NCBI GenBank assembly: GCA_023920165.1
Contig: CP089276.1
Span: 3,844,001-3,908,000, forward strand
Length of the DNA: 64,000 nt
From: Curvularia clavata
Lineage: Eukaryota
Direction of reading: 5' to 3'
Numbering within the stretch: position 1 is the first letter of the stretch; every line of letters begins with the position of its first letter. Positions 1 through 64,000 of this stretch are shown piece after piece. The notes under the pieces are model-generated. The model was not told where the DNA came from, ran no database searches, and was given only the letters and a program-made list of their open reading frames with translations. The position numbers were made by a program, and so were the translations under genes.

Positions 1-683
1 TCATTAATCGAAGCTTGAGATGGAGCCATTATGGGAGCTACAAGTAGGGATTAAAGTGATAGAGTTGCAAAAAATATTGTATTGAAGGTAATATCGTATT
101 GAGCGTCGGCACTCGCCGCAGCCGAGTGCCAGCGCAGTTGACGTAGCTACGCCTTGGCACGGATAGAATTTGGCTGGCCAAGCTGTAATTTATAAGCAGT
201 CTACTCGGGCGGACATCTATAAGTTCCGAGAATCTATACCCTTCATGGACTGGGCGAATTGGGTCTCTATACCAGGAAGGAAAAACAAGATTTCCTCCGC
301 AGATACTAACTCTATAATATGAGCTATCAATTATCTATATTTCGGCCAAGAGCACTAGTGCAGCCCCCTGCTTAAGAGCAGGTAAAACAATAACGTGGGG
401 CACGTTGTTTAGCTTTTGCCTGTATAATGCTAACAGACCGGAACCACGGACATCCATTAGTGGCACCGACACTAACTACTGAGATTGTAAAGGTGGATTC
501 TATTCCCCATCAGGGCAAGATAGATAATATTAAGAGACTGTATGAATAAAGAAAACAAGCGAATGGTTATATAAAGTCATGCCGCTTATGCACTTATTCT
601 CTCTGAGTATCAAGTTCATCTGTATATGTTAAACAAATTATCTCTCAAAATCCCTTCACTTTTTGTTACTATCCTTTCGTACG

Positions 684-2320
684 ATGCCTGGTTATCCTCT
701 GTTTTTGCTTGCTGTAGCCCTATTTTACAACATCCTTGCTACAGCATCATCGATTCTATTTGCTGGGGGAACTATAATCGCATTCGACTACAACACTGAG
801 TCGCTTCAAATCATTCGCAATGGTTCTATCTTAGTAACCAACGACTGTATCGCCGCCATTATACCTGCTTCCGCCGTGGTTGATGTGCCAAAGAACACGG
901 AGATAATCAATGCCACGCAGAAGATCATCACTGCAGGCTTCATCGACACACACAGACATGGTTGGCAGACTGTCTTCAAAACACTTGGATCGAACGCCAG
1001 TCTTGCCGAGTATTTCTATCGCTATGGACCAAGTAGTGGCGCTGCACTCTTAACAGCTGATGACGTTTATATCAGCCAACTGGCAGGGCTCTATGAAGCA
1101 CTTAATGCCGGTGTTACCACAGTGCTTGACCATGCGCACCACACCTGGTCAGGAGAAGCAGCTGAAGCAGGTCTGTCAGGATCAATTGATAGTGGTGCTA
1201 GAGTCATTTGGAGCTACGGGTTCCAGAACAGTACCAACTATACTATGCCACAACAAATTCAGAACTTCCGCGATATTGCTACCAAGGCAGCATCTAATGG
1301 CTCTTCTACGACTCTGGGTATTGCTTACGACTCTTTTGGCCCGAATCCGGTACTTGAAGAGGTTAATGAGATTATTCAATTAGGAAGGTAAGACGCTGAG
1401 CACGCAGTTGATATAATTGCTTAACCTGCCGGCAGGGAATATAATGTTTCTTTAATAACTGCACACTCGTTGCAGGGTCCTTGGGGTAGTAAGTTAATAC
1501 ACTTTTGGATAGTGTCCCCGTCCCATCAGCTCTATTTATCTAAAACTAATCCGGAAAAGTCACAAATAGCCCTGAAGATTTACAATCCTTAGGCATTCTC
1601 AACACCTCGATCCCAATAGTCCTCTCGCACGCAAGTTTCCTCACCTCAACCGGTGCCGACCTTCTCCGCAGCACAAATCAATACATCTCTATTACTCCAG
1701 AATCGGAAATGCACTACGGCCACACCAACCCGCATAGCCACCAAATCCAAGATCAGTGTGCACTTGGTGTTGACACACACTTTACCTTCTCCACGGATAT
1801 TCTAACGCAGGCGCGGATCTGGCTGCAGAGCGCGCGCTACAGGATGTACAATTCAGTACTTGATACGTGGCGCATCCCACGCAACAACCCAATGTCGGTC
1901 AACCAAGCATTCTTACTTGCGACACGCCACGGTGCACTGGCCCTGCGACGACCGGACCTTGGCGTCCTAGCTACTGGAGCCAAGGCAGATCTTGTTGTGT
2001 GGAATGGCCGCTCGCCCTCGCTACTGGGTTGGACGGACCCTGTCGCGGCTATCATTTTGCATGCCAATGTTGGAGATATTGACCATGTGCTTGTGGATGG
2101 TCAATTCAGGAAACGGGATGGCAAGATAGTTGCTCCCGATTATACAGACGTGCAAGAACGATTTCTTTCCAGTGCGCGTCGCATTCAGAACATTTTAAAG
2201 CAGACACCTCAGCCATCTCTAGAGGGCCGCTTCTTTGGCATCGGAGGTGAGTATGCCAACGCGGATACCGCAGACACTCAGCGTGGAGAGGGGAATGGTT
2301 ACGGTCCGTCTTACGTGTAG
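684..2320 (+). CDS. Amidohydrolase-family metallo-dependent hydrolase with probable signal peptide; 2 introns (~1389-1435, ~1489-1558)
   Basis: Hydrophobic N-terminus, GFIDTHRH metal-binding motif, AGVTTVLDHAH, LGVDT and GAKADLVV; ORFs 663-1391 and 1709-2320 join through GT-AG introns. Confidence 0.85.
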
Positions 2321-2519
2321 TGCACAGAAATGGTCTTCTCAGAACTATATTACTATAACGTTTGTTCTACGTGTCAGTGTATCGAGGTTTTTACATATGC
2401 TTGCAGAGCCTAACCAATACTCGGGCCCAACGGCTGCTGTAGCAGAATTTCAATGAAATTACCCGTACTCTACACGGGCCTATCAACTCAACGATAATAT
2501 TACCTCAATGATAACACGT

Positions 2520-3005
2520 AGCTTGTAGTACATACATCTACTATGTATAATAATGTTGTAGATCTAAGCTAGTCAGCTGATCTACAGAATCTAAGTGCTT
2601 ACTACTACACCAAGAATCAATTAAATCTATAGTCGATTTGTCAAGACTATAATAGATTAGTAGATATCTATGTATAACGCCAAAAATTACGCAATCTACT
2701 ACTAGATAGACTTTTCTAGAATTTACTCCAGCTAATATGTATAGTAGCAGAATAGCTAGTAGATAGAAACTAGAGCGGATCACTACAATTAAAACAGACT
2801 GTCTAGCCTGACTACTCTAACTACTTTGTCCCTCTCCCTTAGCACATATTCCTTACTCGAGTCTTTGATTAAGCTACCTCTGAGTCTGCTCCTATTAGAA
2901 TAAGTAGCTACCCCATACTTTGATAAGTAAGTTGTATACTCTAATCATAAGCTCTTGTAATACCTATAGCATCGTTCGCTATTAATCATTTCCTTATCTC
3001 TAGGC
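2520..3005. mobile_element. RIP-degraded transposon/LTR relic
   Basis: AT-rich, dense in TA/CTA/TAG, with no credible ORF, between two genes; boundaries approximate. Confidence 0.5.
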
Positions 3006-3009
3006 ATAC

Positions 3010-4150
3010 CTACTTCCCAACATGACCCCACTCACTCTCCGGGTAAACTCTCTTAACTTGGTACCACCCAACTTCTTGCTTAACCACGTTGCCCATAACC
3101 TTCTTTGTCCACTCAGTGCTCACGCTCTCCTCCAACTCCTTCCACGGCAGTACTTCGCCACTGAATTCGTGCAGCGCCAAAAACCTCGGGACCGCCTCCT
3201 TCTCGTCAGAAGGCTGGAGCTGCTCAAGCTTGATCGCGGCCACGACCTCGTAGCGCCGAGAGCGTATGAAGCCCGGCGCGCGGGATAGCATCGGGATATG
3301 CTCCTCGCGATACCATTTGTCAAAGTCGGAAATGGAGGCTGCATCAGATGGTGGTTCGAGACCAGCGGAAACAATGAACTTTGCTGCGCCTAATGTTCAG
3401 AATCAGAACGATTCTCACTTGTCTCTGGAGCGCCGTGGTGTTTTTGCGGCCAGATGCGTAGGCGAGTAATTGTCCAGATCAGAAATTACGTACCTTTGTC
3501 TGCAGTCTGCCCCTCAACAGCTTGCACCTCCTCGTAGAATCGGATGTCGAAGCGTACGTTGTTGTACACGGTTTCGATCAGTTCTTTGCTTGGCGGGTTC
3601 CGCTTCGCGATGCCTGTGAAATCGTCCGAGTTGCGATATTCAATGTCTGGCATTTCGTAAACCACCTGAAAATCTCCTTAGCATCCACAAAGACACAAAA
3701 TCGCCGATATTCTTGGAAAAGCACAATCTCGATTATTTGTTTCATTTCCACCACAACGTAGAAAACGAAGCAAGTGAAAGAAAGGGATTTGTAAGACAAT
3801 ATCCCAAACAATTTCTACACTTTCACCACTCCAAACTCGAAAATATACCTACCAGCCATGGAGCCTTTGTACTCAACGTATCAGCACTTGGCTGTGGCTG
3901 CAAAGCCTCGTATCGCACCGCTGACGGCGCACCAGGTAGAGCTAGCACCTCCTGAATATGCTCCTGTATCACCTTATCGTCAGCTTCCATTCCCTCCTTT
4001 GCATCGCATCAAACAACATCGCACGAAGAAGGAAAGAACCCTTTCGAAAGGGAAACCTCATACATTCTCATACCACTCGCTCAATTTCTCCTCCGAAAGG
4101 CCTTCGGGCCTTAGAATCCGTGACGCCACCCAGAGAACACCACGGCCCAT
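3010..4150 (-). CDS. EthD-like dimeric alpha-beta barrel protein (two WYxxxH repeats), 3 introns
   Basis: Spliced reading MGRGVLWVASRI...EWYEN/HIQEVLALPG...APWL/VVYEMPDIEY.../...FDKWYREEHIPMLSRAPGFIRSRRYE...; GT-AG junctions found by hand. Confidence 0.7.
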
Positions 4151-4674
4151 GATTCCTCTCTTATCCTTTCTTTTTTTTGTTCCTTGCTCTTGCAATCAGC
4201 CCCGCGGAAAAAAAAACCGTGTATTGAATACTCCCAGCTCTTTGAGCGAAGAAAGGCAATATGACAAAAGAAGTCTACTGTCAAGTGTACCAGGTATAAT
4301 GACTAGAAAGTAAGGGAGGAGAAGAAGAAGACACCGTACTACATATACAACCCGCCTGCCCGCCCGCCGCCATGAGCCCCGCAGCACTAGCGCTCGTCCC
4401 AACCCAGATCTCCACCCTCACTTCCGGCTGTCTTTCACCGGTCAAAAGAAGACGGAATGGGGGTTCTTCCCATTTAGGGTAAGTGATACGTCTCTGGAAC
4501 GGAGAGTTAGGTTGCTTATTCGCAGTTCCAGTCCCAGGGATCTGTGTGTGTGTGGGAGGGAGAAAGGTGGATAACGGTACCCACGCCGAGTCAGGTCACA
4601 GGGTATGCGCGGCAAGTGTAGTCTACAACGAGCCTTTTCTTGCTTCCTATACATATACATGTTACTTGAAAATG

Positions 4675-4706
4675 GAGAGAGAGAGTGTGTGTGTGTGTGT
4701 GTGTGT
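4675..4706. repeat. (GA)n(GT)n microsatellite
   Basis: gagagagagagtgtgtgtgtgtgtgtgtgt seen directly. Confidence 0.9.
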
Positions 4707-5378
4707 TTGAACCTGCTGATTTTCCCTCAATCTAGCCTACCGTAGACTCGGCGTGGTTTTGTATATACGTTCTCTCTCTCTCTTCCGTTTTGTATGTGGA
4801 AAAAAATCCTGTGTACACATACCTATCGGACCGACTGATGGAGTAGGTAGCCCGATGATCGCTGCCTTCTTCTTTGTCGCCCCTGCTCTTTGCTTACACC
4901 AAGAAAGATACCAAAGAGGAACAAAAAAAAAAATCAAGACATTGATCAAAAATGTCGCTGAATCGCTTCTTAAAATTATGCTTGCTTGCTTCGGCCTCGC
5001 TATCTTGAATCCATCCATCCATACACACACACATCTTCCAACATGGTTTGTCTTTCCAAAATCAATCACAGCCCCTTAGTCTAATATGATACAAATAGTC
5101 TCTTCTCGGCAAAACGTAGTAAGGAGAAAGAGAGTAATAGTGAAGTGAACCTCCCAGTATCACCATCGTCCGCGGCTCGGCCGAGGTGCGTGCCATGCTT
5201 GCCTGCCCCATTTCTCTACAAGTACGTGCTAGAAACTGCACAACGACCGTCGACAAACGAGGCCGTATCTTTGCAGCACAGATGACTGCACGAGCTCCTA
5301 CCGCCACTTCTTTGGCACTCGTGCGTTCGAGGGCAGAGACTCGACATTGAAGTTAGCCTGCTCGCTGGGTCATCGCAT

Positions 5379-8300
5379 CTAGCTCTTTTCGTAGGCGCGT
5401 TGGACATCAAGTGACTGCTTCGCGTTTGCTGTTTGCCAAAAGTCCAGGCTGGCGATGACATCATTGCCGAGTTCATCCTCGTATGAGTACAGTATCTGGG
5501 CATGTTAGAAATGGAATTCAAAGCAGGGCTCAACTGTGGTGACATACCTCTCTTGTTGATGTGTGCAACCACCTAATATTCTTCCCAGTGATGATGTGCA
5601 CAAGGCCACCACTCTCCATATGCCGAATTTCAATAAAGCTGGGCTCAAACGCAAGGATGTAGGGATTGAAGATAGCAAAGGCTGCGGGTGTACCCTCCCA
5701 AGTAATCTTCCAGTCCGGTCGCGCTCGCCAGCCGTTACGGTTGACAAAGAACGAGTAGTCCGTGTAGCACAACAGGAACTCGCTTGCCATGCGCTCAATA
5801 TGAATTGGCTTGATGTTCTCCTTTCGCACAACAAAGTCGAGCGATGTGTCGGCCTGGTCAAGGAGTGATTGCGTTTCGAGTGTTTCAAGACTGACCACTT
5901 CAAAGCCACGTGCGCAACCAACGCAGAGCTTGGATCGCAGGAAGTGAATAGACGTTGATTCGGTAGGAATGTAAAATTCCTTGTAGGGCTTGAGTTGGTC
6001 TGCACCACCTGTTGAGAGCATCATCTTGGCGAAACCAGATTTCTTGTTCTTGTTGCCCATCTGCTCCTTGGGCTCGTAAACCTTGATCGTCGTCGATAGC
6101 GCCGACGTCTTGACTGCGGCGACCAGTTGCTGTCCCAAGCAGATACCGGCCTTGAAAAAGTTGGCGTGACAGATCTTCCGGGGACGCTTGACCATGGCTT
6201 GCGACTCGTCGGGCTCCAAAGCATCGGTCGAGTACGAGTATAGAGTTTTGTCGGCTAAGACGAGAACAATGGCATGTTGCTCGAGAACCTCAATCTGGGT
6301 AACGCTCTTGCAATCCAGTACACGACGAGGACGTATTGAGGCATCCTTTGGCTTACGCTCCACAACATACACACCAGCATCTGTTCCGAGGGCCAACTTG
6401 CGACCACCGTCTGACTTGTGTTAGCAGTGAACTCAAACGAAAATACTCAATACTCACCCAGAGGAACAGCACAGGTAACCCTGATAGTAGGAGAGAAGAA
6501 GCCTTCGTTGACAATGGTCTTGGTAAAGATGTTGCTGCGCTCTCTCAAACTTCGCTGTTGGGCGTCAATATGTTCCATCCACTTCTGCTGGGAAATTGGG
6601 GTGCTCGCGAAGAGCGTCAGCTCATAACCGCCCTTTCCAAGGTGCTTGAACGTGATTGGGTAGCCCTGTTGCTTGGGGTCGCTGTTCTTTGGGGTTGCGG
6701 CAGCAATTGCCTTTCCAGCAATCAAGTTTGCTGACGGTCGCTTTGCAATGCCCAGCTTGGGGTTGACTTCTTCCATTTGCGTAATGACAAGAAGCTCCAA
6801 CGGTATGGGCTTCTTGTAGACCTTTTGCTCCTCGCGCTTATTGACTGTCTTGGCACGCACCAGAAGAACGGCGTGGTCGAAGAGGTAGCAGGTAATGTCG
6901 CCAGTCGTCTCTGTTGGCGTCTTCTTCAAAGTGCCCTTGAACACTAGCTGTCGATTTTCGTCTGTCAACTTCAAATCGACAAACTCTCCAGGCCTGAACT
7001 TGAGATCCTTGTTGAGCTGCATGAGGTTGAAGTGGTTTTCTGCCTTGCCTGACTCGATGTTGACCTTTGACAGCGTGTCTTTGATTATACTGATTACCTT
7101 GGGAATATCTTCTTTGTCTGGATTGTCGTCCGCTGTGTATTTGGCAATGTTCTCCAGCAGCAGCGGATATCTGGCCAGCCTCGTGGTTGGCTTTGTAAGA
7201 TAACCGTTGAGCTCCAGCTTTCTTGATTCCTTCATTCTCTCCACGTCGTCGACGAATTTGGCAAAGGCTGAGTTGGTGCGCTTCTCATGCTCAAACTCGT
7301 ACTTACCGAAGAGCTGGTTAGCACCGTATTTGATAAAGGGTCCAAAATGCGGTACATATTCCAGGAAGATGTCTCCAATGTTCCGAACCACGGCCTCTTT
7401 CTGCTGCCGTCTCGTGAGTTGTTCGGCCATGCGAGAGTTGACCATGTAGACCTCTTGGCAGTTAGAAAATACAGTGCGAACAAACTTCTCGCGACGATGC
7501 TCGGGAATCGGAGACGTGGCAGGGTTGCGCAGAGGCTTCATCCAGAAGTCGCGGAGGTACTCGAGATCTTTTACGAAATCACGCTCAGTGTACATAAGCT
7601 CGGAAATAACCTCTTGTCGCTTTTGCTCCTTCTCCGACACACTGTCAGAAATCTCCTTTGGCACCGTGTTGATCCACAGTTTCTGCTCTTCCTGATCCTT
7701 TTCCTCGTGCAAACTTGCTCTCGACTCTTCGCGTTTGAGGCCAGGCTGGATGCGCATATTGAGACGAGCTTGCTGCTCCAGACGGCGCGGGCATGCAATC
7801 GAGTAGCACAGGCGGTCACGTGTACACGTGGGAGAGTAGCACTCGGTCAGCAGGGTAAACACGCCATTGATCTCAGACTTGTCCTCAACCATTGTTTCAC
7901 GGAACTGGTAAATCTCGTTTGTCGAGTCTCGCAAGCGGTGGGCATACGTCACATCGTGGAAGAACTTTTGCGCATCAAGGGACCGGCCCAAGAGGAGCGC
8001 TAGATTACGGTCGGTGGTTTTGATAATGAATGAGATGAGATCAACCGCATCCGCTCCAGTAAAGGCGCTCTTGTAGACGAGGCCGTCCTTTTCCTTTTCA
8101 GAAAGAACCACTCTGTCCTGAAATGTGTCGGCGACTCTGGATAGCAGAGCAGGATACACTAGAGGCGCTCGTCGCTGAGCAGCAGGCATCTGTTGCGCCG
8201 GCACCATTGAGTTCATCGACTGGTTGGACGTCCTGTTGTTGCTGGAGTTGCTTCCAAATGTCTGAGACGAGTCTGGACGAGAGCTGATGGAGGTCATGGT

Positions 8301-9296
8301 ACTGGTGCGGTCAGAGGGGGGCACAACTGTCGATGCCATGGACATTGACCGCGATTGGTTGTTCGGCATGCTCCCTTGGCTTATGCTCCTGGGACTGGGA
8401 TTCGACGGTAGTCCTGTGTTTGCGTGTGGGGGATGACCATGCGGTGCAGATGACATTTCAGATTCACCAGACTCTCGCCTTCGACTTGGTATGATTCTGC
8501 CGCTCATTGTCTGTGTGTGCTCTGGATCTCTTGTGTACGAGGTCATGGACATTGTTCGCTCGTCGGGGCGTTCTGGCACCACGCGTCCCTGTGCCGTTGT
8601 CCTGGCCATGTGGTTCATGTAGGGCTGCTGGCGGAAAGTGTTTGCGTGGGATGGGTGAGAAGGCCCGCCAGGATTGAACGGCGGGCGTGGATTCAAAGCC
8701 AGCGATTGTGAACGATACGGGTCTGAGTTCATGGCGGGTCCCGGAGGGCCAGGGAAGCGATTGGGAATGGGCCGGTTGTAAGGGGGCTGGCCAGGAGGAG
8801 AAGTCCTGGTGTCGAAACGCTGGGGCTGGCCGTAGGGTTGTCGCTCAGGACGAAGGGGTTGTGGCAGGTACTGAGGCTGCGGCTGGCGCTGCTGTTGTTG
8901 TTGCTGCTGCTGTGGCCCGTCTGGATATCGCGGCTGCTGACCGTAGCCGTTTGGCATAGGTCGCCCATAGCCATTCGGCGGATCTATGGGGCGCTGCTCT
9001 CCGAGACCTTGTCCCGTGCGCGGATCGTACTGTGGGTGAGGACGACGATCGTAGCCATTGATGGGCTGGCGAATTGGCGGGGCGCGCTGCATCATGTCAG
9101 CCGTCTGGCTAGACATGGTCGCTGCGCGATCGGGAATGTTCCTGTGTGACTGCGAGGTCATCGTCTGCGAGCGGCCTGCCATGGACGGACTGGCCCCAAA
9201 GATGTTTGTAAAAGCCGTGTCCCTGGCGCCCGTGGGCTGGCCATGGTTTTGGCCGCGCGCATACTCCGGCCGCTGCTGGTTGCCGTAGTCGGCCAT
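5379..9296 (-). CDS. ROM2: Rho1 guanine nucleotide exchange factor, Rom2/Rgf1 type (DEP, DH, PH, CNH domains); 2 introns
   Basis: DEP region (AFTGADAVD, DRNLALLLGRSLDAQKFFHDV), DH (RQEVISELMYTERDFVKDL, LTKPTTRLARYPLLL), PH and CNH exon 5530-6396; last exon ILYSYEDELGNDVIASLDFW...*. Confidence 0.93.
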
Positions 9297-9975
9297 GTCT
9301 CTTCAATCCACAGCGGGCCTAGGCTGTCGCGAGCATTCGCAGCGGTGCTTTGGGCGAGGGCGGCGGGCGTGGGTTTTTTTGATAGAAGCGATTCGGCGGC
9401 GTGTCCGGGGCAGCAGACAGCCGATACGGTTGCGGCGCACGAATCGACAGCACTGCAGGTCACAACGGCGAGTCACGCTCTCGTCTTGCTTGGCCGCAGA
9501 TGTGCTCGAGGAGTGAGGGAGGCCTGAGGGTGTCGAGCAGGGCGGCGGGGTGTTGGCAGAGAAGGGTCAACAGCGCAAGCGCTCCGGCAGTTGTGGGAAC
9601 AAGCCGCCCAGCGAGGGGGGGGCGGTCGGACGGCAGCGAGAAGTGCAGAGGGAGGGCGAGGCGGGTGCAGTGGTCGTGTGTATGTGTATGTGGCGCGGCC
9701 AGAAATGGGGGTGGGAGAGAATATGGGGTAGGGTTGGCTGGGAGGGGGGGCGCTGGCCGGCTTTCCTAGCAGCTCGCGACGTTGGGGAGAAGAGCGGTGG
9801 TGCAGGTGTTGGACCGCCATGTGCTTGGCGTGCGTGCATTCGTCGTCCTCACCCAAACCACGCTGCCGCATCCCGACTATCTTCGACGCATCAACCCCGA
9901 CCTTCTGGTTTCACCTCGTCCTCTCCCACCCTTGCCTGATCCTCGTGCCCACTGTCGCGAGAAAACACAGGCAAC

Positions 9976-10826
9976 ATGTCTTCCAACGAGCTCGCCCCGA
10001 GCTTCGCGCCCTTCTTCGGCATGGTGAGTGCCACTGCAACGCCTGCGTGATGACTTCATAAGCTAACATGTGCGCAGAGCGGCATCGCGTTTGCTGTGAG
10101 TAGCAGCTCCCCTGTCTGGCTGGCGAACTAATGTGCGAGCCCTCACCAGATGATCTTTGGATGTAGGATGCCCCAAGACGCGTAGGCAAGCTGTGCACGA
10201 GCTAATGGGACACAGGCGCCGGAGCTGCCTATGGCACTGCTAAAGCTGGCATCGGTATTGCTGGCATCGGAACATACAGGCCAGACCTGATCATGAAGGT
10301 ACGGCCCGCTGCAGTAGCTCTGTAGAGCTTCCTCTAACGTTGCCAGTCGCTTATCCCCATTGTCATGTCCGGTATCTTGGCCGTCTACTCGCTCGTCATA
10401 TCGGTGCTCATCGCCAGCGACATCAAGCCCCCGCCCAACAACACGTACTCGCTGTACGCCGGATTCATGCACATGGCTGCTGGATTGTCAGTGGGCCTGT
10501 CCGGCCTGGCTGCTGGATATGCCATCGGAATCGTGGGAGACGCTGTAGGTTGAGAGTGGCCGGTAGACGATGGAAGAGAAGCTAATGGCAGGCAGGGCGT
10601 GCGCGCGTTTATGCGCCAATCGAGGATCTTTGTTGGCATGGTCCTCATTCTCATTTTCGCTGAAGTTTTGGGTCTCTATGGGTACGTCTCCAGAACACCG
10701 CACCCCAGCACGGCCCGCGCATAGGCGCAACAACGACATCTCTACGTCGACTGCATGCGCGCTCATTGGCTAATTTTGTTTAGGCTCATTGTTGCCCTGA
10801 TTCTCAACACCCGGGCAAGTGGCTGA
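9976..10826 (+). CDS. VMA11: V-type H+-ATPase proteolipid subunit c'; 7 exons including 18-nt and 13-nt microexons
   Basis: Spliced product [71 protein letters not shown]...[25 protein letters not shown]. Confidence 0.9.
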
Positions 10827-11917
10827 GTGGAAAAGGATGGCTTTGTTTGTACTACTAGGTGGTGTAGAAATACGCAAATCAACCTGCAACGCATTGGAGT
10901 TTGGGGTTACGGGACTGGCTCAGATGAACGGCAGGCGTGGGTCGCTGGGCCACTACAAGGCACATACATACATGTGGGCGACCCGGCCGAGAAGGACAAT
11001 GAGAGCTTTTTGGGAGAGAGTTATATATATATATGGGCTTATGTGCATAGCGGCAGTTTAGCTCTTTGGGGGGCCCTGCATGTGAAGTATCAATATCGAG
11101 TTTGGCAAACAGGGCTCGGGCAGCAGCCCGGCACGACTTGGGCGACCTAGTCTCGATGCGACGTGCCGTTATTCGTCTAGTACCGTGGTTCATGCACATG
11201 GAATGCATGTCGGATGATTGAGAACGGGATTGCTGTATGCCGCACAACATCAGCTGCCAGCCGCACCTGTCGTCTGGGAGCAGCTGCGCCACTTGTCAGC
11301 CCGATGATACAGGTTCATTACCCCGAGACGATGGCGGAGGCATGGGCGGACTGCCAGACCGCCACTGCGTCACGCAACCCCGAGGCCAGTCGCGCGTTAG
11401 CTGGCTACCATGGCTGGATAGCGCGAGCGTGAAGGAGTCGTCTTGGCCAAAAGGACTAAGCAAGGCCACTCATTCACGGCGGGCCGACTGGTTGTTTCTC
11501 ACCGGCTCAGGCTCACGGCATGGCCACCAGGGATGCGTCGGCGTAGGAGCATGTTCCCCACGTCTGGTGCGTCATCTTTTGCAGCAATGCGCCTCGTGTA
11601 GACCCCCGCTATCCCATCCACCTGTTGCGCCCACGCCCGCACCCGCTCCCTCGTGTCCCTCTCACCAGCTCCCTTTGCAAGCCCATGATTGTGCTCTGCT
11701 GCATGCCTGGCCGCTCCGCCTAACACAAGGCCCGCCCTTCACCATTCCCGCCACGTTTGCCCCGACTTCGCTCCAAACTCCCGCCATTGATTGACCCTGC
11801 CATGTGGTGTCTCTGCTACTGAGCCTCCATCAAGCACGGAAACGGCCGCTTGGCTCCCTCACTGCTCTGTCCTGTTGTACCGCACGCCGTCGCCTCGAGC
11901 TAGCACCGCCCATCACC

Positions 11918-13477
11918 ATGGCGACTACCTTCAAGAACATGCTCCACCCGCTGCAACACCACCGCGACAAGAAAGAACCGTCGCATTCCGGCCCCCTGCA
12001 CGACCGCACCGACTCGGCCATGGACAGGCCCCGCGAAGAGGAGAAGCACCAGTTGGCCCAGTGGGAGGCGCAGAAGCACACCCTCACCCCGGATGACATC
12101 GACATTGACCCCCAGAAGAAGCCCGTTGGCCACTCGTCAAAGGTGCTGCGCGAGGAAGACTTTGAGCTCATCAAGACGCTCGGAACCGGTCCGCATACCT
12201 GCACATGCGCCCGCGCTGATAACCCCTCGCTGACTCTATCCCAGGCACTTTTGCGCGCGTCTGGCTCGTGCGATTAAAGGATCCAAAGCCTGGTGACGAG
12301 AACCAGGTTTTTGCCCTGAAGATTCTACGCAAGGTAGACGGTACGCGCGGACCCTGACAACCTAAACGGTCGCTACCACTAACGCTCCTGTCTCAGTCAT
12401 CCGTCTCAAACAAGTCGAACATGTCCGGAACGAGCGCAATGTCCTCGCCAAGGTCGCGGGACATCCCTTCATAACGACCATGGTCGCCAGCTTCCAATCG
12501 CTGGATTCCCTCTACATGGTGGTACGTAGCCACACGCCCAGCACATTTGGACCAAAGTTGGCATACAAGAATCAAGGCAATCGCTGACACCTTGGCCAGC
12601 TCGACTACTGTCCCGGCGGCGAAGTCTTCAGCTACCTGCGCAGAGCGCGGCGCTTCAACGAACCCACTTCCCAATTCTACGCAGCTGAAATTGTACTTAT
12701 ATTAGAGTTCCTACATGAGCGCGAGGGCGTTGCATATCGCGATTTAAAACCAGAAAACATCCTGATAGACGCAGAGGGTCATCTCAAGCTGGTTGATTTT
12801 GGATTCGCAAAGAAGGTAGAAAATAGTAGGTTACGTCATAGCTCATAGCCTGACAACGAGTGGAGACTGACAGCTCGCACAGGAGAGACCTACACGCTCT
12901 GTGGTACTCCCGAGTACCTGGCACCAGAGGTCATTCGTAATACAGGTGCGATCGGCATGGCACGCGCCATGGGTACCCTACTAACGGGATTGCAGGTCAT
13001 GGCACGGCAGTCGATTGGTGGGCGTTTGGCATCCTTGTGTACGAGTTTCTCGTTGGACAACCGCCCTTCTGGGATCAAAATCCTATGAAAATCTATGAAC
13101 AGTACGTCTGCCAAGACAAAGTCCAACGATTGGTTACTAAGATTTTGTTTTGCAGAATTGTTGAAGGACGAGTTCGCTTCCCCTCGGCCATGTCACCAGC
13201 CGCGCGTGACCTCATTTCCGGTCTCTGTACTGTCGACACTTCCAAGCGTCTGGGAAATGTCGCTGGTGGTGCTCAGCGCGTCAAGGATCATGAGTGGTTC
13301 AAGGACATTGACTGGGTAAAACTCTATAACCGCGAAGTTCAAGGGCCAATTGTACCGCACCTACGTGGCCCAGCAGACACACGGAATTTCGACGAGTACG
13401 AACCAGAACCAGAAAACCGCGAACCTTATACCAAGGAACTGAGCGACAGATGGGAGGAGAGCTTCAAGGACTTTTAG
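11918..13477 (+). CDS. cAMP-dependent protein kinase catalytic subunit (probably the secondary PKA2/CPK2-type paralog), multi-intron
   Basis: LGTGTFARV, YRDLKPEN, DFGFAK, TYTLCGTPEYLAPE, DTRNFDEY and C-terminal FKDF. Confidence 0.9.
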
Positions 13478-14026
13478 AAACAAGTCCTAGACGGAAATTA
13501 GAGAACAAAGTAAAGCCAAAGGAATACTCAAACGTGAGGTCTCTCGATGCCAAAGGACGGCTACGAGGAGATTATAACACGAGAGTAAATGAGGGTGCGA
13601 AGATGGTAATCTCGCAAGTCCCTTTGATGAGTTTATCACGAAAGCTCTGTAACATTGGTGCATATAGGAATGGTCTTGTGCTTGAAAGATAGGAAAAGAC
13701 AAGGAAAGGTTGGACGTGGGCGTTTGGATTAGGTGCCAGGGGCGAGCTTCAGGCTCGACTTATCATTATTCTCTTTCTTGTTCTCTTGCTCATGATGAAT
13801 GACTCTGCATATAGCACAATACGTAAGTCGACACTCGAATGGAAGTGTTACCATGATTTGGCTTGTTTTTTTTTCTGGTATCCGACTTTGAATATAAGTG
13901 AAATTACGTATTTATATGCTAGAAGATGTGATTATGAGAAGGGCAATAGAGAAAGAGAGAGAAAAGAAAACCTGACAAAGGAAATGTTATACGTTTTTTT
14001 TTCTACCTACAAGAATTCTCCATTTT

Positions 14027-14460
14027 CTACCCTCTCCACCCCATCCACCCAAATAACCCTCCAACTAATGACTTTCTCTGCACCGTCGTATTCCGCAGGT
14101 GCCCCGCACCGTACACAAATCCGTAATCCTCTTCCACCTCGTCGTCGTCGTCTTTGGGCAAAGTGGAAGAAGAAGAGTCCTTATCCAACACGGGCGGAAA
14201 AAACGTCAATTCTGAACTTACTCTACTACCCCAGAGATACTCTTTGCACGACAGCTGACTGAAGCAGATCGAACAGGTGGCGAGTTTGCAGGATGTGTTG
14301 GAACTTCTCGGGAGGGGGTGCGAGCAGGTAGTGTGGCGGGTGTTTGAGGGGGACATTGCTAATAGTAGTGGATATGGCGCTGCTGGTTGGAGATTAAAAG
14401 TGCTGCTTTCTGAGATGGGCTCCAGAGATGATGTGTTGGGAAGGATGTTGTGTGTAATTC
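14027..14460 (-). CDS. Possible small hypothetical protein (5' end unresolved)
   Basis: Open frame ...LLAMSPSNTRH...DDDDEVEEDYGFVYGAG...GWMGWRG* preceded by a ctaat...cag acceptor-like site; no recognised motif. Confidence 0.3.
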
Positions 14461-16798
14461 TGTATGGATTAGTATAGAGAAGAGACGGTATAGTGTGTCT
14501 CTCTGGGTTGTATTGTGGATTGTTTGGCTAGAAGGCTGGATGGGAGAGCCTTTTCTATCCCCTCTAGCTTTTGGGAATAGTGGAGTGGTGGAGAGCATGT
14601 AGTAATTCCGGGCGTGGTGTATGTGCACAATGTTAGCAAGAGTTGTGATGTAGCAATATGTGGCTGATGTTGCAGATGATACTTGTCGAAGCACAATGGT
14701 TTGGTTTGGTGGCAGGAGCAGGAAGCATTGCCATGCGAGTGATAGGTCGCAATAAATGCCTCCCGCTCACTATGCCTATTGCTGTATCGTAGCGCCTGAT
14801 TCTTATGCGAACTCTGTAGGATAAGGGTCTAACATGTGAGTGCACTTGATCGGTCAATTCACTATGGACAGGCTAACGACTAGAGTTAATGTATGGGAAA
14901 GACATAGTTCATCAATTGTTGGATGAATTCAAAGATCTCAGAGTCTACCAAGTTTCACTTCATAGGCACACTATGCCCAGCCCTATGCAACGGATCAGCC
15001 TTGAAGGTCATCCATGATATAGCAGACCGCAGAGAAGGCACACTATAGTATTAGGTACGATTCCACCATACGAACGCTATAAGTACGCCATCATGTCTTT
15101 GTAAATTTCTAGTCTCAGTCATAATATCGAACTCCGTTACAACCTATGCAGCTTTGACGGTATTTGCCAGCAACTAAACAATATAGCATGTAAGTTGTGA
15201 ATGCGCCTAGTTGTCCTTGAAATGACACTAGGTCTTATCTCGAGACACGAGTCAAGCATGATACAACATAACAGTAAACTGAGCGGCATGCAAGTGTCGA
15301 GGCAAATACGACTACACCAAGGTTGGATAACAAGAGACTATCAACTTGACAAGACATCCGTGCAAGCAGGTGCACCCGTAAAGAACATTCACGTGCAACT
15401 CCCGTTTGAAAAACCAACTATGCTACACCAATCTGGTTAGCTATTTGGGTTCCGTTCCTTTACTCTTGCTAGTTCTAATACACCATCGGAAACTCCTCGA
15501 TATACATAAAACTGCTTCCTTTTGTACTTCTAAAGATTTTCATCCATATACTCGTATTCCTCTGTCTCCATCCAGCAGCGGAACTGTTGGTGAGGTAGCT
15601 CTAGATAGAGGAGAATGTGGTCCATGGTGCGGTTGTTATGAGTTTATAAAGAATCGTAGGCAGCCGAATCCAATTGGTTGCCAGCTGTTACAGTACGGTG
15701 CTGTTACTCGCCAATAAGAACGCTATTAGTTAGCGTACATGTCACGAATTGCTCTTTTTTACAAACACAATCCCAATGCAATGAGAAGAAACAAACTTGG
15801 CCATATGTATCAGGCATCCTCTGTAGTCTTCAAGAGAGCGACAGGCTGATTGGAAAAGACATGGCCAAGGTGGAGACACGGGATGGTTATGAGAGGTTGT
15901 CTACGAGTAATCAATACAGATTGCACTGGTAGTACCCAATGGGCGTTGGCGATGAGAAGTTCAGCCACTGTGGCGCGTGCAGAGCCGGGTTGAAGGGTTA
16001 AAAACAAGGTCAAGATCAAAGACCAAAACCAGGCCCAAGATGAAGATTTAGACCTATAGTAGCGGGGGGGCTTGAGGGTGGCAAAGGCCAAGACGGGCAT
16101 CGACGATGGGTATGCCGGCTAGGGGGCGACTAGGCGGAGTGTTCAGGCTGGTGCTGGGTGAGTTGGCCAAAGGTTCCACCAGGGTGGCCTGTGATGGTGA
16201 CGTGAATCCGCCATGTCAGTGCCATGCGTGAGACCGAGGACGCTACACGGTATGGTGAATGAAACGGGCGCCGGGAGCAAGCCGGGGCTGGATTCGTGCA
16301 TAGGGATGCAAATGACGCACTGCACATGCGGGCGCGCTGCAGGCGGGTTGGGCGACAGTGGGTGTGGGATGGATAAGAGGTGGTGTTCAGCGCCCTCTCT
16401 CTCGTCTGGCCGGCCCAAGCGCTGCTGGAGATTGGCCATGGTCATCATACTGACCTCGCAGAAGCATAACACAACTGGCGCACTTTGTCTTCGCGTCTTT
16501 TTGATGCTACCTGGCTCGCGCCCTTTCGCTCCTTTTGGTCTTGTCGTTCCTTAACCCGCCTATTTTTCCTTTGTGTCGCTATTCCGCCAGTAACGGTCCG
16601 GCCGGATGAGCACATGCAACGCGGCCATCCGTCGCATACCAAGCTAAGCTCGCCCTTCGTGCGAGCGCCACGGAGCCCCAGATACGACGACGGGCTTGGG
16701 ACAAGACATATTGTGGTGAGAAGCCACGCCAGCGACGCACCACGGCCGCAGAGCGCTTCCCACGACTGCATGCTGGCCGACTCCGGCTCGTAGCCGGC

Positions 16799-19212
16799 AT
16801 GAGCAATATCAAGACACGCCTGCAAAAGGCGCGGTCCAAGTTCTCGCGGCGGAACAGCGAGGCGTCGACACGGGCACGCTCCATTGCCTCGTCGACGGGC
16901 AGCGATCGGCACGAGCAGCACCCGCCGCCGCCCCTCAGCAGCCCGCTGCGGAAGAGCGTTTCGCTGCCAAAGCTGCCTGAGGCGTCTGGCACCGGCACTG
17001 ACACTGGCGAGGGGCGGATGCTGAAGTCGGAGGTGCTGGGTGTGGCCGCCGACCGCCAGGCCGACGCACAAGCAAGCACAGGCAGCATCAACACCACGCC
17101 TAGACATCACGACAGCTCCTCGACACCCACAACCGCAAACACCCCGTCCAGCGCCCACACCCGCCAACCCTCGGCCGACGTGCCCATCGTCTGCCCCCAA
17201 GTCACAATCGAGGAGCCCACGCCCGTCCACCCCATCGTGCCCCCAGCCGAGCTCAACCCACGTGCTCTCCCCGACTCGCTTTCTTCTTCCTCGCCGCTAT
17301 CTCTCCCCGCAACCACCACTACTACCACATCCGCCACCACAAGCTCCTCCAAACCCCCATCGCCCGTCCTCACCCGCCGTCAGTCGCTCGTCAGCAACAC
17401 CGATGCCAACGTAATCAGCACCCTCCTCGTCCCCGACACCTCCACGGCCGCCCCCGTCACAGGCCAGTCCACGGCCGCCGACCCTTCTGGCGCACGCCCT
17501 GCCACGCTCAACGCCGGCATGCTGCACCGCAAAATATGGGTCAAGCGGCCCAATGCCTCGGCCACGCTCGTCCAGATCCGCGAGGATGACCTCGTTGACG
17601 ACGTCCGCGACGTTATCCTCAAAAAGTACGCAAACTCGCTCGGCAGGAGCTTTGACTCGCCAGACGTCACCTTGCGCATTGTACCCCGAGACGGCCAGCG
17701 AGCAGGCGAACGCACCCTGGGACCTGAGGAGGACATGTGCAGGACCATCGACGCCTACTTCCCTGGCGGCCAGACTGTCAACGAGGCCCTCATCATCGAC
17801 GTGCCCCAGCGACGCACGCCAAAACCATCGCCCCGAGTACCCCACTACTACCATCATGAAGACGGCGTTCACCAGCAGACTGAGTACTTCCCGCCCATGT
17901 CCGCCATCACGCCCTCGCCCGCCGTCATGAGCGCCAGCCAGCAGCTGCATGACAGTCGTATCTCGGTGCCCCACCTCCAGTCCATATCTGTCCTCACCAC
18001 CGGACAGCTGCCCACCGTCCCATCCCCCGGCGGCACGCGGCGAGGGCCCCTGCATGCACACCGTCCCAAGTACAACAGAACACACACAGCCTCTCCCACT
18101 ACACTAGGCGGCGGCATCCCCTCGTCTGCTACCTCTGTCCGTCCGCCAAACCGCCCGCGACATGACTCTAGCGCCTCCGAGGCCAAGAACTCTGCTGCTT
18201 CCAACAACCCGATACCCACGCCGCCTGCATCCACCGAGCCTGCGCCTCACACACAGACCCTCCAAACCTCGACACCACCGACCCCCCGCATCTCATCACC
18301 CCAGCTTAACAGCAAGAAGAAGCGGAGAAAGCCTCCAGTAGAGCCACCAGCACTCCCCGCTGGTCTGCTGGACGGATCGGTGCCTCCCATCAATGTCCTG
18401 ATCGTCGAAGACAACATCATCAACTTGCGAGTTCTGGGTGCTTTCATGCAGCGATTAAAGGTTCGCTGGCAGCGCGCAATGAATGGAAAAGAAGCAGTCA
18501 CTAAATGGAAGGCTGGTGGTTTCCATTTGGTGCTCATGGATATTCAACTGCCTGTGATGAACGGTCTTGAGGCCACAAAAGAAATCAGGAGACTAGAGCG
18601 TGTCAACGGCATCGGCGTCTTTAGCAGTGGGAGCAGCGAGGCACCCAATACCCGGCTCGGACAAGATGGCAAGGGCCAAGACGAGCTTAGAGAAGACGAC
18701 AAACTGGGCGACAAGAGCATGTTCAAGAGCCCAGTCATTATTGTCGCGCTTACGGCTAGTTCGTTGCAAAGTGACAGACACGAGGCTTTGGCTGCCGGCT
18801 GCAATGATTTCTTGACAAAGGTACGTTTTGGCATAGCGTTTTGACGCATACCCGGCACTAACATATTTCCCAGCCTGTAAACTTTGTCTGGCTTGAACGC
18901 AAAGTTAAAGAATGGGGCTGCATGCAGGCTCTGATCGACTTTGACGGTTGGCGCAAGTGGAAAGACTTTGCCGACAAGTCCGAGAACAACGACACTACTT
19001 CCAAGCTTTCCGGCAGCTACGCAAGCATTGCCCCGAACAAAAAGGCTAGCAACGCTAGTCCCACCACCGCAAACTCAGAGACGAATGGAGTGAAGAAAGA
19101 GTCCGACACGGAGAGGAAGAACAAGCGCAAGAGCCTGGGCGTTGTGCCACCACCGGTGCTACAAGAAGAGGCCGAGCCACAGCCAGCTGAAGTCAACGGT
19201 GGGGATCATTAA
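16799..19212 (+). CDS. SSK1: Response regulator of the HOG pathway; intron ~18821-18873
   Basis: KIWVKRPNASATLV..DDLVDDVRD, receiver domain NVLIVEDNIIN...HLVLMDIQLP...LTASSLQSDRHEALAAGCNDFLTK/PV, WGCMQALIDFDGW. Confidence 0.93.
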
Positions 19213-19921
19213 CTTCTGCCGCCGAACCATGTGATACTCTTACGGCCCTGTGCGACTCCACTTGTCTAATACTGCAACTACTCCCACCAACACTTCACTA
19301 CGCACGCATCGCTGCCCAAGTCTCCACCTATCAACTACCAATACCACTTGCCTGTAAATTGTCTAAATTTTTCTTTGCATTGGACGATCATCAGCTGCTA
19401 CATTTCCTTATCACTAGCATCTTAGTCTTATCATATGTGCACATGCCCGTCTGCCGGTCTTTTGGGCAAGCTTGTTCTGCACACCTATTTCCATGTAATC
19501 TCATTCTGTGGTCTGGGAAAGGAGAGATCGGGACCTTCATTGTACACGTACACGATTTGAACGCTCAATTTGCAACGAGCGTTTGTTTGCTGCCGCCTCA
19601 AAAGGTGCCAAGTGGATTCTGTCAGCTACAGTCCCTCTTGGCTTTAATGTTAATGTTTCCAAATTGTTCTGTTCAGTCACAGTGATGATCATGTACTCAG
19701 AACTATGTACGCGGAAAAGTAAATATGAACAAGCAGTCGTCTGCGGCGGATCGTCCGCTACGTAGTGCTTCTCCACGATTGTACGTCACGTGCGCGTTAC
19801 CAGTTGCTGGGCCAACCCACTCGCTTAGACTTTCCGTGCGGACCCTTCAATCATACCCCGGTACGCAACCCAGAGCCTCACCTCAACCAAGCTCTCGACA
19901 CCAACCGTTCAATCGTTCAGC

Positions 19922-22054
19922 ATGCCAGCCAAAGTTGTCTACGGAAAAAGAAGGATAGGGGAGCGTACTGCTTTCACCAAGTTTTTGTCGCCAGAGAAAG
20001 AAGTCACACATGGAGATGTGGAAAGCCAAAATGCAGACAACAGCGCGTTGGGCGATTGGCGACAACAGCTGTTGGAAGCCGCAGGAGCAGGGGAAAATCC
20101 AGCAAAACTACTCGACGATGTCTCAGTGTTAGAGAAAGGACTTGAAGATCTGCAAATTGAGCACAGGCAAACTGAAAAGGAGGAGAGCACCACCAAGAAA
20201 AGAACAAAGTCGAAGAAAGCAGCCAAGGCCAGCCGAGATGTCGATGGTGATATCCCCAAAGAGAACGTCGTTCCGTTCGAGGATGTGTTGGAGCAAAGCA
20301 TGAAGTCTTTAACAATTGATGCTGCGGAACGGACGGATCAGAAGATGCTGCAGAAGCCAAGGAAGTCGAGAAAAGTCCTAAGCGATCGTGACAATAGTTC
20401 TTCGAGTACCACAGACTGCCCCGTAGTCGACTTGCCAAGACAAAAGAAGGAAAAGAAGCGCGCAAGACCAAAGTCAGTTACACAGTTGCCTACTCCTGAA
20501 CCAACAACCGAGCCTGACGACCTTTACTCTGTTTATACTTCCGCGTTACTGGACCTTAGCGACAGGAAAAAGATCATCGCATTCCAGGACTGGGCAGACG
20601 AGCTAGCCCCTCATTTCGAGGTTTCCAAAATCGCAGAAGCTTCTTTCTCAGAAGTATACCGCTTATCGTCGACTTCAGCCAATGGTCTCAAACAAGAATC
20701 CGTGCTCAAGGTAGTGGCGCTCAAAACGCCACCCACTGTTCCGCTCCCATGCCAGGTTCATGGCCGAGCAGTACGAGACCTCGAAGCACAGATGGAAAAG
20801 GAGACGATGCAACGAGACGAACAAGATCAGTGGAAATCCCAAGTCGACGATGTCTTATCAGAAATCAAGCTCCTCCAGAACGTCACTCACATTCCCGGTT
20901 TCACAGTCTTCCGCGATCTCACTGTCATCCAAGGACGCCCATCGACTTCCTTCAACGATGCCTGGAAGGAGTGGAACAAATCCCGTCCACGCGGCAAGAA
21001 GAGTGAATTTCCGGATCCCAGCAAGAAGACCAGCTATGACGAAACGCAACTATGGGCTGTGATTGAAATGCAGGACGCAGGTACCGACTGCGAGAAAATT
21101 ATGGAGTCTGGTGGAATTAGCTCCATCTGGGAAGCCTGGGACGTCTTCTGGGGCGTAGCTATCAGCGTTGGCAAGGCAGAAGAAGCATGTCGCTTCGAGC
21201 ATCGCGACTTGCATCTTGGCAACATTTGCGTTCGGTCCTCGCGGAAGGGGGGCGACGTATTGCAGCCCTGTGTGAAAGATCCCCTGCGTCGAAAGTTGCG
21301 TTTCACAGGGCTTGATACCACAGTCATTGATTACACACTTTCGCGCGCAGACATTGTTGCGCCGGGGCCGCTTCCACGCCGGCTATCGAGTCTATCGCAC
21401 GTCTCAAGTTCGACGGCAGCCTCGAGTCACAATGATAACGACGGGGAGACAGACGTAGCATACCTGGACCTCGACAAAGATCCCGCCATCTTCGAAGGCG
21501 ACGCAAGCGAAGAATACCAATACGAAATATACCGCTACATGCGCGGAGCCGCCATCATGGGTAACCCCATGAACTTCCAGCCACCTGTGCACAACAACGA
21601 TGCGCACGAAGACCAAGAATCCGATGCCGACGCCAGTGTACCGTCACCTCCTCTCAACACACACATCCGCTTCGACGACGACGACAATGATGACCAAATC
21701 CAGCAAACACCAGACAACACTTCATCCCCCTGGCGCTCCTTCCACCCCAAAACAAACCTCATCTGGCTGCATTTCCTCCTGCACAAATTGCTCACCCACC
21801 TCTCCTCTGTCTCCTCACCACCACACAACACGCTTCCGCTGTCCCGCTTTCAGTTCAAGCAAACTCCTGATGAGGAGGATGTGCAAGCCCAGATCAACAA
21901 GAAAGCAAGCAAGTTGTTCAAAGTGCTGAAGAGAGTGAGTGAGTTGTTGTGTCCAGTGCAGTTAGGCAGAGAGGAGAGTCTGGAGAGTGTCAAGGAGCTG
22001 GTAGTGCTGGCGTTGGAGGAGAGGTGGGTTAGGGTGGGGGATGTGGCGGGTTGA
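19922..22054 (+). CDS. Haspin-family Ser/Thr kinase
   Basis: KIAEASFSEVY, FEHRDLHLGN, IDYTLSR, YQYEIYRYMR and WxxFHPKTNLIWL are haspin hallmarks. Confidence 0.9.
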   Translation: MPAKVVYGKRRIGERTAFTKFLSPEKEVTHGDVESQNADNSALGDWRQQLLEAAGAGENPAKLLDDVSVLEKGLEDLQIEHRQTEKEESTTKKRTKSKKAAKASRDVDGDIPKENVVPFEDVLEQSMKSLTIDAAERTDQKMLQKPRKSRKVLSDRDNSSSSTTDCPVVDLPRQKKEKKRARPKSVTQLPTPEPTTEPDDLYSVYTSALLDLSDRKKIIAFQDWADELAPHFEVSKIAEASFSEVYRLSSTSANGLKQESVLKVVALKTPPTVPLPCQVHGRAVRDLEAQMEKETMQRDEQDQWKSQVDDVLSEIKLLQNVTHIPGFTVFRDLTVIQGRPSTSFNDAWKEWNKSRPRGKKSEFPDPSKKTSYDETQLWAVIEMQDAGTDCEKIMESGGISSIWEAWDVFWGVAISVGKAEEACRFEHRDLHLGNICVRSSRKGGDVLQPCVKDPLRRKLRFTGLDTTVIDYTLSRADIVAPGPLPRRLSSLSHVSSSTAASSHNDNDGETDVAYLDLDKDPAIFEGDASEEYQYEIYRYMRGAAIMGNPMNFQPPVHNNDAHEDQESDADASVPSPPLNTHIRFDDDDNDDQIQQTPDNTSSPWRSFHPKTNLIWLHFLLHKLLTHLSSVSSPPHNTLPLSRFQFKQTPDEEDVQAQINKKASKLFKVLKRVSELLCPVQLGREESLESVKELVVLALEERWVRVGDVAG

Positions 22055-22869
22055 GTTGTGACATGTTGTGTTGCATTGTTTCTGGCGTTTTTCCATTCCC
22101 CCCCCCCCCTTTTTTTTTGGCACCCTGAGCGGGTCACGGGGCGGGTTTGCGGGCATGACATGATGGATGAGCATGAATTGCATGGTTGCATGGACTGAGG
22201 CGTTGTGTGTATCCTGGGCATTATTGTCATCGTTATGATTGTCATCACTGGCACTTTTCGTTGCCTGTCACGATTCTAAGCATTTTCTAAAAGAAGAGTA
22301 CGTGGTGAATGGTGATTTCTATTGTATATGCTTATATACATATATACCATATGATATGAATTTATTCCTTTTTACTGCACCATCCAACAGACAAGACGCA
22401 ACAAAGGCGTCCGTCGTGTATGCGTGCAAAGAGTGGGAGTGATTAGTCGACAAAAAAAAGTTGTGTGGTGATTGTCCGTCCTTTTCCCCCCCTGACTGCT
22501 AACTCCACTGATGACTCACTGATCAGATTTCCAATTCCCTCCACTGACGCCTCGATAATCGTGAAAACAACCCCCCCAGCGCTATGCAGAATTTTTGTAC
22601 CCCCTTCCGAATGAAAACCAAGAATGCTTTTTTTCCCCACACCTTGCTACCAGACCCGGGCCATTATTCGTTGGCTTGTTTTATGGTTACTTCCCTTCGG
22701 GTCTGGAGCACTCAACGCCGATGCTGACAGAAATGGACAAACGAAACAAAATATTAAGCCATGGAGAAAATTACAAAGCAAGAAACGAACAACAAATAGA
22801 AGCGGAGAAGAGAATCAAACCGCTGGTCATGACAAAATATCATCGCTCATAACTTCATCACAGGTCCAC

Positions 22870-24711
22870 TTACGCTACGTAAGCGGGAGGTGCCTCGATC
22901 TCATCCTCACTCTGCCAGAAGCTTCTTCCTGCAGGTGCTGTCTTTGTGCGGGTGTGGTTTGATGGCCGCCGCGAAGACTTTTCTTTTTCCTCCTGCATTT
23001 TTCTGGCAATGTCCTGTGCCATTTTCTGCATCCAGGCTTGCTCGAGAATGCCACCAGAGCTGCAATTAAAGTCTGTATTAGGTGGGGAGGAGGTGCGAGG
23101 TGGTGAGCACAGGGCCGAGAGAGAGGAGACCTTGTCAAAAGACAAGGAGCGGAGGAGTGGAGAGGTGGACTGTTGTGCCTGCCGCAGTTTGTTGCGGGAA
23201 ATAGGCGGGCGTCTGGAGGTACGGGATACGAATGGGTCCTCAAGGTAAACGAATGGTAGTGATTGCGGCAGAGGTGGTAGCGGTGCTGATTGCTTCGGCT
23301 CTGCGGGTTGAGGTGCATCCGAGAACTCCGGCGAAGGGGCTAGAGGCCCAAATGCAGGGGGCTCTTCGGGTGCACGCTGAACTTCAGGTATGCGCTTAGG
23401 TGTACCAATGTCCAAGCTGCCGCGTCTGCCTTCGAAGCGTATGCCTGGTTGTGTGGGACTTCTTGGCGGAGTGACTAACTCTTCCTCCTTCTCTTCCGGA
23501 ATGACGCTCGAGGTTTCGGAAGCGTATGCGCTTGGAAGAGGTGTGTTTTCTCCTGTGGACACACCAGAGTCTGGGGTGTCCTTTTTCCGCAGGTCAACGA
23601 CACGCTTCTTCCGTTTCCGCATCCCACCAGCGCGCGAGCGAGCCGATCCGAGGCTAAGCCCGGCCGACGACGAGAATGACGAAGCCATGGTTGGGCGTGA
23701 GCTGAGCGTCTCGTTGCCTGTGCTATCCGACGCAACTGAAGATGCACCGGATTTTAGGCTACCAAACGTCGACTGTATCCTGGATAGACTGCCCTGCGTA
23801 AGCGCCGGGGTCGCGGCACCAGACTCGGGCCGGTCCGGGTGGCCTGCCCACGCTCGGAACACAGCATCGCGAATGCCGGGTGTAAAGAGCGACAAGGTTC
23901 GTTGGGACTCGGAGAGGGCGGCGAGGCGGAGGATATTCTTCTGCGAGAAGGAGGCGTGGACTTCGGCCGAGTCGAGAGACATGGCCGAGATCTGGGCTTC
24001 ATCGAGCGGGTTGCCAAAGGCATCGACGGCATCTTCAGGGGGCGCTGCCAGAGGGTCGATGGCGGGGGTGGTATCGTTGGCGCCCTCGAGGCGTTCTTCC
24101 GTTTCGACTTCGCGATACTCTGGCGAGAGCATTCGTAGTGATAACCTATGGATGATAGCCGGCAAGTCTTCCATGAACAGCACACGCAGTTGACCCTCAA
24201 TCTCCTTTTGGAGGTAGTCTCGCACAAACGGGATAGAATCAAATGTCGAAGAGACCTTGAGCGACTCGAGGGGATCGTTCCTGAAGACGAGCGTCAGGCC
24301 CTTTTGCTTGGAGAAGACGAGAATCACAAAGCCGGAGAGGCGAATATTGGACAAAGTGATTTGCAAAGGTATGGTCAAGCCAGATGCGGCAGCCAAGGGC
24401 TGGGGTGACGCAAAGTCTGGTTTTGTAGATAGATACGTCTTAAGCGGGTTTGCCTGGACCTTTGTCTTCAGAGTCAGAAAGGCATCCCCAGTATACGACA
24501 TTTTGAAGATGCCCCTAAATCTATCCTCGGCCAAGTCGCCAATCTCCAGTATCTCGAGCTCGGGCGGGGTGGTGCCCAGGTTCAGTTCGGTGACGATGAT
24601 GTCGTCGACGATGATCGGGGGCTTGGGCGACTTGTTGAGGGCCGTGGTGAGCATGTCGCGCGCCCGCGAGGTGTCTGCGATGAGCGGCGACCAGTTGAAG
24701 TTGAAGGCCAT
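22870..24711 (-). CDS. MDM34: ERMES complex subunit, mitochondrial distribution and morphology protein 34
   Basis: MAFNFNWS start, SMP domain ([44 protein letters not shown]), C-terminal PPAY. Confidence 0.95.
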
Positions 24712-25741
24712 GGTGGTCGAATGGGTGCGCTCAGGGCGGCGAGGGGTCGGACGTCGACTTTACCGCGCGGGTGCTAGAGACTGGCAGGTGATGCTGCGGT
24801 CGCGTGCATTTGCCATGCGATCACACGAGACGGCGGCGGACGAGGTTGGAGGCAGTAGACTCGGACAGGACGCGTTAGGGCGGGGGGTTTGGATGGGGAG
24901 GATGGGGGAGAGGGTGACTAGAAGGTTCTTGGGGGGCCACAATGGGCGAGGGGGTGCAGATATGGTGGAGTGAGGAGTGTATGGGCGAGTGCGAGGCGCG
25001 AGGATATTTGCGGCACTCGAGGGGATTTTCCGGGTGCGAGGTACCGACGTCAAGGATGATGGTGCTCGGCACCCGCCAACTTTTTTCCACGCCTACGCCC
25101 TCCCTGCAGCCCCTCGGCCGTGCATCTCGCCAGCATCTCGCCAGGGCGCCAGCCTATCGCTGCTGCTGTCGCCTGCCTTACGCCTACATGTCGACTGGCG
25201 GTGAAGACTCTCTAGCACTTGTATGCGGGGTCGAGTAGCAGACGGACAAAGGTCGCTGTGCGCTGATTCGCCCGCCCATGATACACTTGCCATGGTCCGT
25301 TTCATCCAGACCTTCTCCCCCTACTACTACAACTGCTGCGCTTCTATCTTTGACCTTGGCCGTTGTACTAGTAGCATGTTACGTAGCACGCAATCTGCGA
25401 TAACACCCGCCATCCATCCTAGCCGAGCGCGAGCCATGTCATCTCGTCGTACCCCAGCATCGGCATAATGGCCCACGAGACAAAAGAGGAAAAGGGAGCC
25501 AATGACAGCATCAGACGTCTTGTTTCGACCACGGGCCGTGGCTTTGGCCAGCAGATCTGCCGCGTGTCTAACTGTCGACGTCAAATTTGTTTTGCATGCA
25601 CATGCAGCGGCTGCCCTGGTTGCCAGCCGTACAACAACACACGCATGTGAAGGATCACCCAAACTGCCCTGCCCTGCCCTGCCCTGCCACTGCCAACTCA
25701 TCCCTCACCACGCCATCACGCGCGCCCACGACACTCGCCCC

Positions 25742-26284
25742 CTAGGCCTTCTGCTCGTCCTCGCTCAAGAGCTTCTCCACTGCCGCCACCTTGTCCTTGA
25801 ACCCTTGCTTCTTGTCCGTCCTGCTCCCCACCCTGATATCGCTCTGGATCCGTACGACGCCATTCTGGTGGAGCATCGTATGGCACTGCCCTATGACCCG
25901 CATCACCTCGTCCCATGAGCCCTCTACAATCAGAAAAAATTAGCCTGCGCTTCCAAGCCAGCTGTCTCACTACCCCTCCATCCCTCCCACCACCCCATTA
26001 TACCCCGCATGACAATATCTCCTCTACACACACACAAGTTGCTTCCCGGCCGAGAATCAACCCATGGTGCAGTGGACATTGTGCATGTGCATGGACAGAG
26101 TCTTACCAACAGTCGTGCCAGCAGAGTGCATGGAATAGTTGAGTCCGCTTCTCTTGAGGAGCCGCTGCACCTCTGCCACTTCCTTGGACACGGACGCCGT
26201 GGGGGTCCCGAGCGGGATGAGACAAAAGTCTGCAGTGCAGGATGGCGGTGTCGCGAGCTTGCTCAGGTCGTCTGAAGATGCCAT
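25742..26284 (-). CDS. ECM15: UPF0045/thiamine-binding-domain protein, one intron
   Basis: Exon 1 MASS...TADFCLIPLGTPTASVSKEVAEVQRLL...MHSAGTTV plus exon 2 EGSWDEVMRVIGQCHTMLHQNGVVRIQSDIRVGSRTDK. Confidence 0.88.
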
Positions 26285-27569
26285 GATTCGCTGCAGGCGT
26301 TGAAAAAGGGAAAGCAAGAGTCAAAGTCGATGTTTGGTTGCATCCATGTTTTGATGTTGCGCGTGATGGTGCCGGGGTTGCTGGCCCGAAGTCGCTCCTT
26401 CCCACTGCGCCGGCACACACAAGCCACGACCATGAATGAAGACAAGAGGGGCAACTTGAGCACATTTTTGCTTATTACGCAAAATTGCCATGTTTCAAAT
26501 CATGTTTCAACGTGCTGATACAGTGCGTAGATCAGGGCACCGAATCCTTTTGTGGGCACGTGATTATGCTCAACAGACTGACTAGTAGCCGGTATTTTTC
26601 TTCGCATCTTGGTACACTAAGCACACTTCCGAGGTACCAGATTTTTCCTTGCGTCCGAGATCTATCCTGTCCTGTCCTATCCTATAGCCGTTCACATCAT
26701 TCACCGCCCTGCACATGGCTCGCAAATTACTTTTGCTGGAGCACACAGCACCCTCTCGGGTTCATCCGCACGGACGAATTGACTAGATACATATCCACAT
26801 TGAGGGTACGAGAAAACCAATGCAGATTTGAAAACGAAACAAAAATACTCAATGGAATGCATATACGCTGTTACAGCATATAATGCATCTCCATCATGAT
26901 TCTGCTTGATGACTACTAGACTACACAAGCCAGAGTAGGAAAAAAAAAGTCTCTAGACAGCTGACCGTAGCCATAGGCAGAGTAGCACCAAAAGCAATGT
27001 TTCACACATCAGCGGAATTTAAGCTATAGCGTTCGCACTACCAGGAGTGTATCGATCCATTACCTGCATCCAGCGGTGTACGGAGCCGTGAACGAGAACA
27101 TGTTTGGAAGCCAACCGGATAAGCTACTGCTGCATTAGGCTAGCCGCAACCGCTGCACGTCAGCCCGTCAGCCTTTCCAACGTCCATAAATCAGCCACAG
27201 CAAATATAGTCCGGAAACAGGCACAAATTACCCGACGATAACGGACCAATTCATACGCCGAGAACAATTCTCAGCCATCTTGCGCTCTGGAATCTCTCAC
27301 GAAGCCTTGAGCTTTTGCCAGTGCACTCATCATCAGTATCAGTACAGAGTACAGTACATGCGAGACTGAACAACAAACTGATTCGGAAAAGCTTGCCCCG
27401 ACAAGATCAGCATTCCTATGACGAGTGCACATAACAATGAACTAACGATCGGGAAAACGGCAACACCAACCCACCCCCCAACAAGAAAAAACTAGACACC
27501 CCCACGAACACCAAAGCCCGACATCAGCTTGCGGGCTGCGCAGCTCCATCAGAATACACATTCTTGAAC

Positions 27570-28070
27570 ATGTCTTTTGATCGAATGACTCCTCCGCCTC
27601 ATCAGAAACGCCCTAGGAAGCCGCATCTTGATACTCCCCAGCGTGCACGATTCTTTGAGGCTATAGATGCCCGTGGCCAGGCTACCAAGCGCAGCGTCTT
27701 TCGAGACTTCAACATCTCAGTCGCCACAGGCTACAAGCTCCTTCACGATCGCGACAAGTACGGAGCCCTCGCCGATAGTCGAGGCAAGTTGCGTCAAGCC
27801 AAACAAAGAGAATCTGGCTCTCGTGGCTCGGGCCGTCCTAAAAAGGTTTCCAATGCTGAGCAGCAGATTCGCACCCAGCAGACGCCTCACCAAACACGTG
27901 ATTCGTCCCACATGTCCCCTGTTCACGTCAAACACCCGTCACCTTCCCATCTGAGCCACGATTCGCACAGCGCCACCCCAAACGGACAAGCAAGATACCC
28001 ATCTTCTTCCCGCACGTGCGCTACAGAACTGGGACCCGTGCGCCCAGGAAACACGCAGCCCGCAGGCTAA
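27570..28070 (+). CDS. Tc1/mariner-transposase-like N-terminal HTH domain fused to a low-complexity tail
   Basis: LDTPQRARFF...VFRDFNISVATGYKLL...GRPKKVS resembles fungal Tc1 DNA-binding domains; no DDE domain follows. Confidence 0.5.
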   Translation: MSFDRMTPPPHQKRPRKPHLDTPQRARFFEAIDARGQATKRSVFRDFNISVATGYKLLHDRDKYGALADSRGKLRQAKQRESGSRGSGRPKKVSNAEQQIRTQQTPHQTRDSSHMSPVHVKHPSPSHLSHDSHSATPNGQARYPSSSRTCATELGPVRPGNTQPAG

Positions 28071-28434
28071 GCGCAGGGCGTTGACGCCTCGGCCATGACA
28101 TAGTGGCCTAACGGTGCAAGCGCAGCCAATGGCGTCCACACAAGCATTCTAAACGAGCTTCGCTTAGAGATTCGTGAAGACTCGAACACTGGAACACGGC
28201 CGATACGGTAGGTGGGGACTGTCTTTCTACTGGTAACACATAGGGGATAATTATGGCAAAGGCCTGGGCATGCCCCGAAGCGGCTTTTGCGCCGCGGAAC
28301 AGCTGCTCGATAATACACTACCGCATGGCTTAGACATCGTTCTAATCTGCTGCCTGGTGTCGCTTTTCTCGTTTTGCTCTCTTCTTACTCCTCCTCTTCT
28401 GGTTTCGTTGCTATCTTCGTCCACTTCGCCTACA

Positions 28435-29471
28435 ATGCGTTCCTACGCACAGCGAGGCCTTGTCGCCGCCCTCTTCCTTGCTACCCAGGCCGTCATTGTA
28501 TCTGCTGCCACAGATAGGCCCAAGGGAAACTTTCGCCAATGTCTTGAGGTATCGCCTGAATGCCCCGTCTACGCAACTCTATATGGCTACAGGCCCAACC
28601 TCGGTGCCAACGCCTTCCTCTGCGCGCTCTTCGCTCTCTGCTTTTTCGCTAGCATCGTCATCGGCGTCCTCAGCAAGACATGGACTTATACGCTCGCCCT
28701 AGGCATCGGTACTTTTCTCGAGGCCGCTGGATATGCTGGTCGCATCATCATGAACGGCAACCCATGGAGCGAATCTGGTTTCAAGTTGCAAATCTGCTGC
28801 CTGGTCCTCGGCCCTAGTTTCGTCGCTGCCGCCATCTACCTTACGCTGAAACACTTTGTCCTCTACTGCGGTCCACAACATTCAGTCATCAAGCCTCGTC
28901 TTTACCCGTGGATCTTCGTTGGCTGCGATTTCGGATCGATTGTACTCCAGGCCGTTGGTGGAGGTATGGCTGCTGCGGGCGGAACTACCAACAAGAAGCT
29001 CATTGACGGTGGCAACAACCTTATTGTAGCTGGTATTGCATTCCAGGTCGCTACAATGAGTGTATGCGGTGTCTTGATCCTGATCTATATTTTCCGATAC
29101 CGCAAGGCCCGCCAGCATCCTGATGTGATCAGCGAGAAGAGCGACTACCAAATGGACAAGGAAACTGGCGCAGTCTCCCTCGGAAAAGTCAAGTTGTTTG
29201 GTCTGGTTATTGTTTTGTCTTATGTCACTGTGCTTATCCGTTGCATTTACCGTTTGCCGGAGATGGCTGGTGGCTGGGGTAACGCACTAATGCGTAATGA
29301 ACGAGAGTTCCTTCTACTTGACGGAATGTAAGTCGCTTCGCCCTGATTTCTTCTCCCGCAGCCTCGATACTGACAATCAATAGGATGCTTGCTATTGCAT
29401 GCGCATTGCTTACTGCTTTCCACCCCGCGTACTTTTTCCCTCCATTTGCTGCTTTCCGCCGTAGCAAGTAA
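28435..29471 (+). CDS. RTA1-like multi-pass membrane protein; intron ~29328-29382
   Basis: YGYRPNLGAN, LEAAGYAGR, GPSFVAAAIY, DFGSIVLQAVGGG, IRCIYRLPEMAGGW, LLDGMM...HP. Confidence 0.9.
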
Positions 29472-30068
29472 TGGCCTGGACACCTTCACTTCAGATCTTT
29501 AGAATTATAGAATGCTGTCATCATCAGAATAGCCAACAGGAGCTCATCATTACAATATTCAGCAACATTTTTGTTTGAACTTTAGCATAGCGATACTAGG
29601 CAACAAACGGTCTTTTAGCATATTATACTACTTTTATTTCCGTGGTTGATTGCAAAGCAGCCATTCATGCACCACTCATGACCTTGCAAGTTCCGATCTG
29701 CAGATCATCTACCTTTCAATTCAAAGAGCGAATCTTGAGAGTACCCCAATGTCCCCTAATCTATACATGTTGTGGCAACAAGCAAACGAGCAGCCGTGTC
29801 AAACTAAGACACGTCCTGTGCACCAACACATGCTCGCACACGTGTCTAGCCAACGACAAACACACCTACATTAATCTTTGTCCCATCCGCATCAGCTTGA
29901 AACTGTTTTCCCACACCACCTCCCACTGAACAACCTCAAATCCATCTCAAATAGCCCAGAAGCGACAACAAAGAAGAATCCCCATGGAAACCCTCACTTA
30001 TTGTTGGAACTGAAATCCATAAACGCCTCATTTCAACACTATCCGCACGGCTAGATCACACTCAAGCT

Positions 30069-30500
30069 ATGCAGCTGTCCACGAAGACCAGTGTTCACGC
30101 ACCCACAACCGCATCTTCAGAAACAGCCCAAGCAACAACCATCTCAGCATTACTCGTAGCTATGGCAACACCAGAGGCCATACTCTCGGCACCAGTCTCC
30201 ACGGCATCACCCAGTGACGAGACATCACCAGCAGCAACTATGCTATCCCAACGCACCGTCTCCCTCTCTATAACCACATCAGCATTCCCACCATTCCCTC
30301 ATGTTCTCCTTACATTCCCATCTCCCTCTGTCGTACCCACATCGCAGCCCCAAACACAGCAAACCATGTCATCTCCAGGTATCAGTTCCGCGGCAACCAT
30401 AGGCTTAGGCGTGTTAACTGCTTTTCTAGCGTTCGCCGTGACGGCTGGTGTCTTGTACGCTGTATTTTACCGGAGTAGGAGGAGCTTTGCAAGAGTATAA
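30069..30500 (+). CDS. Small Ser/Thr-rich single-pass membrane protein
   Basis: S/T-rich region followed by hydrophobic segment IGLGVLTAFLAFAVTAGVLYAVF and a basic stop-transfer tail YRSRRS. Confidence 0.55.
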   Translation: MQLSTKTSVHAPTTASSETAQATTISALLVAMATPEAILSAPVSTASPSDETSPAATMLSQRTVSLSITTSAFPPFPHVLLTFPSPSVVPTSQPQTQQTMSSPGISSAATIGLGVLTAFLAFAVTAGVLYAVFYRSRRSFARV

Positions 30501-30723
30501 GACTCACCTTCATTCGTTAGGGAAGAAAACGAATGATACGAAGAGCAATGTAATCAGTGGAGTATTGAGAAAAAGGATTTCTTTTGCTGTTTGGACAAGA
30601 AAAGACACATGCATACTTGTGAAGAAAAGAATACAGACTGAACCAAACACTACCTTACAAGCGCTCAATGGAAACCAGTTAGCAAAGAGTAATAATAACA
30701 AAAGAAAAGCTCATCGCTGCACC

Positions 30724-33700
30724 CTACGTACTCGCAGCAGCAATCCCAGCACGCGTAACCTGCGGTCTTCCCGCCGCCACAATCTTGTCGTCCAAATCAA
30801 GCACTGAGAACCTCGGCCTGCGATACGTGTACCCTACAAACGCACCCCTTTTTCTAATCTCCATGACTGCATGACCAACCTCTGCATCGCGCAGCAGCTT
30901 GTCACGAGGCCGCTTCTTTTCGCGTCTGCGTTTGCGGATTCGATTCAGCGATGTGCAGAGGCCAGTGGGCGCCAAGGGGTCAAAAGCACTGGTTTTCTTG
31001 ACGCTGGGTTGCACAATGGGACAAAAGGGCGCCCGCTGTTCAGGCGCTGAAAAGACTTCGTAGCTTGAAGAATCGAGGTGGTCGGATGCGCTTATGATTT
31101 CGGCTTCGTCGTCAAAATACTTTGTGATTGGCTGGTCGCCATGCACGCGCGGCACAAAGGGCGGGCGTGTCATGTGTAAGATTGACCACTGGATGTTGCG
31201 GAAGAAGGGATGCGATTTTATGTCTTCGGCATCGTGGGGGAAGACGATGCTGCCGATGATTTTGGGGACGTGGCGATGGGTACGAACGCCGAGGAGTTTT
31301 TCACGGAGGACTAGGTCGTTCTCGCGGTATCGCTGGGCGGAGAGTCGGTCTTGTTTCTCGTCGAGAAGGCGGGTCATCAGGTCGATGGCGTTTCGTGACA
31401 CGGGTAGGAGAGGCACGCGGTCGATGTTTGGACGGGCGTAACGCTGGTCTAGTGGGAAGTGTAGCCATCTTTTGTGATCCTAAAGATGTTAGCTTCAGTT
31501 TTGGATAGAAAAGGGTTCTACCTACCAGTATTCGCGCCTTGGTTGCTTGCCTGTTGTCGCTGAAGAATGGCGTGTAACCGTAGAGGCACTGGACGTATTA
31601 GAAAGATTGTCGTCTTTACTTCACAACCGCATACCTCGTATAGTATGATACCAATGCTCCACCAGTCGCAACGCCCATCGTAGCTTTCTCCTCTGATGAC
31701 CTCCGGAGCCATGTACTGACTAGTACCCACAATGCTCTTCGCGAACTGGCGCCTTTGTTCACGATTCAGCCAGTCGATGATGGGTCCATTCGCGGGATCT
31801 TGCCTAGTTTGGTAGCGGCTGCGAGACATGGCATTACCATGGGCGTGACCCATCGTTTGGCGGGCATCCTGTCGACTTCTCTCCTCTTCCATGTCCTGTA
31901 TGTCGCCTTGCACCTGCAAATCCAAGTCGCGAAGTAGACTATACCGCTGTTCATTGTAGTATGCTTGGTTGTGGGTCCAGTGACCGTCGAAAGCAAGACC
32001 AAAATCGGAAATCTTAAGGTGGCCAGACGCAGTGATCAGAAAGTTGTCCGGCTTGACGTCGCGGTGAATCCACTTCATCTTGTGTGCTTCTTCGATGCAA
32101 AGAATCATCTCCGCCAGATACCACTTGGCCACGTTCTCATCGAGAATGTCCTCACGTAAGAGCAAGCCCAGGAAATCCCCACCCATCATGTATTCCATGA
32201 CGAGATATAGGTTGTTGCTGTCTTGAAAGGCAGAAATCAGAGGTACGACCCAACGAGAGTTTTCGGAGGCGACCAAGAAATCTCTCTCTGCTCGCAAGTG
32301 TCCCTCTTGACTGTTGCGAAGCATATCTGACTTCCTGATAACCTTCATGGCAAATACTTGCTTGGGTATGTGATTAGACGTGCAGGGACTTTCGTGTCTT
32401 GGATTCAGGGAGCCATCGAGATATCTCGCACTGCAGCAGCTTCCGCGAAGAGTCTCGCAATTTTCGCTTTTCTCACGAACAAGTCTGACGACGCCAAAGC
32501 TGCCTTTGCCTAGTACCCGGATTATATCATAACTTGAGACATGTACGCCCTTCATCTTCTGCCGAGCTAGGCTGTTCGACTTCATGACTCGTACTTGGCG
32601 TAGGTGATTGGTTTCCGCAAGATACTATTCTCGTCTCTTATTGTGCCGTTGCTCCTCAGATGTTGTTATGGTGAGAAGTTTACGCTCCATTTGCCGGCGT
32701 CGCATAGACCTTGGTGTGGTCTTGGTAGAGAGAAGCTCATTGAAATGCGACTCGAAGAAGACCTTTACAGCCACTGCTTTTTCGATTGTTTGAATCGAGG
32801 GCTCGCACACACGCGGTGCATCTTGACGAGGGAATGCCAGAAACCGCGTAGGCAAATTGTCAGCGATAGGTTCACAAAGAGGAGATGGCGAGTTGTCAGT
32901 CACAAAACGGCCATTGTGGTTACGAAGCGTTGTCTCAGCTGATCGTACTCCACCCGAAGAAACCAGCGACGTGGGTGCGGTAGACTGGCTTAGCGGACCC
33001 ACACTGCTACTTGGGCTGAATATGCTTGACGGCAGAGATGGCACTTCAGACATGGGTATTTTTGGTGGGGGTGTGGTATGTTGTTCATCGTTCTGCTGAT
33101 TGAAGTGACTGAAATCAACAGTAGGCCGGGCACTCAGTCTAGGCCGATGGACCACTGTTTCGTTGTTCAGTATGGCATTCGAAAGCGATGTGGTCAGCTG
33201 CCTAGATAGACCCGGGGTTGATCTGCTCGAGGTTACAGGCGTATGATTTGGCGTGCGAGCTCTAAACGTCGGTTCGGATTCGCCATCGAAGGTGGCGGCG
33301 TTGGTAAGCTGAAGAAGGGATGAGTTGTCACGATCTAAGGTGAGGGGCAGTAGATTCATAGGGGTGTTGGTAAGAGGAACATTTGAAGGCGAGTCGGAAT
33401 AGGGTTTGTCGACCATCTCATAGGTCGACTTGCTTGGTTTGTTTGCTGAGCCTGTACTGCCGAATCCAGCCTCTGTAGAGCTTGGGGAGGAGCCTGATGG
33501 TAGAGTTAAAGCTGGTGGATCAACAAACGAGACATGTAATGCGCGTACTCTTGCCATTACAGAAAATAGAAAAGAGTTTCAGGCTTCCACGACGCAAGCT
33601 CGTAAATTTGCGGCTGGCAGGGGTATTGTTACGAGCATGCCGGGTATTTGTGGCGGCGACGGGTGGAGCTTCTGTAGAACGCTCAACGATACGAACTTTG

Positions 33701-33771
33701 CCCTTATCATGCGCTTCCTGACCAGGGTTATGGGCATCTTTTCGTTTCCGTGGTGGGACAAATGAAATCAT
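30724..33771 (-). CDS. NDR/Cbk1-family AGC kinase carrying one in-frame TAG at 32625-32627 (edited site or nonsense allele); 3 introns
   Basis: GKGSFGVV, FAMKVIRK, HLRAERDFL, HRDVKPDN, DFGLA, VGTSQYMAPE, CDWWSIG, AFVGYTY; exon 1 MISFVPPR... splices in frame to ORF 32625-33557, which is in the same frame as ORF 31518-32585. Confidence 0.85.
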
Positions 33772-34858
33772 GTCACCAATGCTGACGTGTTGATGGTACC
33801 TGGTGTTAAGAATGGGATGAAGTAACGGTGCTGGGCAAACCAAGCCAAGTCCACCAAGGAGAGCAGATGGAGCAGTGCAAGGAGACATAAACACTATCCT
33901 GGGTCTACATGCCAGAGTAAGAAAGTATGGTCGGCGCTACCAACAGAAAGTACTACGAGATAGTGGAAAGTAGCGTCGACCTGCATGTTATTACCGGAAG
34001 CTCGAGAACGCGGAAATAGGAAATCGAGATCAACAAGATTTTCAGTACCGAAGCCGAGTCACTGGGTGCTTAAAACAATACGAGGAGTGCGAGAACAGCT
34101 ACAACCCAACGAAGTGTATGACAAACATTGCTTGAACTGAAAGAGTAATCCGTTTCGCTCACCAATCGTAAGATGATGCCAGAAACATATCTCACCATGA
34201 CTTCAGAAAAAAGAAATAAATAGCCACCAAGATATGCATGCTCAGCGATAGCGTCTGTACTGTCCTCCTGCGATCGGAGTGCCAGCATATCTCGTGACAT
34301 ATACTGGGTTTCAAATGGCCGCATGATCAGAAGGCTCGCTGTGATTCGGCAGAGCGGAAACACCTCTCCGAGGAGTTGGCCGGATGTCATGTTGACCGCT
34401 TTGTTCCTCTCTCTTCGCTCTTCGCCATCTCTGCTGCTGCTTTTGTATTCAAGACGCCCATCCTGCCAAAGCTCGGATAACTCAAGTTATTGCATCCTCC
34501 CTGTTCTGCCCCGCCTCGCTCGGCTGTGGCGCCTTATCCGTTATCGCCTATCGCTTATCGCGACGTCTAAACCTCCGGCTCCTCCAGCATCACGTCACCA
34601 GCCTTCCCCGCAACCACATTCATAGCCGTGTCGGCTGCTCCGGTCAAATACCCAGAAGGGCTTTCGCCACGTGTGTCTCATCTTGACGCGACGGTTACAA
34701 GGCTAGCAAAAAGAACGTTGCATCAGTGTGAATTCATCTAGCAACCGCGAAGTCACAGCGCTCGTTAAGGCCATCGTCGATAGTCTCGACAATCTGATAC
34801 TGCCCAAGGCACTCAACACGACTTATACTGACTGACTTCACATTCCCAACAGCACATC

Positions 34859-35554
34859 ATGCCAAACTCACCAACAACCCCGTTTCCCCTTTACTTGTTT
34901 CCGAGCCTCACGTTTCGCCGACGCAGCAGCTCAGCGTTCAGCGATACCACCAACTCATCGGCATCGCCGTCTTCGTCTCCCCCAAAACCAACCTCCTTTC
35001 TAGTCACGCGACCGACCTCACATCTTCGTTGCCAGAAATGCCTCGCCGATCTTATTCCTACAACTTCAATCATAAGTAAAGGATTCACTGGCAGGCACGG
35101 TCGTGCATATCTCGTCAGCCCACCGTCCGGCTTTCTTCAGGGCGGAAGCTTTTCGGGAACAGGCTTCAAGAATGGCGACTTGCCCAACACCCTTTTACAC
35201 AAACCCCAATCCCGACAACTCGTCACAGGTGAACACACTGTATCTGACATAAGCTGTCGCAATTGCGGAACTGTCCTGGGGTGGAAGTATGTCGATGCCG
35301 CAGAGGACAGCCAAAAGTACAAGATCGGAAAGTTTATACTTGAGGCAAAAAGGACTGTGAAAGGAACGGAGTGGGATCAAGACCTGGAAGAAGAGGATAA
35401 TGGTATGGTCGCGAATACCGAAAAGGACAATATCGAGTTTGATTCCCAAGACGAAGATGAATGCGAGGACCTCTTCAGTGGCATCTGGACTCCTCAACTA
35501 GCAGCAAAAAGAAGGAAGCGTCGCGCATACCCTCATGTTGATCTCTCAACTTAG
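34859..35554 (+). CDS. Yippee/Mis18-family zinc-binding protein
   Basis: CQKC, IISKGFTGRHGRAYL, RQLVTGEHTVSDISCRNCGTVLGWKY, SQKYKIGKFILE. Confidence 0.92.
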   Translation: MPNSPTTPFPLYLFPSLTFRRRSSSAFSDTTNSSASPSSSPPKPTSFLVTRPTSHLRCQKCLADLIPTTSIISKGFTGRHGRAYLVSPPSGFLQGGSFSGTGFKNGDLPNTLLHKPQSRQLVTGEHTVSDISCRNCGTVLGWKYVDAAEDSQKYKIGKFILEAKRTVKGTEWDQDLEEEDNGMVANTEKDNIEFDSQDEDECEDLFSGIWTPQLAAKRRKRRAYPHVDLST

Positions 35555-35890
35555 GCATTCTACGTCCTACCAAAGTCTTGGTACGTACCCTTGGACTTCC
35601 CAGGTACCTTCTCGCAACTGCCATGCCTGCAATATCACGGAATAGCTTGCCCATCACGACACACATATACCTCATCACAGATACCCATATAACCGCACTT
35701 TACGACTCATGATACCCGGAATGGCTCTATGTTTTGGCGCAATGGTTTGTTTTACTTAAATAATGAGTCATGTATCTAACGTACTTTATGCTGGAATGTA
35801 ATGCTGTCTTTAATACCTCACTGACTACCTTGGGATGACCTGGAGGTTCTTTCTTATGCATATCGTTTCAATGCTACAGCTATGGGACTG

Positions 35891-35908
35891 AAGTTTCGCC
35901 GCGCTAGC
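35891..35908 (+). repeat. Left copy of an 18-bp perfect inverted repeat (partner at 41583-41600)
   Basis: AAGTTTCGCCGCGCTAGC is the exact reverse complement of GCTAGCGCGGCGAAACTT at 41583. Confidence 0.85.
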
Positions 35909-35909
35909 C

Positions 35910-36716
35910 CAGTCACCCCACTTACCGCCCACCACCACCACCACCACTTCGAACGTCTCCCACTACCCCAGTACTGCACCAATTCGGTCGCCAAGTGTCT
36001 AAAAAGATGGCCAGAGGTTGAAACATAACCATAGACGAGCGAAATCGCACTATTAGTATATTATAGACGGGTGCAGCTTACACAGAAGTCGCGGTAGTAT
36101 TTTACCACGATGCCACTACTATCCAACGCCTCCACTAAACGTATAACACTACCCACACTACTTATAATAGACCTCGCTCTAGCCATCTAAAGCTATTTTT
36201 AGACTATTAGAAGAAGATTATACGACGTGCTACACGCTAATCTGTGTAAATTATAATATAATTATGTTATGGGCTGAACCCGTACAGAGAACTGTAAGGA
36301 ACCAAAAGTTATTGTATTGCTTAGTATCTACACTTCTTCGGGTTGGGCACTTATAGTATTCTACACGTGATCTTTCCTTCCCTAAGCTCTATAGGGTAGG
36401 CGTAGTCTAACCCATAACATCAACTAGTATTAAAGCGTAGACAGGATAAAAAAAAGCGAATTTAGAAGTAAGAAGTACTTATCAAGGGATATAGCGAGGA
36501 TATTATAGTTTAACATAACACTAATAAGCAAATTGCTCATAAAGAGCGTTAGGGAGGAGAGCGATTAGGTGTTAGCCGCATGGCTCTTACGCGTTATAGC
36601 AGGTGTAGAGAGACTAGTTATTGTTATAATGTAGTAGAGCTGTATACTTGTAGAGGTGCGCAAAGTTAGTAGAGTAACCAACTCGCTTGTATGACCGACT
36701 CACTCATAAACTACGT
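35910..36716 (+). mobile_element. Internally deleted, RIP-mutated pogo/Fot1-like DNA transposon
   Basis: Stop-riddled remnant ...QIAHKER*GGERLGVSRMALTRYSRCRETS resembling the pogo C-terminal zinc knuckle; right end ...actcgcttgtatgaccgactcactcataaactacgt resembles Fot1-type TIRs. Confidence 0.7.
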
Positions 36717-36719
36717 TGA

Positions 36720-38640
36720 TCATCTTATCTAAATCTACTTTATCTACTTCAAAAAGACATACTAACACAATACGCATAGCCTGCATATATCTCACTGCAG
36801 TCCCCATTGAGTGCTGGATTCTATTTGTATAGCTGATCAAGGGTAATACCGTTCGCCACCGCTATGTCGTAGCAATACTGCTATCCTGACTGCACCGCGT
36901 ACTCGTTGCATCGGGTCACTATTTCCAGCTACGTTTACGCGGGCGGCGCCTCGCTTAACGTTTTAGACAAACTAGGTACTATTGTCGGCAACAGCATAGC
37001 AGGGAGAGTAGAAGCATTCTCGTCTTCGCCTGTAGTGCTGTTGGAGACGCAAAAGGTTAGCTTTTACTCTAATACTGGGACGGACTTCCAATCCTGTCAT
37101 TATTGGAAAACTTATCGTCTTTTGCGGGTACGCAATATGTGTAACGCGGCAGGAGAGCACAGCTTGCGGCCTCCAGGCTCTTGTTCTACTCTAGAAGTTG
37201 AGCAACTGTTACCTCGTCAAATCTCGCTACGTTCGCGCATGAGTTCACTATCTTGTCTATGGCCGCATCTCCAGTCGAGGAATAGTTCGCATACTTTGAG
37301 AAATTCGTCCGAGAGCCTGATGCAGTAGGCGATGAGGCTTGAGTAGTGAAAAACCAAGTTCTTGTGGGCCTAGTAGTGCTCGCTTTTGTATGCCGCGTTA
37401 AAGTAGCATCGGCCTCCAGGAAGGAAACGGTAGAGAGCGTGGAAGCATCTTGATAATATGTCGATGCTGGAAAGAGCACGTCATGAGCTGCTGTCGTACT
37501 GGGGTCTGCACTATTGTAACTGGCGTACGCGGTAATATAGCCTACTGCTCTTATATAGTACGCTATATTGACTTAGAGATTGAAGCATCTAGTATCTAAA
37601 ATCAGATTGAGAAAATAAATTCTTTGGAAGAGATGCTGTACTACCCACTGATGGTACTGTAGATGTCGCCTGATATGGCGGTGTACCAAAGCCCGCACTT
37701 GGGGTTCGAGCCAGTAGTAGCGTTTGTGGGAACAGACACCGCTGTCTCAACGGGAGCGGCTGTATGTGTAGTAGCTGGAGGAGCTACACTAGCGAGTATA
37801 GACTGAAGGCCGATATAGATCTGATTTCTGGCCATTCCTCCCAGGTTGGAACACGCGTTGTTGATGTTGAGGTTCTAAGACCTTGACTGCCTTGACAAAT
37901 AGTCCGGAACATACTGAGCAATGATACTTAGACAAGTATCATCTCCCCGAACATTATAAATGGGGTATGGCGACAGTAAACAGACTGACTTTCCTTCTTA
38001 TGGGAAATTAGTGCATCCGACTGCGAGGTTGTTCCAGCATAGGAGGCCAAAGGTAGACATGTTGTGTGCCTGAGCAATAGATTGACATGTATAACCTGCA
38101 AGAACTTGATACCTGTCTGGACAGTCCTTCGATTGTCGGTTTGGAACTGCTGACGCTGTTGAAGAGGTGGTCGTGGGCAGAGTATATGGCTGAGGTGTAA
38201 TGACTGCGTATGTCTGCTTCCCGTAACCTGAGGCACTAGATGAAAGTGCGGCTGCCGCATCCTCATTATATGTAAGCGGAGAAGAGAGCTCAGCCTGCGT
38301 GACTCCGAACATGTAATCTGAACACTGTTGTTCCGTTGTTAAATTGGTCGAGTTTTCCGTTGCCCAGTTTCGCAGGACAGCATGGCAAAAGGCGCCACTT
38401 GTTCTTTTGCTACGTTCTAATTAGCAATGCTATACTCACAGTACGTCTTGCAATTATTTTTACTTACGCGTCTTTCCTACGTGTCGCTGTATAAGACCAC
38501 AGCAGATAGTTAACAACATATGTAGCTGGATAGCTGACTGACCCATCAGATACAACATCTGTTTCAGCCGTACATGCTTTGGCAATGCCCTATCGCGCCC
38601 CTCGTAGGGAGTTCGAGTAGCTAGTAGTACAGAGACAATT
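36720..38640 (-). pseudogene. Multi-LysM-domain (effector-like) pseudogene
   Basis: Fragments YQVLAGYTCQSIAQAHNMSTFGLLCWNNL, NPKCGLWYTAISGD and CSEIYAGYAYCV, broken by several TAA/TAG stops. Confidence 0.75.
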
Positions 38641-38649
38641 AGTATCCAA

Positions 38650-38807
38650 AGAATATCTCTTATTAGGAGATATACATAGTCTAGGGATTGGTTTCTACCT
38701 AGTGATATAATATAGTCTAGGGACTAGTTCTTGTCTAGGGACAGCTACATACCTAGAGAACGTGGTTTGTCTGGAGACTTCGGGATGTCTCCGGACTGGT
38801 CGTAACA
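38650..38807 (-). mobile_element. Truncated LTR fragment
   Basis: Minus strand begins TGTTACGACC..., a typical LTR start, followed by degenerate GTCTAGGGA repeats with TA enrichment; abuts the 5' part of the LysM pseudogene. Confidence 0.5.
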
Positions 38808-39551
38808 CCTACTCACCAGTGATTAGTATTCTGATATTGGCGCCAAGCCTACTAAATAGAAGCTCCTTTCTGTCATTAAATCAAATAACTTGTTATTGGT
38901 AGGCCCGTTAAATTTTGCCCGTCCGCGCGCGTTTGATCGTCTAGTACGTTATGCTAGCAGCGAGGTGGCACAACGGGTTTTCCACATGTTTTCGTCCACA
39001 GCATCTGCCAACCGAGGAAGTTTAGTAATCCGGGCCGTAAAAACGCAAGTCTACAATTTAATCCTCCACGATAAGACAACGCGCCGCGTAAGCAACTGCG
39101 TTAATTCTAAAGTGCTAGTATCAAACTAAGCTGCTTTTCGCCAATAGAAACGACAAATTGAGGGCTATTAAATTCTATCGAATGAAACCTGCGAGTTTTG
39201 GTAGGAGACGCTAAACCAATACGGGCCGATGACTTCAAAAGCTTGCATGATCCTAGTTTTGGACGAGAGTAGGGGTTGCTGTCATGATTACGCCTCACCT
39301 GAACCACAGGGTTGAGCGATGCCAATCAGTCATAGGCATTACTAGTGTACCCACTCACATCAAACAATTTTAGTTATCGCCTGTGCTGTACTATAGTGCC
39401 TGGGTGTGTTAGGGGTATCCCAATATCTAGCTGGTTTGAGCGAAACGTGCATTATTATATATAAGGGTCTGGAGACTGCACAACCTTTTCAGAGTCTAAT
39501 CGCTGTATTCTACCTTATTCAAGAGTCGACAACTATTACAGGAGAACCAAG

Positions 39552-41397
39552 ATGTCGAAAGCTGACTATCTTAACGTGCTAAGCATGCCAACTTCTATTA
39601 TTGCCATCACCACTCTTTTTACTTCAGCATACCTCCTCTACCAGTGGCTTCTTCCAAAACCCATTCCAGGAATCCCATACAATGAAGAAGCCGCAAGATC
39701 GATCTTTGGCGATATCACTTCGCTCCGCAACTATCTAAAAGGTAGCAAAGTCATAACGGACTGGATGCTCTCACATAACAAACGGCATGATTCGCCCATC
39801 GTACAAGTATTCGCAAACTTGTTCGGTACACCATGGGTTATCATTAGTGACTCTTTTGAAGCACAGGTATAAAGGACGGTCAACAATAAGATTTCAATAA
39901 GCTTTACTTACCCATAAGCAAGGACATCGTCATGCGCCGTACCAAGGAGTTCGACAAACCCGACGACCTCAGTGATATGTTCTACTCAATCGCACCAGAC
40001 CATCATACAGTCCAGCCGACGAATGACCAGTGGCGAGCACAGCGTAAACTCATTCAAGATCTCATATCGTCTGCGTTCTTGAATAGTGTTGCTGCACAAC
40101 AGTTGCACACCAATTTTAGCGACTTGATCACGTTGTGGTCGGAAAAGATGCGACTCAGTGAAGGGCGTGCGTTCAATGTTAAAGCAGACGTTTACAATAC
40201 CGCTCTTGAGGCTATCTGGGCTTGTTTATTTGGACTTGAAGGCCAGCAGACAGTGACACGCGAACAAATTGAGATGCTTTCCCAACTCAAAAACGTCACT
40301 CTACCTTCTTCCAAGAACAAAGAAGCTGTCTTTGACGGGGCTACTGTACCGCCAGCTTTTGATGCTATTTTTGAACTGGCGGAAAGCTTGGAAAATGTTG
40401 TCAAGTCACCGTTGCCGCGAATGACGGGCCTGTATATGCGATACATCGATTCAGGTACCAGACGCAAAATCAAACTCAAAGACGATGTCATCCATGAGCA
40501 GATTACCAAAGCAGAAAAGAGAATGGAAATATCTGAGAGCAAAGACAAAATTCATGCTGCCGTGGATCACATGCTTCGACGCGAGAAAATGGTTGCTGAG
40601 AAACAAAATCGCAACCCAGATTACCATTCGAAGTACATGAGTGCAGAGGTATACTAGATTCACTCTCCTCGATATGGATTTATTATCTAACACGTCAATA
40701 GCTCTTTGGTCTTCTTATCGCCGGCCACGATACGACCTCCACTACACTTCTCTGGGCCCTCAAATTTCTCGCGCATCATGACTCCATTCAGACCCGCCTC
40801 CGCACCAACCTCCAAACCTCATTCTCTCAGGCTAGATCCGAATCTCGTCTTCCCTCTGCCCACGAAATCGCCACCTCTAATATTCCATACATGGACGCTT
40901 GCATCGAAGAAATCCTACGTCATTCCAAAACCGGCCTTCTAATATCACGAACTGCAACCACCGACGCTATGATTTTAGGGCACATAGTTCCTAAGGGCAC
41001 TCGTGTATATATGATGCTCAACGGCCCCGGAGTTCTCGAACCTGCTTACAAGATCCCTGATACTCTCCGCAGCCCATCGTTTCATGCAACCAATGGCGGC
41101 AAAACTAGTGACTGGGACGCTAGGGATGTCAAAGTGTTCAACCCAGAGCGCTGGTTAGTAGGTAGTGGAAATGGAAAAGTGTTCAATGCGCAGGCTGGAC
41201 CGCAAATGGCGTTTGGCGGGGGGAAGAGAGGATGCTTTGGGAAGAGGCTCGCCTATCTTGAGTTGAAAACAGTGATTGCGTTAATTGTGTGGAGTTTTGT
41301 GCTGGAGAAAGTACCAGAACAGTATGCAGGATGGGAGGCGATGGACCAATTGACACATCAGCCTGTCGATTGTTATGTAAAGTTGAGGAAGGTTTGA
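39552..41397 (+). CDS. Cytochrome P450 monooxygenase; introns ~39867-39917 and ~40649-40701
   Basis: N-terminal anchor plus LPKPIPGIPYN, I-helix AGHDTT, EEILR, PERW and heme motif FGGGKRGCFG. Confidence 0.92.
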
Positions 41398-41582
41398 TCG
41401 TAAAGTCGAGGGTTTGTGATTTAATTGTTGGATAACGTACCAACTATTACATTTTGAGCATCATGTTAGCAAGCATAATATCACACTATTGCTTTATCCG
41501 CGAAAACTAACCCTGAGAGCTCTTGACATCGAAGTCTGATACTACTTCCACTTAAGACCCTTACTCTTAACACGAGGTTTCA

Positions 41583-41600
41583 GCTAGCGCGGCGAAACTT
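41583..41600 (-). repeat. Right copy of the 18-bp perfect inverted repeat (partner at 35891-35908)
   Basis: GCTAGCGCGGCGAAACTT seen directly. Confidence 0.85.
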
Positions 41601-41635
41601 TTGTCTCAGTACTGTATCAAAGAAGATTATTACAA

Positions 41636-43244
41636 TTACAACTTTGGGCCAACGCCCTTCACGCCATGTACATCATCATACTTGACCTTGCCTACCTCAG
41701 CAAGTTGCCCGTCACTATTCTCAGGTACCCAGCCAACAATCAAGTCCTCAACAACATTGATCTCGTCTTGACCCCACACTAATCCACCAACAGGCTCAAA
41801 CTCTTCTCCACTCTGCTGCTGTCTCAGCACACGGTAAGTTGGCACACCACAGAGGCCCATCTCTTTTGCCTCAGCCGTAAGAGCTCGCAATTTTGCTTTG
41901 ATGGCAGGGGCATTGGCGCGCGCAATGAGGTCGGCGCCGTCATACCCTGCTTCATCTAGGACAGATTGGAGGACAGAGTCGTCTGCGACATTCTTGTTTT
42001 GTTCCCAACATGCTGAAACTTTACACAGTTAGCTTATGCAACTGTACGTGTCCGCCCCTTTTTGAAAGTAAGAAGTCAAAAAGAAGAACGAGAGAAGACT
42101 TACATAATACCTTGGTCGTTGCCGGTTCCACAATCCCGACCCTCAGCACTGTTGGCGTCCGTATCGGGAACACATCAGCCCAGTGGAACTTGATCTGACC
42201 ATCTTTCCCTTTCTCACTCTGTCCTTCCTGGACATCAACTGCATTCCACCATCTCGTCCAGTCTGCATGATCACGCCTCGACCATGTCGCCTTCGCTGGA
42301 CTCACCGCTAGCATAGGCATATTCGGAGCTCCAATCTCGCGAAACAAGATACCCAGCAAGAAAGGCTTCAGCACAATCTCCAGGCCAGGTCCGAACGTCC
42401 GTTGTAATCGAGGAAGTTGGGTATAACCCAGGAAAGCCCAGGGGGACGAGAAGTCGAACCAGAATTCCAGTTTGACAGTAGGGCTGTTAGAAGATGGAAG
42501 GATGTTCGAGTGTACGCAACGAGGAAGCAGAGAACGCAGATTAGGCACGCGCGCCCAAGGATCCGAAGGACCTGAAGTCGACTTCGACGAGAGACCAAGC
42601 AATGTTGCCTCCACAAAATGCATGCGATCCTGACCCCAAAAGAACCTTCCTTTTTCTCTCTTTCCATCTTTCTCCACATCGATAGCATCCGGGATCCAGA
42701 ACCCAGGTACCCCAAACGCACCTCGTTCAATGGCCTCGGCCGTCGCCCGCTCCAACTCCCCTCTCGCCTCAACATTCCCAAAACAAGATGCGTCAAGCCC
42801 TTCCACTCCGCTCTCTTTCGCTATCTGCAAAAGCACAGCGTCATTGCTGACGTCTCGGCCTTCAACCCAGTACGCGCGAAACAAGGCATCCGTCAACGTC
42901 CTTCTTTTTTCCTGATCAGCAACACAGTACAGCATGCGCAGTGCGTTCACCGTTTTGCGCGGATGCTGTGGAGGTGGATTGTACGCAATCTGGTACCGGC
43001 GCAGAGTGCGCTGCATGCTTTTGGCTGTAACGGCTTTCTTAGCAGAGTTGAAGACGTCGCTGGCGCTGCCACCGGCGCCCTGCGGTGCGGCTGTCGCGCG
43101 GTAGATAGCGCCGAGCAGCACGGGACGATAGACAAGTGTTGCATTTGTGCGCTGGGCTAGGGCCTGCACGCGTGTTGAGGCGATGTAGGCGAAGGGGCAG
43201 GAGATGTCATAGTTGAAGATTAGGGTAGGGGATTGGGATGCCAT
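41636..43244 (-). CDS. Tandem DSBA-like / kappa-class GST (2-hydroxychromene-2-carboxylate isomerase-like) protein; intron 42019-42103
   Basis: Two thioredoxin-fold units: YDISCPFAY...GAFGVPGF...FWGQDR and FDFSSPWAF...GLCGVPTY...VWGQDE. Confidence 0.85.
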
Positions 43245-45914
43245 GATGAAATCAGGGAAACCGGAGGCAGGCGCTGTAATGGAGAGTCGCGAGATTGAGT
43301 GGGACCGAGTAAGAAATCTTAGGTGAGTATAGGCTCATAGTTAACTATGTAATCTTGAATCTCGGTATACGGCGTCTGGACATGTGGGGTAACAACTACA
43401 AATGCAAGCTACAGCCGAGGTCCTTTTGACATGCTCCACAGCTGATCAAACCGGAACACAGCGACCTACATTTAAATATACCTGTAGTTGTCACAGCTGC
43501 TTGTTCATCGTTGTATTCTTACACTTACAACTCTATCTAAAAGTAGCGGCAGTTGTCACAATGTTTGTATTTCTATATTTTCGTATGTATCATTTTACAG
43601 TGGGGGTTCATTAAAAAAGAACGCAAAAAAGTAGTAGTTTTGGAACTAGTATAATAACTCAGCCAATAAAATAGCTAGCGATAAACTACTGTTCTACGAT
43701 TGGCGCTACCAGGAAAACAGGAATCAAATTATGCTATCCTCTTGGACCACTGTTTTTTCTTTTGTAGTGCAGGGCCATACTTGAGCTAAAAAATTCAAGG
43801 GGCATGTGCACACTAGAATGCCTACTGCCCCTACAGACCTTTTGCTTTGGTCGCGGTTATCTATCGCAATTTGAATGCAAAGAATATTTTCCTGGTTCCA
43901 GCGACCTGACTACTGCAATCATGCGGTCGAGAACGCTATGTTGTTGAACCCATCACGCTTTGAAGTAGAGGCAGTGTTTTCCTGGGGTGATCATCAGGCC
44001 ATTATCCATAGTATACTGTGTTTTGCATATGAAATGATGGCTGTGCCGAATTCTTGATGGTTACCGCGGGGTGCCTTGAGATTCATTCATTCTATTCGGA
44101 CCTCCCTCTTACAACTCAAAAGTCTTGTCGTCATCTTATCAGACGAATGACCCATCGCAAGACTCAGTTATCAAGAGAATGCTTTGTCGGCTAAGACGCG
44201 GCGTGAAAGCGGGAAAAGCTATATTGTGGCACGATTGCTACTGGCAAGCCCCAACTTTGGGGCTGGTGGCAAGGCTTGATTTAGCTTAACTCGCTTGTCG
44301 CCAACTCTAATCGATAGGTATAGGATGTAAATGTGGTACAACCATAAATCTGATGCAAAGAGATTGCGTAGAAGAAGCTATAAATAGCAGAGCTGAAACC
44401 GAGTTGCGTATCCCGTGCAACCGATGTCCTCTGTGAGGCATTAAGGTGTACCGATGCTTTGGGAGTAGGGTAGTACAAAAAGGGTATGTAGGTTCCCGCG
44501 TTCTCTTCTTCAGCATCCACTCGGGAGTTACCGCTGTATTATTTAGCCGCCTGTGCAGGACCCATTCTTGTAGATCGAAACCTTATGTACAATTTACCGC
44601 ACTCCGGCAAGTACGTCCGATCCCAAACAGGCTACCTGATCTTGCGGTATTAATATATTTCATCCTGCCACACTTATGCTCGTTCGAGGTACGTCTCCGT
44701 ATTTTGGGTTACTGTACGGGGGACTTGTCTTAGCGGCGCAGCCGGGCCTACGTCGCAACGAGTGGGACCCCCACGCGAATGAATTCTCATCGCTACTTAC
44801 GTGTCTTATTAGATTGACACGAATCATCCCCCTAAATGTCTAGGGCGTGCGGCATAATGGGCTTTTCGGGCTTCGGGGGGATTTCAGCCATGAAATCAGG
44901 AGATTATAGCAGCAAACCAACAGACCAATATAATGAGTATAAGTCACGTGACTCCACAATCGTGGCAGATTCATCGTACATAAACCCTGCAAGAAACCCT
45001 CTAACTCCTCTGACTACGGATTGAAAACATCACAAGTCTCTATTAGGAGGCAATGAGCCCTTAAAGATCGTTGTATTGAACTTAAGTCAGAACTCAATAG
45101 TTAAGCTCAAGCTACCTCGTGACTTCTCTAAGCACGACGAACCATACTCGTGAAGCACCTTGTTCATGGCATCATTACTCATCCATGGAAAACCGCTCAA
45201 GAATCTGACAGTGAATATATAACATTGTACCCAATGAGCAACTTAGCGACTAGTAAAGCTGCTGTATAGTAAATGTTGTGCAGGAGAAAGAAAGCACAGT
45301 AAGAAATTGCTCGTACAACCAAGGATGTGAAGCGCAAAAAGAGTACAGCCTGTCATATGCGACCTATTACAAAGGCGCTGCAGATCCTGTATGGTAAGGC
45401 TAAGTATAGCATGTGAACATATCATCAAGAGGTAATCGGAATTTTGAATCGCATGGTTTACTAGGCTTCTTCAGGTTCGCTATGATGCACATAGGATAAC
45501 AAATCATAGTTATAGTATTTGGCAATATTTTTGTTATTCCTGGCATGTTTTTCCTCCTTATGAAGTTGCCCAAGTCGTCGATTAATGCAGACATGGAGAT
45601 CTATCCATCCTCTTAACTAGTTGCGTCAGATCCGGCTGTCCTAACCATGCTAGCTGAGAGGTTGGATAGGGAAAGCTGATTTTGGAACAGGTAATATAGG
45701 AAACATGAATGTGCATAAATCATTACCAAGGGAGTGTAGCTTTATCACGTTTTGAACAAGAACAAAGAGAAGTACTGATGGATTCGCAGACACAAAAGCT
45801 CAATGGTATTTCCGTAACATCAAGATCGGCTGCATAAGTTGAGCACCGTCTCTGTGCCAGCCGATCTAGACATCTTGAAATATCATGCCTATATACTTAA
45901 CTTGATCTAAATGC

Positions 45915-47403
45915 CTAGTTCAAAGTCTTAAGTAGCTGAGGGAGCATGATCTCTTCAGTAAAACCCCAAGTTGCAGCTGAGCTCTCTGATTCCCATGCTG
46001 CACCCGTCCAGTACGTGTTGTACTGACCCTGCATAGAATTCATGTCTTTGTAGAAGCCGTTTGCCACAGCATCGCGAGAAGGGTACAAGAAGTAAGGAGA
46101 GTGGTCCAACAACCCGTTGATGGTGGGCTTCTCGCCTGGAGGCGATGTTGCGTTCATCGCCTTTTGAACAAATTCAGCCCTGCTTTGCAGGCTACTGGCC
46201 GCTTCTTCGCGAGTGATTTCCTTTGCACTGCTCCACCAGAAAGCGCGTGCTTCGACGTCTTTGATACCAGACTGGGAAATGCCAAGCGTTTCTGGCAAAG
46301 GTGGGATGCCTCCTTCAGCCGAGGGGTCTACAAGTTCGTAGCCGGTATCCAGAGGCAGCCCGGTGCCGTTGAGAATGCACGTCCAAGTGTGAATGTTGGA
46401 AAACTCCTTAGTTATCTTGATTTCGTTGGGTCGCAGATCGAGGAACCGTGCCAAGTCGACGTAGCGAGGCCTGATTGCTATGACCAACTTCTTAGCGTGA
46501 ATGGTCTGGGTGCCGCAAGGTCTTTCAATGACGGCAGTGACGCCGTTTCCAGTTCGAGTAATCTTCTTGATGTTGCTTTCGAGGAATACATTTTTCGCTC
46601 CCCCAAGTTTGTTGTACGCTGTATTGTAGATGATCTGATTTCCTCGGTTGGAAGTGTAAAGGCGATCGGTGGTGAACTCAAGGGTGCTGTAGTACTTCAT
46701 GATGTGCAGCGTCAATAACTCCAGCGCATTTCCTGCCTGTACATAAAACACATCGTATGCCATTGCGGTCGCGTTGTATTTCTTGAGCCACTCGCCCCAG
46801 GGCAGTAAGAGATCCTCGGGAACGGGATCCGGGAGAAAAAAGCCAGGAGTCGAGAATAGATTTCCATACGACTGCATTTGCTTGAGGTAAATCTCATTAG
46901 CTGCAGTGGCATTTCCTGGCGCAGGAGCAGAGAGTACTGCACCCGTTTTGTAATCCAGGTACTTTGTTGAGCCCTTAGGGAAGTATCCTTCATAAGGACC
47001 ATATTCGACCCCAAGCTGGTGGAAGTAGTTTCTCGCAACCGAAGTGTTGGTATAAAGAATAACACCGTAGTCTGTTGTTTGATTGGTTTGGGGGTCAATA
47101 TACGTCGCGACGTTGCCGCCCAATCGAGCCTCTCTCTCGATCACAGCTACTGACTTTCCGCGTGCTGCTAGTTGAACCGAGGCATAGCTAATAATACAGT
47201 TAGTATTTTTGGTATACACAAAAGCATGTTTCTTGTACTTACGTTCCCCCAGAACCTCCACCTACAACAATAACATCGCGCTCGACAACAGAAGGACAAC
47301 TGCCATCCGAGTTCGAGGACGCTCCAACATAGGCATTGATTGGCTGTAGTAAGACGGACGAAGCCAACAACGCCGAGGCTGTAGCTGAGGCAAACGAGTG
47401 CAT
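45915..47403 (-). CDS. Secreted flavin-containing amine-oxidase-like oxidoreductase (CpaO-like); one intron ~47189-47242
   Basis: Signal peptide, DVIVVGGGSGGT/YASVQL, IEREARLGG, QGQYNTYWTGAAW. Confidence 0.8.
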
Positions 47404-48393
47404 GTTGAAGACTCCCAGAAGGTTGAAGGCAGTGAAGCTAGAGAGTTGACTAGTAAAGTTCACAAGCGTTGTAGCCGCAGTAAGAAATGCTCAAAAACGA
47501 GCGGCTTAAAAGCTGCTACAATGAACCTCTTGAGGCTGAGTCCATGTTGTTCCGATCTCACATTGACACCAAAACAAAGTTTCGTTTCGATTTCCCCTCA
47601 GCCATTCTGAATAGCCATCCGTAGTCGATTGGGATCTTCTCGGGAACGGTGGTTCGACTCCACACAACGGCCCGATTGCAAAGCCCCCTATACAGTAGTG
47701 TTACAATTCCCGGCTACGTTGCCGGGACATTGCCGAAGACAACAAGGCTGGGATAAAAAGCCGGGTTTTTAGACCGGGTTCCCATATATGGCCCGCTTTA
47801 CATACGTTTGAGACCGTCTGTTTGAAAAAGGTGATTCGGAGAAACAATGCATGACTAGGCAAGACTATGGACATCGATCTTAGCTGAGGGATATATTATA
47901 AGTTTGTATCTGGGTGGTGCAGAGGTGTCATTCAGGGGTCTCCTGCTGAGGGAATTGCTCAGGATGATGCTGAAGAAGTCATCGAGTTGGATATTGGTTA
48001 TTCGACGTAGCCTCAAGAAATCGCACTGCATCACCCGTCTAGAAATTCGCGCTTTCTAATTCATTTTATGTAACAAATCTACGCATTGATTACCAGGATA
48101 CACAAATCGACAGAATATAGTGTACCAAAGCGTGCATACGCAAATGCAAGCGCTGTATCTATAGATGAAATCAATAAATACAGGTATTGGCATAACTTCT
48201 GATTTATACAGAGATTTATTCAATCCGTCCTCGTAATAAGGTAACTCAAGGAAATATTCATAAGCCAGAATGGCATCGGATATTTGCCAAGCTAGGATAA
48301 ACACTAATTACACAGAACGGGGAGTGATCTAGTCCGTCGATGCATCATCGCGATCGCACACGCTGCAACAGAGATGTCAAGAAAAAGCTTATT

Positions 48394-49509
48394 TCAACTT
48401 TTCTCAATTTCGCCTACGCAGCGGTCGAGGTCTTCTCGAATCGCACGAACAATTTGGCGGCCCCAAGGCAATTCTTTACCAGAAAGAGACGCACCAGGGC
48501 TGGAGAAACGAACTTCAAACGCTCGAACTACGTTGCCTGCCTTTTCGAGTTCTCTGAAAAGCACTGCTCGATGCAGTATTGTTGAGTCATCATCGTCGAG
48601 ATCGAGGGCGCCAAAACGCATCTTCATTGCCTTTAGGTCCACCTTCTCCGAATTGTACCTTTTGGTAACCACGACACTGTACCAAAATACAATTTTGGAC
48701 AGTATTGTCAAATGAAGCAGTGCTATGTGCGAGCTCTCTGCATAGTGACATTCGAGAAGCTGCATCAACTCGTTCAGTGCAGCTTTGTTGGTGGCTAGCA
48801 CCGTGTCCAAGGAATGGACTGGGTGCGCTGAAGCTTGTGAAGTGGAGTCGATTGCCCACTTTGGTGACGTTCCAAGGGAATTGTCCTTCCATTCTGATGT
48901 GCAGAGTTTTGGGCGGTACAACAGTGATCTCAGGACGGCAAGAGCTCGTGATTCGCATTCCACGGCATGCTCGGTGTTGTTCTTTGATTGCTCGACACCG
49001 CAATAGTTGAACATATCAGCATTTACTGTACCCTCCCCGTCTGTCATATTTTGGTCCAATAACGATGTGTTGGTATGGAGAATCGGATGTGTATCACTTT
49101 GAGACATACTATCTGAGTTTCCGAAATTGGACCATAGTATGAAGTTGGACATATCCAGCTCGGAATCGGAAGGACACCGGTTGCTAGCGTTCTCGGAAAA
49201 CGGACCTAGGTTGAGGGTGTCCCATGAGAGCAATTCAACAGACTGTTGCGTGATGCATGGTTCTGAAGCAGCTTTCGATGGTTGTGAAGGGATGACTTCA
49301 GGCTCGCTTGCGATGGACGAAGGCGTCGGCTGCTGAATGGTTGCTCGAGAACGTCTTGGCCGTCTGCCATGTCTTCGAGAAGGACTGTACTGACAATATT
49401 CTTCGTTATCCAGACACCTTTGGCATGCTGGGTGACCTTTGTCGCATTTGACCTTGGCCGTCGTGCAGCTGTCACAAGCTTGGCGAAGTTGTAGCTGATC
49501 AAAGCCCAT
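48394..49509 (-). CDS. AflR-like Zn(II)2Cys6 pathway-specific transcription factor
   Basis: CDSCTTAKVKCDKGHPACQRCLDNEEYCQY cluster and AflR-type C-terminal region (LDTVLATNK...LLEC...LSKIVFWY). Confidence 0.9.
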   Translation of the reverse strand: MGFDQLQLRQACDSCTTAKVKCDKGHPACQRCLDNEEYCQYSPSRRHGRRPRRSRATIQQPTPSSIASEPEVIPSQPSKAASEPCITQQSVELLSWDTLNLGPFSENASNRCPSDSELDMSNFILWSNFGNSDSMSQSDTHPILHTNTSLLDQNMTDGEGTVNADMFNYCGVEQSKNNTEHAVECESRALAVLRSLLYRPKLCTSEWKDNSLGTSPKWAIDSTSQASAHPVHSLDTVLATNKAALNELMQLLECHYAESSHIALLHLTILSKIVFWYSVVVTKRYNSEKVDLKAMKMRFGALDLDDDDSTILHRAVLFRELEKAGNVVRAFEVRFSSPGASLSGKELPWGRQIVRAIREDLDRCVGEIEKS

Positions 49510-50928
49510 AGTTGTTGTCTTTAGGGCTGTAAGGCGATTTGCGATAGTAAGAATGATGCAATTGAGTTTTGTTTAAAGTTTCTGCTATTGTGATGTAGAG
49601 ATATATACCGTTTGTTGGAACATGTCCATGACAAGACTAACCCTTGACCTTCGGCGCAATATTGCAGATTGCTCGACTGCAACTCCTTGGACAATCATAC
49701 CTAGGAGAACGAAATCGTATTAGCATTAGGAAGATTGGCCATAAGGCCCTTCTCTCAGACAGATCGAGGTAGCGCGTCCGGTACACATAGTAGATCAAGT
49801 CTAATACTAATAGACAGGGTACTGGCGAGGATTATCACACCATGTCTCGGGGTAGTCGCGTTCCGAACCTTCTTTGACGGCTCTTGCGTAATGCACGGCT
49901 CTCCTTGCAGCTACCGGGAACCTCGGCTACTATTTTGCTTAGTTTGCTCTATCGATCGTGGTTCTTTGCCACTCCTTCCTTGGCTGGTAAAGTCTTGTTT
50001 AAGAAGCATTCTGCTAAGTACTTTTACTAAGTATTCGCACCATCTGTATAGATGGGAAGCTTTCGGAGTTTAATTACACAAGCAAGGAAATATTCCGACA
50101 TTAGCATTACAGATTTGAGTAGGTGTAAGCAATCCCGCGCTGCTTTCTCCCACACATCATGATTGAATACGCTTGGTTGAAACGAATGTATTGTCATGCA
50201 ACTCGGCCAATTGCTCGCCGATTGCTTAGAATGTACATACATTTGTACCTACCGGTAGCCTAGTGACCAGTATGCATAATAACGAACTAACAATGTGAGT
50301 CGCTGGCACCGCGTAACCGATTCAAGAAATCGCGAAATTACTATGGAATAACACGTTGCGGGCTTATATGGTTGTAGGCTTCTCTCACTTGCTCTCACTG
50401 CATGCGGCTAAATGACGTGGAGCCCCAACTTACAGCCGCACACGGCCCCCCATGTGCAGTCCAGCACTGGCAACTACTATACCCGAATGTGAGGAGCACT
50501 ACCCTTAGTGCATTATGCACGTTGCTAGTTGGGTAGCAGGGTTAGTAAGTAGCTAAGTATCCACTAAAAACAGTGCGCTAGCAAAACATTATGTACACTA
50601 CTCATGCAACACGGGCGCCCGAAGCTTGTCAAGGCTTATCAATGCTTACGACGACTTACAAAATAAGTGAACCGATGCTAGAATGCAGGAGTAACGAGTC
50701 AGGCAGGTTTTACTACCGAAGGTATCCACTAATACCCACAAAACAAAAGCGGGTAGATCTATCTACAAGCAGTAACGATGTACACGTTGATATGATGTTG
50801 TTTCAGTCTCATCGAACGACAACCCCAACAATCATATTCTTTGATCGTTGTTATGTGGGGGTTAATATATCTCAGTACTCTATAGAACCCAGGGAGATAA
50901 CTTTTGCCAGCTTGACTGCTCGTCCTGG

Positions 50929-51873
50929 TTAGACCCATTCATGAGCTAGTATGTACTCTTTTAGAGTCGTTCGAGGCACGTCCGAAAATTTCCCAGTATC
51001 GGCAGGCTCAATGTTATAACATCCTTCCTCTAGAAACACTGCGTAAACCAACCCCACAATGTTTTTAAACCTCTTGTGCAGCTCCCCATTCCTGATCGCA
51101 TCTTCTCTCGCCTGCTTGATCATCTGCTTACAAGTTGCGACATCCATAATATGATTGATGTGACACTTGCTTCCTCGCAACTGCTCATACGTCTCCTTCA
51201 AATCTAAGATTGAAAAAACGTCTGAACAAAATCGGAAGTAGCCACCCTTTTCAGCACCGTCACTCGTCGTGAGAGCAACAGTGAACTCTGCCACGTCTTC
51301 TTCCGTGCTAAAGGGTGTTGGCGTCTTGCCTGCTCCAATCAAGTTGACCACTCTCTCTCCGCCTTCCTTCCGTACCCACAAGCTTGCGTCGCCTTCAAGC
51401 GACCCGGCGCCGGGAACTCCAAAAAGGGTCTTAGCCAAAACACCACAAAATGTATAGAGAGGCTTGATAGGGCTAGTGAGGAGGGCTTGTCGAGCGAAAC
51501 ATATCATTGCATCGTAGCTCTCGATCACTCCAAGGGGCATGTGCTCCCAATCGGTGTTCCAACTCACAGCATGAAATCGCTTGATTCCCGCACGCTCTGC
51601 AGCTCGCAAAAGCAACAGTTGAGCGTCTAGCACAAGTCGAGGCTCTTCGTTCCAAGCAACAATGATAGCGTCCACACCGGCACACGCTCTGTCAAAAGCA
51701 ACACTGTCGCTGAAGTCGGTCATCTCGATGAAGCTTTCCAACTGATCGCGAAGATCTTGGGGGATTTTTTCGGCGTTTCGTCCCAAGGCTCGGACGCGAT
51801 GTCCGCGCTGGATTGCTGAACGGGCGATGTATAGGCCTAGCCTGCCTGTCGCGCCGGGAATGAGAATGAGCAT
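50929..51873 (-). CDS. NmrA-like NAD(P)-binding protein
   Basis: ILIPGATGRLG Rossmann start, AAERAGIKRF, intact 314-aa ORF. Confidence 0.82.
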   Translation of the reverse strand: MLILIPGATGRLGLYIARSAIQRGHRVRALGRNAEKIPQDLRDQLESFIEMTDFSDSVAFDRACAGVDAIIVAWNEEPRLVLDAQLLLLRAAERAGIKRFHAVSWNTDWEHMPLGVIESYDAMICFARQALLTSPIKPLYTFCGVLAKTLFGVPGAGSLEGDASLWVRKEGGERVVNLIGAGKTPTPFSTEEDVAEFTVALTTSDGAEKGGYFRFCSDVFSILDLKETYEQLRGSKCHINHIMDVATCKQMIKQAREDAIRNGELHKRFKNIVGLVYAVFLEEGCYNIEPADTGKFSDVPRTTLKEYILAHEWV

Positions 51874-52481
51874 ACTGCTAGAGTTTTCAAGTCTTATCTA
51901 TTCTTGTATTCTAGAATTTCTTATCGTGGTGTGCAACGAAAAAATCAAGAAAAAGATTGTGAAATGAAGATTGTGTTTGAGGTTGTTCGAGTGTAAGATG
52001 TAGTAGCTTTTTTCAGTGGACATTTAAGCAATCTTAAGATACATTTGTAGCATGATCTTGGCTCTCCAACTGATTCGAATTCATCTTATCTCTAGTATGA
52101 ATTGAATGGGTCTTGTAGAACCAGATGATCAGCAAAAGAACTATGCATATTGGTCCCCGAGGCTATCTACCCCGCGATCCCCGAACAAGCCCGCTTGAAA
52201 AACATCATATCCGAAATCACGAATAATATCGAAGTTTTAAACGTCACGATCAGTGTAATTTCAGCCCATTGGGAACTTAAAGCCGGTGTTGCGTCGGGAA
52301 CTGCTTTTTGTCAGTTCATTATCCGGAAAGCATTACGGCTACATCGTGGACAGCCAAAATAGCGAGGAATGCAGAATACTTCAAAGCCTAAAAGAGGCGA
52401 AGGAAGCAACGTAGCATCAGTGCATTCTGTCATCGCTGAGCCTGCTGAACTAAGATATACTACTAGATTGACACTTTCGGA

Positions 52482-53863
52482 ATGACTCCGGCTAAAACAA
52501 GACCAACTGTCCTGATTGTGGGTGGAGGATTGGCTGGTCTTTTTTGTGCTCTGGAATGTAAAAGAAACGGGTTTGAAACAACAGTACTGGAATCCAGAGC
52601 TGCAATTCAAACAGCTGGTGAGAAAACCCTGGCATGGAAACTACACAGTGATTGCCATACACTAATCAGCCTCCTCAATCAATAGGTGACTTCATCACTA
52701 TTGGCCCTACGGCTATCAATGCTCTTCGCAGATGGCCATCTATAGCGACCGCGCTTGATAAGGTCGCCTACAAGCCTGATATCTGGTACCATAAGCAAGA
52801 TGGAGAGCTAGTCGCTGGTCCAATGCCACCGCACCCCAACTTTGGCCGTATGATATCGAGGCCGGCACTGCACCAAGCCCTTTGGCATGCACTAGAGGCC
52901 GAGAATGTTGACATTCGCTGCAATACGAAAGTGAAGCGTTACTGGGAGACGGAAGATGAAGGCGGGGTTGAGCTCGAAAATGGGAACATGCTCCGGGCGG
53001 ATATGGTGATCGCCGCAGACGGTATCCATTCCAAAAGCTGGACACTTGTATCGGGAAAGGAACCCGAAATCTACCCGAGCGGGCTTGCAATGTTCCGAGC
53101 AGCATTTCCTATTGAACACGCACTAGCGGATCCCTCTCTGCGCGCAAAGTGGACGCCGACAGCCGAGAGAGACAAGATGGGATTCTTTCTTTCTCCCACT
53201 AGCTTTGGAATCATCCTCTTTGGCCAAAATACTGCATCGTGGGTTTGGCAGCATAATGAGAACCCAGAAACATCCACTGAATCATGGGCTGCAACCCTAT
53301 CTCCCGAAGATGCCCTCAAACAGCTCGTTGCGGAAGGGCACTGGGGCACCGACCTTCGTGCACTTATTGCCACAACTCCACAAAATCACATTGTTGACTG
53401 GAGGCTCATGCGACGAGAGCTGAAGCGAGAATGGGGCTCGCCAAAGGGACGCTTAATGCAGATTGGAGATGCTGCACATCCATATCTGCCGACCACTGTG
53501 AATGGTGGGACCCAAGCCATTGAGGACGGCGTTTCCCTGGCCCGCTGCTTGCGTCTGGCAATCGACAAGCATGGCTCTAGCGCACTTACTGGTGGAGCAA
53601 AAGTGCATAACTTGTTGCGCATCGATCGAGTGGCAGCCATCGAAACCACAGGAATGGAACGCACAAAGAAACACCGTCAAGTGGACTTTGAGCAAGTCAA
53701 GAAAAACCCAGAGTTGATTCGCAACGAGCCGGCTCAGTGGCAAATTGAACATGACCCGCTAGCGTATGCGGAAGAGCGGTTTGATGAATGTTTTGCTTGT
53801 TTGGCGAATGGTAAGCCGTTTGTAAATACCAATAAGCCCGAAGGATACGTTTTTGCGCCATGA
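52482..53863 (+). CDS. FAD-dependent monooxygenase; intron ~52618-52685
   Basis: GGGLAG, IAADGIHS, QIGDAAHPYLPTTVNGGTQAIEDG. Confidence 0.92.
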
Positions 53864-53886
53864 AATAGAGTAGTACCGGACGGAAA

Positions 53887-53911
53887 GGGGGGGGGGGGGG
53901 GGGGGGGGGGG
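53887..53911 (+). repeat. Poly-G tract (~25 nt) just 3' of the monooxygenase stop
   Basis: Seen directly. Confidence 0.85.
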
Positions 53912-54093
53912 AGTTTGAAGAGTACAAGGTTACGTAGCGCATGTATGGACGTCTTTAACAAATTGCACTGGTTTAATATGCGCAATGATCTCTGGCATGT
54001 GCAAGGGTAAACTCCAATGTGTTGTCATTTTGAACGTTTGGGAGTTTTGTTGTTGGAAACACTGTAGACGAGGAACACGAGTCTACTGTGTAA

Positions 54094-54503
54094 GGGCCTG
54101 TTCACTTCTATGTTTTCCGTCTCCGTTTTTGAACCCGTTTTAGATATAGAGCGTTGGCAGAGGGAGCCTAGCTGGTCTCTATCCAGATCGAGATGGAAAA
54201 CAGAAGGGCTGTTCTTTTAGAGGTCCGTTTTGTATCCATCTTCTAGTGACGTAATGATTACGTAGTAGACTGGGCCATCAAAATAGCACCGAACGGAGGT
54301 CTTAAATCCAGTCAGACTTCTAGAGCTCCGGCTGGGAATCCCTATCTCCATTTCGCCCAAGGAGGACAAAAGTTTGGGGCGATAAAGCACTAAATAGTGC
54401 CTGCTTTAGTATGTAAGCACCAATCAATCGGAGCTCCGTTTTATAACAATAAAACAGAGGTCTCCTAGAACATGAGACCATTTCCGTTTTGAAAACGGAG
54501 CCC
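54094..54503. mobile_element. Putative Tourist/PIF-Harbinger-like MITE (~410 bp)
   Basis: Flanked by TAA on both sides, ends GGGCCTGTTC...GAAAACGGAGCCC (imperfect inverted repeat), repeated internal CCGTTTT motif, no ORF. Confidence 0.5.
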
Positions 54504-54673
54504 TAAGTAGTGCAGATTTTGTCCATAATAAAGATGTCTGAGCTGGGGCAGGAGGTGATTGTTAGATCTATCAAGATGTATGTACATAGTTCGGATAGTC
54601 ACTTCATGCCTGCATGGATAAGAGAAACTTGATTATAAGGAAAGGTAGTGGAAGTTGAACTCGTTCAAGTTAA

Positions 54674-55603
54674 CTAAGCATCAAACAAGACTTTGTTCTG
54701 TTTGACCCATTCCTCGAGGCTTGTGGGCTGCTGACCGGTGTAGAGAGTGATGTTCTTTACGCCTTCATCATAGTTGGGAAACACCTCACCATTGCCCTTG
54801 TCTATGCCCTTGGTACCCATGACCTCCACCATATAATCCGCGAAAATCTTAGGCATACCACTGTTTATATATTTCTCATGCCCTTCTTCGGGTCCCAGAA
54901 TCGTAATCTTTAAGTCTTTCTCAAGAATCTCGCCAATTTTGGCAACACTGTCGTAATGCGAAAAGATTTGGGGCCCGTAAAGGTACACCTTTTTCTGCCC
55001 ATTCTTCGGGCCCGAGACAATAATATTGCCAATTACTCTCCCGATGTCGCTTGGCACAATATTGTCTTCTTTAAACTCGGCGCCGTATAGCTTCACTTCT
55101 CTCGCAGCTATACCTGCCTTTTCCGATAGCAGGTTAGTAATGAAGCATCCGGGACGTACAGCGACGTAGTTGGAACCAAAAACATCGTCTAAGTTTGCCT
55201 CAACTTGCGCGTGCACATATGGAAGCAGATCGGAGGATGGAATCTCGCGGAGACCTTTGTTGACGAGAATGGTAAAGCTGCTCAGAAAGACTACAAACTC
55301 GACACCCGCTGCTTTCATTGCCGTAATAGCGCCGCGAAGGTGATCAGATGCGTGATGGACGAGGTAGATGAATGCGCGCTTGGCGCCAGAAGTCTTGACT
55401 GCTTGGCTGACGGTTTCGGGGTTTTCTAGATCGGCCTGGATTCTGTGGTAGCCGCCCGTAGATTCGGCTTCTTTCGTGAGGCCTGGGATGTTTTTGGAAG
55501 TGTCTCGCATTGCTAGCCAGACCTTCGCCCCAAGCTCTCCAGCTGTTCGCGCGACAACAGATCCAACCTGGCCCGTCGGGCCGAATACAATGACAGAAGT
55601 CAT
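54674..55603 (-). CDS. NmrA-like NAD(P)-binding protein
   Basis: VIVFGPTGQVG, AMKAAGVEFVVFLSS, VRPGCFITN, DIGRV. Confidence 0.85.
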   Translation of the reverse strand: MTSVIVFGPTGQVGSVVARTAGELGAKVWLAMRDTSKNIPGLTKEAESTGGYHRIQADLENPETVSQAVKTSGAKRAFIYLVHHASDHLRGAITAMKAAGVEFVVFLSSFTILVNKGLREIPSSDLLPYVHAQVEANLDDVFGSNYVAVRPGCFITNLLSEKAGIAAREVKLYGAEFKEDNIVPSDIGRVIGNIIVSGPKNGQKKVYLYGPQIFSHYDSVAKIGEILEKDLKITILGPEEGHEKYINSGMPKIFADYMVEVMGTKGIDKGNGEVFPNYDEGVKNITLYTGQQPTSLEEWVKQNKVLFDA

Positions 55604-55961
55604 GGGGCTGGTGAATGGCAAGATTTTGGCAATGGACAAGGTAAGATCTATGATTTGATGTTGAATTGTGCTGTTGTTCTTTATGCGTTTGTGAAGCTGG
55701 GACGAATGCCCAACCCCTCACCTGAGGTACAGAAAGCTTGATTTGGCGGCTGAGCGCCACTCCCGGGAACGCTTCGGGGATCTCGGGAATGTAGACGGCA
55801 AATCACCGGGATTAGCACCTGTTTTTCAAAGCAATGACGAATAAGAGAAGCGCCAAAAAGCCAGGATCATTGGCATATCAATCTTCTTGTCCGTTACTCT
55901 AACTCCGTTTGTCGGCTGCATCCTTGCGTTGAAATACCCCGAGTTCATTCTGCAATACCCA

Positions 55962-57297
55962 ATGGGCTTCCCACACGACTCAGCCTTGCCAATAGGGTCA
56001 TGGATCCTTGTCACCGGCGTCACCGGTTTTATTGCGGGGGTCATTACGGATCAACTGCTTCGCTATGGGTTCTGTATGTATCATATGCTGTTTCTTTTTG
56101 TGATAGCGGCACGATGAATAACAGGGATTCGAGTTGACGATCCCAAATTCAGGTGTCCGTGGTACTGTACGAGACCTTGACAGTGACAGGGCTTCTTGGG
56201 TAAGCTAATCCATGTTTGATGAGTCATAGCTTGAGACTGATGTAGACATGTCGAGTAGATGCCCAATCATTTCGAAAAGCGATACGGTACAGGGAAATTT
56301 GAAATGGTAGAAGTAAGAAACATGGAGAGCGAAGGCTGCTTTGAAACCGCCATCAAAGGTGTGTTCCAAGCTGCCGTCCGAACTCACACTTCTGCACGTA
56401 CAATCAAATTCTTGGAACACTAACTCAGTAGCAGGCTGCAGCGGAGTGATTCATGTCGCTAGTGTCACTGGGTTTGAATCCGATCCTAACAAAATCATCA
56501 CACCGAGCATTGCCTTCGTCGAGAACATTCTCGCAGCAGCCGAAAATGAGCCCTCAGTTTCGCGATTCGTACTGACATCTTCTTCTGCTGCTGCCAGTCA
56601 GGATAGAATCAACGAGGTCTACAACTTGACCCCAGCCATGTGGGCCAACTGGGCTGTTGAAGAAGCGTGGGCGCCACCACCATTCACAGTAGAGAGAGCA
56701 CGGGCGAACTACTATGCGTCCAAAGTACTTAGCGAACAGAGACTATGGAAATATGTGCAAGAGCGCAATCCCCGATTTGTAGCGAATTCGGTGTTGCCGG
56801 ACTTCGTCATCGGGCTTGGAGTGGATCCCGAAAGGCAAGGCTTTGTGTCTTCCATGGGTCTTTTCAAACAGATGTTTGATAATTCCGGCAACGCATGGAG
56901 ATCTTTCGGTCCTCAGTGGTGTGTCGATGAAGTCGATGTTGCCCTTTTGCACATTGCCGGCCTTTTATGCCCCCATGCAAGCAATCAACGCATTTTTGCA
57001 TACGCGCATCGCAAAACCTGGTCGGACTTCATTACAAAGTTACAGAAAATGTACCCCAATCATCGTTTTCCAGGTTGGTAATTCCATTGTTCTTCATTCT
57101 TAGCATTATTAGGCACATCTTAGCTAATTGGAATTCCAGAGCCAAGTCCACACGAGGGACAAGATCTTTCCAATGTCACCGGGCGAGGATCCGCCCGAAA
57201 CCTGCTGAAATGGATGGGTAATTCCGATTGGAAACCTTTAGATGAATCACTAAAAGAGGTCTCCGACTTCATAGTACAGAATCAGGCCGTTGCATGA
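55962..57297 (+). CDS. Extended SDR / NADPH-dependent aldehyde reductase-like protein, 4 introns
   Basis: ILVTGVTGFIA, VRGTVRD, GVIHVAS, FVLTSSS, catalytic YYASK; junctions read by hand. Confidence 0.87.
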
Positions 57298-57727
57298 TCT
57301 TTATATGCCGAATTGTAGTTGAAGATCGTACATAGTCAGATATCATGGGTCGAACTCATGTAAAAAAATTGTCCACTGAGAACGTAACTAGGTTCTAAAA
57401 CCACGGATACTCACTCGATAGTGCACACGTGAATTCATTGCATAACCTCCTGTGATATCCACAAGGTGAGTTTTAGTTCCACAGTCTTGGCTGTATCTAA
57501 GATCCAACCACTCTGCACAAACATTTTCGGATCTTCAGGCATGAAGAGGGGCTACGAGATGCAGCCAGTTCCGAGATTCAACGCTTCCGTAATCTAACAA
57601 TGTGCTTCACATCATATGTCATTCATGTGAATGGAATGTATTGTACATAAAAATAGCCAAGGGCGAAAAGAGAAGTGGTGATGTAGTGGTAGGCTTGCCG
57701 GCCAGCAATATTCATTGATAAAAGGTT

Positions 57728-58961
57728 TTAGTGAATACCGTTGGTATCATTCCCGTTTGTCTCACAATTCCCGAGAGCAGCCTCAATCACGGAAAGTTCG
57801 CTGCCAGCCGGGCGTCGAATAGCCCGAACAACCAGCCTCGGGTCTGCCTTTCTCAACAGATCCCTCCACTCCTCTTCCTCCCGCTCTTTGGCATTGAAAG
57901 TACCGATCATCATCAGATCCTTTTGTCGTAACGCAGCTTCATGTATACTTGGCCCAGAACCAGGCTTAGGAAGTACCATATCCATTATCAACAGGCGACT
58001 TGATGGTGTCATGGCATCCACGAGACGCCCTAATATCTTGATTGCGTCGGCGTCTGGCCAATCATGCAGAATGGTACGCAGAAGGTAAACATCTGCCCCT
58101 AGATGAGGCTGCGGCTGGAAGAAGTCATGCTGGCAAGCCTTAACACGCGATCGAACATCGTCTGGTAGGTTACTGATGAGGCTCTGGGCGTTTGAGATAG
58201 GACCAGGGAGATCCTCAACAACGACATTCAGACGTGGGTAAGCTTTCGCTAGCATGATAGCGGTAGACCCACTACTTCCACCGACCTAAACAACGCCATT
58301 AGCTAATGATCAACGCTATTTGTAGAATTATCAATCTTACATCAACAACCTTTGCATTTCCTAATGCCTTCCAGTCAAAAGCCTCTAATAAGTATGCTGC
58401 ATTTGATCCGGTGTGGGACACTGCTCGACTCTTCATATAGTCCTCGAAGTTCTTCTGAAGATGAGGATTTGCCTTCAAATGTGTAAAGAATGGGAGATCT
58501 GTGTCGTTCGCGATGTTATATGCTGTTTCATTAGGCGCCTGGGTAACTCCCCACTTTTCTGTCGCCTTTACTAGCCCAGCCATGACAGGAATAGTCGCGT
58601 TGAACATATGTCTCAACTGGACCCTCATATGTTCGTCCTCGACGAAGGCTGTAGAGAGAGCAGTGTGGGAAAGATTATCGTTTGAACTTTCACAAAGGAA
58701 GCCAGCCGTCATTGCCATGCGAGCGACGGAGCGCAAGACCGACTCTGGGACTTTGAGGGTCTCTGCAATCGTGTGGTATGATACCTCATTAGGAGGTAGA
58801 GGTATCTGGCCCAATATTTCGAAGTGAGTGAGCCATTTAATGCTATAGTATTGTTGCTGCTGGATATGAAGTTCTGTTAGAAAGCTGCTCGGGTCATGGA
58901 CAAGCTTTTTGACCTGAGCCGCATGTTCGATAATCTCGTCTCTGGCTTCTTTCTTCATCAT
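57728..58961 (-). CDS. SAM-dependent O-methyltransferase (Fsr2-like); intron ~58287-58340
   Basis: VVD/VGGSSG SAM motif, HDFFQPQP, LRTILHDWPD, NAKERE. Confidence 0.92.
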
Positions 58962-59572
58962 TGGAACAGATGTGCAGATAGCAATAGGATAATCAGTGGA
59001 AAGTTTGTGAAATTGGTGTAACTTGATATAGAAGACCTAGGACTACCTTATGAGGGAAGATATCAAGGCAGCCTGTGCGATAAGCCAAACCTCGGGCAAA
59101 TCCTCGATATGTCGGGCACGTTGTAATGTCCGCCGTGCATGTCCCCGAACGAACCGGGTAGATGCCTATCATCGACCACAAGATACGTATCAGCCAATTG
59201 GAATTCATCTCTACCATTGATATGGGTAAGGGTCTACTGGGAACTCGCTATTGCTACCCCACCGAGCTCATGTCTATGCCCGCGTTCCTTGCCCGGCGTG
59301 TTCCCAACTTGTATTGTGTAATCAGCAGGGAGTAAAAATGGCGGGCTTTGCTTGCCCATACCATCGGGCATGTCCAATGAGCTGACCAAACCCCCACCAA
59401 CCTCCTCCCCATTCAAGGGTAGCTCCAAATTTGGCGCGACTCTCATAGTTATGTACCGATGCAAGACACCGTCCTTGTGATATTTATCAAGATAAACAGC
59501 CTCCCTAACCAGATCAAGGCCAATTGAACACAGTCCCCTTCCACAGGCTAAGAGAATACGCCACATTCAACT

Positions 59573-62500
59573 ATGGCAGAAAATCTGAACATTTTTCTCT
59601 TTGGAGATCAGACGTTTGACGTAGAGCCGCATTTTTCCGGTTTGCTGGAGGCTAGGGACAATCTGTTCTTATACACACTTCTTCGTGGCGCCTACAATGC
59701 AATTCGAACCGAGATATACACATTACCACCAGAGGTCAGAAATGACCTACCGCGATTTACCTGTCTCGAGGATCTGGCATCGTGGAAACATAGCGGGACT
59801 GGCAGGCGATGCATCGCTCTAGACATGGCAATGACTACACTATGGCAACTAGGGACATTCATTCTGTGAGTTACATTGTGTTTATTGATTTCGAATCTGG
59901 CCCTTACTCATTTGTTTAGACAAGCAGAAGCATGCTATAGAGTCCCAAACTGCTCGGTCGTCGTTGGGCTTTGCACTGGGACTTTTGCTGCTGCTGCAGT
60001 AAGCTGCAGCAAAAGCATTACAGAATTGATTCCATTGGCTATTGAAGCAGTCATCGTATCTTTCAAGACCGGTGTGCTTGTACAGGATGTTGCTTGGAGA
60101 CTTGCTCCTTCACAGGATCTCGACCAGAGCTGGGCCATTCTCATAGAAGGTGCAGCATCGGCTTCGCTCGTAAGCAACTTCAACGATGAACATGTAGGGT
60201 TAAAATCCATCTCTTCGTCTCTGGTCGTCAGCTGACAATCTTCAAGCCGATGCCATCGATTAAAAAACCGTACATCAGCGCCTACGCTCCAAATGCTGTA
60301 ACCGTCAGCGGGCCACCCGATTCTATTTGCAGACTGGCTAGTTTTGGAGTCTTCAAGGAACTGACGAAGAAGACCATACCCATAACGGGACCGTATCACG
60401 CTGGCCACCTCTACTCAAATAATGACCTTGAATCAATTGTCCCAAGTTTATCAGAAAGAGCAGAGGGTGAGAGGCATGAATCAATACCGTTCTTGTCTAC
60501 AAAAAAGGTCGGATTAGAAGTTAGGACATTTGCATCACTTCTAAGGGAAGCAACCGCTGAGGTACTCTTACGACCGCTTCTGTGGGCTGATATTCTTGGA
60601 CGATTTGAAGATATCTTACGCGAAACAGTTCCACAAAAGCTTAGTATTGTTCCTTTTGGATCGACTGCTCATCACCTTTTCTACAACGTAGCAAAGAAGA
60701 TGAATCCGAATATTTTGACAACCTCTTCACAGCATCCCAATGGTCAATCTGGCTTCACTCCAGCAATTAGTACAAGCCTCAAGAAACCTAAGCTAGCCAT
60801 TGTAGGGATGTCCGGACGCTTCCCAGACGCGAAGAACACCGATGAATTCTGGGATATACTTCAACAAGGTTTGGATGTGCACAAGGTTGTGCCATCCCAG
60901 CACTGGGATATACGCACCCACGTCGATACCAGTGCAAACCCTCGGAAGAACACAAGTGCCACACCTTTTGGTTGCTGGCTGAAGGACCCGGAAGAGTTTG
61001 ACGCGCGGTTCTTCAACATATCACCGAAGGAGGCTGCCCAGATCGATCCCGCACAGCGACTCGCTCTGATGACAGCTTACGAAGCTATCGAGCGCGCTGG
61101 AATAGTATCAGACGCAACTCCTTCTACTAGACCGGACCGAGTTGGCGTTTTCTATGGCGTTACCAGCAATGACTGGATGGAAACGAATAGTGCTCAGGAC
61201 ATTGATGCGCATATGATCCCTGGCGGCAACCGCGCATTCATCCCAGGCAGAATCAACTATTTCTTCAAGTTTAGCGGACCGAGTTATGCCATCGACACAG
61301 CTTGCTCATCTAGTCTGGCCGGTATCCACCTTGCATGCAATTCCCTATGGTGCGGCGACATCGATACTGCTATAGCTGGAGGTACCAATGTAATCACCAA
61401 TCCAGACTTCACTGCTGGATTGGACCGCGGCCATTTCCTTTCTCGCACGGGTAATTGCAAAACTTTTGACGATGGCGCAGATGGCTACTGTCGCGGCGAG
61501 GGCATTGCAACGGTGATCATTAAGAGACTCGAGGATGCACTTGCAGATCATGATCCCATCCTTGGTGTGATTGTTGGAGCGTACACCAATCATTCAGCAG
61601 AATCTGAATCCATTACTAGGCCGCATGTTGGTGCTCAACGCGCCATTTTCAACAAGATTCTGAACGAATCCAGTGTCGATCCTTACTCCATTAGCTACAT
61701 TGAAATGCATGGCACTGGCACGCAAGCGGGTGATGCAGCAGAAATGTCAAGCGTTCTGGACACGTTTGCTCCATCGCCCAGCCAGTGCCATCAATCTCGA
61801 GCACGCAAGGAAAAGCTCTTTCTTGGTTCAGCTAAAGCAAACATTGGCCATGGTGAAGCCGCATCTGGTGCGTCAGGCCTTATCAAGGTCTTGATGATGA
61901 TGGAAAAGAACCAGATTGTTCCGCATTGTGGAATCAAGACAAAGATTAACCACAAGTTCCCGACTGATCTTGAGGATCGTCATGTTCACATTGCTTCTGA
62001 GCTGACAGCATGGGAGAGGAAAGGTCCTGCGGCGCGGCGTGTATTGGTCAATAACTTCTCAGCGGCTGGGGGCAACTCGGCGCTCCTGCTCGAAGATGCA
62101 CCACACGTACCAGATAACGTCAAAGTGGCCATAGATACTCGAAAAATCTATGCTGTCGCAGTATCTGCCAAGACAGGTGCTTCTATGCAGGGTAACCTGA
62201 GGTCACTGCTCGCACATCTGAAGAAGATGCCAAACGTTTCGCTTGGTGAACTTTCATACACAACTACAGCACGACGCATACACCATCCACACCGGGTGTT
62301 GTTTATTGGTTCATCTGTTGAGGAGATCTGTCAACAAAATGAGTCGGCAATCATTCATGGAATCGGTGTAACAAGACCCAAAGGGTCACCACGAGTCGTG
62401 TTCAGCTTCACTGGCCAAGGTGCTCAATATCCTGGAATGGCTCAGCAACTACTACAGGAAAGCACTGTCTTCCGAAATGAGTTGCATCGTCTAGATTACG

Positions 62501-64000
62501 TATCGGAGAAACTTGGATTTCCGTCTGTGATCCCTTTCATCGAGTCTACTGAACAAGATCCTACCACGTTCCAGCCCTCGGTTGTGCAGCTCGCGAGTGT
62601 GTGTGTTCAATTAGCTCTAGTCAAACTTTGGGGCACTTGGGGCATCCATCCATCTTTGGTTGTAGGGCACAGTCTTGGCGAATATGCGGCTCTCAACACT
62701 GCGGGGGTGCTCTCAGACGTCGACACTATCTTCCTTGTTGGAATGAGGGCTAGGCTGCTCGAGGAAAGGTGTATCTCTGGCACGCATGCCATGCTGGTTG
62801 TCGACAGCCCAGTTGACAAGATCTCTGCTACTTTGCAAGAAAGAGAATACGAAATAGCGTGCATCAATTCGCCAACAGAAACTGTCCTTGCCGGATCGAG
62901 CGAGAGGATGCCAGAGCTCCAGGAATTACTTAAGAACGCTGGGATGAGAAGCACGCTTCTTAAGGTTCCTTATGCGTTCCACTCTTCACAAGTGGATGTA
63001 ATTATACCGGAACTCAAAGCTCGGGCACAGGGAGTGAAGTTTTGCGAACCAAGAGTACCAATCATCCGGCCTTTGGACTCCACCATCTCGACTGCTGGTA
63101 CAGCTTTCGATGCTGAGTATCTAGCATGCCATTCTCGCGAGCCTGTTAACATGCTTGGAGCTTTGATCGCGGCTCATAGTAATGGCGCGATCACCGACCG
63201 ATCTGTTTTTCTGGAGATTGGTCCGCATCCTGCTGTTTCCAAGATGGTCAAATGCACATTGGGGCCGTCCGCTTCTGCTGTCGGCTCGCTCCAACGTGGG
63301 GCTCGGCCATGGGACGTGCTTACCAGATCACTGAAGTCTCTCTACGACAACGGAGCTAGTATTAATTGGGTAGCTTATCAGCGAGACTTTCAAAAGTTTC
63401 ACAGAGTTGTCTCACTGCCATCATATTCTTGGGACCTGAAGCCTTACTGGATCCAATACGTCAACGACTGGTCTCTTCGCAAAGGGGATCCACCGGCTGA
63501 GAGCTTACACACTGGCCCTAAGATCACGAGTACGACGATTCATTCAGTCGTATCGGAGACCGGTGACTCCAGGAGCACCAAAATCGTGGTCGAGGCAGAT
63601 ATCTCACGCAAAGATCTTGCTCCATTAGTACAAGGACATGAGGTGGACGGCATACCTTTATGCACTCCCTCCGTCTATGCTGACATGGCTTTGACTCTCG
63701 GTACATACCTCCTCAAGCGTTATCTGCCAGAAAATTCTCAATTGCTAGTCGACGTGTCCGAAATGACTATCTCGAAAGCATTGATATTGAATGAGCAAGC
63801 AAACAAACAACTGATTCAGGTTCACGCTGAAGCGAACTGGACTTCTAAATCTGTGGCCATGAAGTTCATGACTTTTAACAATCACCAAAAACTGCAAGAG
63901 CACTCCCGGTGTATCGTGCATTACAGAGATGGATCCCTTCAGAAAGAGCTGCAAGCCAGTGCATCAGAGATTCAAGCGAAAATTTCGACACTCCGCGCGG
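59573..64000 (+). CDS. Non-reducing polyketide synthase (SAT-KS-MAT-PT..., truncated by window end), Fsr1/Pgl1-like; introns ~59865-59919 and ~60194-60246
   Basis: FLFGDQT start, SAT GLCTG, KS DTACSSSL (~61294) / HGTGT / GHGEAASG, MAT GHSLG (~62665) and AFHS, PT GHEVDGIPLCTPSVY; no stop-terminated ORF is listed in this frame after ~60250, so it runs off the window. Confidence 0.95.

Follow-up and report, generated by a model that had tools for sequence, protein, structure and literature searches.

The closest described systems to the gene reported here are fungal genes in which a premature stop codon is corrected in the mRNA by A-to-I editing. In the accessible text of the papers that describe them, the edited stops are TAG codons derived mainly from TGG, they have arisen recurrently, and annotators have hidden them behind false introns or have split the genes (PMC10776026, PMC4817773). 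The current model, in the parts of PMC11087585 available to us, ties editing to a Sordariomycete innovation, and the Ame1-Tad3 interaction that Fusarium editing needs is said there to have originated in that class. For other classes of the Pezizomycotina, the accessible text of PMC10776026 leaves editing undetermined, and reviews leave open, in the same partial sense, whether fungi that form pseudothecia edit their mRNAs (PMC7306014, PMC10776026). Within openly readable papers, taken without their supplements, we found no report of mRNA editing in Dothideomycetes or Pleosporales.

We analyzed a 64-kb stretch of Curvularia clavata DNA (hereafter the window), in which a single minus-strand TAG at 32627-32625 interrupts an otherwise intact, 966-codon gene for an NDR-family kinase. 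Re-reading of the sequence bore out what an earlier note, made from the letters alone, had described: the stop itself within the minus-strand reading ...AAG AGA CGA GAA TAG TAT CTT GCG... (the A of the TAG being 32626), two open reading frames that share one frame (32625-33578 and 31518-32624 on the minus strand when taken stop to stop), and a kinase gene that is otherwise whole. The dothideomycete host that the note had thought possible was also confirmed, the order being Pleosporales. In our best reading, the stop appears to be maintained and conditionally recoded in a functional NDR-family kinase gene.

The gene was modeled as four exons, spliced at three introns that are skipped by RNA contigs (33548-33494, 31634-31589, and 31525-31480). 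The RNA evidence comprises Logan contigs of four runs of unspecified stage, in which rare variants are dropped: X4 and X8 are two studies of one organism, X16 comes from organism E, and X18 from organism G. The features of the gene are as follows, where L001 to L009 denote orthologous metagenome loci.

33549..33771, minus strand: exon 1, with the homologue-like start ATG at 33771-33769, MISFVPPRKRKD...
33494..33548, minus strand: 5' intron of 55 nt, GTACGC...CATCAG, skipped by the X16 RNA contig
31635..33493, minus strand: exon 2, with the N-terminal region, the in-frame TAG, and most of the kinase domain; an unbroken RNA contig piece in X4, X8, and X16
32730..32795, minus strand: start of the N-terminal regulatory region, IQTIEKAVAVKVFFESHFNELL, from a weak alignment to the yeast Cbk1 N-terminal region
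32625..32627, minus strand: in-frame TAG, codon 364, with the candidate recoded A at 32626; TAG in L001-L006, TGG in L007-L009
32620..32631, minus strand: 12-nt block AGAATAGTATCT, invariant in the six TAG-bearing sequences compared
32618..32633, minus strand: predicted hairpin, with the UAG in its 6-nt loop (AUAGUA) on a stem of 5 bp (CGAGA/UCUUG)
32586..32624, minus strand: 13 codons YLAETNHLRQVRV from the TAG to the first downstream ATG, evolving as translated sequence
32583..32585, minus strand: first downstream ATG, the start of many public gene models in relatives
31589..31634, minus strand: intron 2, 46 nt, skipped by the X4, X8, and X16 RNA contigs
31526..31588, minus strand: exon 3, from RNA contigs and the spliced model
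31480..31525, minus strand: intron 3, 46 nt, GTAGGT...TTTAG, skipped by the X4, X8, and X16 RNA contigs
30724..31479, minus strand: exon 4 of the spliced model; the kinase domain finishes here, and the C-terminal hydrophobic motif FVGYTYRRPRF (30840-30808) and the terminal TAG follow

Read from the homologue-like ATG at 33771, the spliced model runs for 966 codons to a normal terminal TAG; the stop at codon 364 is the only internal one, and no second lesion was found along this length. The N-termini of homologues, M(M)SLVPTRKRKD, support this start; an alternative in-frame ATG lies 39 codons upstream, at 33888, and the frame is open there as well. The 5' intron (33494..33548) is present in both spliced and unspliced form in the X4 and X8 contigs. 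Because the gene's own terminal stop is a TAG, this codon is not reassigned genome-wide, and a tRNA scan of the 64-kb window found none. In the window as a whole, we counted six pairs of open reading frames that are separated by a single stop and extend for 120 or more open codons to either side of it (three TAG, two TGA, one TAA). The two other TAG pairs, at 17299 on the minus strand and 13690 on the plus strand, were dropped, as they translate to low-complexity sequence that does not look coding.

The gene product matches the Pkinase domain (1.4e-41), and its best matches among solved structures are STK38 (6bxi_A, 7.5e-53) and Cbk1 (4lqs_A, 1.1e-50), above ROCK, MRCK, S6K, and PKA. As judged from these alignments, the catalytic domain is closest to NDR/Cbk1, within the AGC kinases of the NDR/LATS subfamily. 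Between DFG (ISDFGLA, residues 569-575) and APE lies a long insert, with a basic stretch, REQRRQFAKSIVGTSQYMAPE, at residues 652-672 before the activation-segment Ser, and the alignments to Cbk1 and NDR1 span this stretch. Near the C terminus, FVGYTYRRPRF (residues 929-939) is nearly invariant in a 27-protein alignment; the hydrophobic motif of NDR kinases is defined as aromatic-x-x-aromatic-Thr-aromatic-basic. On the N-terminal side, residues 257-364 align weakly with Cbk1 residues 31-125 (domain 1, i-Evalue only 0.042), and we take the ETxxLRxxR that follows the TAG to be a putative NDR N-terminal regulatory (Mob-binding) motif. The kinase thus described has in common with yeast Cbk1, COT1, and human NDR1/STK38 the long insert before the activation segment, the C-terminal hydrophobic motif, and a putative N-terminal regulatory region, and unlike them it has a long N-terminal extension, some 300 residues that are poorly ordered. 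The gene seems to constitute its own orthologue group, the label "cbk1" in the sources being an automatic one only.

The stop recurs at the same codon well beyond the window. Six of nine orthologous metagenome loci carry TAG there, and these represent two other Pleosporaceae-like lineages (L001-L003 Pyrenophora-like, L004-L006 Alternaria-like), while L007-L009 carry TGG; two distant kinases, L010 and L011 (22-24% identity), are excluded from all counts. Gene models that cover the N-terminal half end exactly before the TAG codon in 24 of 24 cases, 19 of which are named Pleosporales records; among these models are Bipolaris oryzae, four Alternaria records, two Pyrenophora, Clathrospora, Cucurbitaria, two Plenodomus, Ampelomyces, Coniothyrium, Macroventuria, and Didymella glomerata. 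Among cluster representatives, 54 end at the stop site and 25 begin at the next Met, and public annotations often divide the gene into two or invent an intron that spans the stop (models P0002 and P0005). Homologues that read through the site have Trp in 98 of 101 cases, Leu in two, and Tyr in one (P0004, a Plenodomus-like protein), and Trp is found at this position in remote orthologues as well. A 102-row tree placed the "stop" state in all 21 members of the Pleosporaceae clade and required at least seven changes between stop and Trp at this codon. We found no sense codon with Pleosporaceae-like flanks among the 313 proteins compared, and no Trp-bearing, i.e., edited, Pleosporaceae-like transcript among the matches listed (the first 200 proteins). 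A further 111 short proteins gave the same result, a weak negative, as 95 of the 111 failed the motif pattern altogether. From these comparisons we conclude that the TAG replaced an ancestral Trp codon (TGG>TAG) and that it is kept throughout the Pleosporaceae and present in several other Pleosporales lineages.

Both halves of the gene are under purifying selection, as estimated from dN/dS among the TAG-bearers, which was 0.07-0.21 upstream of the stop (236 codons) and 0.03-0.14 downstream of it (up to 325 codons), with dS saturated (>1) between the three lineages. The comparison of orthologues that the earlier note had put forward as a check thus returned TAG in several lineages, TGG in others, and purifying selection on both sides. 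We give a negligible probability to the readings in which the gene is a pseudogene in decay, the stop stems from faulty assembly or sequencing, or a nonsense or RIP mutation is private to the strain. It is true that TGG>TAG is CpA>TpA on the opposite strand and hence of the RIP type, but TAG is also found in the six loci of other lineages and in RNA of another strain, whose 3' piece shows 12 differences, no second lesion accompanies it, and dN/dS lies far below 1 on both sides. The strain-specific nonsense mutation and the sequencing error that the note had listed are refuted by this RNA and these loci, and by the 19 named records in which the TAG is implied. Its RIP alternative finds no support either, because the dinucleotide indices of the gene (TpA/ApT 0.69; (CpA+TpG)/(ApC+GpT) 1.17) are not RIP-like by the usual thresholds.

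The short segment between the TAG and the next ATG is particularly informative. Across 15 pairs of TAG-bearers, its 13 codons showed synonymous-only differences at 3-9 codons and 0-3 amino acid changes per pair. Because these codons are under purifying selection, ribosomes must pass the stop. This bears directly on the proposal that the TAG is a true terminator which splits or silences the gene, where the 363-residue fragment would be the main product, possibly acting as a partner decoy, and the kinase half would be made, if at all, from an internal start. We regard this as improbable, even though public annotations in many species show two separate gene models, all seven sequences that bear the TAG have an ATG 14 codons further on, and the upstream half is under purifying selection on its own. 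A terminator does not account for 13 codons that are conserved at the protein level and free to change synonymously, and the window has no conserved near-cognate start among them; the stop would moreover cut the regulatory region that NDR kinases require, the RNA contigs show one continuous transcript, and the seven nucleotide sequences have only TAG at the site and neither TAA nor TGA, although a plain stop could drift. For the same reason, the separate translation of the kinase half from the ATG at 32585, which the note had raised, is disfavored: the codons that precede this ATG evolve as coding sequence.

At the stop, three of the four RNA runs are informative, X18 having no cover over 32444-32879. 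The X4, X8, and X16 contigs cross the site unspliced, in one unbroken piece, and L002, a spliced contig of metatranscriptome type, likewise crosses it unspliced and carries UAG. In the X4 and X8 contigs (unspecified stage), the letter at 32626 is the genomic one, i.e., an unedited UAG. The X16 piece across the site carries 22 differences, of which 16 were listed. No edited A>G was seen at 32626 in X4, X8, or L002; because contigs drop rare variants, the UAG in them neither shows nor excludes editing. The same contigs qualify the claim of the note that no in-frame intron removes the stop. This holds for the dominant mRNA, whereas the sequence does contain in-frame GT..AG pairs whose use would take out the stop: 32625>32572 (54 nt), and 32683 paired with 32594, 32588, or 32567 (90, 96, and 117 nt). 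These pairs are not used in the dominant mRNA, because X4, X8, and X16 cross the site unbroken. A minor alternative splice that uses GTATCT at the G of the TAG as a donor, or the TAG as an acceptor, would draw on these four pairs, on the position of the donor-like GTATCT inside the invariant block, and on the fact that GTATCT and AGs at +127, +160, and +187 are common to the six TAG-bearers. We nevertheless consider it very improbable: in addition to the unspliced X4, X8, X16, and L002, the acceptor of the short 54-nt candidate is not kept in L002-L006, any candidate common to the TAG-bearers would cost the protein its glycine-rich loop or the conserved regulatory motif, and at intron position 5 GTATCT does not have the G of the consensus.

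The bases around the stop read A-A-U-A-G-U-A, with U at -1 and G at +1. Editing in Fusarium prefers U at -1, found in 85.7% of cases, and A or G at +1, according to the accessible text of PMC4817773. The site matches both of these preferences and misses the weak ones at -2 (A) and +2 (U); the fit of the context that the note had claimed therefore stands for U at -1 and the purine at +1, and fails for the weak preference at -2. In the window, the predicted hairpin is only weakly stable (-3.2 kcal/mol, z -1.3); it is stronger elsewhere (z -3.1 in L004/L005, z -5.1 in L006), with the A located in the loop in the window, L004, L005, and L006. L001 and L003 have a looser fold instead, with only a loose outer stem. 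None of the five stem pairs showed compensatory changes, and the TGG-bearers L007 and L008 have no hairpin.

We consider A-to-I editing from UAG to UGG the most likely route of recoding, at a rough probability of 0.45: the change would bring back the ancestral Trp, the base at -1 is U, and in some lineages the site is in a hairpin loop. The exclusive use of TAG in the seven nucleotide sequences, the invariant 12-nt block around it, and the selection on both halves and on the 13 codons count in its favor as well. The pattern of changes between stop and Trp at codon 364 also resembles that of published stop-correcting edits, with TAG arising from TGG and recurrent origin at one site. By this route, the default mRNA with its UAG would yield only a 363-residue N-terminal fragment without a kinase domain, and under some condition the UAG would be decoded as sense to give the full 966-residue kinase. 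The middle A would be deaminated, yielding UIG, which is read as UGG and thus as Trp. The enzyme may be of the tRNA-adenosine-deaminase type, acting on the small hairpin loop, and the timing would presumably be sexual development, as for PUK1-type genes in Sordariomycetes; we infer the editing itself, its timing, and its enzyme from these features and parallels. The editing-gated kinase that the earlier note had envisaged hence fares well in that the stop replaces a near-universal Trp, and less well in that no editing was seen, the RNA letters reading UAG in X4, X8, and L002, and in that translational readthrough is a serious rival. Also counting against editing are the weak hairpin of the window, its looser replacement in L001 and L003, the lack of compensatory changes, the mismatches at -2 and +2, the failure to find a sense codon with Pleosporaceae-like flanks among the 313 proteins, and the Sordariomycete origin given for the Ame1-Tad3 interaction.

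Programmed readthrough, in which a near-cognate tRNA would decode the UAG and provide a low, perhaps regulated, level of full-length kinase at all stages, is in our view the main rival, less likely than editing but clearly more so than the other alternatives. It draws on the good assembly of UAG-bearing mRNA in RNA runs that probably represent a non-sexual stage, on the coding-like evolution of the codons after the stop, and on selection acting on both halves in every lineage. Alternaria is a largely asexual genus, and since both halves are strongly selected in such Alternaria-like lineages, constitutive readthrough fits more easily there. The invariant nucleotides around the stop are what a readthrough context would predict: in an alignment of 1,695 nt, no more than one invariant run exceeds the 12-nt block AGAATAGTATCT, which shares second place in length and includes the synonymous third bases of both codons that flank the TAG, against a background in which the third base is kept in only 59 of 340 degenerate codons with an invariant amino acid. 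Two further details point the same way, namely the AA directly before the stop, which favors readthrough in yeast, and the Tyr at the stop position in P0004, Tyr being a residue that UAG readthrough can insert. On the other hand, UAG-UAU-CUU matches neither of two readthrough motifs (CAR-YYA after UAG, and CUA(G) after UGA), although a stimulatory context of another kind may act here, UAG readthrough is not expected to insert the Trp that 98 of 101 homologues have, and the at least seven changes between stop and Trp at one codon are a prediction of restorative editing.

If editing is indeed the route, the Pleosporales, pseudothecia-forming Dothideomycetes, may have stage-specific A-to-I mRNA editing, as a third lineage besides the Sordariomycetes and Pezizomycetes, with this kinase as the first known restorative target. 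We propose this tentatively; it would imply machinery independent of the Sordariomycete-type Ame1-Tad3 contact, or editing that is older than thought, and a stop that predates the radiation of the Pleosporaceae and was repeatedly gained or lost at this Trp codon in other families. The site is a single, deeply conserved nucleotide that is easy to assay in many culturable Pleosporales, and it bears on the presence of editing in a third class. If the route is readthrough instead, the kinase would be an unusually large product of programmed readthrough, with the entire catalytic domain encoded after a UAG. By either route, the public annotations that split or bridge the gene, which number in the dozens, need correction.

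Compared with known systems, the gene most resembles PUK1/stk-21 and some 70 further genes in Fusarium graminearum and Neurospora. In the accessible text of PMC4817773, PMC10776026, and PMC11156358, these are conserved genes, intact except for an in-frame UAG. The parallels extend to the origin of the TAG from TGG, to the retention of the stop in several species and its recurrent origins, to the U at -1, and to automated annotations in which a false intron conceals the stop or the gene is split. Like the product here, PUK1 is a protein kinase. The two differ in the class of the host, here Dothideomycetes, in the kinase family, and in the location of the stop, which lies in kinase subdomain IX in PUK1 and in the N-terminal regulatory region here; among the papers searched, none links PUK1 to NDR in Fusarium graminearum. 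The stop-loss editing of DBF2 in Sordariomycetes, as far as the available text of PMC13123824 describes it, also concerns an NDR-family kinase, the dose of which is set while ascospores form by editing of a hairpin-embedded TAG; unlike here, editing of DBF2 acts on the normal terminal stop and adds a destabilizing tail, whereas the internal stop in our gene must go for any kinase to be made. Fungal genes with programmed readthrough, such as those that yield peroxisomal isoforms of glycolytic enzymes, likewise have a conserved stop followed by conserved translated sequence. Readthrough in those genes adds a short C-terminal signal after UGA-CUA-type contexts. The UAG of the gene described here, by contrast, stands in another context and precedes 600 codons, among them those of the entire catalytic domain.

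We consider it likely (probability about 0.85) that the minus-strand TAG is a genuine in-frame stop which is deeply conserved, is maintained by selection, and has to be recoded. The predicted product is an AGC kinase of the NDR family, its best solved-structure relatives being human NDR1/STK38 (7.5e-53) and yeast Cbk1 (1.1e-50), with an extended insert ahead of the activation segment, a C-terminal FVGYTYRRPRF motif, and a pre-kinase region that aligns weakly to the Cbk1 regulatory region (i-Evalue 0.042). Re-reading confirmed the sequence quoted in the earlier note for minus-strand 32640-32583: the stop-to-stop open stretches 32625-33578 and 31518-32624 share a single frame, with the TAG at their junction.

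Features of the kinase gene
33548-33494, minus strand: intron 1 (5′), 55 nt, from RNA contigs
32627-32625, minus strand: in-frame TAG, read from sequence
31634-31589, minus strand: intron 2, 46 nt, from RNA contigs
31525-31480, minus strand: intron 3, 46 nt, from RNA contigs

With the three introns removed, the gene counts 966 codons from a homologue-like ATG at 33771 and holds one internal stop, codon 364. It terminates at the same end as its homologues, again in TAG, so that TAG serves as a normal terminator within the same gene. The frame upstream of 33771 stays open for another 39 codons (33772-33888, minus), up to a second ATG at 33888. Beside the end of exon 1 (33549-33570, minus), the window strain reads ...IFCNGK versus ...IFRNGK in homologues and in the strain sequenced in RNA runs X4 and X8 (two studies, one organism; letters read from loose contig ends), evidently an Arg/Cys difference between strains. 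At 17299 (minus) and at 13690 (plus), a single TAG preceded by AGA likewise separates two long open stretches; both cases were rejected, as their translations look non-coding.

Could splicing remove the stop? The earlier note held that nearby GT-AG pairs all shift the frame, which was incomplete, as in-frame pairs of 54, 90, 96, and 117 nt exist. Its conclusion that no in-frame intron removes the stop nevertheless holds in the RNA contigs: X4, X8, and a further run, X16, each cross the site in one unbroken piece (31635-33492/3) while skipping the true introns, and locus L002 also crosses it unspliced. Despite its "metagenome" collection, L002 reads as mRNA-derived because both kinase-domain introns are missing (605 open codons downstream), and the TAG is present. 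Removal through the lineage-shared splice candidates is considered very unlikely, since each would delete conserved motifs. Some transcripts retain the 5′ intron (33494-33548, minus). In X4 and X8, an unspliced contig (33464-33577) occurs beside a spliced contig with a loose end that agrees with the exon 1 terminus; X16 shows complete splicing there, and L002 apparently keeps this intron though its kinase-domain introns are gone.

The stop is neither private nor an error, which disposes of two alternatives, a strain-specific nonsense change and a sequencing mistake. The genomic letter at 32626 recurs in the RNA contigs of X4 and X8, from a different strain of the same organism with 12 differences in the 3′ contig piece and 4 in the site-bearing piece, all away from 32626. 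A metagenome scan gave 11 loci, 9 of them orthologues: three Pyrenophora-like (L001-L003) and three Alternaria-like (L004-L006) carry TAG at the same codon (GAA TAG TAT CTY GC), and three Didymellaceae-like (L007-L009) carry TGG. For many named species, a search with the N-terminal half retrieved a stand-alone "hypothetical protein" model, and all 24 models examined (19 named, 4 of these flagged partial, and 5 unnamed) terminate exactly one residue before the site.

Named models ending before the site
Bipolaris oryzae; Alternaria panax, A. tenuissima (two records), A. alternata; Pyrenophora seminiperda, P. teres; Clathrospora
Cucurbitaria; two Pyrenochaeta; Ampelomyces; two Plenodomus; Coniothyrium; Macroventuria; Didymella glomerata; Clohesyomyces; Corynespora

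Both half-models bear consecutive locus tags in P. teres and Plenodomus lindquistii. In other annotations, an intron too short to be plausible spans the site (Bipolaris maydis P0002), or a larger stretch around it is skipped (Decorospora P0005, Stemphylium P0094). A published account describes the same artefact for PUK1 (PMC4817773).

Both flanks of the stop evolve under constraint. Among the three TAG-bearing lineages, between which dS is saturated (>1 or not computable), dN/dS was 0.07-0.21 over 236 upstream codons and 0.03-0.14 over up to 325 downstream codons. The 13 codons from the TAG to the first ATG show 3-9 synonymous-only codon differences versus 0-3 amino-acid changes (15 pairs); they therefore appear to be translated, and ribosomes must pass the TAG. 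This pattern argues against expression solely by independent initiation at 32585, the separate translation of the kinase domain that the earlier note had offered. The TAG lies in a 12-nt invariant block, the joint second-longest invariant run in 1,695 aligned nt, and both flanking codons are among the 59 of 340 amino-acid-invariant degenerate codons that keep their third base, which hints modestly at RNA-level constraint. The 8-kb bin 32001-40000 has the most RIP-like dinucleotide indices in the window (TpA/ApT 1.02, (CpA+TpG)/(ApC+GpT) 1.05, GC 0.471).

The host is a dothideomycete, as the earlier note had envisaged: of the best 120 of 3,682 matches, those with a named source are all Dothideomycetes, nearly all Pleosporales (closest Exserohilum 88%, Bipolaris 85-86%, Alternaria 84%), and a tree of 102 rows places the window within a Pleosporaceae clade well supported by FastTree local values. 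Among the first 200 homologous proteins, the site residue is Trp in 98, Leu in 2, and Tyr in 1, while 54 end at the site and 25 start at the next Met; remote orthologues have Trp too, and Trp is read as the ancestral state. On the tree, built from proteins matching the core pattern (19 of 121 non-matching omitted; 8 rows without state), at least seven changes between stop and sense are needed and all 21 Pleosporaceae are "stop", 28 of the 29 "stop" labels on the whole tree being inferred from truncated or bridged models, with truncation the sole basis for Delitschia and Lepidopterella. P0107, labelled Curvularia kusanoi and the sole Pleosporaceae-labelled sense form seen, has Trp and 65% identity to the window, and groups with Didymella exigua, apart from Bipolaris and other Pleosporaceae; it could be a mislabel, contaminant, or paralogue. 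Plenodomus-like P0004 has Tyr where the other four clade members are "stop", which suggests a TAG>TAY change and establishes Tyr as a tolerated residue.

As to the route of recoding, A-to-I editing of UAG to UGG is our leading, still tentative, candidate. It would give back precisely the conserved Trp. Translational readthrough, the main rival, which we regard as less likely, would account for stable UAG-carrying mRNA and for selection in lineages that may be asexual. It would not place Trp at the site, however, and the site is without known stimulatory context; other explanations make up the remainder. Against the editing route, no edited RNA was seen in the X4/X8 contigs, L002, or database proteins, and the literature searched yielded no report of A-to-I mRNA editing in Dothideomycetes; in the sources consulted, fungal mRNA editing is documented for Sordariomycetes and Pyronema only. 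In the window, the candidate A falls within the 6-nt loop of a predicted hairpin (-3.2 kcal/mol, z -1.3), as it does in L004 and L005 (z -3.1) and L006 (z -5.1), with a looser predicted fold in L001 and L003 and no predicted hairpin in the TGG-bearing L007 and L008; compensatory changes were found in 0 of 5 stem pairs. With U preceding it (-1) and G following it (+1), the candidate A fits the Fusarium editing preferences. The loop core, U-A-G-U-A, is presumably identical to positions 33-37 of a tRNA with anticodon AGU, a kind of tRNA on which the tRNA deaminase naturally acts.
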